Shown here: positions 1 through 64,000 of the stretch, in pieces | Position numbering within the stretch: position 1 is the first letter of the stretch | Layout of the letters: the number at the start of each line of letters is the position of its first letter | Origin: Negaprion brevirostris | Taxonomy: Eukaryota | Length of the DNA: 64,000 nt | NCBI GenBank assembly: GCA_030324005.1 | Contig: JARDVH010000097.1 | Location: 61,369,278-61,433,277 of the forward strand | Direction of reading: 5' to 3' | Notes under the pieces: generated by a model | Told to the model about the DNA's origin: nothing | The model's database searches: none | Seen by the model: the letters and a program-made list of their open reading frames with translations, nothing else | Translations under genes and position numbers: made by a program

Positions 1-3000
1 ATATATTTGAATACTTCATTTGTGGCATTAAAATCTACTATAATAAAAAAGAAAAACTTTTGGAATTGCATTTTCTTAAATATGTTACATTAATATATAT
101 AAATCATAGTTTGATGGCTTCATACTTAAATTTTCATTACATTAATAAAATAATGAGGGATTTAAAGTGGATGAATGGAGTATATTCTGCACTTTCCCTG
201 AGCCCTGCTGTTTATACTGATTTTAACTTGTTCTGCCCCATTATTTTGTCCTGATAATGCTCAGATTAGAGCAAAATTTTCATCAGAAAAAACAGCANNN
301 NNNNNNNNNNNNNNNNNNNNNNNNNNNNNNNNNNNNNNNNNNNNNNNNNNNNNNNNNNNNNNNNNNNNNNNNNNNNNNNNNNNNNNNNNNNNNNNNNATA
401 GATTTTGGCATTGTTTTGCTGCAAATTGAATTAAGGACATTTTGGACTAAATTGTGGACATAGCCATACAATCACATAGCTGAAAACATAGATATCCAGA
501 CACAATTACATACACACACTGCATGCTTCATTGTTGATGATATATGTTTTGGTGCAGACTTCCTCCAATGTTCAAAAGGTAAACACTTTTATGTCACAGC
601 CATGCTTCCATGCACGATATACTCCAAAATTGGAAATACCACACAGAAACACAGGTAGAAAGACATGCACAAATATTTAAGTCATGCACAGACTTATCGC
701 ACAAATAATTAAGAAACCTCTCCCTCACTTGTACACACACTTCAATCACACTCACAATACTAACTGATATCACATAGGTAAAAGAGAGAAACATAACTAT
801 TCTCATAGAATATGTGCCAAAAACATTAATGTACAAGAAACATAATTATGCAGAAACACTAACAGTCAACGTTCTAGCCACATTGCTAAACTCTGGTTGA
901 CACAAACATCCACATCAGAAATACCACATATCATTTATTTTCTTTTTCCCCTGGCCTATTCTATCTCTGTTCCTCTGAAATGTTAATTGGGTTTCCATGT
1001 TCAAATGTGTCCAGATATCTGTCAGCTTGGGATAAATTCCTAAATACAATATGTTTACCGCTAAAATGTTTTCCATGTGTAGATGTGGTTAATTCATCAC
1101 CTTAATTTGCCTAGTGGGATGGCTAGGTGATCCATTTCTTATATTTAGATACTGTTGTTACAATGCAATGTGCGTATCAAAAAAGCTACTTGTTCCCTTT
1201 CTATGTCTGATTTTCTTTGGCTGCTGTGGTCTTCTATATTGATCTATGATTTAGGACTGAGACACGTAATATAAACATTTAAGTTTTCTAGTAAGAAAAA
1301 TATAAACACCTAAAGCTATAAATTAGTTGAAGGTTGAATGGTGGCAACTCCAGGCAGTGAAGTTCACGTACCAATACCTAATCTGCCATTTTTAACACAC
1401 AGGCATTAACTCATTCAATATAAACTGATTGAGGCATGTGTAAAAACAGAAAACAGCAATGTCAGCAATTTTTGTTTGTCTGATATTTGCCTATGTAAGT
1501 TTCTACCCATGAAAAACATTTGAAGAGTATTCCCAGCTCACAATATATTGAGTGTGTGGAATTTAGGTGTTATATGTGTAAATACTTTGCTGTGTGGAGG
1601 TGCTGCCTGAGTGTCTGTATATAAGGCAAATCATGTTTAAGTTTTGGAGGAGACAGTGTTATGCTGAGAGTGTTCACATTACTGAAGGAGTATTTGTATA
1701 TATGTGTGTGCCCTTGACTAATAGCACCTGAGCGATAAGAAAAAAAAGAGGAAGATTAAGATTAGGCATGAGAGAAAAATTGTGTGGGCAGCACTTGCTT
1801 ATATGTGACAACTTGCTTCTATGTGGAGTTTTGTGTTGGAAGAAAGAATGTACTTACGTTGGAGTTTTTGTGAGTGCCTGCATTTCATTAAATATTTCTA
1901 TGAGTATGTGTCGTAAGTATGAGTAAAGGTTTCTGTGTGCATACGCTTGCATACATTTGACTGTTTGTGTGTGTGCTTGCGCATAATGACACTTATATAA
2001 GTATGTTCCTGAACATTGGAAGTAATTGAAAGTATTAAAAAATGAGAAAATATTTTTCATTTGTCTATGTATGTCTCCTTTAGAATAGATGTGAGAATGT
2101 TTCTTGCTGTAATAGAGGATTTGTGGAAGAATTTGGTTGACTGTACATGAGTGTGTTTCTCCATATCGGTGTTATGTGTGAAAGAAAGAGCAATGTTATG
2201 TAGGACAGTGCTGCTTGTGATTGTGACTTTGGGTTTGTGCATGTGTGTTTCTATATGTGGGAATGTTTCTCTATCCTAGCATGTTTAATAATAGGTATAT
2301 TATTTTAGTAAGGATTCTGAGTAACCAGCATTCTCAATATCTGAGAATATTCCTATGGATCTTCATTAAGCGTGAATGGGGCTTTCTCTGTGTAGTTTGT
2401 GTAGAATATTTTCAGATTCAAATGCATGTTGCAAAGTGCTTATAAACCTTGAAGTAAAATATTCTCATATGTGTGCGTAGTTTTCTTGTTGCCTTCTTCT
2501 AGTGGCAAGACAGATAAAATCATTTTACAAATCTGGTCATAGGATAAGGAATTTGGATTTAATAATTGCAGAGAAATGGTTTATTGGTGCTAATCTATCA
2601 GAATACAGCTAAAAGAATACAGGTACAAAGCAGTTTAGGTGTAGGTCAAGGTCCTATATGTGTGAGGGTTGGTTATGAGTATTGCCATTAGTTTGAAGCA
2701 TGAATGTTTCTATGTCTACACATATGAGGGAGTCACTGCATCTCTAAGAGTGTTCCATGTGGGGGTTATTCAGGTGAAACTGTTTAGAGGGTAAATGTAC
2801 AGTGCACAAGTATTTCTGCATATGTGTGTGCTCCTATATGAACATTTTAGAAATGTATATGTATGAATGTGATATATAAAGGTATAGAAATGTATATGTA
2901 TGTATCTGTACTTGCATTTTTGCTTCTGCAGGAGACTGTATGTACTTTTCTGTGCATGTGTTTGTGTGCACTAAAACTGTTTTTGTGTTAAAATGTTCTT

Positions 3001-3984
3001 TCCGTTTGTATGTGTCTGACTGTGTACCTATTTTGGTTTATAAAGATTTGGATGCAGAAGAGCAGTCTGCCTTTGTCTCAAAATGTTTGTATTTATAAAC
3101 AATTTTGTCACTTCAGTATCTATTTCTTTAGAGTCTGTGTGTATATTTCAAGGTTTCGTGCTGTTAAGGGAAAACACATTTACAATACATATTAAATCTT
3201 TTAAGAGGTATTTATTTTGAAGATGGAATTTCCTGTCTGTAATAGTAATTGTGTACTGAATGGGCATGTACAATTTAGGGTATCATGTATGTGTGAAAGA
3301 GTAACCCTGATTACTTATCAATGAATGTTAAAACATGCAAGTGTGTTGGGGGAGGGAGGTGGGGGGCAGATTGGCGTCAGTGTTTATATATGAATGGATA
3401 GTTGTATAGTTCCTTCAATATTTGGACATTGTTCAAGAATATCTGAGGACACTGTCTTTGGATATGGATCTGTGTGTTTTGGAGAATGTTGTAATAGCTT
3501 GTATAAGAAAATGTCTTTGCATAGACAGTGTTATTACTTCTTGTAAATCTGTATGGGCATTTATCTGTGTTTGTGTATTTATGCTGGAATCTGTAAGTTT
3601 GTTCTCTGGATATTAATATTAGTAGTGCATGCAAATATTTGTCTGTGAGTGCAACAGTTAGGCCTTCTTTGTGTCAGAGTTTGTGTGCATGAACCTGTAT
3701 ACCAGTACCAGCAATGATACGCATACAGTCATGAAAATATGCATGTGACTACTTTCACATTAATTATATAGGTGTATGTGCAGATTGATAGGAAGGGATG
3801 CATTGGTGTACATATAAAGCTGTGGTTATGCATAAAATGTGTTCAAATATTTGTATGTGTCTGTGAATAGATGTTTTTTGATTATTTATCAGGCTGTTGG
3901 GGTTGCAGAGGAAGGTAACGTTTATTGCCAACTCTAGAAACTGTCTTGTTAGCCGACTTCAGAGGAGAGTTAAGAATCACTCAC

Positions 3985-4217
3985 ATTGGTGTGCTGTATC
4001 ATGTGGACCAAAACAGGTGAAGAGAGCAGATTCCCTTCCCTGGAGGATATTCGTGAATCTGCTGAGGCTTTTACAATAGGGTGTCGTGGTCACTTTTACA
4101 CACACCTACTTTTTATTTCCATTTTTTAAATTGAATTCAAATACTCAACATGTACGGTGAGGTTTGAACGCACATTCTTCAGACTATTAGACCAATAATG
4201 TTACAACTACAGTACTG
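3985..4217 (-). mobile_element. Degenerate tRNA-derived SINE, same family as 32161-32460
   Basis: gcagattcccttccctggaggatattcgtgaatctgctgaggcttttacaat is a diverged reverse complement of aaaaacctatctggttcaccaatgtcctttagggaaggaaatctgcc at about 32305-32352. Confidence 0.6.
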
Positions 4218-4904
4218 AACTATTTCTATGTCTGAATGTGTGTACATATAAAATCAGGCATTAAATTGATGCAATAATATCAATGAAAAAGGTCTGCAAA
4301 GGGAGAGTGTTTTAAAGTTGAAGTAATCTCTAAAATCTAAATATTGCTCTGCTGTCATCTTAACATTTCCCACACTCATGTCCTATTTCCCCTGTTTGCC
4401 TCGAGTACCCAACCTCCCTATTCACTCTCCATTGTATCCTGCATTGTGACGTTTCTTGTCTTCATGCACATTTTTGGCATTTCTGTGGTCAGTGTGGCTC
4501 TGAACTTTTCTCTCTTCCTTCTATCCTAAATATTTTACCGTGCACACATCGCTTCAGTGTCGAAGTCAAAGTAGTAATTTCACGATTCACCACGCCAGAG
4601 TACTGGATCAAGCAATTACTTCTCAAAACTCAGCAGACCGTGCCCTCCTCTACTTCATTCTTCCCAGGACCTCAAAACTCGGAGGATTCTTAGCTCCATC
4701 AGACTTTTCTTCCTACCACAGGCGTGAAACTTCTAAACCTTACTGTCAACTAATCTCGACCTCATTATTTACCTCATAATCTGTTTCATTCTTGCTAGGG
4801 TCCTGCACCAGAGTCCTTGGCCTTGTATATCCAAAAGGATATGTGATTATTAAAAGCAGATTAAAAAGAGCCTTATTTCCAAAATATCTACTATTGGACT
4901 CGCT

Positions 4905-5000
4905 GACTTAAAACGTTCACCCTACCTTTCTCTCCCCACAGATGCTGTCTGATCTGCTGAGCATATCCAGTATTATCATTTTTTTGTTTCAAATTTTCGT
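4905..5000 (+). mobile_element. Solo terminal fragment related to the Penelope-like element end
   Basis: tttctctccccacagatgctgtctgatctgctgagcatatccagtatt resembles cctgctgagcatttccagcaatatctgttc at 47011-47040. Confidence 0.55.
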
Positions 5001-7994
5001 TTTATGTCTTTTTTTTAAATTACGTATACGAGTTCAATTGTGGTTCAAGGTTCTGGTGTCACACAAGCTGTGTGTGCGTGCTCCTATGTCTCCTCTTTCC
5101 GGGTAAGCTATTCAAACATGAGGCACCTTTATGTGTTCGCGCTTTTGAAGTCTAGGTATGCCATTTAACTATTTATTTCAGCTCCATTCTAGTTTCTTAC
5201 AGAAACTGGCCACCCATTTCGATGATGTGTTGGTTCATTTAAAATTCCATATATGCTCACCCAACATTTCCCCGAGAGAAGCTGTGAAGAAGTGAATCTC
5301 TCTGTTATTGCAAACTCTCGGCGTGTCATCTGTTCGAGGTGCATGGGTGGTTTAATATTTGGCCAACTCTCAAGCCTATTTTGTGTAGTTTTTTTTGTAG
5401 ATTTTAGGTCAATAATATGTTGCAATGCACTCAGGATGTTCGGACCTTCGTTATATGGATTTGAGTTTTCATATTATTTGAGTGCTTATCTCTTTCTGAA
5501 TCACACTGATTACAACACATTGCATTTTCCCCGTCCCCCCAGGTTCTTGCCCGTGTCTTTGCTGACAGGCTACACTCTTCTGACTCTGTGGCCCATATTC
5601 GGCAGCTGCAGCTGTCAAGCCTTTCCCCTGGTCCGTGCTTGAAGTCATTGGATGCTGGGGTTGCCCTATTTCGAATATGGACTGTACCCCCATGTACTTA
5701 TGGTTTGGCGTGGTTGCAGTGAAGTTCGGGTGAGGTCCAAGACTTGAGATAATGTAGGTTTTAGTGTTTATCTTAACAGAACAGGTTACTTTGGCTTTCC
5801 CTTTCTCGGCAATCCAATTTTATTAGGATTTACAATCATTTGTGCGCGGGAATCCCTCGGGAAATAATGCTTTGATTAATGTAATCCTAGGCAGGGATAC
5901 GCCACATGCCCGGCTCCCAGGGGATGAGCCCTGTTTGACAAACAAAAACAGTACAGCCACGCCGAGTGCAACTATTACAATCCGCACCCCACTCCCGGAG
6001 ACGCACTGGAACATGTGAACAATGAGCAGAAGTACAAGGGCAGCCACCGAGGCTGCAGCTGACTGCGGGGGTACAGAACCGCAAGCCCACATTTAACCGG
6101 TCAATTCACAGAAAAACTGCAACAAAAAGATCCACCGGCTTAATACATGTTCCAAATCCCTCACCGGCTGCGTTTGAAAAGAAAGGGGGCACATTTGAAT
6201 TTTTGGGCTAATATCACCCGTCAAAGAACCTTGCAACCGCTGTATTTAAAATAAGAACCCTTGTATTTATACAAGAATAATGTGCAGCAGTCACATGGCG
6301 GGTAATATGCACGTCCCAATATCAAATCAATGTGAAGGTTTCAATAAGAAGCAAATACAATTCATTCGGCAGGTGTTCCAAATCCCGTCACCAGCAAGTG
6401 AACCAGAAACCGCGTGTAAAATACCAAAAACAACGCATAGTTATTCAGTTCCAACTACTGCACGCCGTCATTGGCACCACACAGGCTAATGTAATAATTC
6501 AAGCTATGTCAAAATGCACAGGACCGCTGGGAGACATAATACGAATGGGTGACATACACATCCTGATCTTGAAACAATTGAAATATGTCCCCGGATAGAT
6601 GTTATCTGGATTCAGCTATCATCCAATGTAAACTCTAATACAAAACCAATATAAATACAGCCAAGAAACTGGAATGAGTGATAAGCATATTCTAACATGA
6701 AACCAGGACACAACAAAGCACCCAGAGCAGTCACGCTGCCATCTACAACCAGAACCCCATTCTTCAAAATAACATTCACGCTGTCCATGACATAAACCAT
6801 CTTTTGCCAGCCGGATTTATTCCCTTTAATATATGCTAAGCGCTCACTGCTCCATGCAAGAAAACACGGTCATATCGAAAACAGCAGCAATCCAAATTAA
6901 CATCGAACATGCTAAGATCCGTGTCTGTGTCGACCAGTTGCGGCCCTGGTCATTTATTATTTAACACCAAAACAATCTTCCATAAAGACTTCGCGGCTAC
7001 ACGGTTCATGTTCGCCTTTCCCTTGTTTAAGAGTGGGGAGTTGGGGGGTGGGAAGGGAGNNNNNNNNNNNNNNNNNNNNNNNNNNNNNNNNNNNNNNNNN
7101 NNNNNNNNNNNNNNNNNNNNNNNNNNNNNNNNNNNNNNNNNNNNNNNNNNNNNNNNNNNTGGGGGGGGGGGGGGGGAGAGGTTCACGTTAAGCAATGGGA
7201 TGGATATCCGTGTACCCCTTCGGCAGAGAGGGATTTGCTGCACACGTCTCAGTCTAACAATTCATAAAATCTAATGTACTGAAATGCAGTAAACATCTGG
7301 GATATCACCAACAGTACGGGTTATCCCGCATGAAGGATCAGTCTGCATGTTCACTATTTTATTTTTTAACAATTCTGTGAGTAAATTTTATCTTTAAAAA
7401 CATTAAAACATAGCATCACACAATAAGATGTTGATTCAGTTTAAAAAGCTTCCAGCTCATTGCCTGATTCGACCATTGCATACATCCATCGAAAAAGATT
7501 CACTCCAAAACTTTTCACAAAGCTGTGTACGAGAGTTTTATTACCTTACTCAAATGTTCCCCCTGAAACTTACCCCTAACCTGAAACGTGTTAGATGTGA
7601 AAGACGCGAAGGACGTCTTCAATGTTCAAATCCTTCACATTTTCAGACTGTGCAAGTATAAAGTAGAATTGTTGATAGTCAATGTAACGCGGGATTTAGA
7701 TTCAATACACGGTTTGGTGAATCAACAAGTACATTTGTGTGGCGACATTTCTTAGCAAGTCCCGAAAAGAGCGGAAATGGTTTACGTACTGATGTTTCAA
7801 TACTTACTTTCCCAAAATGCATGTTTGGAGTGAGCTCCTGTGGTCCAGTGGTCACATTTTCCCCCGGTCACTGGCATTCAATCAAAGCTACGGAAAGTTA
7901 CAGTTCAAAAGAAAGTTTGTCATAATTTGTACTTGCTGCAATTTACCCTCATAGTGATATTTAACCCATAAATCTTAAAATGTTCATTCGTAAA

Positions 7995-8106
7995 TGCAAT
8001 ATGTATCCATGCATATAATATATTGCAATATATATCCATGTATATAATACATTGCAATATATATCCATGTGTATAATACATTGCAAGATATACCCACGTA
8101 TATAAC
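7995..8106. repeat. 29-bp minisatellite, about 4 copies
   Basis: Unit tgcaatatatatccatgtatataatacat, with copies starting at 7995, 8024, 8053 and 8082 (exact 29-bp period). Confidence 0.92.
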
Positions 8107-10281
8107 GGACTCCCAGAGAAAGTACCAACATTTCACACACACTGAACGAGAGTATAAATATGTTTTTGCAAGACGGTTAGGTTGTATCAAAATGGTCATC
8201 CGATAATCATACAAAAACTGCAGCAGTAAATGTAACACGGATCTGCACCTTAAAGCAATACACAGCAACAACCTTGAAACTTGTTTTTAAACAAACGATG
8301 CGTTCTATAACAAACATAAGGGCGCGCTTTTGCTTTGTGATATCTTATTCCGCTAAGTCTAGAGTCGTGCAAACATGTTGCAGGAGCTGAATTCTTCCCT
8401 AACTTTTCCTCCGCCAAAAAGTAATTAGCGATGGTAAACCACCAAATCATCCCATTGTCGGGAACACCCGTAAGGTCAGACTGTTGGAGGGGTAACGACT
8501 TAAAATGGGAACAGTGGCAAAGATAAAACGGTCCGGAAACAATAGGAACTATACCATTTGGAGTATATTTTTCGACTTCAATAGTTAATGAAACACAGCC
8601 AAATGTACTCCTATAAACGGTTTAGCCATACTTTGGGACACCGCTCGGTTCTCTGATCTCATCACTCGGAGTTGTGTTAGACGCATATTTAAAATCTAAG
8701 GTGCAAAACTCGTTGCCTCGCATGAAATGGGGCAAACCTTTACAGACAAGAGGAAAATCTTTAACTTCTCTTTGAAAGAAAATCTACAGCAGACGGACTG
8801 GGTCGTTGCAGAGACATGCACCGTCACAGAGTGGGCAATGGGGACAGTTGGCGCAAATAACGAACATCCCCAGAAAAGATACCTAATCTTAGAGGGGCCG
8901 AATCTCGTCTCTTCCCACGGCAACAGGCCTTTAAATAGTTACTACCGCAAGGTGCTCTTCGTCATTTTCCTCGCGAATACCACACTTCACAAGTCCTTTC
9001 CCCTCTTCCAATTCCTCGTGTTTATATCAGTGTTTTGATATGAAAATTTAATTCAGTAGGGGTCACATGCTCAGCCAATCTTTACCAATCTCAGACTCGT
9101 CTAAGTCTACAGGTTTAAGAACACTTCGCCCGGTTTTCATCTCTCAAAAAGGAGTTGCTTGCCAAGAGCTCGCTTCTCCAGTCGAAATTAAAGTTTTAAA
9201 TGGGATTTGTCACAAAACCATCACTATACTCAGTTATCCACGCTGCGATTGAGCATGAGAAAGTCCACTTCAACGTGCAACTTCACTCAGTGTGGACGCT
9301 CTGCCTTTCTTTAATATTCAAGCCAAGTGTTACAAAGTTAATTGGAAACTCTTTACAATCGGCTGGGGGTGAATTGCGATCGTGTAGGAAAAAAAAATAA
9401 GCTGGTACTTTCCTTCCACCTTAAAACTTTAGACTAGAAGGCAAAACCGAGCTAGGTAATGAGTAACAGCATTGATGAAAATACATATGTATCAAACTCT
9501 CACAACAACAACAAAAACTATTGCTTACAGTTCAAGTCGGGGGCAGGCTATTGCATGGAAGTGCCCCATTGAGGGGCTAGAAATTTCTCACTGGTCGCTA
9601 TTTCTCCCGCCTGTGTTTTTTTTTGGCTTTGGCATCTCTGTAATTTCAAATAGAAATCTTGCCCTCCCCACATATTTTCAATACAGGCTACATTAAATAT
9701 TTTACTCATTTTTTAATATCATGGATCTGAAAATATTTATTTCTAAGGATCGCTGAAATTTCCTAGAGAAGTTGACAGATACGCTTTATAATTAAAATTG
9801 GAGATCAGGAATCACGCCCATTGCACTCCCTTTTGCATACATGGTTACTATTTTGACTTTTTTTAAGGCGTCACATTTCTCTGTTTTTGTATAAACTAAT
9901 TCTGTGGCTTCTTCTTTTCTCTTCCCCCTCCATGACTGAACTCCGTTATTTCTCTTGCGCTATGCTCTGTCTTTTCACGCACGGCAGTGCTCCCTACCGC
10001 CCACAGCGTGCAAGAGCAGCATCTACCAAGCGCCGCATTTGCATTATGCGCTCCAGACTCCGCAACTTACAAAATTAACGGCACCCGGGGGGGAATAAAC
10101 TATATGTTTTAAAATGTCAGAATTGGGAATGGAAGACGGCTACCTTTATTGACTATATAGAGAGCTCTATACACTGACTTGGGGTCCCGAGCGTCCTTCC
10201 CGGCTGAAATGGAGTCCTTTATCTAAAGCCGAGTGCACAAACATATAGGTTAATGTGACCACTATTCTTTCCTTTTATTTG

Positions 10282-10296
10282 GTTCTCTATGGCAAC
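10282..10296. promoter_or_regulatory. RFX X-box motif
   Basis: GTTCTC-TAT-GGCAAC fits the X-box consensus GTYNCY-N(0-3)-RGYAAC. Motif match only. Confidence 0.5.
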
Positions 10297-12805
10297 GAAA
10301 ATGCTGTGCGCAGAAATGCACCCCGTCAAGAAAACAAATGATCTTCGGGGAGCAGCTCTACATGGCATCTGTTCCAAAGGGGCACAGAGGGAAGTATGGA
10401 AGAAGGTAAGAGTGAAAATGTATGTGTGTGAGAGAGAGCGAGAGTGTGTGTGGAGGGGTGAAATAGAAAGGACTCTTGATGTGTTTGACAGAGAAAGGAT
10501 TTACGTGCATGTGTGAAAGAGAGAAAAAAAATAAAGACTGTAAGTGCGACGCAATAATGTTAGAAAAATACTCATTTAAAANNNNNNNTTTTTTGTGACT
10601 GCAAATTCCTTCGATCTGAATACTTTGAGCTACCTTTGTCATTATATAGTGAAAACAGTGAAAAAAGACACTTAAATAAAGACTGTTATAGCAGTCTCGC
10701 TACGCAAACACTTATGTTGTAAAGAAATCAATATTTATAAAAAAATTCAATCGCGCCGTGAAAATGGACATAAAATACCTTTTTTCAAAGCTGAAAACGG
10801 GCGTAAAATTCTGTATCGTTATATCTTTTAATGATACACACTACACGTGTCTGAGCGCGTATACATACAAATGTGTGTGTGTGTGTGAGTTTGTGTATTT
10901 AAGTAAGCTTGACATTCAAATTAATTCCACTCGTCACTACGCGAATCTTTTTTTGGAATCAATAATGCGAAGTGCCTGGATTTAAAGACGGGAGCTGCAG
11001 AAGAGGACAACACAGTATGAAATGTCAGATTTGGAAAAATTTCTTTGTAACACTTGACCTTGACAATCCAAGTGCTTCCGGTGTGCACCGAGTTTTACCT
11101 TTCTGTAGTCGATGGAAAGGAAAGTTGCCGAAGATGCTTTTAAATATGGGGAGATGGCGGCCCTATGAGTTTAATGCCTGACGCTCGCACCACCCACCTC
11201 TCCGGAGACCTCAGCCAAGTTCTCGTTAGTTCCTGATTGATCGGAATACCAGGGGCTCGGTTTATAGTGCCTGTGCTCTCGGTGCACGGAGTGCTCCGGT
11301 CTGCACGTCGGTTTCTGAGAGATCATTTGCAATGCTTTCGCGACCTGATTAATGCGAGAATCTCCTATTAATTGGGACCCTGCCGAGTGTTCTCGACTTA
11401 ACGCGTTTCCCTCCACGGTGATAGTGAGGCAGATCAAAAATTTAGCACACACAAATAAAAACGAGCCCAACGTCCTCCGATCCTCAAATGCCCCAAAATC
11501 TAAAATCCAAATGAACCTATTAATAAAGCCTTTTGAGATAGGATACCAGACTTACCAATGGGATGTTCGCTGTTCAAACCGTAAACAGTGTTGAAAAGTT
11601 TCGCATATTCGGAAGGTTTGCTTTGCTTTTTACCTTCGCTCCGAATGGATCCGCGCTAAGATGTGCCCTTGTACTGCCTCTACTGAGCCCGGCTCTCACT
11701 AGTCTATTATTTTCACCAAAATATATGAAAATTTATGCAAATGTAAATCAGTACAAATTGCTCTCTGATGTTTTACTTTTTTTTCTTGGTGGGGAAACAA
11801 GCTTTAGAGGATCTTTATTTTTTAAAAAAAAACAAGATATATTTTAGGTATTTTCCATCAGAACCATTCACTTTTAAGCTTTTAATGGGTAGAAATGTGG
11901 TCCTTTTAGGCGGCGCATTCCTGTTCCATTAGCCCACCTGAAACGCCTTTAAATGCGTGCACTGTAAAATTCGTAGCAGTAATTTAGACAAAATCCTCAC
12001 TGTATATTAATGAAAGAGGGCCCCATGGCACCGCTTCTATATTCCCTATTCAGTGTAAACAAAACCACGAGACTTGGTTTGAGAGTGGTCCAAGGAAAAT
12101 CTGCTGGAGAGGAAACATGCTGTTGCGGCTCTGGCACAGACTATTCAGCGTCTGCACCTGGAGATCAGAGATTTAAATAAGATCTGTGTTACATCTCTGA
12201 ACTCCTTGGCAGTCGCGGGAAAGCAATAAATTCTTACGGCTGGAGGGTCCATTCAGCCTTAAGACTCCAGAACAGCTCCACATATAAAACGGGTCTGCTA
12301 ATCGCCAAGAAATAGGTATTTTTTTAAGTATATAGAAATCAAGCGTATGTAAACGTGCAATATCCCTTAAATTTCGAACCTCACACTGAAGTCTAAAGCT
12401 GTGCATTAGAGGGGAAGGCGGGGGGGGTGGTTATTTTTTGTGCAGGGCTCAATGAATCGCTCAGGCAGGAAACTGGCGCATTGGAAGTTTACGTTTCCAA
12501 CGCAAACTGAGTCGGTCGCATTTCTTACTCTCTCAGACCAGACCAACTCAACTTGCCCGTTTGCAAATTGAACCGAAAAGTTTATTCATTCTGTTTAAGG
12601 GATGGTCAACTTTGGGAGGGAGAAAAAAAAGAATCTAGGTATTATCTTGCTTCAGCAAGCGCTGGCTGTTGTGGCAGCTTTTCTGCTTGGTCGCATCTCT
12701 TNNNNNNNNNNNNNNNNNNNNNNNNNNNNNNNNNNNNNNNNNNNNNNNNNNNNNNNNNNNNNNNNNNNNNNNNNNNNNNNNNNNNNNNNNNNNNNNNNNN
12801 NNNNN

Positions 12806-13000
12806 AGCCAATCGGAACCGCCGGAAGGAAGCCTCTCGCCTGAGTGTCGCGGTGGGAAGGTGTCAATCACCCAGCGGGTAGCCAATCAGCGGGAGCCTCT
12901 GGCTGAACTTCCTCCTCTTTTTTTTGTGTGTGGCGAGCGAGCGAGCGCGGGGGGAGAGCGCGGCGAGGCGGCCGAGGTAAACACTGGCTATGTGAGGAGG
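12806..13000 (+). promoter_or_regulatory. Candidate POU3F3 proximal promoter (CpG-rich, two CCAAT boxes, TALE-type and forkhead motifs)
   Basis: AGCCAATCG (CCAAT 12808-12812), AGCCAATCAG (CCAAT 12882-12886), TGTCAATCA 12861-12869 (reverse complement TGATTGACA, PBX-MEIS/PREP-type) and GTAAACA 12977-12983. GC/CpG-rich and about 300-470 bp upstream of the ATG. The TSS itself is not visible. Confidence 0.65.
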
Positions 13001-13033
13001 GAGCTGTCAAATCGCAGCTCTCCCAAGTCCCAC

Positions 13034-13262
13034 CAGCAGCAAGCAAGCAAAGCAAAAGCAAAAGCAAAAGCAGCAGCAATCCCACACACAACAACAAAAA
13101 CTCTCAACAACAACAACAAAAAGCAGTGCAAAAAAAACCAAAAAGAGGAACTTTAAAAAAAAAACAAAAAAAACAACTCACTTTTTTTTGTTATTTGTTA
13201 TTTGTCTCTGGCAATCAAAACAACAGCAACTACAACAAAAAAAAGACAAGAGAGAAAGAGAG
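13034..13262 (+). repeat. A-rich low-complexity 5' leader, (GCAAAA)n and (CAA)n tracts
   Basis: Direct reading: cagcagcaagcaagcaaagcaaaagcaaaagcaaaagc, caacaacaacaac and poly-A runs just upstream of the POU3F3 ATG. Confidence 0.8.
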
Positions 13263-13275
13263 AGGGGGAAAAGCC

Positions 13276-13521
13276 ATGGCGACAGCGACGTCCAATCCCT
13301 ACATGGCCAGCAATAGTATCCTGTCCTCCAACTCTATCGTGCACAGTGATTCAGGCGGCATGCAGCAGGCGACCACGTACCGAGATCCCTCGAAAATGGT
13401 GCAGAGCGACTTCATGCAGGGGGCCATCGCCAGCAACGGCCACATGCTCAGCCATGCACACCAGTGGGTGACGGCGCTGCCGCACACCGATGCGGGCTCT
13501 CCCTGGTCCTCGGCCATGGCC
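13276..13521 (+). CDS. POU3F3: POU class 3 homeobox 3 (Brn-1), N-terminal fragment ending at a 100-N gap
   Basis: Strong Kozak context (aagccATGG). Translates [82 protein letters not shown], matching the POU3F3 N-terminal motifs [26 protein letters not shown] and [15 protein letters not shown]. Confidence 0.93.
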
Positions 13522-13621
13522 NNNNNNNNNNNNNNNNNNNNNNNNNNNNNNNNNNNNNNNNNNNNNNNNNNNNNNNNNNNNNNNNNNNNNNNNNNNNNNN
13601 NNNNNNNNNNNNNNNNNNNNN

Positions 13622-14683
13622 TTTTTTGCACCCGCAGCTGTGACTAATCTGTCTCTGGCTTCTCCTCACACAGAGCTGAGTGTACTCCAATCCCACAGCA
13701 CTATTGTGCTGCCTGATACCAGCACCTTGGCCGAAACTCATAGAATGAATGCCCTGCTTTCCCCAGCATCCACCGGGCCCTTAGTCAAACACCATCCCCA
13801 GCATCGTACCCCACAACCCCCAGTCGAACCCCCCGGTCCATTGCCCCACACATTTGTGTTCCTAACCCTTCCCGCTACTTGGACCCAGGTGCCAGTGTTT
13901 ACTCAGGGAACAGATAGGAGTCAGGTTTGAGTGGCACCAGGGGCAGGATCCCAGTGTGCCTTACAGCGAGTCGTCATCATCCTCCAGCCTTCACCAAATA
14001 CTCGCTAACAGTACCAGCCCAGACCCATTAACCAGTTGTGATGTTTCTCAAAGTCAGGTGGGGTGCGGGAGGTGGGCTGAGAGAGGGTGGGAAAGGGGAA
14101 GGGACGTCTGGATTGAGGGGCCAGCTTTGGGTTGTGGGAGAGCGTTTGGGGGAGGTGGCAGCTGCAGTGGCTCCTGGGGTATCGTGGAAGGGTGTTAGGA
14201 GCAGACCCCACACTGCATGGCACCAGCTAGGTTAAGCAGGCTGCTATTAGGGTTTCCCTTGCAGCCCTGCCTTGCCGGATGCGAGCCATCACCGCCTGCC
14301 CTCTATCGCCCAGCTCCTCTTATGGCAAGTAGTCCACTTCTGCCTGCTGAGTCTGTCCAAAATCAAATTTGATGTAAAGGCCTGCCTGGTCATACAAGGC
14401 ATCTGTGACCTGGCGAACACATCTGTGGACTGAGGCCAACAAGATTCCACAAAGGTTGCTATGGGTGCCTGAAATGACCTGTTGCATAGAAGTTAAGTGC
14501 CGCCATCACCTTAACTTCCCCTGGGAGTGGGTGGCTGTCCCTGCCCTGAGGTGTCAGGTATGCGGGCTCCTCACACAAGTGCCATGACACATGCCCTCAG
14601 ATGACCTCCTGCTCTGATATTGCTTAGCCTCTGCATCCTCCTTCTCCTGGCCAGCCTTTTGGGAGACTGCTCCCTCACTTCAT
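13622..14683 (-). mobile_element. PIF/Harbinger transposon relic (internally deleted HARBI1-like transposase), probably mis-assembled into the POU3F3 locus
   Basis: Minus strand about 14540-14340 reads HPLPGEVKVMAALNFYATG/(frameshift)SFQAP..NLCGILLASVHRCVRQVTDALYDQAGLYIKF, like the HARBI1-family motif AALGFYTSGSFQ..GDAIGISQASMSRCVANVTEAL....FIRF. It then jumps to a C-terminus-like RIRQGRAARETLIAACLT* (stop at 14227-14229). No DDE core is seen. Assignment of 13622-14226 to the element is inferred from contiguity. Confidence 0.75.
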
Positions 14684-14711
14684 GGCCATGGCCGGCAGCC
14701 CCCTGGGTCAA

Positions 14712-14746
<35 letters not shown>

Positions 14747-14881
14747 GCAACAGGACGTCAAGCCGTCGGTGCAGGTGGTGGGCCGGGACGAGCTGCACAC
14801 GGGCGCCGCTCCCCTGCACCATCACCGCCCGCCTCACCTGCCGCCCCACCAGCCGTCACACGGCGGCCACCCGGCCGCCTG
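14684..14881 (+). CDS. POU3F3: POU3F3 middle fragment (polyQ and His/Pro-rich region)
   Basis: Begins with ggccatggcc, the same 10 nt that end the first fragment (13512-13521). Continues AMAGSPLG-Q15-DVKPSVQVVGRDELHTGAAPLHHHRPPHLPPHQPSHGGHPAA, resembling POU3F3 MAGSP...DVK...GRDDLH.G..LHHR.PPHL...GHP. Ends at a 10-N gap. Confidence 0.88.
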
Positions 14882-14891
14882 NNNNNNNNNN

Positions 14892-15162
14892 GGCCATGGC
14901 CGGCAGCCCCCTGCCCTCCTTCCTGAGGGCCTGCCACTGTTTGCTCCTGGAGTGGCCTCCCCTACACCCTCCTCCTCCTGAGCCGCCTCCATGATGGTCA
15001 GTTCCAAGTCAATAAGACTGAGCTGCACGGTGGAGGTTGGAGACAGAGAGATCGATAGATACATGCCATTGCTTGTATTTACCCCATCATCTATCCCCTG
15101 CCACTCCCCCCACCGCACCCACCCCCCCCACCAATCCCCCTGTCACCCCCTCCCCCCCGTTC
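14892..15162 (-). mobile_element. Continuation (5' part) of the same Harbinger-like relic
   Basis: Starts with the same 22-mer as 14684-14705 and joins seamlessly to 14683 if the POU3F3 piece is removed. The minus strand gives an acidic low-complexity peptide (LELTIMEAAQEEEG). Bounded by N-gaps on both sides. Confidence 0.55.
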
Positions 15163-15262
15163 NNNNNNNNNNNNNNNNNNNNNNNNNNNNNNNNNNNNNN
15201 NNNNNNNNNNNNNNNNNNNNNNNNNNNNNNNNNNNNNNNNNNNNNNNNNNNNNNNNNNNNNN

Positions 15263-15949
15263 CAGCCCGGCTTCACGGTGAACGGCATGCTGAGCCAGGC
15301 GGGCGCGCAGAGCCTACACCCGGGCTTGAGGGACACGCCGGAGCTGGTGGACCACGGGCAGCAGCACCACAGCCACGAGCACTCGGACGAGGACACGCCG
15401 ACCTCGGACGACCTGGAGCAGTTCGCCAAGCAGTTCAAGCAGAGGAGGATCAAGCTGGGCTTCACCCAGGCCGACGTGGGCTTGGCGCTGGGCACCCTGT
15501 ACGGCAACGTCTTCTCCCAGACCACCATCTGCCGCTTCGAGGCGTTGCAGCTGAGCTTCAAGAACATGTGCAAGCTCAAGCCGCTGCTGAACAAGTGGCT
15601 GGAGGAGGCCGACTCGTCAACCGGCAGCCCCACCAGCATCGACAAGATCGCGGCGCAGGGCAGGAAGCGAAAGAAGCGCACCTCCATCGAGGTGAGCGTC
15701 AAAGGAGCGCTGGAGAGCCACTTCTTGAAATGTCCCAAGCCCTCGGCGCAGGAGATCGCTTCCCTGGCGGACAGCCTGCAGTTAGAGAAAGAAGTGGTCC
15801 GAGTTTGGTTCTGCAATCGGAGGCAGAAGGAGAAACGCATGACGCCGCCGGGAGGGGTGCAGCAGACGGACGATGTGTACTCACAGGTCGGCAATGTAAA
15901 CGCCGACACACCACCCTCTCACCACGGACTACAAACCGCCGTACAGTGA
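15263..15949 (+). CDS. POU3F3: POU3F3 C-terminal fragment with POU-specific domain and POU homeodomain
   Basis: [11 protein letters not shown]...[38 protein letters not shown]...[21 protein letters not shown]...[20 protein letters not shown]. The tail [26 protein letters not shown] is POU3F3-type rather than POU3F1/2/4-type. Stop TGA at 15947-15949. Confidence 0.96.
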
Positions 15950-17600
15950 AAGCAGAACATGCAAAATAGGCTGTTTAGACTGGAATTTTTTTAAGGAAAA
16001 AAATTAAAAAATAAACAAGGACAAAACGAAATCAACAAGTTCAGGACTATCGCATTGATAGCAAGGTTTTCTACTGTGATTGTGAGGCTGGCGATTGCAT
16101 TAGAATGAGTGCAACAAAACTGCAGATGTCTTTTCCTAAAAAAACAAAAACAAAATCTGATCCCCCCTTTCTCCTCCGGTCCCCCACCTCCCGGCTTGTG
16201 GTGATCGACAGGTGGACCCCCAGATACTTCCAGATAAGTGTGTCTACATTTTGCCTGCTGTTTCAGAAAGAACTGGTTTATAAAATAATTTCAGATTGGG
16301 CCAAGAGAGATGGGATTGGCCGTGGACGCTGGAAAGTGCCTGGTGTACTTCCAGAGGCTGTTTTTTTTTTATTCCGCCCCCCTGGCTCTATCAGGTGCAT
16401 AGACAACACTGAAAGAGAAAACCGTTTATTCTGTTCTTTGAGATGCTGAAGACTATCCTTCATGCAAAACACTGTAATCTGTAGGGGAGAGAGAGAGAAA
16501 AAAAGAGGTAATCCGTACTGACTATCAAAACAAAGACCGGTAAAAAGAAGGGGGTCTTAAAAATACGAAACTTCAGAGCAACATTAAACCTGCCAGGCAG
16601 GGGAAATTTCAAGAGAAAACAATTGAAAGGGTTGATCCAAAAATAATGACAGATGGAACTTTCAGCAGCGAGGCTTGTTGGAAAAGACAAAAGAAAGACT
16701 AGGGGATTTGGGCGAGAAATCGTCCCAGATGTGGCTTTGATGATTGGCTCATTATATTGTGTTCGACCTCATTTCCCCCTTCCATCCCCCCCAAAAAAAA
16801 CCTTCCTCCGAATGTTTTCTAATTTCATCTCCAGCCCATTGGAGTAGAAGCATTTTTTAATAAAAAAGAAAAAGAGAGAAAAAAACCCTCCACCATCTGC
16901 AGCTGCACTTACTGAACTTTTCTTCTAAAAAAAACCATTGCCAAGTTGAATGAATGGGTGCTGTGGATGCGACTGTGTAAAACTGCCATTTCCAAGCAGT
17001 GTTCTTGGTAGGTTTCAATATAGACTTTTCAAAGGCGCAATATAGAGTCAGTAGATCAGTTACTGATCTAAAAATATTTACTTTATATTTTCATCAAAAT
17101 TGACTTCTTTTAATATTTTATTCAGAATACCTATGAACTGCTGCAAAACGGTAATTTATTTTTTCCCCAGATCTTGTATTAGCTGTTTTCAAAACGAGCA
17201 CAAATAAATGCGATGAAAAAATGGACAGTTGTTAGGTAATAAGGGTATCTTTTGATGTGATAATTTGATTGTAATTTAATTTGAGTAGTGATTCCGTAAG
17301 AGATGATTAAGAAATAAATTTGTTAGAGTCAAACGACTTTGTGGCTCATGTGTCTGGTGTACAATAACGGTACCTCGAAAAAATTGCAGAAAACCTTCAG
17401 TCTTTTTTAAACGTAGCATTTATTTATGAACCATAAATTAATCGCCATATAATTAAATTACACTTTTAAGATCTAATGCCGTTATGCGCTTAAAGGCTCG
17501 CGTTTATTTTAATTCCGAAAGTATGATGTAGGTTATGAATTTATATATGAAATCCTATTCTGTGCGATTTATCTGTTGTTAGAAATAGGTAAGCCTTTGA
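15950..17600 (+). other. Probable POU3F3 3' UTR (end not defined)
   Basis: AT-rich, repeat-free sequence after the stop codon, with AATAAA near 17203 and 17313 and ATTTA-rich stretches. The cleavage site cannot be determined from sequence. Confidence 0.45.
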
Positions 17601-20600
17601 CCAAGCTCAACTCCCGTGTTGTGTCCTGATGTTTGTCCTGTGTCTTTTTCCTCTCATTTTTTAAGAGTCTCCAACATGTATATTACAACAAGCCTTTGCT
17701 TCTGTTCGTTTGGGTTTTCCTGATATTTCCTCCTTCCCTCCCACCCCCACCCCTCCCAAGCCACTGATTTTCCATATTTTTGAGAACACAAATTGACTTC
17801 ATCGAAAGAAAATACCGGTCTTTATTCAGTCAGTTTGAAATAGAGTTATTTAACCCAAAAAAAATTGGTGATAACTGTTTGGGAGGAAGGTAAAGGATAA
17901 TTCGAGAAGAGGTTCAGGCGCAGGTCACAGATTCATTGAATGAGCTGTGTTGGTATTGTTAGGCTGGCTTCCTTCTATATTTCTAGAATAAGACCCTGTG
18001 GAATAAGGACGTCTGGACGTATATTTTTTTAATCAAAGATGTCTAATAACTCCCTGTACAGTTCTGCTCATAAATTCTTATCCAGGGAATATATTAAAAT
18101 GGAAAAGAAAATGCTCGACCACCACAAATATGTTTATTAACATTGAATATTTCACCTACCCATGGACAAAGTTGTTAGCCGCTTACTTGATCTACAACAG
18201 CCCTTCTGGGATTTTTTTTAACGCTGATATACTTGCATGATTTATAACAGTAACATCCCACTAAAAATCCAGTCACTGGAATCACAAATTACATATTTTA
18301 ATATTGTATTGCCGTTCAATATTATAGAGTGTATTTGTGTGAAACCTGGTTTAAAGTATTGTAAAAGATACCCAGTGAAATCCTTATGATATCGGCTTCT
18401 CCTTACTATTTGATAGTTTCACGTTCTTTCTAATGTCTGCGTAACACTGAAGGACGATAATATTAAGATTCCACCCTACTTGTCTTATCTGTTACAAAAT
18501 GTACTATCTACCCAGATATTTCCCAGTGTCAAAACGTTACGGGTTGGGGGTGGGGTGGCGGAGATGCTGGGCGCAAAGAGATATTTTAAATTATACAATA
18601 ACCACAAGAGGTGACGAGGCATGTTAGGTTGCTGGCATGCTCTGGGCTGAATTCTTTCTTTCAACAGCTCTGTATGTGACGTCAGTTAAGTGTTATATTG
18701 CAAATAGATCTTGGAAAACCTGACCATGTTGCCGTTATTATTATTATTTCCGCCGTAGCGTTGCGTCTTTTTAAGTGAGCTGTGTGTGCTGGGTCTATCA
18801 GTAGAAAGTTGTAGGTCGGCGCAGGGCTGTGTTGGCACTTCTCAATCGCAGGACCAGAAATTGATAGGTGGAGGTTCACTGGCCGAATGGAAAATTTATC
18901 GGCAGCTGCGGTGACCAAGGAACAGCGTAAATAAGTGGCGCAGCAATATTAATGAATACTGGGGACTGTGAGAACATTAGGGTTTGTTGGTCAGACAGAG
19001 TTCCGTTAGCAAATAATAACACGTGATTCTGTAAACCTTTTTTTGCACATAAACTGTGCTACTTGGTAGGAAATTATCAGGGCTGCGTAAACCGTGCTAG
19101 GGGATGTTGATCCGTCTAGCGCTGGGTGGAATACGGAATGATTTATGTGTCAACCCCGAGTAATTAAAAACTCTGAAAAGCCAGCCTAGTCTCCGATTTC
19201 TAAGTTTGATGTTTGCGGGTACATGAAGCGCGGAAGTCAGATTTTATGTCACGGCTGCATTAGATACTAGGAGAATCGCCAGACAATGGCATGGCACAAG
19301 AAACATCATTTTATTCTTTTCCATATTAGTTCACTTTATTCTGGAGAAGTTGCATGCAGGGCCCGCTTTGACCTGAAGCATTCATTGTGTTCAATTTCGT
19401 GAAGATCTAGTGGAAAAAATAGTTGAAATGTGTGGGGAAATGTAGAATCGGGAGTAAATGTGACAAGAATGTAAACAATATTTTCGGATACTGCATTGAT
19501 TTGTATGATTCTATTATTCCGGCCTGGATCCGGGTTTTTTCAAATCTCTTTTTTTCTCTCTCGAATTTGTGCTTCATTATCTCGTTTCCTTAGCACCAGC
19601 CCCTTTCGCTTATTTCATTTCTATATCCGTTAGTCTAAACCCCTCGAATGGTTACAATAAATTAAACATGCTGATCAGGAGATCCCTGCTGCGGAGATAT
19701 CAAGCTGCATTAATTCCTGTCTCCTTTATCTGTATCCTTCAGTGACACCTTTAACTATTCCCAGTCACCGGCGGTTCACAGTTACTCAGCTGCCCTAGCC
19801 CAAGTTTGCCTCTGACAGTGCAGAAGCTTCAATTGTCACTGTCTTTCTCCTTCCAAAACGTGTACCTATCATTTATTTACAGGGTGCATCAGCCCAGTAA
19901 AGTGCACGTCCAAAAGCTGTAGGAGCATGGAATTCACACACGTGCACGGATTGTATATTCGTCCTTGTATTCCAATCTTAACTTTTAAACTGATTGCTGA
20001 ATCTATATCGTCCACTTGTTCCCTTTCTCGTGGTTTTAAAAGTTCTGCTTGAGGTAGTCATCGCTGTCGCTTTCATCCGTTGAAATCTATTGNNNNNNNN
20101 NNNNNNNNNGTCCCACCCGGGAGAGTGAATTGCAGAAAAGAGCTCGAGGTGCCGAGGTACATTTTAAAATAATTGGCGATTGTTTGGAGCTGAGACAATC
20201 TCCCAGGCTCCTTTCCCCGCCAGTTTTTGAGTAGTGTTTGATGTGATTAGTCTTCAAAATAAGCAGTAAGCTACAGAAAAAAACATTCTGAAGTTATCCA
20301 AACAATCCTTAGTTTATGTTGAAGTTGCACTGCCTTAATTAATCAAAACTCGCCAACTGGTGCAACAGGTGTATTTTGCACTGAACGTGTTCAGTTTCAG
20401 TAGCATTGATTTTGTAAGTTTGCCATATGTCTGTATTTTCATTTAAAAAAAACACTCCTTTGTGTTGAACACGAATGGCTTGTATTTTAAGCAAATTACC
20501 AAGCCTCTGCATACTTTGTTTTGTTTTAACTTAGACGGACATGGGGACAATCTGTGATATTGATGCCTGGTTGTAGGCTGTGTTGTTTAGAAATACAGCA

Positions 20601-21627
20601 GAATCGGCGCCCAAAAGAAAAACACACACACGCATAAATTCAACTGGTGATTTTATCACATAACGAGTTTTAATCTTCAGGTTTTGGGGGTGGCATCAGG
20701 AAAACACTTTCTAGTTTATCACCTTGCATTAACAAGGTGTGCAATAACTTAATCTACGCAACAGTTTGACAGCATGTTACACGTCAGTGGCAGAATACAT
20801 TGTGCAACAATAGTTCTTGAAGCTTGAGTAAGCGAGATTGACCACTGCGTGTTCCCATAATCGATCTTAATTATTATGAAGATATAAAATACGCGGTGTG
20901 CATACCTAATGCTGTGAGGGACCGTCTTGCTTACATACCAAGATCAAATGGATTTCAATTCTTTTAGAAAATAATATTGGATTGTAATAGTGAGCACTGA
21001 AAGGCGTGATGCACTGGTATTTCATCTGGTATTCTTTATCTTTTCAACCATGACTTTGTTGGGAACGGCGTTCAGCATTGCAGTAGTCTCATTTAAGCGC
21101 AAGTATGTACTTGGATTGTTGTAAATCTAAGCTGCATTTTAATTGCGAGCCATAGAGACATATTCTGTTTCGAGTCAAAAGTGCTTGCACTCTGCTGAGA
21201 CCGCCCGCTTCCCCGTTGCAAAAAGGCTGCCGTTTCAGCTGTCACAGCTTCCCATTGATTTGGCCAAACCCTCCCCTTGAAGAATAACATTGCAAAAGTC
21301 ACAGGTTTCTCTCTCCGTCCCAATTAACTCAATTTTTGGATGCATTCTCCCAAACATAGGTAGAAAGGCAGGGATTGCAACCCCGCTCACTTAACACGGG
21401 TTGCATCCCCCTGCTGCAGGACTTGGAGGCCTTCAGTGAGGGTGTCTGGCTGAACCAGTGCTGCCCGATCGCAAGGGAACTGCCTCTCGCACGCTGAGGC
21501 AGATACTGACCATCTTACAAGTTGTGTTTCTGGGCTCGACCTTTCAGTAAAACTGGGGGAGGGGGGAAGGGGGGGGGCCTGGGGAGAGGGAAAAAATCAA
21601 ATTTCTCTCGTCGACTAGCCAACACCG

Positions 21628-21640
21628 GTTGCTTAGCAAC
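21628..21640. promoter_or_regulatory. Palindromic RFX X-box motif
   Basis: GTTGCT-T-AGCAAC, a perfect inverted X-box. Motif match only. Confidence 0.55.
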
Positions 21641-22794
21641 AACATTCAAGTGGAGATGAAAGAATATGTATTTTTGTATTACTATTTATTGTTACAACAA
21701 TAATAATAAGATGACAGTTTGCCTGACTCATTTGACTGTAGTGTGTTTAATTCAAGCCGAGGGGGTATGTTCAGAAGTTGAGAGACCGAATAAAGTTGTA
21801 ATTTTCTGGAACAAGGGAGATGTTGCTGGGATTCCAGTCAGATTCTGTTCGGTGACACTCCACTATTCAGCAGCACTTCAAACCTGTGGTAGTAAATTGA
21901 CGTCCACAAGCATTAGATTTATTTCAAAAATTGGATTGTGAGTGTGCTTTCTGGGATACTTGATGAGTTCAGGTGGTGTCTGGCAATTAGGGATGGGCAA
22001 TAAGTACCGACCTAGCCAACGAAGGCCTCTCCACGATTGAATGATAGTTATAAACAAGCCTCTCTGGTTATCACTTGTTATGCAGTAACGCGGGGTACTC
22101 CTGAGGCGGCTTTCCATGTATCAGTGGCCAAACTGGGTGGGAATTGAACAGGTCACTCCATCTAGTAGCCCTGAAGCCGGGACTTGCAATAAAGCTGCAT
22201 ATAAGCCAGCGAGATTTCAAAACAAGGCACTTAAAGTGACCACTTTCTATTTACGATTAGCATGCTCTGCAAGCTACCTTTTGAATCTCCGAATTGCACC
22301 GATTTCTTTTACTGACTTCAACCATTCCTTTATTTAACGGCCAGTGTCAGACTGGTTGCAGAAGCCAGGGCCACAAGCCTTCGATGCCTATTACATTGCA
22401 TCTTCTTAAAGATCTATATTTAATTTGCCATATTCAAGATGGGATTTTTGTTAGAAGTGCAGAGCTGGTATTGTTGAAGGCTCGGACATGTAAGAACTAA
22501 GGCATGACTGTCCATAAATGCGATAGTTGAATTACTGCCTGGAAGCAGCGAGATACTGCCTCAGCCCGCCAGCTTATCCGGTTGCAAATATCACTAAGTT
22601 GTACAGCTGAAGTTGGACCATTGTTGGCACTTTTCACTTTATGGTTAGGGATGCTCACTTTTAAAAAATTATTTGAAGTAGACTTGATTTTTCTTGATCA
22701 AGGGCTTCATGGATAGTTATTCTTTACACTTGGACGAATTGTTCCCACTCATGCCCAGCTTTTTGTCATTGTTTCAGAATAGCTTTTAATGAGG

Positions 22795-22882
22795 TTGAAG
22801 ATCAGCCATGATGTTAGTGAATAACTGAGCAGGTTAAAGAAGCCATAGAGTCTACTCTTGTTCCTATTTCATTTGTTCCTAT
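22795..22882 (+). mobile_element. CR1-type LINE 3' tail fragment
   Basis: gatcagccatgat...gagcaggttaaagaagcc...tctactcttgttcctatttcatttgttcctat is a diverged reverse complement of the CR1 tails at 36102 and 40802. Confidence 0.6.
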
Positions 22883-25800
22883 AGCTAGAAGGCTGAGTTA
22901 AATGGTGCAGCAATGCTCACTGCTTCTAATCATTTGATAATTGGATTTGATACTTGGACCTTTATCGTCCAAAAGTAATTATTAGATATGATAGTGTAAG
23001 GGATCTGGGCTTGAAGTGGTATAGTGCGTGGCACTCACAGAAAACTATTTTCAAGAAAAAATCGGAATTTTGAGCGAATGGATCGGCGGCCCGTGTGGGA
23101 TCAGCCGTGCCTCTGCAGAAGTAGGAAGTTCTTTGTTCAAGATGCACTGTTGCACCAGAGGGGAGACAACCTGACTTTGTACAAACTTTATTACAGACCT
23201 CAAAGGTATGTTTCTGCACTCTTGTTGCTTGAATCAACTGCCGATCCCACAGCATTGATGCATTTTGTAGAATTTCCACTTGCTAGTTTCATAAAACCAC
23301 GTTGTTGGTTTTTTGGTGTCATGTTAGTATGTGTGATTTCCCGAACCAAAATGTCAATTATGTAAACAAAACTTCTTTAATGTTTCTTTTATTGCACACA
23401 TCACAGATTGGTTACAGCTGTACTATTTACACATGTCAACGTGACCTTACAAATTATTACTCCAAAATACAATATAAGTGCGCGTTTTCTAAGCTTGCGT
23501 CAACTGCATATCGTTCTCCTATCTTTCTTTAGTCATAGCTGACTTTACCCAAATACTGTATATGGCAAATTATTGATTCAGATACAATAAGCCAAATACA
23601 AAGGTACTTCAAACTTTTTGTTATTGCTTCTAGTTCGATGCTGAGATTAACTATCACAGCGGTGCAGTGGAAATAATGGGAATGTGTTTTGTAATATTCC
23701 ATGACTTGCCTTTTAACTCATGATATCGGTCGGTTTGGAAAGTGGTGAGAATTAGTACGTGGAGGAGCAGAATATCAAAGTTAAGGCAATTCTGGCGAGA
23801 GAGACAAAGATGACAGAATTAAGAGTGGGGGAGGGACAGGGAACATTTGAGACCTCAGCCAGTCCCGGGGCGGATTAACCCTTTCAACCGTAGACTTCAC
23901 ATGCAAATTATACTACAAATATTATTGTTTCAATGTTTCCAGGATACTCTCGGACGTTAAGTTAACTTCATCATAAATAATACTTTCTTAGAGAATTGAA
24001 GAAGTGGAAGGAAGGATATCTTCTTCAGCTTTCTTTTGGCGAGTGAAAATGCAAGATTTGTATTCATTGGTTAGAAACATTATCTGTAACATCGGATAAT
24101 TACTGTGATGTCCTCCTATGTCCCATTCAATGTGCACTAAAAGGTGAATCTCGACATTAAGATGATCAGATTCATGTATTGCTTTGTAATGAAACATTTG
24201 ACATTAAAGTAAATTTCAATGTGAGTGATCAGGATGAGGATTGTGTTGAGCTTTATGGAATGTTTTGTCTAGCAGGAGTATTGTTCTTGAACTGATGAGG
24301 TAGCTGAGCTCAACGTTGTCACTGTTCCTAGTATTTGTAATTCTTGTATATTCATTAACTCTTGTGAGGTTACTCTTTGTCATAATGTAAGAAGGTAATC
24401 TGCAATAGGAGTGCATTGATTACCAGGCGGAAGGAACCAACAACGCAAATTCCTAACGGAGCATACGAGACTTGTAAAGGTATACCATAGAGAACACTGT
24501 GGCAGTCAGCAACATGTGCACAAAAATGGTGATGTGGGGCAAAATGCGTGCATAGAACAGCATGCACACTGCCTGGTTTCTATTCTTATGAACAAAAATG
24601 CAGCTCGACATGTGTGTACACAATACATAATCAATAGGCCAGATTGTACACTCATTCATTATGGACATTCATTATGAAACATGCTCATTAGTATGAGTAT
24701 GATACATATGAGAGCAATGTGGAGGAACATGAAGGGGTGTACAGTTAACAGTGAGTCTTAAATCTTGGTTTTGTGATGACACTGAATGAAATTGGTATGA
24801 AATGCTTGAACAGATGCCTAACAGCGCACTTTTTTTTCTTAAATTGCTCTTCACAATGGACAACATATGCCCTTTGCTATAGCTCCATTATATCCTGCTG
24901 CAGAATTTCACGTGACACCGAATGATTGGTCAAGTCTGAGTGGAACAGGTATGTGCAATTTGAAATGCATTTTGAAGTTACTTTGAGTCTGGCGAGTCGT
25001 GTCCTCTAGATTGCTTAGGTCTCAGTAAAACAGAGAATCCTTGCAGTAGGGATGAGCTGAACGAGGATGACATTTCTTGAGTGCAACAGAACTTGTTTGG
25101 AAAAAGTATGGTTTTTTTATAAGAAATGTAGAGAAGGCGAATTCGGATATTGTAGCCGCTGTTGTTCTTCAGGGTTTGGATCGAAAACATTTTTAGTCTC
25201 TGAGAGCCTAAGTCTCTTTGGCACAAATAATGATGTTAACAGTATCTTACACGTACAAGAATGTTTCATCCGCTATCACCATTGTCCACAAATTGTTTTA
25301 ATAATTCTGTCAGCGCTAACAAATTTCAGTGTGCTGACTGTCTTTATATCAGTTCGATTTTAATATTAATTCGTTAAACATTATCGTTCCGACAAGCCAG
25401 AGTAAACAAAGCGTTTTGAATCCCACACTCTTCACCTCGCTGCATGTACTGTGCATCTCAACCAAAACCTATGGGAAGAAAGACTCCTTCGAGAGCTGCC
25501 CCCTCCCTCGCCTTCTGGTTATGTATCTCAATTGCAATGTTATTTTCCCAATAATATTCCACTAATTAAAAAATGTGCCTAGTCCCACATATTTCCCACA
25601 TCTTGCTTGTTAATATTCAGCGCACCAGAATTAGAATATATGTGCAGTTTCTTTTCTTTGAAAAAAATGTATTTTCTTTCGGTGAGCGAAATCTTAGTAT
25701 TCTCAAAGGTTAGTACTTAGCAGAATTAAATATGACTGGTTAGTGTCAATAATTAGGGCATGAGCCCTTTTTTGAATTTTAACTCAATTCTTTTTCACAC

Positions 25801-25965
25801 AAAATCAACACAGTTGCACCAAATTACAACATGTGCAAGTATTCGGGGAAATAAATAGGCTAAGCGTAGCCAGCTTCTATATCTGAGCTTATTACTGTGG
25901 CTAAAAGTCTCTGTGCCTTAGACCACGCTGAGAATTCAACCCCTGCACAGTTGAACTAGTGTCTC

Positions 25966-27371
25966 TCGCCAAACTATTCCAATACAACTCCAAACCTGGC
26001 ATTGCCCAGCATTGTCTTGTCCACAAAAAAGCAAGGCAAATCCAATCCAGCCAAACACTCCCCCAGCAGTCTACTCTAAACCATCGGCAAAGTGATAGAA
26101 AGGATCTAGCACCTGGTCAGCATTGCTCAGTTTAAGTTCCCTTAGGACCACTTGGCTATAGATCATATTGCAGCCTTGGCACAGGCATGGACAAAAGAAT
26201 TGAATTTCAGGGGTGAGGCGAGAGTAACTGCCCTTGACACCAAGGCAGCATTTGATGAAGTGTGATATCAATTAACCCAAATATTATTGTGAGGGAATGG
26301 GGGCTTGGGATTCAGGACTGGTTGGAGCCATACCTATCACAGAGGAAAATAGTTGTGATGGTTACAGATCAATCACTTCAGTGGCAGGATATCATTGCAC
26401 GAGTTCCCCAGGGCAGCGCCATAGGCCCAACTATCTTTAGCTGCAATGACTCTCTCTCTATATATATCATAAGGTCTGAAGTGAGGATGTTTGCTGATAA
26501 TGAACAGTGATCAGTTCCATTCACAACTCCTCAGATAATGGAATGGTCTCTGCCTACTTTGCGGCATGACCCATTCACCTTTCAGGGTTTGGGCTGATAA
26601 TTGGCAAGTGATATTCATATTGCAGCACAAGTGTCAGGCAATAACCATCTCCAACAGGAGAGAATCCAACCATCACCTTTTGACATTCAATTGCATTGCC
26701 ATCACTGAACCCCCAACCACCTACCCAATTATTAACATTCTGGGTCCAGGGGGAGACGTTACCAGGGGCCAGAAAATGAAATAGACCAGCCATAAGAAGA
26801 ACTGTGGCTATAAAGCAGATCAAAAGTTGTGTATTCTGAAACAAGTGGCTCATCTACTTCCCTAAAACCGATCTACAAGGTATAAGTGAGGAGAGTGATG
26901 AACCCCGCCCCCCCCCAACTTGTCTGGATGAATGCAGCCCCAACAACACTCAATAAGTTCAACTCCATTCAGGACAAAGCAGCCCGCTTGATTGGCATCT
27001 CCTCCACCACTGGCACCATGTTGCCACGCATTTACAAAAATGCACTGTAGTAACTCGCCAATGCATCTTTGACAGCACTTCCCAGTTCTTCGATTTCACC
27101 CACCTGGAGGGACATAGGCAGCCGGCACATGGGAAAACTATTACCCTCAATTTCCCCTCAAAGTCACATACCAACCTGATTTGGAAAAACATCCAGTCGT
27201 CGTTTATCCTCACTGGGTGAAAATCCTGCAACTCACTACCTAACAGTACCGTGTGGGCGTCTCTTCAGCACACGGGCTGCAGCGCTTGCAGAAGGAGAAT
27301 GACCGCCACCTTTTCAAAGGCAATTAGGAATGCACAATAAATGCTTGTGTTGCCAGTGCCGCCTACATCCC
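25966..27371 (+). mobile_element. Degenerate 5'-truncated CR1-group LINE (reverse transcriptase relic plus 3' tail)
   Basis: Relics of VHKKQ.KSNPA....SLL, WLEPYLSQRKIVVMV, RVPQGSAIGPTIFSC and VRMFADN (GVPQGS and FADD motifs), with many stops and frameshifts. Ends in caattaggaatgcacaataaatgcttgtgttgccagtgccgcctacatccc. Confidence 0.85.
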
Positions 27372-28582
27372 TGTATTTGTTTCTATGTACAGATGGTAGG
27401 CAGCGTACGCTGCAACCAGGCAGTATGTTGAAATCTAAAACATTTTGCTTTCAATCCATATTACACTTGTTTTCACTATAAGTTACAAACATAATAGCAG
27501 TGAATCTCTCAAACATTTCTGAACGGCACAGCAAACTTTACAAGAGTTCGGTGATTTGGGAAGCACGTAATGGAGAGAAATGCCTAATGTGAACTGTAGA
27601 AACCTCGATCATTCCAGAAACCGAAAAAACACTTTAATACTAGCCAAAAACCGGTAGGCAATGATGCCCAAGATGAATTCTTGTACAGCTATTGCTTTTC
27701 TCTTTTGCTCAAAATGACGTTGAATATTGTTAGAATGTTCAAACATATTTTTTCTTCGGACAATGTGTCCAATTGGCGTTCGGTTCCGAAAGGGGGTTTG
27801 GGGTGTGTTGCCTACAAGTAAGAACAGCTGTTGAGAACAATGGAGTTCAATTTCAGCGGTTACAAACGTTCCAGATAGTTTGTTTCAGTGCTCACGGACA
27901 CATGGTGAGTGCATTGTGTAGTGATCACTCCGTTAGCCTGAAGTAAAATGGATGTGTACCATCGTCAGAAAGCTGGCTACATTCCGGAAACCAGGGGATT
28001 TCGCAGCACGCAAAAGACTCCTTTAAAACGAGTTGCAAGCTATGCCGTTCTTTCAACGTAACATCCATGTAGGTTGCAGACAGACGTTTGCCTGAGGTGT
28101 CTAGCACATCCTATACCCCTTATAAACACATTTCTGGCACTTCGCTGTGGAAATGGATGACCTAGGTGGTTCTCAGGCGTGTTTAGGTTAGCCTTTTCCA
28201 AAGAAACGAGGTTAGGTTTAACTTTCCAATGTAGCACAGTTCTGTAAGGCAGAATGTTAAATGAGGAGGGTGGTGACTGATTAGATTTGCAACAGTTATT
28301 GATTTGTATAGACTGAAGACTAGGGCAATGCGACAGTTAGGCAGCTGCTTGTTGGGTGGCGTTGGAGAGCAATAGTCAAGAAACTGTTAATCTCCGTCAC
28401 CCCACAAATCGACAGTTCTGCGACTATAAAACCAAACTCAGACCAGGGGGATGGAAGGTTAAACTGCAACGTCAGTTGTTCTTAATATATATAGCATCTC
28501 TACTATGTGTCTTAAAGCACAGTGTCCTCACCAGACAACTAACTTATTCGTTTACTCGGATACCTGATGAGAGTCGATTAAT

Positions 28583-28872
28583 GCGGCACCGTGGTTAGCA
28601 CTTTTGCCTCACAGTGCCAGGGACCTGGATTCAAATCCGGCCTCGGCTCACTGTGGGGAGTTTGCACATTCTCCCCATGTCTGCGTAGGTTTCCTCCGGT
28701 TGCTTCGGTTTCCTCCTACAGTCCAAAGATGCGCGGGTTAGGTTGATTGGCTAATCTAAATTGCCCTTTAATGTCAAGGGCTCTAGCAGGGTGGATAAAT
28801 TGGGAATAGGGCCTTAGCAGGATTGTGGTCCGTGCAGACTCCTTCTGCACTGCAGGGATTCTATGATTCTAG
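28583..28872 (+). mobile_element. HE1-type V-SINE (tail type A, CR1-like)
   Basis: tRNA-like head (gtggttagcac...ggattcaaatcc), V-domain core ggagtttgcacattctccccatgtctgcgtaggtttcctccgg...cagtccaaagat, and tail ccttctgcactgcagggattctatgattct. Confidence 0.88.
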
Positions 28873-28959
28873 TGCAGGTAAATCTTCGAATCTTAAAGAA
28901 ATGTGTAGAAGTAAATCCTTCCCCCACTGTGTCTGTGATTGCCGAAAGAAACTAAACGG

Positions 28960-29250
28960 CTTAATCCCATTTCCTGTTTTTGGTTACTAGGTAGGTAAAG
29001 GCATTCCAAGTGCATGTCCAAGTATTTTCCAGATTAGATCAGGGGTTTCCGTCACTATCACCCTCACTTCACACTTCGATCATTTCTTGGGTGAAAACAT
29101 TTCTCCTCGACTCACCTCTAATCCTTCCACCAATTACTTTAAATCTATCTCCTCTCTGGCTAAGGGAAATGGGTTCTCCCTATTCACTCTACCTAAGCCC
29201 CCTCACAATTCAATTAATTAAGTCTCTCCTTCACCGCTTCTGTTTCAAAA
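28960..29250 (-). mobile_element. Degenerate CR1 LINE 3' fragment
   Basis: gggtgaaaacattttctcctcgactcacctctaatccttccaccaattactttaaatctat is the reverse complement of the CR1 ORF2 C-terminal RFKVIGGRIRGE.RRKCFH motif region. Confidence 0.65.
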
Positions 29251-31792
29251 TCCCGACAAATGTCGATCTGATTGTCAATAAATATTAGATTGCCGCGAGC
29301 ATTGTTTTTTGTTGTGAAGAGAATCCTGCTGGAACCAGTACATGCTTTTCAGTTATTGCTCAGAATCCAATGCTTGAGTCAGACAGCAATGCAAGTCTTC
29401 CTACTTGGGACAATGGCTGTGGTTGGTTTCTGTAAACCAGAGACCCCGTCAACCATTTTAAGGACGAATGGAATTCAGAAAACTGTACATAAAGTGAGGC
29501 AATCCTTCACTGAAGAAGGAAGTAGTTTCCACCTGAGTTTGGAAGAGGTCAGCTGGTGGCTGGCGAAGCTAGCAGCTGGTAATCGATGTCCAATGGTTGG
29601 CAATGATGTGTCGGGGCTCCATCACAGATTACTTTAATTAAACTTCAATCACACAGTGGAATGGATATAATCTAATTGAATATATGTGTTTAGTTTTCTT
29701 TAGATTGACCATTTCGAGTCATTGGCTTTTCCCCTCTTTCCTTCTTTTTGCTTGCCAGCATCTTATTGAATGGGTAGATATGTTTGGGCACAATGGGGGC
29801 AGAGTATTAGGGCTAAACTCTCGCAAAGAGCTGAACACACACAAATTTCTTCCTTCTGCGCTGTGCCAGCCTATGATTGTGTGGCTCTAAATCCATTGTG
29901 TGACATGATGTGAAGGGGGAGGGGATGATACCATGACTGACCTCTGCCGGTGCTGCACTGACTGTGAACATTAAGAAGTGAGTACATGTGATATCCCAGT
30001 AATATTCATGTTATTTGACACAACCAAATCTATTTATGAATGTATTATAGCTTGAATTGTTGACATGTTCTATCAATATTTATCAAAAGCCATGTGCTAT
30101 ACTTAAATAATAAAATTGCGAAGATTGTTTACACCTTTATTATGTGTAAAAGTTTGTTTTCTCTGTATATGTATTACCAATTATAATATGCTTAACTTCA
30201 TCATGATAGTCATTTTCACCGGAATTGGCTGGTACATAGCATGCTAGCACTTTGCGGTCTTATTTGTCTCGCTAGTATGATACTTTATGCGTTGTCTGAG
30301 AGTATCAGTCCGTCTGTTTTTTCACCCATCTTCTTTAGTTCACTTGCTGCTGACAAAGCAAATGGTTGTCCTGCCTTTAGATCTATTTCTACTGTCTTCT
30401 TATGCTGGGATATTTGCTAGGAAGCACCCAACGGTCACAATCACCTGGGGAATAATTTTCCCTTCAAATGGTCTACCCTCCCAGGAATGTGTCTGCCTCT
30501 CTTGATGCAGCAGAACGGTTGAGATAAGGGAGATGGAATCTGCGTGCCAACACCGTTATGATTGTGAGTGTGCATCGCCAGACCATCTGTTCTGGTCGTT
30601 CCCGAAAACTTCCGATCGCCGCCTTAAGATGTGATATTCGTCAGCTGTGTCTTAATAAATATGCAAACCATTTATGCAAACCTTTTACAAATGAAAAGAA
30701 AGTGTTCACCTCAAGTGTTACATATAACCTGGGCAAATTATATATATATATGTGTGTATATATAGCATGGGCGTGGCATTGTATATATGGCGTGCGGTAA
30801 GATGTTACAAACAGCGTGGTGAATGCCTTACCTGGTTTCTCTCTCAAGTGTGGGTAATTGTGTTACATATAGTATGATGAGTGGGTCAATGTAGTGAGAG
30901 GAATTGCATCATTGAAGAATGGTGTGACTATTATGAAGAAGGGTGTATATGCAGGTGAGTGATTTACATTTACAATGTAGAAATCGTATCATATACGGTT
31001 TGAAATATTATGTGCAAAAAGAGAATCGTACATAAACTACATTGATAATGCATATACAGCAGCCAGTATATACAATATAATAAAAAATATGGATGTTATA
31101 TGAAAATAAATGGATGATAATATTGCATAGATAATACCGTATTATATAGCGGGGGAGCTATGTTACTTATAGTGCGTGGTATAATATCTACAATACAAGG
31201 CAGTGTGGGAAGAGTCTGAAAATGAACATAGTGGGAATGATATTATACAATGTGAGAGATTGAGTTGCATCAAATAGAGGAACAATGTTAAATTTAGTGT
31301 AGAGAACTTTATATGCTGGAATTGAAACTATATTGCATATCGTATTGGTTACACATAAACATTTACTTATATATAGAGAGTGAGAGAGAATAGAAATTGT
31401 ATTCTGTCTTATTACCTCTGTGCTTTTCAGGATGCCTGTATCTTTCTCGCTAAGAAATTCAGTAATATTCTCTAAAAATGTTGCTGGTGCCATTCTGGAG
31501 TGAGTTTCTATGTCAATATGTTTGACGTTACAATTGATACAAAGATTGTGTAACAAACTGTCGCCAAATACAATTGATCAACCACCTCTGAAGCACTGGC
31601 TGTCATTTCATTCCATTCATAGCTACCCGTCATTGTCCATAAATCGCGGTGTGTGGAGAATTTTCATTTAGCATTTTGCAATGTGGTGAAACTTCCTGGG
31701 TGTTTTGAACTGTATGGAGTTCTTGTTGTGATAATACCCCGAAGGTGACGTGAAACACTACTGGTAAGTTAGCTGAGGTAACAAAAGTCACC

Positions 31793-32002
31793 AAAGCAAA
31801 ACAGAAAATGCTGGAAATGTTCAACAGGTCATGCAGCATCGGCGGAAAGAGGAATCGAGTTACTGTTTCAGGTCAGTGATCTATAATCAGAAACTGATGA
31901 AAAGTCATCGAACTAACTTTCTTTCTCGCTCTAGGGTGCTAACCGACCTCCCGAGTATTCCCAGCGTCTTCCGAATTCCAGCATGTGCAGTACCTTGTTT
32001 CT
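31793..32002. mobile_element. Short inverted (fold-back) element made of two Penelope-terminus-like arms
   Basis: Left arm aaaacagaaaatgctggaaatgttcaacaggtcatgcagcatc...gaaagag and right arm ctttctcgctctagggtgctaaccgacctcccgagtattcccagcgtc...tccagcatgtgcagtaccttgttt are imperfect reverse complements. Both resemble 47011-47077. Confidence 0.6.
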
Positions 32003-32160
32003 ATTATAAAAGTGGTGTTAATTTGCCTGAACGAGCAACATTCTGAATTACACCCAAAAGTTTGCTATATTAACCAGTTAACTTAATTACTATAGATTTG
32101 TCAACAAATAACTAGCAAAAAATCAATACATATACTAGTTAGAGTCCTTTCACTTAAAGA

Positions 32161-32460
32161 GGAGATAAGTGGCACAGTGGTATTGTCGCTGGATTAGTAA
32201 TCCAGAGAACCAAGGGTAATGCTCACAGCAGATGGTGACACGAATTTGGTAAAAATCTGTAATTAATAGTCTAACGCTGGCCATGAAACCATTGCCAATT
32301 GTCGTAAAAACCTATCTGGTTCACCAATGTCCTTTAGGGAAGGAAATCTGCCATCCTTACCTGATCTGCCCTGCATGTGACTCCAGACCCACAGCAATGT
32401 GGTTGACTCTAGTTGCCCTCAGGGATGGGCAATCAATGCTGACGCAGCAGCCACGCCACA
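32161..32460 (+). mobile_element. tRNA-derived SINE with a 3' tail shared with the LINE at 25966-27371
   Basis: A-box-like gtggcacagtggta, core aaaaacctatctggttcaccaatgtcctttagggaaggaaatctgccatccttacc...gactccagacccacagcaatgtggttgactct, and tail agggatgggcaatcaatgct. Confidence 0.75.
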
Positions 32461-33063
32461 GCTCATCGGCGATTAAAATAACAATGTATTAACATGGTGG
32501 TTTTCAAAGATGATTTAAACGTTTCGACTTATTTGATTGTGTTGTCTCGTGCTATTTATGATTTGAATTTCAAGATGATTTATTTAAAACATTATAGCAG
32601 ACTGCGAAACGTGTTACTGTGGTTGAAATTGTATTCTATACAAAAGACACATGCAAGGTGGACTTTTAGTTTTCATTTTTATGAACAGCGGTTCTGATCA
32701 GATGAAGGTGCGTTCGGTCTGTTATTGAACCACCTATTCTTCAACGCTGCCATTTTTTCTATCCTCAGAGACAACTTCTTGGACTTGGAGGCCCAATCTG
32801 TGATGAACCGCGGAGACCATTTTTTTGTTGCAGATTTGAAGATCGAATCAGCCCAAATCTATTCACATTCTTCGCAAGCAGGGCTTTCTATGCTGAGCAG
32901 AGGTGACACTTCCATCACATGTGTGTGCTTGATTCAATCTGAAGTCCTGCATGTTGGGAGACAGTTATTGACGGATTAAACCACCCAGCACCCCATTTAC
33001 CTCAACCACTGTTCTTATTGCTTTGCCATGCTGAGTACAGAATACACATCCAACCGTGCGCAT

Positions 33064-33082
33064 TGCTGCCCCCTGCTGTTGA
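33064..33082 (-). promoter_or_regulatory. Candidate CTCF site
   Basis: The minus strand reads CAACAGCAGGGGGCAGCA, close to the CTCF core CCASYAGRKGGCRS. It is an isolated GC-rich motif in AT-rich unique DNA. Confidence 0.55.
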
Positions 33083-33646
33083 ATATAAAGTTTAAACTGT
33101 GGTAACTTTACTCGCGTTCAATTCATCAGATCTAAAAGTTAAATCTGAGTTTTAATAAGGAGACAGACACCACTTGCGACACTTAGATAAAACATTTAAA
33201 TAATACTGACAGTAAGTGACTTAAGATGGACTGATTCATTTTAAGTCTTATTTAAAATTGTATAGGAGAATACAAAAACACCCCGTCACGAAACAACATA
33301 TAACTAATGATTTCAAAGGATGTAGTTACCAATATAGAGGGATTCGTTGGGATTGCACCATTTGAGCAATATCTGGGTCGTGTTGTGCGTTTGTGCAGGT
33401 CAAGCTCATTCTTACCAATTGCCTAATGGAGACGTGCGGTAACTGCAAATACAAGAAAAAAATAAATTGAAGTTATCTAAATAATATTTGAATTATTAAA
33501 ACATAATAACTGTATCGACATCATAATGGTGGTTGTTTGTAGTATATATCCGGCAAATTCAGTCCTGCAATGTCTAGGGGCATGTCACAGATTTAATGAC
33601 ACGCCAAGTTTATAATGCGTGTATGTCCACATTTTCAATTAATTTA

Positions 33647-33948
33647 CGGCGGCACAGGCTGCACTGCTGCCTCACAGCGCCAGAGACTCGGGTTCAATTC
33701 CGACCTCGGGTCCCTGTCTGTGTAGAGGTTGCACATTCTCCCCATGTTTCCTCCGGGTGCTCCAGTTTCCTCCCACAGTACAAAGATGTGCGGGTTAGGT
33801 GGATCGGCCATGCTAAGTTGACCCTGAATGTCAGGGGATTAGCAGGGTAAATAGGTGGGGTTACAGGATTAGGGCCTGCGTGGGATTGTGGTCGGTGCAG
33901 ACTCAATGGATCGAATGGACCTTTTCTGCACTGTAGGGATTTTATGAT
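33647..33948 (+). mobile_element. HE1-type V-SINE (tail type A)
   Basis: gcactgctgcctcacagcgccagagactcgggttcaattcc (B-box), V core, and tail ggtgcagactcaatggatcgaatggaccttttctgcactgtagggattttatgat. Confidence 0.9.
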
Positions 33949-36101
33949 AAAGAATTTAATGAATACTTTTGTCTTCGAAAAGAGAATGTAAGAAATATTT
34001 GTTTAAAACTCACAGAATCCGAACACAGACTTTTGGATGGCAGAGCGTCACTCCAAACCTAAATTCATTTGCAACTCCAGCTGAAATCCCATTCATGTTT
34101 TAAACGTAGAGCAATGCATCAATTCAATGCAAAACTTCTACATATCAACGCGCGTTTGATTAACGAGTGGCCTAAATGTCAAAATGTTGCATTGTCGTTC
34201 AAAGTATCCTCAAGCATACTCATTGATGACCATACATCACCTTGTGTTCCTTAAACATTTCAAACTTTTTTTTTCATTTTTTCCCGGATGCAACCTGCAA
34301 AAATACGGGTAAAGATTGAAGCCTGGGGATTACTTTGTGAATTGGCGTTGATTGAGCCCGCCCCAGTAGCACTGTCTCCCAAAAGTGTTGAACAGGGATA
34401 TTAGCACAGGTCTGTGTGGCGGAGTTGGAGGGAAGCATGTGTCTGGTGATGCAGTCCCTTGCTTTGTAATTATAAAACTAGCCTTGATGTCAAGGAGAGT
34501 ATGTTTCTGTCCCTGTGCTGTTTTCAATCTTGTTTCAAATCTAATGCATTAAATTGTATCTCCTTTAGTTCCATTCCACCCTCCCCGCCCAGTAAATGTT
34601 CACGTCAGCCTTGATCGTGGTGTTTTCCACTTGATGTTCGCAGTTTCCCCTGAGCTTTAACTCTGCGTTCATCTTGCCCACATTTTGCCGCGCCTTGCGG
34701 TGCTCGGGATAGTTACACAGAATCCTGTAACACTCGCAGGGACAACAATTCCACTGGCCATACATCTCACCGCAAAGCTTTCATTTCAAACCTTTTAAAA
34801 CACATTTATTGTACTGTGTGCCAAAGTGAAAAAGAAAATCCCCCTTCGACCCCGAGAGATGATTGATGGTCACACGTTCACAAAATACTACCCCTTTCCC
34901 CCCCCCCGCCCGTACACAGGCGCTTGGCAGAATCCATTCGGGGCGCGCTTCCCCACCGCCTCATATAAGAGCGCATAATACTTCCACTTTTAACATATGG
35001 GTGATGTCGGTGCGACAGGGAAAGTCAGGAGGATTTTCCTCTCGAGTCTTTTAAATCTTGTCAAAGGTCAAGCAAGACGTGTCTTCTATTTATTAGGGCG
35101 TAAGCGAATGTGGGGATAAATGCAGAGAGGTTTATATTAACGTGCACCATCTTATAGCGTGTCCCGAGCAAAGCTCTGTCGCTGGTAAATAAAGCAGGGC
35201 TAATCAATGCGGTGAACTCAAAGGAAAGGACATTTTTATCCCCGCTGGGTGTTCCAAAGGGATTGGCTGGCTTTCTCAAAAAGGAACTGCATAGGATCGA
35301 TATTAAACACCAACAATTGGGATGTATGTAATTAAAAGTTGCTTGGCTCCAAAATTTGCAACAACTCTTGTTCTCCGTCATGTGTGCTACCAACAGCAGT
35401 TAAACAATATTCCAAAACTCGCTGAAAGGCGGAAATTCAGCCATAATACATAATGTGTAAGAATATATGTATCAATCTGTACAAAAATACCCCCACCACC
35501 ACACATAGATTATCCTGCACTTACACACTCTTTCTTGTGTACACTCCGAATGTGAAATGTTTCTGTCTGTTCCTTTGTTCAAATAAAAATAAGTTTACAC
35601 ATTGACCTGATCAATGTTCCTCTCTCTTGTTAAGTCTCTGCACAGAGAGGAGTGACTGAACAGGACCAGATGGCAGCATCAAGCCTATCTTTTTTCTTCA
35701 TACTTATAATAGCATCACGAACAGAGCAAGGGAATGTTGACCACAAGTAAAGATCCTGCCACCTCCGAGTCAAGTTTTTTTTTAGGGATTAGGTGTTTCG
35801 AATAGACGTTCAATAGTTAGAACACATGGACTATCAGCTATCTACAATCCGGTAGAGTTTCGGAGTCGCACTGAACTTTCCGAAAAATCACTTGGTTGAT
35901 TGGTGAGCAAGTATATTGTTGATTCATGGAGATCGCCGAGAAACTGTGTGCAAGTGTGTTTCCGCCTTGCCTTTGCTAACTGGCCAAATAACTGGGCAAA
36001 TCAGGTGTAGAATGAAAGGGTCCAGCGGGGGAAAGACAGCGAAATATAGATGTTTTTCAAAATTAAAATTGCTCTTGAAAAGCAAAATGATAAAATTGAA
36101 G

Positions 36102-36222
36102 AACATAGAAACTAGAAGCAGCAGTAGGCCATTTGGCCCTACGAGTCTACTCCGTCATTCATTTTGATCATGGCTGATCATCGAATTCAATATCCTGATT
36201 CCCTCCTTCATCCCATATCCCA
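36102..36222 (-). mobile_element. CR1 LINE extreme 3' end
   Basis: aacatagaaactagaagcagcagtaggccatttggccc...cattcattttgatcatggctgatcatcgaattcaatatcctgattccc, highly similar to 40802-40905. Confidence 0.8.
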
Positions 36223-36288
36223 AAAAGAACCCTGTGAACCTCTTAATAACTTCCTCTCGAAACGGCACACACTTTTCACATCCTCACA

Positions 36289-36362
36289 CTACGGGATATC
36301 CACAGGAACTTCATTGCAGTGTTAATGTAAGCTTACCTGTGACACTAATTAAAATAAATAAA
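36289..36362 (+). mobile_element. Solo type-B SINE/LINE tail
   Basis: cacaggaacttcattgcagtgttaatgtaagcttacctgtgacactaattaaaataaa matches the tail of the SINEs at 42231, 53738 and 57953, without a head or core. Confidence 0.7.
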
Positions 36363-39300
36363 AATATTAAAGCGTGTCCCGCCTCAGTGTTTGTATCTGA
36401 TTAGATGGTTGTCTGTATTTACTGGACTTAAAAAAATGTATGGTTTGTGTAAACGCTTTCGACTTGCATGGGTATCATTCTCGATAAAATAAAACGTTGA
36501 AACTGGAAATAAATACAGCAATTGTGTGCATTGGGAACGTATAAATATTTAAAAGCCTACAGAAGAGTGTCAGAAGATTAGCGTTTGTCACGATTTTTAG
36601 ATTATCTGCAATGAGATTTCGGGTGGACTGTAAAGACTGATTGACTTTGAGCTGGAGGGATTCTGTGCAGGATGAGGTGAGAAAGTGCACATCCATGAGT
36701 AGGGATTAGAATGGATCTGCGGAGAGATTGCAGGTTCTGACACCAGCGGCGGGTCGTTACCGCTGGATCTCTGACCATTAAACGACAAATCCTTTGCTCA
36801 GTAGATCTCCACCGACTGATGCTAATCCTCGGGGATTTACAGCAGAGGGTGTCTTTAGGGAGCACAATTCAATGAGAGTACGTTCACTTTAAATAAAGCC
36901 TGGCGATCTGCTTTCATGCTCATGATGCTACTTGTGTTTTCTAATTAAGTTACTAATTTTAAGGGAACCTCTTCATCCTGCGCACGTGGCTATCCAACCC
37001 ACTCCTGGGTCGTTTGCAGTTCAGTGGCTGGTAATGGATTCGGTGAGTGCTGAGAATTTCAGTGGATGCCAGTGACATCCGCGTTCATTCTGTCAACTAC
37101 AAATCCCGAGATCCCTCAGTGTTGCAGTGAGCGGCCAATGGCTGGCAAAGGGGGCTTGGGACAGGCTGTATTTATCAGCTCTCACTCTGACCTGTCAATG
37201 TGCCACATGACCTCCCAATGCCTCTTNNNNNNNNNNNNNNNNNNNNNNNNNNNNNNNNNNNNNNNNNNNNNNNNNTATTATTGGAAAAAGCTGGCACGGG
37301 AGACCCGAAGGTAGGAGACTTGCTTTTATTTTTATCTTGCCAAAGCCCAAAAGATAAGCTTGAAGACCCAAATCTCTGCTTCACTGGTTCATCCCAACAG
37401 CGGAATTCCTGAACTTCGTGTATTTTTAAAATCAAGATATCACTAAAAACCCGGGTTTCTGTACCGCGAAGCTCTTAACATTTTTGAGTATGTTCGGCAA
37501 CATGATAAGAACAACTCCAAACTCAATAAGCTCAATGGAGAGGAAAAGAGAATTCCCTTCCCTCCCCCTTTACGGATATCTCATGGCCTAGAATCACAAT
37601 TATTGCCAACACTTGCTCAGGGATCTCCTGCCGCCTGGGCAAACCTCCGCGTGAGATCGCAAGTGATCACTCAATCCCGGGTTATTAGATATTTAACGAT
37701 CACGAGATTGAATCGTGTGGAAGAACGGATTCTGGAGACCGATCCCTCTGTAAACCCTGGGGGATTGCAGAGATTGTTCAGTTGATGCCACAGTGACCGT
37801 ATTTCCTGTAGTTTGTTCCATTCGCTGGAGTCTGACACTGATCCCATTAAACTGCTCCACGGCCACATTCGCCCATTTTCAGTCTTTTAACACTGGTCTC
37901 GCTTTCAATCGGAAATATCCCAATGCTATGTTAAAACTCAAAATCAGCATATTATTTAGAACCCCTGTGTTGACTGCATCTTAAGCGGAAATAATGAGCG
38001 ACTGTTCCGATTGTTCAAATGTATTTTAAGTANNNNNNNNNNNNNNNNNNNNNNNNNNNNNNNNNNNNNNNNNNNNNNNNNNNNNNNNNNNNNNNNNNNN
38101 NNNNNNNNNNNNNNNNNNNNNNNNNNNNNNNNNNNNNNNNNNNNNNNNNNNNNNNNNNNNNNNNNNNNNNNNNNNNNNNNNNNNNNNNNNNNNNNNNNNN
38201 NNNNNNNNNNNNNNNNNNNNNNNNNNNNNNNNNNNNNNNNNNNNNNNNNNNNNNNNNNNNNNNNNNNNNNNNNNNNNNNNNNNNNNNNNNNNNNNNNNNN
38301 NNNNNNNNNNNNNNNNNNNNNNNNNNNNNNNNNNNNNNNNNNNNNNNNNNNNNNNNNNNNNNNNNNNNNNNNNNNNNNNNNNNNNNNNNNNNNNNNNNNN
38401 NNNNNNNNNNNNNNNNNNNNNNNNNNNNNNNNNNNNNNNNNNNNNNNNNNNNNNNNNNNNNNNNNNNNNNNNNNNNNNNNNNNNNNNNNNNNNNNNNNNN
38501 NNNNNNNNNNNNNNNNNNNNNNNNNNNNNNNNNNNNNNNNNNNNNNNATTTAATCTAACATTTCTCGGTGAAGGAATATTCATAAATATAGTTCGTGCAC
38601 CAATAATTGAACAGAAATGTTTGATCTGAAGTTGTCTGGGCCTTTCAGAGCGTTGACTCTGATGTGTTGAATCTAAAATGCGCGGTCGCTATTGGAAATT
38701 GACAGTGTACTAAGACATCCACATGTCCAATCCAATCCAATCCTGCTTCCTCCCAATAAATAGCGGGGCGCGCTTTAGAAAGGCCGCTTTAAATCGTTCA
38801 TATACTGTAACCGTTTGGCCTACTATTGTCATGGGATTTTATGTAACCCGCATGCCGCGGCGGGGGTGCGGGGGGGGGGGGAGGAATCCTTCAATTCCTC
38901 CACCATTAAACATCGTTTCTTGTGACAAGTCTCTAATGAGAACTTATCGCCTTAGAATTCCATATAACAAAATGCAGAATTCGAAGGAAGACTCTAGCTG
39001 CTGGCCTGAAAAGGGTTAGCAGAAAGGTTTGAACAAATACATATTGTTTAAAGAAATGGACATGACAAGAGTGCAATAAGCAGCGATAAGGTTTAATATC
39101 ACTGTCTGCGCAGTCAAATAAATGGCAGCCCTGTCACCACAATGGAATAGCAATTGGAACATTCAAAATGTAGAGTACAGGTAGCAAACCTACTTATCCC
39201 GTTCAATCAATGGAAGGACATCGAATCGGTTGGGATTATTGCCACTGATTGATAAACTCTAACCAGCGATGCTGCAGTGTGAAAAACAATTCAAGGGCTA

Positions 39301-40801
39301 AAGCGAGACTAATCCCTCCACCTTTCCGGTAATTACATGCCGAATTAAATAAATTGGGGAAGGGGGGCGAAATAAGATAAAAATAAAAACAAAGTGTTTA
39401 AAATTGTCACTCCTGTGGACTCACCGATTGCAGGGCTGCTCCGTGCACAGTAGCAGCAGCGGACTCTGAAATGTTATAGCAGATTTTCCAATCAGCCCAG
39501 CTTCACAAATGAAACGCCCTAACAAATTAAAATGAGAGTGGCCACATTTCGTATACAACGAAGTCCGGCTGAAAAAAAATCCCGTTTGCTTTATTTAAAT
39601 TGGCACTCGAGTGTCTACAACAGGTCTTTGGAGATCCCGCAGAAAGAAGGGGCTTTCTGCTTTGTTATGGAAACGAGAAATCTGTTTAAAGTGAGGAGCA
39701 GCGACGGCAGACTGGACAGCAACCTCGCATTAATATCATGTAAAGGAAGTTCGTAGCAAGAAACAGAACGCATGGAAATCTTTCCTGTGTGTATTTTCGT
39801 GTGAATCTGTATTATTTCGATGTTAATGCCAATCCTGTTTAAATTTTCTTTTGGAAACGTCATCGATGTTGTGGGTATAGCTTTAAATATTCATACGGAA
39901 AGAATGAATTCTTAAAGGAGAACGCGCGCTAGAATTGCAGATTACCCTTAAAGGTACGCATTCCTAATCGGAATATCTTGGACAATGTGGACATGTGTAT
40001 TTTTCTTCTGCATCATATCAATTCCTTCTTGTTTGGTGTGATCCCATACATACGAATGTAAATCCAGAGCCATCAATCATCCTTAACGATCTAGTCTGGT
40101 CTCACTTTACTAAACCAGTCTCCAGAGACACAGAAAGCTTTTGCCGTGTTTCGGAGCTCCTTGCTCAAAAAGAAAAAAAGCAAACCAGACAGAGCGAGGC
40201 AAAATAAAACCTAAATCTCCAAATCAGAGGATAACCATTACAAATGATCCAAGGTTGACGAATATTCCAAATCGAAACTATTACAATTGATAATTAATTT
40301 AGTAACTGGTTATGTGAAGTGCGTTTACAAACCGAATTTATTTATTTTTTAATGCTGAATAAAATATTCCTGATTGGAAAGGTAAAATAATATGCCAACA
40401 CGCGTTTGGATGTAACAAATTCATTCGGATGTAAGTTTGTTTCAATGTAGAGTACTTTTTTGTTTAAAAGACACATCTGGTAGTTGTGTGTAACAATCAA
40501 TTGCAATAAGCAAAAGTGTTTGTTTTTAATCTGGTCCAGTTAACCTATATTCTGCTATTAGAATGTTAAAATTACCGCAGTAGAAGTTAACCAATGGTTA
40601 GAGTTTTCTTTCAAACACTTCAAAAGGCATCCCTTTCTATATGTACAAAAATCCGCTTCTTGAATGTAATATTTTCCCTAAATCTACTCAATTTACATTT
40701 GTTTGATTGGAGAAGGAACAGATGAGCCTGAAAAGCCCTTGCCAAAGTCTCCAGCGCCATCTAGTGTTAGTATAAGTATTACGTGATATTCGAATCAGTA
40801 G

Positions 40802-41222
40802 AAACATAGAAAGAAGAAGTAGGAATAGGCCATTCTGCCATTTGAGCCTGCTCCGCCATTCATTTTGATCATGGCTGGTCATCCAATTTAATATCCTGAT
40901 CCCCACTTCCTCTCACATCCCTTGGTCCCTTTAGCCTCAAAAGTTATATAGATATATATTCTTCTTGAAGTTGGACAACCTTTTGGCTCAACTACATTCT
41001 GTGGTAGTGAATTCCACACATTCACCATCCTCTGGATGAAGAAATTTCTCCTCACTTCAGTTCTAAGAAGTTTACCCCTTATCCTCAAAGTATGGCCCCT
41101 AGTTCTGGATTCCCCTAATATTGAGAACATTCTTTCTGAATCTACACTGTCTAACCATGTTAGAATTTTCTATGAGTTCCCCTTTCACTCTTCTAAATTC
41201 CAATGAATATAATTCTAACCAG
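40802..41222 (-). mobile_element. CR1 LINE 3' fragment
   Basis: Minus ORF MFSILGESRTRGHTLRIRGKLLRTEVRRNFFIQRMVNVWNSLPQNVVE is the characteristic CR1 ORF2 C-terminus (TRGH..K, FF..RV...WN.LP), followed by the 3' tail. Confidence 0.9.
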
Positions 41223-41749
41223 TTTATTTAGTTCAAAGTCCAAATTGGTGGAAATTTTTGGTGAGCTGAGAACATTTCTATATATTCTATTACACCAAGG
41301 TACACACAATCTGGACAAATGAGTAGTCTAAGATTTGCAATGAAGTGACGATGCTGATGTTTGACAGGAAAGGAAACTGCCCACAAAGATCTAGTGATTG
41401 CTGTGGTATGCGTTCCTCTGTCTTTGACATTAGTTTGCTTCTGCCACTAAGAGGATTCCTAAGTATCAATCAACAGTCGTGTCATTCACTAAGGTAGGCA
41501 ACCATTCTCACGGACAGTAACCCAGGAAGTGAAAGGCACTGATTTGCTTTGAGTTTAATTTTAGAGAGAGGGAAATAACTTGTTGAGCACAGCCATTGAG
41601 TAAAGGCAAAAGTTGAAAAATCATCATCACTTTAATAAACTATATAATTATTAAGTATGTTTATTCTAAAGAGGTTTTTGACATTCTATGCATGTAACAT
41701 TCATTTTCTGGGGCCAGGGAGGTTTTTCAGTCATAATTATATGCTTAAA

Positions 41750-41845
41750 TAAAACAAAAAATACTGGGAAAACTCAGCTGATTTGACAGCATCTATATAG
41801 AGAGGACAGAGTTAATGTTTTGAATCTGTAGGACTTCCTCAGAGC
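41750..41845 (-). mobile_element. Solo Penelope-terminus-like fragment
   Basis: aaaacaaaaaatactgggaaaactcagctgatttgacagcatctatatagagaggacagagttaatgttt is the reverse-complement equivalent of 4905-5000. Confidence 0.55.
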
Positions 41846-42230
41846 TTAGTATCGTGTTACAAACTTCTGGATTTCTGCATTTAATTATATTCCAGAAATT
41901 ATTGTCAGATTCTGAGGAGCAATGATGTGAATGCTGATGGTTTCAAATTATTTATCACCCAAGATAATTTTGAAAACTTCTGATGTTGTAAGAGTTATTG
42001 GACAGCTAAATATGGATATTGCAAATTTGTATGAATAGGATGGCACCATAGGCAGGCACACTGTGATTTATCAAAATAAACTATAGTTCTATGATCTGAG
42101 TACTGTAGTCAATACTGCAATCCAATACTGAATGGGTGTCAACATAACTGAGGCACGTTAGCTCACACCAGACAGTAAATGGGTATTCCATGTGACCATT
42201 CCAGTAATTCAGGTTGATGCTAAATATTTA

Positions 42231-42503
42231 AAGCTTATTCATTTATCACAAGTAGGCTTACACTAACATTGCAATGAAGTTACTGTGAAAATCCCCTAGT
42301 TGCCACATTCCAGAACCTGTTTGGGTACACTGAGGGCAAATTTAGCATAGCCAATGCACCCAACCGGCACATGTTTTGGACTGTGGGATGAAATCAGAAG
42401 ACCCAGAGGAAACCCATGCAGACACAGGGAGTAACCCAAGCTGGGAATTGAACTTGGTACCTTGGCACTGTGAAACAGCAGTGCTACCCATGGCACCACC
42501 ATG
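42231..42503 (-). mobile_element. V-SINE with alternative tail (type B)
   Basis: The reverse complement has the HE1-like head and V core, followed by ccctcagtgtacccaaacagg...ctaggggattttcacagtaacttcattgcaatgttagtgtaagcctacttgtgat. Confidence 0.85.
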
Positions 42504-42524
42504 TTGGCATTATTAAAAAAAGAA

Positions 42525-42715
42525 TCTGAGGAGCTCTCTCAGTGCCTTCTCCAACATTCTTCCTTTAACCAACATAATGAAAAACACATTAACTGGTTAT
42601 TCATTTCATCACTGCATGATCCTGTTATTACAACATGATTGCTAGACTTCCCTATAGAATAGCGACTGTTCCGAAATAATAGATTTGATGTAAAGCACAA
42701 TGAGACATTTCTGGG
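42525..42715 (+). mobile_element. Old Deu-domain-like SINE fragment
   Basis: ggagctctctcagtgccttctccaacattcttcctttaaccaacataatgaaaaacacattaactggttattcatttcat resembles the DeuSINE core GGAGTTCTCCCCGGTGTCCTGGCCAATATTTATCCCTCAACCAACATCACTAAAACAGATTATCTGGTCATT. Highly diverged. Confidence 0.5.
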
Positions 42716-42890
42716 AGAGTTGGTCAAATATCTTTTATTATAACCCCCACATAAATCATTTTAAACCAGCTCCCAATTGATGTGGTTTCACAAAAAACTG
42801 ATGGTACTGAAGCAGAAATTGGCACTTTTATCAAGGTTATATAAATTCATGCAGAGTTTAGGATTAAAGCTCATTACTAAGGCAAACAGG

Positions 42891-43850
42891 AGCAACTTTT
42901 ATTTATATGGTACCTTTAATATACTGAAACAGCCAAGGTGCTTCACAGGAGTATTATTAAAAAACACTGAGTCATATAAGGAGATATTGGGTGGAATTTT
43001 CCTGTCCCACCCACCATGGGAATCATAGCCGGGGGGGGGGGTGGCAGAACGCAGACCATGCAAAGGTCCATTGACCTTGGGTGGGATTTTCTGATCTTGA
43101 GACGAGCGTGGCTGGAAAGTCCTGCCCATTAGGTCCACTTACCAAATGTTTGGTCAAAGAGGTAGATTTTAAGGAGTATCTTAAAGGAGGAAAGTGGGGT
43201 AGAGAGACAGAGAAAAATAGGGAGGGAATTCAACAGCATGGGGTCCAGGCACAGCTATCAATGGTGAAGCAATGAAAACTGTGGATGCACAAGAGACCAG
43301 AATTAGAGGAGCACAAATACCTCAGAGGGTTGTGGGGCTGGAAACAATTACAGTGGTAGGGAGTGGTGACGTAATGGGGGGAATTGGGAATGAAGATGTT
43401 GTTTGACCAGAAACTAAAGTGGGACAGCAAGCACAGGGGAATGGGACTGACTGCAAATTAAGACATGGCCAGTGGAGTTTTGGATGACCTCAAGTTTACA
43501 AAGGATAGAACGTGGGAGGCCAGCCAGGACTGTGTTGGAATAGTTGAATTTAAAAATAGCAAAGGGATGAATGAGGATTTCATCAGCTGATGAGCTGAGA
43601 CAAGGGCAAAGCCAAGCAATGTTACTGAAGTGCAAATAGGCAGCCTTAGTGATGGCATTGGAACCTCATCTCGAGATCAAATGTGGCATCAATATTGTTG
43701 AGAGACTAGCTTAATAATAGACTGCAGAGACAGTAGGTAGGGAGCAGAATCTGGTGCAGACACTGGAAACAATATCTTAATTCTTCCCAATATCTGATTG
43801 GTGCTGGATGTCAAATGCACAGCCCAATAATTGAACAACAATGGAGAGAT
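42891..43850 (-). mobile_element. L2-clade LINE 3' fragment, interrupted by a MITE
   Basis: Minus ORF HFSNIAWLCPCLSSSADEILIHPFAIFKFNYSNTVLAGLPRSILCKLEVIQNSTGHVL matches the L2 ORF2 C-terminal pattern (NIA.IRP.L....ETLIHAF..SRLDY.N.LL.GLP....KL..IQN.AAR.L). The 3' tail near 42891-42950 reads gtgaagcaccttgg...aaaggtaccatataaataaaagttg on the minus strand. Confidence 0.85.
42989..43127. mobile_element. PIF/Harbinger-type MITE with 3-bp target-site duplication
   Basis: Imperfect TIRs GGGTGGAATTTTCC and GGAAAGTCCTGCCC (10/14 match), flanked by ATT at 42986-42988 and at 43128-43130. Confidence 0.75.
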
Positions 43851-44772
43851 TGAAAGGGATGGAGGTTCATTCTGTACCTCACCTACATTGTTCCTCATCA
43901 AGCACTACACTGGCAGTGACATCCAATATTATTTTTTACTCCTTGGAATTGGCATTCCTCCTTTGAAGAGCTATTCTCAGGGAAAAAAATCCTTCAGTAA
44001 CTGAATCCTGTCTTTGAATGGCATTACTAAATTCAGGAGCATATCAGAGAAATTAGCCATTGAAATGTTTTAAGCAGTGAGATATAAAGGTAAAAAGTGA
44101 AATTCCACCCTTTGTCTTTCAGATTAACCCAGGACAATGGATAGCTCCTCAACATTCAGTATCCTTCAGACTATTATTCTTGCCACATTCTGAGATCCAC
44201 ACTCAATGCCATGTGCAGCCTACTGCATGCCCTTTACCTCCCCCTTCAAAAGCATCAATTCACTCTGTCTAAAAGCTGTCCTGATCTTCAGTTTCATTTC
44301 ATCCTTCCTTTACTTCCTCCTTTCAAGTGTGTAGGAAATTAAAAATGTGAAGAAAAGAGCAATTTCACAGACACATTGCACAATGCTTTTTAATGTTTTA
44401 AGACATTATCTCTGTTCAAATAAAATGTTAGGAATGTATCCATTTAATAAGCTGGACTATTGAAATGAACGTGTCTTTAATTCTTCAACAGCTCATAGGT
44501 AATAACACCTCTCCAGATTGTTCTTCCCCTTCACTTGATTTTACGCCATTCTTCTTCTATTCTTACCCCTTGTTGTGTATTCAGAATATCTTTTCACTCT
44601 GACTGTGTACAATCTGTCCTTGGTAAAGGCCTCAGCTTCATCCCCTTACATTCCCAACTCAATGAGTTTTAAATACATGATGCTATTGGTCTGTTGTATC
44701 CCATGCCCAACTCTTTGCCTAGGAGATCCTTTTACCGAGCCCCAGTAATCTCCCTCTACCAGGGCAATCACT

Positions 44773-45016
44773 TTTGGGGACATAGATTTAAGGTAAGGGG
44801 AGGAGATTTAGAGAAGACACAGAAGGTGGTGGCAATCTGGAACTGGGTGGTAGAGGTCAGAACCCTCACAATGTTTAAGAAGCATTTAGATGAGCACTTG
44901 AAACGTCATAATATACAAGGCAACAGACCAAATGCTGGAAAATGGGATTAGAATAAATAGGTGTTTGATGGCCAGCACAGATACAATAGGCTAAAGGGCC
45001 TCTTTTTGTGCTGTGA
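44773..45016 (+). mobile_element. CR1 LINE 3' fragment
   Basis: GHRFKVRGG...KVVAIWN..VVEVRTLTMFKKHLDEHLKRHNIQG, then tail ggccagcacagatacaataggctaaagggcctctttttgtgctgt. Confidence 0.85.
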
Positions 45017-45039
45017 GAATAGTCACATCCCTTTGAACC

Positions 45040-47077
45040 TGTTGCACTCTGCTTCCTCAGATCCAACTTTAACATTGTCATCAAACCTGTTGATAAAATG
45101 GATACTGTTGGCATCTGATAAACCAAACTCCACTTTTCAGAGACCAAATGCCAACTCACTGATGCTTCCGCCGACCTTCCTTGGCCCATTATCTCACCAC
45201 TGCACACCAAAGCATCATCTCCTGGTCTGTCATTGACCTCATCACCTCTGGAGCCTTTCCCTCCATAGTTTTCCAACATACACAGTATCTTCTACAACCT
45301 TCCAAAGATTCACAAACTGAATGACCTTGATCAATTTATTGATTCAGCTTAGTCCTGCCTCACCAAACTGATTTCTTCCTATCGACTGTACTAATTTCTC
45401 CTGTGCCCAGCCTCTTCCCACCTCCATCTGTGTCTCTTCTGACGCTGTCCATCACTTTAAAACCTCCTAATTTTCTGGCCCTAACCATCTCCTTTTTGTC
45501 ATGGTTGCCCAATCTCCTGACAACACCAGTCCCCCTTCCACCGGGATGGTGTGAGCAAACTCTGCTTCATCCTTGAATAGAGGCCCAGCCACTTTCCATC
45601 TACCACTACTCTCCTCTGCCTGACTGAAATTCTCACATTGAACAACTTCTCCTTTAACTCACTTACTATCTCCAAATAGCAGGCATTATTGTGGGTACCT
45701 ACATGAGTCCTTTGAAGGATATGTGGAACATTTCTTGCTCGAGTTTTACTAGGCCTCCTCCCTCAATCCTTTTTCATTGATGACTGTATCACTGCTGCTT
45801 CCTGCTCTCATCCTGGAATAGGAAATTTCATCCATTTTCCTTCTGATTTCCAATCTCTCATCTACATATGGTCCATCTCCAAATCTTTCATTCCCTTCCT
45901 CAACTGTTCTGTCTCCATTTCTGTGATGGGCCACCAACTAAGAATCATTATAAACTCACTGACTCCCATAGCTACCTTGACTGTACTTCTTCACTGCTTC
46001 CTGTTAAGACTCCATTCCATTCTTCCAGTTTCTCCATTTCCATCACATCTGTTTTGATGATGCATCCTTCCTTACCAACTCTTCTGATATGTCTCTCCTT
46101 TTCCTCACCTGAAGACATGGTGGACAGAATCCTTGATCCTGTCAATCTCACTTCCTGCATTTTTGTTCTCATCCCTTTCTCCGAGGATCACATTAGGCTT
46201 CCTCTTNNNNNNNNNNCCTCACCTCCACTAATTTACAAATTCAATGGATTATGCTCTACCATTCCTGCTACCCAGCATGATGCAACCTCTATACACATCT
46301 TCCCCTTTCCTGCAAAGGGCTGTTCCCTCTGTGATACCCTTACTGACTCCTCAACCATCTCCAACATCCCTTTCCTTACCTTCTTTCAAGGCAGACGCAA
46401 AAGATAAACATCTACTCCTTCCTCTCTCTTCATCATCCAAGACCCCAAACATTCCTTCCAGGCATAAGAATAGAAAAACATATTTATCCTTCAATTCAGT
46501 TTACTGTATTCACTGCCCAAAGTGATGCCAGCTCTACCTTGGGAGACCAAACATGGATTGAATAAATGCTTAATAGGACACCCCCATTCAGTCCGCAAGT
46601 TTGATCCCAGGTTTCCAGTCCCTCTCCAATTTGCTCTTATGCTGACTTGTCTGTCCTCAGTCTACTGTAGTGTTCAAATGAAAGCTTCATGTAAGCTCAA
46701 GCAACGGCATCTCATATTTTGATAAAACACATGGCAGTCTTCCAGCTCAACATCCAGTTCAATAATTTCAGACCATTATCTCTACTCCCATTTTGTTTCT
46801 TTTCTCTTTGCAGGTTTCAGTTTTACGCTCATTTTTCTCTTGCTTTTGCTTTCAGCGAGCAGTTGTTCATCATTCTGCCATGCACACCTCCTCTAGACAC
46901 ATCTTTTGTCCCTTTTGTTCTGCACCACTAATTCTTTTGTTATTTAATCTCCCCTGTCTTCTGTCCTTTTCACCGGCTTAGAACCTATTGCATTCCTAAC
47001 CTTTTCCAGTCCTGCTGAGCATTTCCAGCAATATCTGTTCTTATTTCAGATTTCCTGCATCCGCTGTAATTTGCTTT
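45040..47077 (+). mobile_element. Degenerate Penelope-like retroelement (RT plus GIY-YIG endonuclease relic)
   Basis: Ordered relic motifs IVIKPVDK (45074-45097), PKIHK (45302-45316), LTLNNFSFN, IDDCI (45776-45790), YKLTDSHSYLD and NSVYCIHCPK...LYLG/ETK (GIY-YIG), with many stops and frameshifts. Terminal cctgctgagcatttccagc...tttcagatttcctgcatccgctgtaatttgcttt. Confidence 0.85.
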
Positions 47078-47818
47078 AATAGATATAAAAATCAGATCGT
47101 TAGAGAGCAACTTATGTGTTATGAGCATTCAGTTGCACGGTGAACTGATTTCCTTCTTATTGGCTACAACTTTGACTTCTGTCCTATAATGGACTTGCTT
47201 TCAAGGTCTTCAAGCAGTTAACAAACCTTTCTCCCAAAACCTGGAAATCATTCCAACAAATTTGTTCTCAGTGAGAGACAAATTGTATCAAACGTTCAGA
47301 GCTGGACCTATCAGACTCAACCTTCCCTTTTCAACCTCCAGGTAAGCTCCTTATTTTCCTCAATTTCATTATTTTCTACACATAATTCATCAGAACATTT
47401 GTTGCTTCCTCCCCGTTTCATAAATTTCTACTGTATGTTGTTGGTTTTAAGTAACCATATTTATATTGTACTTTTTCTCACTTATTGAGGAATTGGATAC
47501 CAGAGGCTGTTCGCTTTTATGAATGCACATAAGATAAATTGTACTCCATTCTCACAGTGCCACCTATTGCAGTCAAGGGTTTCTTCCCTCTGCACCAGCC
47601 AGTTATCCCGCCTTCCATTTACCTTTCAACTGCATATTCAGAAGTTGGAGCAGCTATTGGCATTTACTCTTTTTGTACATGGCCATTTTTAGTTCCAGAT
47701 AACTTACAGATAATAGAAACTTCACTTTCTGCCTGAAACGGATGACATAAAAGTATCAGTGAGCAGTTCAATCATTTCAGTATCGCATCATCTTTTAAAC
47801 TTTACTTATTTCAGCAAT

Positions 47819-48157
47819 GGGCAGCATGGTCGCACAATGGTTAGCACTGCTGCTGCACAGTGTCAGAGACCTAGGTTCAATTCTGGCCTTGGGTCAGTGT
47901 CCGTGTGGAGTTTGCACGTTCTCCCCATGGGTTTCCTCCGGGTGCTCTGGTTTCCTCCCACAGTCCAAAGATGTGCAGACTAGGCGAAATGTCCAATCTA
48001 AATTGCCCCTTAGTATCCAAAGATGAATTAGCCATGGTGAATGTGTGGAGTTATGGTGATAGAGTGGGGGAAGATGATTTAGTTAATATACTCTGTCAGA
48101 GAATTGGTACAGATGCAATGAGCTGAATGGTCTCCTTCTGCACAGTATGGGTTCTAA
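47819..48157 (+). mobile_element. HE1-type V-SINE (tail type A)
   Basis: gggcagcatggtcgcacaatggttagcactgctgc...ggttcaattct, V core, and tail gctgaatggtctccttctgcacagtatgggttct. Confidence 0.88.
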
Positions 48158-48820
48158 GAGACGCTAAAATCCCAGGAGTACGGATTGTCTATTCCTTAGA
48201 AACAATACTGAATTATCAACACGGGGTTCAGGCCATGGCCTAAAATCTCTAAGGAGACCACCGCAACAATCAAAATGTCTGATTTATGCCATTCTTGTCT
48301 ACAGTCCCTCATTGCCCATTTTCAGTTTGGTTTGAATAAGATTTGAGAGGATGTAAGCAACTTCATGATCCTCAGGTGACTACACCAGTTCTGATTTTAG
48401 CTTCTTCTGCCTCCTGCCTAGCATTCTTTATGGACGAGTGCAGATCTCCTTGCGCGATCTAATTGACCTGCATCCTTGGTGGACAACTCATTTCAGGTTG
48501 TACCTTCATTTCTCCTTCAAAGAGCTCTTTGCTCAATTTTTCTTTTAGATGTGTTTTGCCTTACACAATTGACCAGAAAAGAAGCACTTATTTAAGAAAT
48601 GTGCTGAGGATGCCCTAAGAAGAATGCTAGCAGTCAACTGGGACACCCCCCATTCTGATATAAATCCAGAAAAGCTTCTGAACAATTAAGTCAACCATGT
48701 CTATAAATCCTGGAACTGTGCATATTGACTTCCTTCTTTACTTTGACTATTATTATTTTCTTCAAAATGAAGAAAATCCCCAGAGGGGATGAAAACCTAC
48801 TTGCAAGCCCACAATCCTAG

Positions 48821-49128
48821 TAGAATCCTACAGTGCAGAAGGAGGCCATTTGGCCCATTGAGTCTGCAACAATCACAATCCCACCCAGGCCCTATCCCCA
48901 CAACCCCATACATTTACCCTAGCTAGCCCCCCTGACATTAAGAGGCGATCAACACAGCCAATCCACTTAACCCGCACATCTTTGGACTGTGGGAGGAAAC
49001 TGGAGCACCCGGAGTGAACACATGCAGATACAGGGAGAATGTGTAAACTCCAGTGACCCAAGCTGGATGTTGAACTCCGGTCTCTAGTGCTGTGAAATAG
49101 TGCTAACCACTGTGCTGCTGTGCTGCCT
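48821..49128 (-). mobile_element. HE1-type V-SINE (tail type A)
   Basis: tagaatcctacagtgcagaaggaggccatttggcccattgagtctgcaac...catctttggactgtgggaggaaactggagcacccggag...gtgctaaccactgtgctgctgtgctgcc. Confidence 0.9.
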
Positions 49129-50489
49129 GTATAGGCAGGCTGCAAATCACAGGTTTACAGTTACTAGTTGCAGCTCAGTATAATGGCAGCACCTACCTTA
49201 ACTCATTTTGATATACAGTTTGTAAAAAGGGACATTGTTTGTTTGAGCTATGAGAAACGTAAAAAATAAGTTTTGCTCGGTAGAAGCACAAACGCATGGC
49301 TAAGCTGCTAAATTTTGGACAAGTTTAATTGTGAAGTTGAAGAAAAGACTCAAGGATCACTTTTGATGGTCTCAATTCTTCTGTGACAAAGTATTATTAA
49401 TGGTACCATTCTGGAAACTTAAATATCTATAGGAGTCAGACCTTTGTCCCTAACACCAGTGAAGACAAAGTAATATTCAATACAGAACATTTTAGCCTCA
49501 AAATTCTTGCAGCAAAAATCCATTCTAGGCACTTCTACAAAGAACTGATCCATCTGTTGTTTGTGTATGAGCAGGGAGTTAAATCCCCTGAAATTGAGGC
49601 CAGGTCTGGATCTGTACACCATGCCACCCTCTTCTGGGTGACACTGGAGCAGGATTGAAGGTGAGCCAGGACCCCTGTGCAGGTGTTGGGTAAGAAATTA
49701 AACGAATCAGATAACTTATGAANNNNNNNNNNNNNNNNNNNNNNNNNNNNNNNNNNNNNNNNNNNNNNNNNNNNNNNNNNNNNNNNNNNNNNNNNNNNNN
49801 NNNNNNNNNNNNNNNNNNNNNNAGTGCTGCTGAGACCTTGTAACCCATGCCAGGATTCCTTTAATTAGAAATGTTTTCATTTCAAAGAATGAACACATGA
49901 ACCTGTTCAATAGCCTGCTCCTTCCCCAATCGGGTTCCTGACCTGCAACTGGTTCCATTGCTCCAGCGGGAAGTAAGTTGATTAAATTCCAACCATCAGG
50001 TCAAATGATGTTTTGTGCTTTTCTCAAACTTAATTGTCACTCAATTCAGATTTGTTACACGACAGTGGTATTCTCTAAAAGTTCTCCAATAGTTGATCTG
50101 ATTACATTAAGAAAGGAGTTTGCTGGTTGCATTAACCTTCATGACACATATGTACACTTTATCTATGGTAACATCAAAGTACTTATCAGCAGGACATAGG
50201 TTTCCTCCAAACCATTACAAAAATAATCTTTAAACAGTCAGTGATTTAAAAAAAGAATTAGGAAACAGATTTAATTTTGATAGTTAAGAAATAATTGTGT
50301 CAATTGACTGACACATTCACCTACATAACAACAATATTTACTGTTCAAATAAGAATTATTTGCTATACAGTGCATTGAGATGCCCAGAAAACATAATAAT
50401 GTTCCTTTTTCCTTGGTAATTCAATTAATGCACAAAGCAATTGCTTTACTAAATTTCAAAGTAAATTAGTTTGAAGAGCAGGTCTGTTA

Positions 50490-50770
50490 TTAACAAGGTT
50501 TTCACACAGCAAAATCCTACAAACAATAACATGATTTCTTAGTTCAGCAGTGTAGGTTAAAGTAATAATATTGGTACATATATTAGCTCAGGACACCAGG
50601 AGAATTCCTTTTGATGAAGAGTATCATGGTATCCTAATTATTCACCTTCATTAGCTTCAAGTTAAACATCTCATATGAATGGTACAACATCTCTGGCAGA
50701 AAAGCATTTCTTCAGTCCTGAACTGAGATTTCAACCAAAATCACAGGGCACTGTGACCACTGTGCCATAG
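50490..50770 (-). mobile_element. Old Deu-domain-like SINE, degenerate
   Basis: cacagcaaaatcctacaaacaataacatgat...caggacaccaggagaattcct...catggtatc...ttaaacatctcatatgaa resembles the reverse complement of the DeuSINE core. Confidence 0.5.
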
Positions 50771-50842
50771 TGTTGCCCATAAGTCAAATTAATGCTAGAA
50801 AAATCAATATGATTCTATTTGTTTCAAAAACATATGGTCTAG

Positions 50843-51172
50843 AGGCAGCATGGTGGGCACAGTGGTTAGCACTGCTGCCTCACAATGCTAGGGACCCAGG
50901 TTCAATTCCAGCCTTGGATGACTGTCTGTGTGCAGTTTGCGCATTGTCTGGGTGAGTTTCCTCCTGGTGTTCCAGTTTTTTCCCACAGTGCAAAGAATTG
51001 CAGGTTTGGTGGATTGGCCACGCTAAATGTCCCAAGAAGTGTAGGTTAGGGAGACTAGTGGGGCAAATATATGGGGTTATGGACGATAGGGCTGAGCTAG
51101 ATGATCCTTCAGAGAGTTGGTGCAGACTCAATGGGCCAAATGGCCTGCTTCTGCATTGTCAGGATTCAATGA
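50843..51172 (+). mobile_element. HE1-type V-SINE (tail type A)
   Basis: ggcagcatggtgggcacagtggttagcactgctgcctcacaatgctagggacccaggttcaattcc, and tail gactcaatgggccaaatggcctgcttctgcattgtcaggattcaatga. Confidence 0.88.
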
Positions 51173-52146
51173 AACCAGACATTTCTGTGAGCAATATTAG
51201 CTTCCATAGACTAGCGTGACAGACAGCATTATTTTCAGCAGCTCATTATTTTACTTTATTATTTTGGCGAAGAATTTATTATTTTCTCTATTCCTGTTTA
51301 TTGTAGATTGACAACTATATTATCATTAGTCAAAGACTGGGTTTATTGATGGAGCTCTCTAACAGGTTGCAGCAGATTAATCATCCTTCGATTATCATCC
51401 CTTACTACTAAGGTGGCCTATTTCAGTGCACTACCTTTTCTCAATGACTTGATTCATGGATGCAAACTTCTGTCTTAGTAATTCTTGGCATAGTACATTG
51501 GAACTGAATTGTGTTTCACTCCCTGGTGTCCTTGAAATCCTTAAGATTTCCTGTAACAGCAAATCAAAATGATGGTGTGATGCAGCTTTAATTGTCTGCC
51601 ATTTAATAAATTATCATTACATTTATTTTGTGCTCAAGCTGTGCTCAAAGTGCTTTGCCTCATCAAAGCTTTTTATACCACAATATTGTTATCAGATTTA
51701 CCATTTGTTTTCAAGATACCAAAACAATTCTATACATTTTTCTGTTCCTTCTGAAGATGCATTGCAATGTGGATTTGAATAAACTTAGTGAAGTAAGCTT
51801 CAGCTTTGTCCCTTCCATCTATCATAGTCAACATGTAATGGTTTATTTTGCTGAATGAAGATATTAAGTGGAACCAACAACTGGCAGCAGAACTTCCATT
51901 CCAAGCAATAATGACATGTGGCATTGTCAATATTCAGAGTTGGTGCAGATATTTGAAAGAAATAGTCATCTTTTCTATGAGAGTGCAAGCCAATGACTCA
52001 CTTAGTCCTAATTCCTGAGAGTGAAGGACGGAAAGTTTAAAGTTTTNNNNNNNNNNNNNNNNNNNNNNNNNNNNNNNNNNNNNNNNNNNNNNNNNNNNNN
52101 NNNNNNNNNNNNNNNNNNNNNNNNNNNNNNNNNNNNNNNNNNNNNN

Positions 52147-52638
52147 CCCCGCTTCCACCCTTCCCCCCCACAGTAGCCATTAACTCCGGCATCCCCTTCT
52201 TGTTGGACTGCTCCAGGCCCACTATCACAACTGCATGAAACCTAGCCCCATAAACCTCCCACTGGGGCCTGCCCTTTGGCACAAGTTGGCAGTGGCAGAG
52301 TACTGCCTGGCCATGTCCCATCCCCCTTCTTCCACTCCCCCAGGAGCTATACTTACTGTTACATGCCTGAGGAGACCCCCACATCAGGTTCATGTCGTGC
52401 TTTGAAGATTTGGAAAGGAGCCAAGATGCATGGCAGGGGGTGGCGTTTAATGATATTAAATGCATGCAAAGCAGATTCGCGCCCATAATAGATGCCACCC
52501 TGATGATGTCACTGGCGAGGGGCAAGGAGCCGGGAAGATTTGAAGTTGCATTCTGGCCAATGAGAACTGTGAGTTCTGGATCTCGAATCTTTGCCAGTAA
52601 CCTCACAGATGGCAAACGCAGGTAGAAGATTCCGCCCC
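52147..52638. mobile_element. Right portion of a probable non-autonomous Harbinger-type element (left end lost in gap)
   Basis: GC-richer block ending in agaagattccgccc, whose reverse complement GGGCGGAATCTT resembles the TIR of the MITE at 42989. Confidence 0.5.
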
Positions 52639-52668
52639 TAGTAAAAAAAACTGAAGCCCCTTCTTTAA

Positions 52669-52973
52669 GGATGGCATGGTGGCACATGGTTAGCACCACT
52701 GTCTGACAGTGCTAGGGACCCAGGTTCAATTCTAGTCTTGGTCACTGTCTTTGCACATTCTCCCCATGTCTGCGTGAGTTTCCTCCGGGTGCTGCACTTT
52801 CCCCCCACAGTCAAAAGATGTGTGGGTTAGGCTGATTAGCCATGCCAAATTAACCCTAGCATCAGGGGAATTAGCAATATAAATACATGAGACTGGTGGG
52901 ATTGTGGTCGGCACAGACTCGATGGGCCAAATGGCCTCCTTATACACTGTTGGGATGCTATGAAGATTCTATG
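52669..52973 (+). mobile_element. HE1-type V-SINE (tail type A)
   Basis: ggcatggtggcacatggttagcaccact...ggttcaattct, V core, and tail gactcgatgggccaaatggcctccttatacactgttgggatgctatgaagattctatg. Confidence 0.88.
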
Positions 52974-53737
52974 AAAATACAGCCTGAAAGATGTTGATCT
53001 AAATTAATACATTCAAACAAATGCAAGAGTGTTGCTTTTATATATATTAGTAATTTTGTCATTAATGACTTTGCTTGCCTTCTCAAGGACAAAACTTCCC
53101 AGTTTTAAGTTACTCAAGAAAGTTTATTTTCTAATTAATCTAATTGTCATGTGTAAAATAGATTTATTTTGCATAATTAATTAGAAAATTATCCTTAATA
53201 ACATTGCAGTTATAATTTTGTGTTGTGTCATGGATTGTAGTTTTGCGTTAAGAAAGTCTACTTGTAATTTAAGTCAATTTACATACGGAAATTGAGGGAA
53301 AATTAGCATTTATTATTTATATTGGGTCTCAGGATGACAAGATTTATAAACATGGGTCTTATGTTTCTGAGCCGTCTTTTGAGATTTAAATTAATATGAT
53401 TTCCATAAGGAAATTAGCTTGAATTAGGACAATTACTTGCTGTCACATGCCCTTTTTTAATAGAACAATTGCGTCTTTCTAGCGTTGTGTAAGGTGGGAT
53501 CTGTGGGATTTGAGTCATTTAGCCAGGCAGTACCCTGTCACTGCCAATTTGTGCCAAAGGGCAGGCCCCAGTTTCATGCAGTTGTGATAGATGTATGGGA
53601 TATGAGTTATTAACACAAATCGAGGCAAGTTCATATTAATGATATTGATACCAAAGCAATTGGTAGTTTTTCTCAATCACCAGCTTCATCTTTCCACACA
53701 ACCAGAGTGGAAGTGGCAAACACATAAATAAAGTAAG

Positions 53738-54037
53738 CTAAAGTTTATTTATTAGTCTCACTGGGCTTCCATTCACACTGAAATGAAATTACTGTGAAAA
53801 TCCCCTAGTCGTCACACTCTGGCATCTGTTCGGGTACATTGAGGGAGAATTTAGCATGGCCAATGCACCTAACAGTACATCCTTTGGACTGTGGGAGGAA
53901 AAAGGAGCACCCGGATGAAACCCACACAGACACGGGGAAAATGTGCAAACACTGCACAGACAGTGACCTAACCAGGAATCAAACCCACAACCCTGGCACT
54001 GTGAAACAGAAGTGCTAACCACCATGCCACCAAGCCG
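53738..54037 (-). mobile_element. V-SINE with alternative tail (type B)
   Basis: aaagtttatttattagtctcac...aatgaaattactgtgaaaatcccctagtcgtcacactctggc...ctttggactgtgggaggaaa...gtgctaaccaccatgccacc. Confidence 0.88.
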
Positions 54038-57000
54038 CTGAAACCAGGACTCCCATGTTTACTGAGCAAGTTTTCCGCATTAATCCTTAAACAATTTAAG
54101 AAAAATAGCTGAACTATGGGTCGATCAAAGTCAGATTGAACTAAATGCATGCAGATATGGTTTCACGTAATCATGTTATTTTTCAATATTTTGAACCATT
54201 TTCACCACTGTTTCTACCTGCTGTATGGTATGCTGTAATTAGATTGCAATTCAATGAGTTTTGGTGAATCAGAAACTAAAATGCATCATATCAGTTCAAA
54301 TTTCATTGGAAATAAGTGTGACACACTCACTGTGTATGAATAAGGATACTATGTGCAAGAAGTAAAATAAAAATTCTTCCACACACCCTCCAAAAACAAA
54401 GCAGCGAAAACTTTAGCCTTTCAAATGTATATATCATTTGCTGACTGTTTAGTTAATGAATAAAGTATATCTGCATCTGTCATAATGTTTGATTTATTCC
54501 ATTTATTTTCAAATGATTGGAACACTGTTTAAAAATGTTAAACACTTTTATAATGCCAACCTCCCTATGAAATATTTGAAGTTTTGCAAGCAAGGTAGTA
54601 ACATCCACATTTGTAGCATCACTTAATTTTGTCACAAATGCAATGGGAAACTAAATCTCCAAAGGTTTAATTTGTTTGAAAATAAATCCTTCCAGTTGAA
54701 GGGATTTGGTGATTTAATTTGTTGGGAACAGCTTCATTAAAGTGAAGCTGGGCAGTTGGCTTCTGCCAGGACAATGAATGGTTTTAGACCAGTCCTTGCC
54801 CATTTAGTGCCAACAAAGTGTTGCTCTGCAAGTTGTCAGTAGTACATGATGGAAACAGTGCTGTGCTCCATAAAGGGCATCTGAGATTTGAGTAAACAGG
54901 GTAAGCATTCGTCCATTTCTATAACCAATCAGGTTGAAGCATTCGCAAAAGATTATGAGAAAGAAAGCAATGAGACATAAAGAAAAGGTTACAAAAATAA
55001 ATCTCTAATGATGATTGAAACCCAAAGGAATAAGGTTATACGCTTGAAATAGATTTAGTGATAGAGAGGTTGACTGGCAATAATTAAGACTTATCAGATT
55101 GTTAAATGGTTACTTGGACTTGAGTGACTTGATTTAAGTTTCTGTGGGGTGTTTATTTCTTATCAAATGTGTATATACAGAAACTTCCCATTGCTCAATG
55201 CATTCGAATGAGGAGTCAGAATGTGAGTGCCATATCCATGAAGCTAACTGCAGGTCATCAGATCTCCAACAGCAGGCTTTTGATTTCTGCATTTAACAGC
55301 ACATCTACTGTTTTCTGAATTTAATTTGGAATCTACACATAAATAACGGTGTTAATAATAACTGTAATTTTGACAGAAATGTTTGGTCCAATGTCTTGGT
55401 GAGGACAATGATCTTAAAATTTCAAGTTACCACTCAGCGCATTGTTTTTTGTTGCCTCAAGCTTTATTATGCAGGCCAATCAAAATAATTGATTGCACAT
55501 GTAAACATGCGTATGTGCATTTTCCCGAATGGCTTCCACAATAGTATAATCTATTTTGCTACAACTGTAATTACGCAGTTATATCACTTCCATTCTGCTT
55601 GAGAATGTTGCTGCTGTAAACTTTTTTATCATTTTTGTAATCATTTGCCTAATCACTTGGCAACAGTGATAATTACAGATCATAGCATCTTAATATTTCT
55701 GGTCATAACGGTATTTCTGGTCATTAGCATTGACATTCTAGATCAAATAGTAAAGAGTGAATAAGAAAAGGATGTTACACAATCACAGAAGAGAGAACAC
55801 GTTAAGTCTTATTTTAACTGAGCCCTTCAAGCTTCTAGGATTGCCAATATGACATTATTAATATTTCTTACTTATATAGTATGTACACAATGTGATAAAA
55901 AAATTAAAATGTTTAAAATATCATTGCATACTTGAATGACTATTCCTCAGGGTCTTTAAAATCCATCCTGCTATTAACAAATCTAAGTTATAGGTGATGT
56001 GAAATGTTTTCAGGTAGGCAAATAAAAGTTATTGTGCACTACTGAAAAGATTAAATGACTAGTCTTCCAGCAGATTATCAGAGTTACTCACTTTACTGTA
56101 TATATAATATATGTAGCATTCAAATCAGAATGAGGACTACATATTCTTGCAACACCATCAACTCAACAGAATTTCCTTTGTCAGACATCAAAGTGAAGTT
56201 AAATCTACATTATTATTAAAAGCCATGCCAACAGACAACTGGGAACAATCAAATCCAACACTTTGGAGGACAGTAATTGAATTTCTACACCAAAAATAAA
56301 AGCAGAACAGTTCATTTGCCATTTAATGTTAATTAAACAACATGTTTGCTGTCCCACGCATTTCTCTAATTCAACATAATATTCAACATTTAAAATTGAA
56401 AGACGTTATTGCAAAGAAAGCATGAATATATTAAACACACAAAAGTTATTCAGTACCCAAAGGGTTTATATGGAGTAATGCATGCTTGCATATTTACAAA
56501 ACAACTTTTAGAGTCNNNNNNNNNNNNNNNNNNNNNNNNNNNNNNNNNNNNNNNNNNNNNNNNNNNNNNNNNNNNNNNNNNNNNNNNNNNNNNNNNNNNN
56601 NNNNNNNNNNNNNNNNNNNNNNNNNNNNNNNNNNNNNNNNNNNNNNNNNNNNNNNNNNNNNNNNNNNNNNNNNNNNNNNNNNNNNNNNNNNNNNNNNNNN
56701 NNNNNNNNNNNNNNNNNNNNNNNNNNNNNNNNNNNNNNNNNNNNNNNNNNNNNNNNNNNNNNNNNNNNNNNNNNNNNNNNNNNNNNNNNNNNNNNNNNNN
56801 NNNNNNNNNNNNNNNNNNNNNNNNNNNNNNNNNNNNNNNNNNNNNNNNNNNNNNNNNNNNNNNNNNNNNNNNNNNNNNNNNNNNNNNNNNNNNNNNAGTT
56901 GCGGGGGGTGGGGGGGGGGCGTCAGGGCAAGGATGGATGCTGGTTAGGGGTGGTGGGGTTAAAGTATCCTGTTTTTGTTCAGGTTTTGTGCTGTAGCAGC

Positions 57001-57329
57001 TGTCATTACAAACAGCAATGCTAGTGTGCTGTAGGTCATTGATGCATGATGGTATTCACATAAGAGGATTAGTAATTGTGACATAATTGTTACAGGATTA
57101 TTTGAAATAATGTGCAAATGATTACTGGGAAACTTCATGTCCAGTGTCTATTATTATTATTTTTATTAAAAATATCTTGGTCCTGAAATTAAGCTGTGGT
57201 TATTTTACTGTTAACATCCTGGTGAAATCGTGAGAAGGAAATTCTGTATTATATATTTGCATACTAGTATTGCACAGCTTCTTTTTAGGATCTTTGTGCC
57301 TTTAATATTGCATATCACATTGCCTATAG

Positions 57330-57935
57330 ACATATAGGAATAGGCCATTCCCCCACCCTGTCAGCCATCCCAGTACTGAACTAGATATTTACTTTAACTC
57401 AATTTATGCCCCACATCCCTTGAAAATCCTTCCCTATCAAAAATCTATTAATCTCATTCTTAAAAAGTTCCATTGATCCCAGCATCACCAGTCTCTTGAG
57501 TAGAAAGTACCAGATATCCACTCCTCTTTCTATGCTAAAGTACTTCCTGATTTCATTGTTAGATTGTTAAATTGCCTAGCTCTATTTTAAGATTATACTC
57601 CATTGTTTTGGATACACCTCACTGAAGGAAATAGTTTCTCTGCATCTGTCCAATCAAATATTTTTTCCATTTTAATGACGTCAATTAGATTTGTCCTCTC
57701 CCCTTCCCAGTCCCAACAACATACTATGCACAAGGAACACAGATCATGTTTATTCAACTGTCCTCACAAGTTAATTCTTAAACCTTGGTATCACTATATA
57801 CTAATACATGTTACTACAATAAATCAAATCAAATCAAAATTCTGATGAATCTATATTATAACCCAGTAAGACTGAGGATAGGTCCAAAACTGAAAGTATG
57901 TGAGGTCTGACCAAGACTTCATAAAACTGAAACAT
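57330..57935 (-). mobile_element. Old degenerate CR1 LINE fragment, with a short (AAATC)n-tailed insert near 57790-57840
   Basis: catataggaataggccattc...ccacatcccttgaaaatccttccctatcaaaaatctat...ccagatatccactcctctt...ggaaatagtttctctgcatct is a diverged CR1 3' region on the minus strand. Confidence 0.55.
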
Positions 57936-57952
57936 CACTTTCTCACTTATTT

Positions 57953-58258
57953 GGGGTGGCACGGTGGCACAGTGGTTAGTACTGCTGCGTTACAGTGCTA
58001 GGGACCGGGGTTCAATTCTCACCTTAGGCCACTGTCTCTGTAGAGTCTACGCATTGTCCCTGTGTCTACATGGGTTTGCTCTGGGTGCTCCAGTTTCCTC
58101 CTATAGTCTCAAAGACGTGCTGGTTAGGTGCATTGGCCATGTTAAATTCTCCCTCAGTGTACCTGAACAGGCGCCAGAGTGTGGCAACTGGGGGATTTTC
58201 ACAGTAATTGAATTGCAGTGTTAATGTAAACCTAGACACTCATAATAAATAAACTTTA
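57953..58258 (+). mobile_element. V-SINE with alternative tail (type B)
   Basis: ggggtggcacggtggcacagtggttagtactgctgc...ggttcaattc, V core, and tail ccctcagtgtacctgaacaggcgccagagtgtggcaactgggggattttcacagtaa...ttgcagtgttaatgtaaacct...taataaataaacttt. Confidence 0.88.
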
Positions 58259-59719
58259 TTTCATGTTTTTGTGAGCTTTTAGCATTGCTGATTGTTTTAT
58301 GTTAAAATATACTTAGCATAGACCAATCAGTTCCTAACACTGGTTGATATTAATCATGCAGTTCCATATTCAAACTAAATCCCACATGATTACACAGACA
58401 GCCATTTCTCACTTTAATTTTTAAGTTTCCTGTTTTTAATTATCTTGAGCGTTATTCTTCTTGAGTTCTCTGTCCAAAAACAGGTCCAACGCACAGTGCT
58501 GCAATCTCTAACACAGGTGGGGCAAGGAAGCAGATCTCAGAATGGGGATCAGACCCCATGCAGTGACAACAATCTGATTCACACCAGCCATCCAGACATC
58601 CAACTCTCAGAAGGAGTGTGGCATGACATAGCCCTGGGACAATGGACTTTCCAGAATTAGGGTTAGATTTTCTTGGATTTGGGAAACTCCACGGACCTTT
58701 AAAAATGTGAGGGGTGGGATACGGACATTTTCATTTTAACCAGCAGGGGATGGGGGCTGGATATGATCCCCACAAGGGAGAAACCCAAACTCAGCAGAGC
58801 CATTTACGCTTAGCGCTGAGTTCAAACAGACCTCATTTTGGCTGTTACAAGGGCCTTAATCTGCAATGTGGACATTACAAATTGAGTAGATGTAAATGCT
58901 CTTGAAACATTGGTAAGGTCTGTATAACTGTCATCATCTGAAGTTTTTTTTAAATCTCCCATTCCATCGAATGTAAAAAAATCAGTGATTGTCAAACAGA
59001 AGTCCCCTTGACTGCTTTGATCAACAGGCTAGCTGGGGTGGCATCTTTTAAACAATTTCAACAATGTCTTTTTATTGATCATCATGAATGCTTGACTGAG
59101 CTTCAAAAGCTACAATATCTCAGCAGGGGGTTCTGTATTCACAGTTTGATTGACTGATTTAAAAATGCTATGATAGGAAATGGGGCATGAACAGAAATTT
59201 GTTTGCATTTATTATTAATTAGCCACTTGAGATTTTAAAGATTAGATGAAGCTTATAATCAGCCCATCTTGGTACTCGTCTGCCCTGTGTCCTCATAGCA
59301 CCTGTTCCCAGGTTTGACGGGTCCAACTTCATCCCACACCAACACCCAGTGTAGCATTCTTAGGGCAAACTTTATAACTGTTCTTTTTAGTAATTTCTTT
59401 AATTAAGTTTCAGTATTTTTTAAAAATGGAAATTATACAGGGAGATAGCATTCTCTTGGCTTAATTTTCTCTTTGGGGTGTATTGGAGTGTAAAAAGAAT
59501 CGGAAAAACATTGACAATTTCAACAATTCCAAAATTTTGCATTCTTATAACACCATTGGAAACTTCACAGAAGTAACACTAAACTACATTTGATACCATG
59601 CCTCATAAGGGAACATTAAGGCAAATATGCAAAAGTTTAGTGAAAGAGGTAGAGTTATGGAGTCTCTTAAGGTAGGAAAGAGAGTTATAAAGGCAGAGAG
59701 TTTGTGGGAACTACTGAAG

Positions 59720-60285
59720 GGGCTCATTCCGCCTCTGCTGCCATTTTACCTGCTGCAAGAGGTGGAAGTTAGGCTTTCACTGCATGGGCTGCTGTTAAGC
59801 AAGAACAGGGGATGAAGAGAATCTCCTTGGAGGAAGTCCACTGTGTCAATCGGAACATCCCCCCAAAATCATATCCCACTTTAACCTTCCCTCCCCCGCC
59901 CATGTACTTCTTAACCTTCCCTACACACACATGTATCCTGCTCCCCACGTTGGGGTCTGTTTTCTAGGTCTGTCCAAAATCTGACTTACTTTGAAGTCTG
60001 GGCCCCAACATTTCTCCTTGAGGATTGCCTGTAATTCCAGCAGTGGTCACTATTTGAACTTAGTGCAGCTGAGACTACAGAGCTGCCAACCAATTGGATT
60101 GGCTAGCAGTTCTGTAAGGCAGGGCTTCCTCATACATGGGGCAGAAGTCTAATATTGAAATAATTAAGGCTTCTCTCAGGGTAAAATGACCTGGCAGCTT
60201 GTTTTTAGGTGGGCTAACTTGTCTGCCAACTTTTCAGTCAGGTGGGGGTGCATGGAATATGATGTCCTGTAAAATCCAATCCAGT
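59720..60285. mobile_element. Possible old non-autonomous DNA transposon remnant
   Basis: GC-richer block ending in ctgtaaaatccaatcc, loosely similar to the GGG..GATTTT TIR class seen at 42989. No left TIR or TSD confirmed. Confidence 0.3.
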
Positions 60286-60469
60286 GTTTCAATTGAAATA
60301 TCAGACAAAATAAGTTGTTAAATGTTTAAATGCCAATAATGCAGCAGCTTATTTCAATTTTTAAAGTTAGGGAAACTTTCAGAAAGCATTCTTTCTGGTT
60401 GTGTCACAGCTTGGTATGGCTCCTGCTCTGTCCAAAACCATAAAAAACTACAAAGAGATACACCCTAGC

Positions 60470-60600
60470 TATGACTGTATATTCTGCACTTTCACTTTTC
60501 CTTCTCTATGTACCGTATGCTTTGTCTGCAGAGCACACAAGAAACAATACTTTTCACTGTGTACTGACACACGTGACAATAATAAATCAAATCAAATCAG
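60470..60600 (+). mobile_element. LINE 3' tail ending in (AAATC)n, Rex1/Babar-like
   Basis: ctgtatattctgcact...gaaacaatacttttcactgtgtactgacacacgtgacaataataaatcaaatcaaatca. A related shorter copy lies at about 57792-57840. Confidence 0.6.
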
Positions 60601-63029
60601 AAAGTTATACAAAAAAACCTCTTACATTTCAAACAACTTTCTGATAACTGCATTCCCATTTTTCTCAAAAAGCTTAAGGACTTATTTTAATCTTACCATC
60701 CTGACAGAAACTGGATGGGTAATTAAAATGGGCAATGTAACTTACTCACACTGATCCACTGCACTATTAATCTGCTGTTATGAAGGCAAGAAGGACATCC
60801 ACTTGAGACAGTTGACTCTTCCTTTAAATATACTGATCTAATTCAAATGGCAATACAGCTGTAATATTAATGTTGGAGACATGTGCCAGGTAGAAGTCGC
60901 CTTGCTGGGGCATGCTGGTGACAAAATGAGGCCTAAAAAGCCAAGTGGATTTTATGTTTTTTAACGTTCTTGGCTTACAAGGAAATCTTGGGCTTCTCTG
61001 CCCTGTTTTTTCCTGTGATGCCCTCTCAGCCATTTATGTAAGCACCAGGAAACATTTCTTCAGGTCTCCTAGTGGTGGTCTCTTGGAGCTTGACATCGCA
61101 CTTCTATTTGCTGCTTAATTCCTACTTCCAGTTGGGGTTTGGTTGGGAGAATGAAGCCACCTACGCAGATGATGACTGCCAGTTAAAATCTCCTGAGTTT
61201 AATGCTACACATGTGCTGGCACTTTGCCATCTGCTGCAGTCCTACCCACATCACCTCCCACCACAATCCCTATCTGCCCCTAGCAATGGCTTATCCCAAG
61301 TTAAAATAGGGATTAGTATTTTTGAGGTTTCATCATTAAATATGCTGTATGTTAATTTTTTTCAATAATTGTTTAAGGCAATTAATGGCTCTAATCTGAC
61401 TGGACATATGGGAACAACATGCAGTTAATATGGATATTGGGGAAAGAACTTGAATACCTAATATGTTCTAGTTGAGCACACATTTTAAAAGTTTTCTAGC
61501 ATATATGAGTACCAGATAATTGCCAGAAATATTTTCCATTGGAGGAAGCATTGTTTTTTGCTAATCCATCATTTTGTACACTGAATATCTCGCATTTCAC
61601 CATTTGCTCTGTTAGTGTTTTTGCTACAAGAGTAGCTACCAGTGCAAATATCAGGGCAATAAACTTTCATACAAAGTGACGTCTAATTAACCTCTAATTA
61701 GATGCAACATGATAAGCTTTGAAACAGATTTTTTTGTCTTGCTCTGATTTGAATCACTACTCTATGATAACACACAATGAATAAAGAACTAAACTTGCTA
61801 AATAAAAAAAATTAAAACTGTAGCTTTTGGGAAAATTGTTTTACGCATCTTACACAATAAATAGAGGTATAATAATGGCCCTATTTATACAAATACAACA
61901 GAAATTCACTAGTCTTCTAGAAAAATTTAATGACTCCAACAGCTGTTGTAAAGGAATAGCACAGAATGGATCAATTGTCTTTTATGTGGGCTCTCTTCCT
62001 TGTTGGGGAACTCCAACTGAACAACAAATCTCCTGTGTCCAGAAAAGGTGAGATGTTCTGAGGTTTCTTCTATTGTTAACCTTTGGTCTGATGCCAGGGT
62101 CTGCACAACAGCCACCAGCTTTGTGGTGCTCCAGCTGGAGGGCCAGAACTGCCCTTCAATAGCATGACCGGCAGTGGGAAAGGGAAGCAAATTTCACTTT
62201 GACACTCTAAAATGGCACACATTGCTACAAATTTCTATTCCATTTGCAAAATACCTGATTGCATTTTAATTTAACCAAAATCTTTGGAAATAATGTGGCA
62301 CCTTGAATGCGTGAATGCTGATCCATTGTTTCCCGGTCCTCCACAGCACTCTGCACATATCCATCAACTTGTAATAACCCACAAAATGATGGCACTTCCT
62401 GCTAATCTTTCCAGCCCACCCAAAGTATGACTCCCATGAAGAAGGCCAATCTGGAAAAACCCTCCCACACAGGACTTCAACACAAATTCTACCTGGACAA
62501 ATGAATGGGAATCATTGGACACAACAAATAGGTACCTATCTCAGACTCAACCTAACAGCTGCTCAGTTTCAAACTTTCAACATCATAGAAATATGTCCAA
62601 TCTACGGACTTGGCAGAGGTCTGTACACACTCAACACAGCAGGACTGAGAGAAACTGCTTGGTTTAGAAACATTGCATTTGCTAAATAAATGAATATTCA
62701 TCTTGTCGGCTACTCTTTTCGATGTGTTAATCCTGGAGTGTGGTTTCAGTGATAATTGACATGTTTCACTACCCAGCTGTAGCTACCATTGCACATTTGT
62801 GAACCTTTACAGTGAATTTCAGAAAGCTTGACAGAGAGACATTGCAAAGAATTATGAACCTGTCTCAGTTCTGCTCTAGTGTACATGGTTCAGCTAATCA
62901 TCGGCTGAGCTTGGTGAAGTTATTCATATCTATGAACAAGTTTTCTTCATAAATACTATCCATTTCAATATAGAAATGATGTGTACATTGCCTCTACACA
63001 CATGATGGATGGCAATGTTATTGTCTGGC

Positions 63030-63118
63030 AAAATACTGGAAATTTGAAATCAAACTTGAAAATTCTGGAAACACTCAGAAGATCAGACAGCACCTGAAAA
63101 GAGAGAAACAGAGTTTGC
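63030..63118 (-). mobile_element. Solo Penelope-terminus-like fragment
   Basis: aaaatactggaaatttgaaat...aaattctggaaacactcagaagatcagacagcacctgaaaagagagaaacagagtt, the same family as 41750 and 4905. Confidence 0.55.
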
Positions 63119-64000
63119 TTACTGACATAGGGGAGGAAGATTTAGCTATATATATTTCAATTGGCCAGCCAGATTACATTGACACGGTCATGCATACAGA
63201 ACAAATCTAAAATGTTTAGTCAGTAAATTACTCAGGTCACAATCTTGGCAGGGTATCCTGGAGTTGTGGCCCAATGGTTCCATCCAGAACTGACATTAAC
63301 CAAGTTTGCAGGATCACTGAGGCTGGGTGAGTATCCCATTGTCTTGGAGTTAGTGGGTGTTAGGATCCACTACCCAGTGTATCATTGTTTCTGACCAAGT
63401 CCATGCCCAAGGAAACTCACTATTCACCTACTCTTGAAAAGGGTATGAGAACTGCTGACCCACACCAACTCTCCCCTCACCCCCCGGCCACCCCTTNNNN
63501 NNNNNNNNNNNNNNNNNNNNNNNNNNNNNNNNNNNNNNNNNNNNNNNNCCTATGATTTCAAAGCAATCTGAGCAAAAGGAACAATTTGAAACACTCTGAG
63601 ATATTTGTTGACCTAGAACCTTGTTTGGCCTGTACCCTAAAAACTGATGCGCAATATGGGTGTCATCAGTGAAGGATGGTAATGAAAATTGTTTACAGTG
63701 AAGTTGAATTATAGAGTGTAGCAGTGAAATAGATCTCTGGTTATCAACATTAGAAGGATGTTTAACAGAACACTCTTTAAGGAAAGCAGGCTTGCAGATC
63801 TCATGTTGAAATGATACTTTACCTTGCAGCTCTGATGTTGGCCATCATTACTCATAGTGCTGACAGGACTGATGATAGCCATGAAGTTGCTTATTCAGTC
63901 TGATGGAACATCTCATTTCACTGTAATGTTGGGAAGTTGTCTCTCCCTTATCACTGATTATCTCCTTTTGTGTCCTGAAGTATCTCATATACAGATGAGA

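Follow-up and report, generated by a model that had tools for sequence, protein, structure and literature searches.

An apparent interleaving of POU3F3 with a Harbinger-type transposon relic is probably an assembly error at a shared 22-nucleotide word

The window, a 64,000-nt stretch of genomic DNA, carries the brain-development gene POU3F3 as three coding pieces, among which two parts of a Harbinger-type element and three runs of N are set (Table 1). Our reference was XP_043547679.1 (P0001), a POU3F3-like protein of 394 residues from Chiloscyllium plagiosum, to which the pieces align at residues 1–82, 80–144 and 167–394, in order and free of stop codons. Piece 1 (13276–13521) is 82 whole codons long, is identical to the reference at 81/82 residues and is single-copy in the assembly. 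Piece 2 encodes GSPLG, polyglutamine and a histidine/proline-rich part. Piece 3, identical at 227/228 residues, matches the profiles of the POU-specific domain (PF00157, E = 3e-39, 133 bits) and the homeodomain (PF00046, E = 1e-20, 74 bits); Pfam searches with pieces 1 and 2 returned no family. Both domains of a class III POU protein are present, together with N-terminal and linker sequence specific to the POU3F3 orthologue, as the identities in pieces 1 and 3 attest.

Table 1. Features of the POU3F3 locus, in window coordinates
Feature	Position	Strand	Remark
POU3F3 coding piece 1	13276..13521	+	Codons 1–82; last 10 nt inside the shared word
100-N placeholder gap	13522..13621		
Decayed Harbinger-type element, left part	13622..14683	-	Internal segment, no terminus
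Internal-deletion join	14329..14349		About 540 nt gone, DDE_Tnp_4 core included
Shared 22-mer, copy 1	14684..14705	+	Crossover point from transposon to POU3F3
POU3F3 coding piece 2	14694..14881	+	P0001 residues 83–144 plus 2 nt
10-N gap	14882..14891		
Shared 22-mer, copy 2	14892..14913	+	Heads the right transposon part
Harbinger-type element (same copy), right part	14914..15162	-	No terminus
100-N placeholder gap	15163..15262		Missing 22 POU3F3 codons would belong before 15263
POU3F3 coding piece 3	15263..15949	+	P0001 residues 167–394, stop included

With 99% identity in pieces 1 and 3, the same order of parts, a POU-specific domain and a homeodomain, the gene resembles chondrichthyan POU3F3 (Brn-1), and this near identity to shark proteins indicates a genome of shark type. 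It differs by the absence of 22 residues from the assembly: the codons for P0001 residues 145–166 (64 nt after the 2 nt at 14880–14881) are missing between 14881 and 15263, a loss that the original prediction did not list. A search for them on other contigs returned two paralogues only (5 of 5 candidates scored), and this short query also missed the window's own partial match. The polyglutamine consists of 16 uninterrupted Q, in contrast to the mixture of Q and P in several sharks, and residue 11 is Ala, where 13/13 related proteins have Pro; two other changes (AA ahead of the missing part and the A in AGAQS) are common to Callorhinchus. These 13 cartilaginous-fish proteins of the P0001 cluster, of which 11 are named as factor 3, one as factor 4-like and one by a gene id only, are all unbroken across the residues of the shared word (13/13), as predicted annotation products from which exon structure is not visible. 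Human POU3F3 is intronless according to a passage of PMC8302217, and three further class III POU genes elsewhere in the present genome are each a single open frame. One of these paralogues (L026, G000:C193) has an in-frame 24-N gap within its POU-specific domain, so that another class III gene is touched by a gap. Upstream of the POU3F3 start (12806–12900), directly after a 104-N gap, are two CCAAT-containing motifs (AGCCAATC at 12806 and 12880).

The two foreign parts belong to one decayed copy of a repeated family. The left part matches other family copies at about 66–85% identity and the right part at 68–91%, both in pieces, and the right part lies directly after the left part in those copies. 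At least 58 matches were listed for the left part (40 of 363 candidates scored) and at least 41 for the right (40 of 143 scored). Minus-strand transposase remnants occupy 14338–14581 in two frames, the reading being frameshifted (best E = 8e-9), and frames from seven of the ten best DDE_Tnp_4 loci match the same interval. Family copy L054 is collinear with the block and has a DDE_Tnp_4 frame (E = 5e-34); the deletion join maps to its positions 1457 and 1999, the DDE domain being at 1501–1947. This loss of the whole DDE core near 14345 was a further feature that the earlier reading of the sequence did not list.

Family homology continues for at least 300 nt beyond both ends of the block, which indicates that contig ends have cut the block out of the interior of an element. 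No terminal inverted repeats were found between the block ends, and since the block is an internal segment their absence does not count against a Harbinger element. Inverted repeats in eight longer family loci gave no clear element termini, and Pfam searches with two opposite-strand frames of family copies returned no family. One of 24 matches to the Myb-like profile PF13873 lies 2.9 kb from family copy L017, on the strand opposite the transposase (E = 5e-4, over the cut-off), and no Myb/SANT-like frame was seen in the window. PIF/Harbinger elements are characterized, in a passage of PMC9179366, by two frames, terminal repeats of 25–50 bp and a 3-bp target duplication. The likeness here consists of the DDE_Tnp_4 frame in family copies and perhaps the one nearby Myb_DNA-bind_5 match; the window copy itself has no DDE core, is frameshifted and represents an inner part of an element whose ends and target duplication lie outside the window. 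Judged by these frames, the family of the block fits PIF/Harbinger.

We found neither a second identical copy nor a donor flank: the best other match to the left part was 74% over the full query (40 of 363 candidates scored), and that to the right part 80% over most of the query (40 of 143 scored). Exact patterns taken from the block ends each gave one match in the assembly, with no donor in the 464 kb around the locus.

The transposon parts and the gene meet at a 22-nt word that is identical in its two copies and cannot be extended on either side; its first 10 nt are also the end of piece 1. In the 2.69-Gb assembly the word has two exact matches, both at this locus (a control pattern gave none), and still only two when up to two mismatches are allowed. 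By chance, such a direct pair of 22 nt would occur about 2e-7 times in an interval of 1752 nt, so that the pair is not a local coincidence. The word contains a 10-nt palindrome, three GGC motifs and an AG at 14697.

Other copies of the family have their own version of this word. When the two halves are placed on other copies, the left one overlaps the beginning of the right one by exactly 22 nt in 14 of 19. When only the flanks outside the word were aligned, in 28 copies made up of the 19 and 9 best loci of the left- and right-part searches (a usable flank being absent in six), exactly 22 nt lay between them in 15/28 and 19–23 nt in 22/28. The intervening 22 nt of those 15 copies are on average identical to the word at 16.3/22 positions, and at best at 19. 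By these alignments and the unbroken orthologous proteins the word is evidently native to both parents, the gene and the transposon copy. About 0.36 exact 22-mers are expected to be shared between a 1185-nt gene and the genome under uniform composition; the chance of obtaining this particular word from the family profile across 5248 candidate loci is only about 0.02. The oddest detail is that word positions 7–8 (14690–14691) match POU3F3, versus 0/15 and 1/15 of the family copies. This is likely to be chance plus selection, because only an exact copy can produce the error, although a tiny conversion tract could also have left such a trace. The gene-like letters at 14690–14691 are present in a transposon context in public sequencing run X1, and record 24 of run X5 aligns through them and ends at 14693.

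The arrangement originally predicted from the letters was borne out in each of its parts. The exact 22-mer is present at 14684–14705 and at 14892–14913, with its first 10 nt closing piece 1 at 13512–13521. The claim that the sequence without 14706–14913 is Harbinger-like and continuous agrees with the adjacency of the flanks in other family copies, and joining 13521 to 14694 restores the POU3F3 frame, 82 whole codons being followed by GSPLGQ, which is read in frame from 14694. Two gaps of exactly 100 N (13522–13621 and 15163–15262) enclose the block, with a 10-N gap (14882–14891) inside.

Such gaps are common in the neighbourhood. The 464 kb around the locus (G000:C97:61169278-61633277) hold 115 gaps, of which 39 measure exactly 100 N and another 20 exactly 10 N, and the intervening pieces have a median length of 2.4 kb, with 22/114 shorter than 1 kb. 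Flanks of the 100-N gaps overlap exactly, end to end, by 6–29 nt in 7/39 cases versus 0/1482 mismatched control pairs, and reach a local alignment score of at least 15 in 9/39 versus 2/1482. These overlaps indicate that 100 N is a placeholder and that pieces often end with a short overlap to their true neighbour; the 10-nt overlap of pieces 1 and 2 (13512–13521) is of the same kind. At several 100-N gaps (61319272, 61335400 and 61585722 among them) 24–71 nt are repeated on the two sides, and short false tandem duplications are therefore to be expected throughout the assembly. A duplicate signature general to 10-N gaps was considered and rejected, as an upstream duplicate of at least 15 nt accompanies only 1 of 20 nearby 10-N gaps, the one described here.

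Runs of 100 N are used by various scaffolding tools and archive conventions, and some assemblers write a fixed 10-N gap. RagTag, for example, a reference-guided tool, inserts 100 Ns (a passage of PMC10047940). The present assembly resembles the output of placeholder-gap scaffolding of this type in having sub-kilobase pieces ordered on a 107-Mb scaffold, gaps of exactly 100 N and some overlapping flanks; the comparison is by gap style.

We then compared 13440–14724 with public sequencing data, using four runs (X1, X2, X5 and X9) of 24, all in the form of Logan contigs. Such contigs repeat no 31-mer and omit singletons (as a section of PMC12424806 describes), so that a 22-nt word cannot merge paths there. 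Records of all four runs cross the deletion join without a gap. X1 record 8 (659 nt, depth 7.5) shows no difference from the window over 657 nt (14049–14705), and its last two letters do not align to 14706 onward. X2 record 16 matches 14235–14705 with 17 differences, and the 25 letters beyond do not align. An assembly with longer words thus takes a different path at the join in both records, for 2 and 25 letters only, each short of the 31 letters beyond the join that a bridge requires. That the X1 and X2 contigs leave the window path at 14705 for letters unlike POU3F3 is a strong hint that the assembled join is wrong, and the word does belong to the transposon copy. X1 is possibly the source sample, in which case it represents a re-assembly rather than a second individual; if it comes from another animal, the sequenced one may still have an allele of its own.

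The same copy, deletion included, is carried by records of X2, X5 and X9 with about 3–4% difference (22/687 letters in X9, 17/471 in X2 and 21/496 in X5). The presence of the copy in runs diverged to this extent indicates an old and shared relic. Gene piece 1 and X5 record 24 break off at one and the same letter of the word, which for the record is 14693. Palindromes and GGC are two triggers of sequence-specific sequencing error (in the account given in part of PMC3141275), and our guess is that the palindrome and GGC motifs of the word are tied to this shared breakpoint. X9 has the same organism label as X1, yet differs from the window at 22/687 letters where X1 differs at 0/657, and has most of its variants in common with X2 and X5; the label may cover two species.

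Several blanks in these data were not counted as evidence, some records having been filtered out. None of the 24 runs listed is of RNA, which speaks neither for nor against the join. Positions 13440–13521 are uncovered in the four runs, and no 13521–14694 joint appears among the 15 of 72 joints listed. None of the 996 aligned records crosses the ends of the compared stretch. The X1 depth of 3.75 in the last bin equals 7.5 × 19/38, which leaves no other X1 cover on 14706–14724. Records of X2, X9 and X5 that reach 184, 244 and 437 letters to the left of 13622, off the gene piece, were also set aside, given that the gap has no measured size and that the element itself extends further to the left.

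Three in-frame pieces of POU3F3 interleaved with two halves of one old transposon copy are, in our view, best explained as an assembly error at the shared 22-letter word (probability about 0.89). An artefact of some kind, as opposed to a real feature, is very likely, and what the locus presents is likely to be an assembly error to correct, not a broken gene. The error would start from a word native to gene and transposon copy alike. Read cover would have been thin over the GC-rich, palindromic and GGC-rich part of the gene; piece 1 would have dead-ended 10 nt into the word, and a further 64 nt would never have been assembled. In a graph step using short words (of about 21–23 nt), the word could then have been entered only from the transposon and left through the gene. 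Read pairs from the left half of the transposon would have drawn in its true continuation behind a 10-N gap, with the word repeated, and the resulting chimeric scaffold of 1541 nt would have been set between pieces 1 and 3 with 100-N placeholders, presumably because it carries piece 2. The prediction for the genome itself is a POU3F3 gene of about 394 codons, intact and in one exon, with the transposon relic lying uninterrupted at another place.

Chimeric joins at small k have been described for iterative SPAdes graphs (in part of PMC6736328). The likeness to that case is that two unrelated sequences have a short word in common, that one way in and one way out are thin or missing, and that the two ways left over become condensed into a chimera; the case in PMC6736328 concerns transcripts, whereas here the sequence is genomic and the displaced transposon half is re-attached behind a 10-N gap. 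For the present assembly the chimera step is what we infer. The original prediction of a POU3F3/Harbinger chimera at the 22-mer is supported by family alignments, orthologous proteins and the re-assembled contigs of public runs. Its crossing of two loci at small k is kept, but its gap filler is the less apt step: the block touches neither gene flank and has placeholder gaps on both sides, so that a misjoin within a separate 1.5-kb scaffold would fit better than extension from a gap edge.

An artefact could also have arisen before assembly, if the template switched at the 22-nt homology during amplification and the assembler accepted the chimeric library molecule at low cover. The low contig depth in the run identical to the window (7.5) is in keeping with this, as are the 10-nt palindrome and three GGC motifs of the word, patterns tied to sequencing trouble in the same part of PMC3141275. 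Against this, the fixed 10-N gap is followed at once by the word's first letter, with which the right transposon part begins; such a boundary is graph-like, and X1 record 8 goes past 14705 without gene letters. We regard a library chimera as unlikely.

Real biology is less likely still, and we think it very improbable that the animal carries either a POU3F3 allele recombined with a Harbinger copy or a transposon-interrupted, spliced POU3F3. The first of these two would be a rearrangement private to the sequenced animal, in which the transposon locus and POU3F3 had recombined through their 22 nt of homology. The assembled joins (transposon-left to gene-middle, gene-left to transposon-right) are indeed those of a reciprocal exchange, and the word has two gene-like letters that are rare in the family. 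Nevertheless, 22 nt is short for homologous exchange, one scaffold carries the gene pieces undamaged and in their native order, and X1, identical over 657 nt, continues with other letters and has no fork end, which bears on the matter if X1 is that animal. Such a rearrangement would have only a slight chance of being correct. The least credible reading is an old Harbinger insertion that disrupted POU3F3 or is spliced out as new introns: the unsized gaps could hide element ends or splice donors and the word has an AG at 14697, but a single insertion cannot put piece 2 between halves that adjoin each other in other copies, the duplication spans a word of 22 nt and not a 3-nt target site (cf. the passage of PMC9179366), family homology runs beyond both block ends, the copy is common to runs about 3–4% diverged while 13/13 related proteins are unbroken, and intact gene pieces conflict with insertion and intron gain alike. 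That the pieces are in order and stop-free would likewise argue against a gene that a decayed element interrupted long ago. A search of open papers found none on a transposon insertion in shark POU3F3.

As biology, the misjoin most likely has no consequence, the evidence pointing to an intact POU3F3. For this conserved single-exon regulator, automatic annotation of the assembly would probably produce spurious introns, a pseudogene or an apparent gene loss. The case is a caution that chromosome-scale short-read assemblies with placeholder gaps can hide foreign blocks in GC-rich genes. Were the join true, Brn-1, a near-invariant brain regulator of vertebrates, would have undergone a natural disruption of a rare kind.

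Harbinger elements are lacking in the elephant shark, and other cartilaginous fish need testing, according to a passage of PMC9179366. The present genome carries them in number: a genome-wide search with PF13359 (DDE_Tnp_4) gave 5248 first-look candidates, and all 150 that were scored were over the cut-off. Several DDE_Tnp_4 loci lie in open frames of 360–680 codons (L047, L049–L053 and L055). Elsewhere in the window, 52222–53590 has inverted arms at 52222–52241/53571–53590 (20 nt, 100%) and 52261–52311/53522–53572 (51 nt, 94%), which enclose about 1.37 kb and look like the terminal inverted repeats of a non-autonomous DNA transposon.
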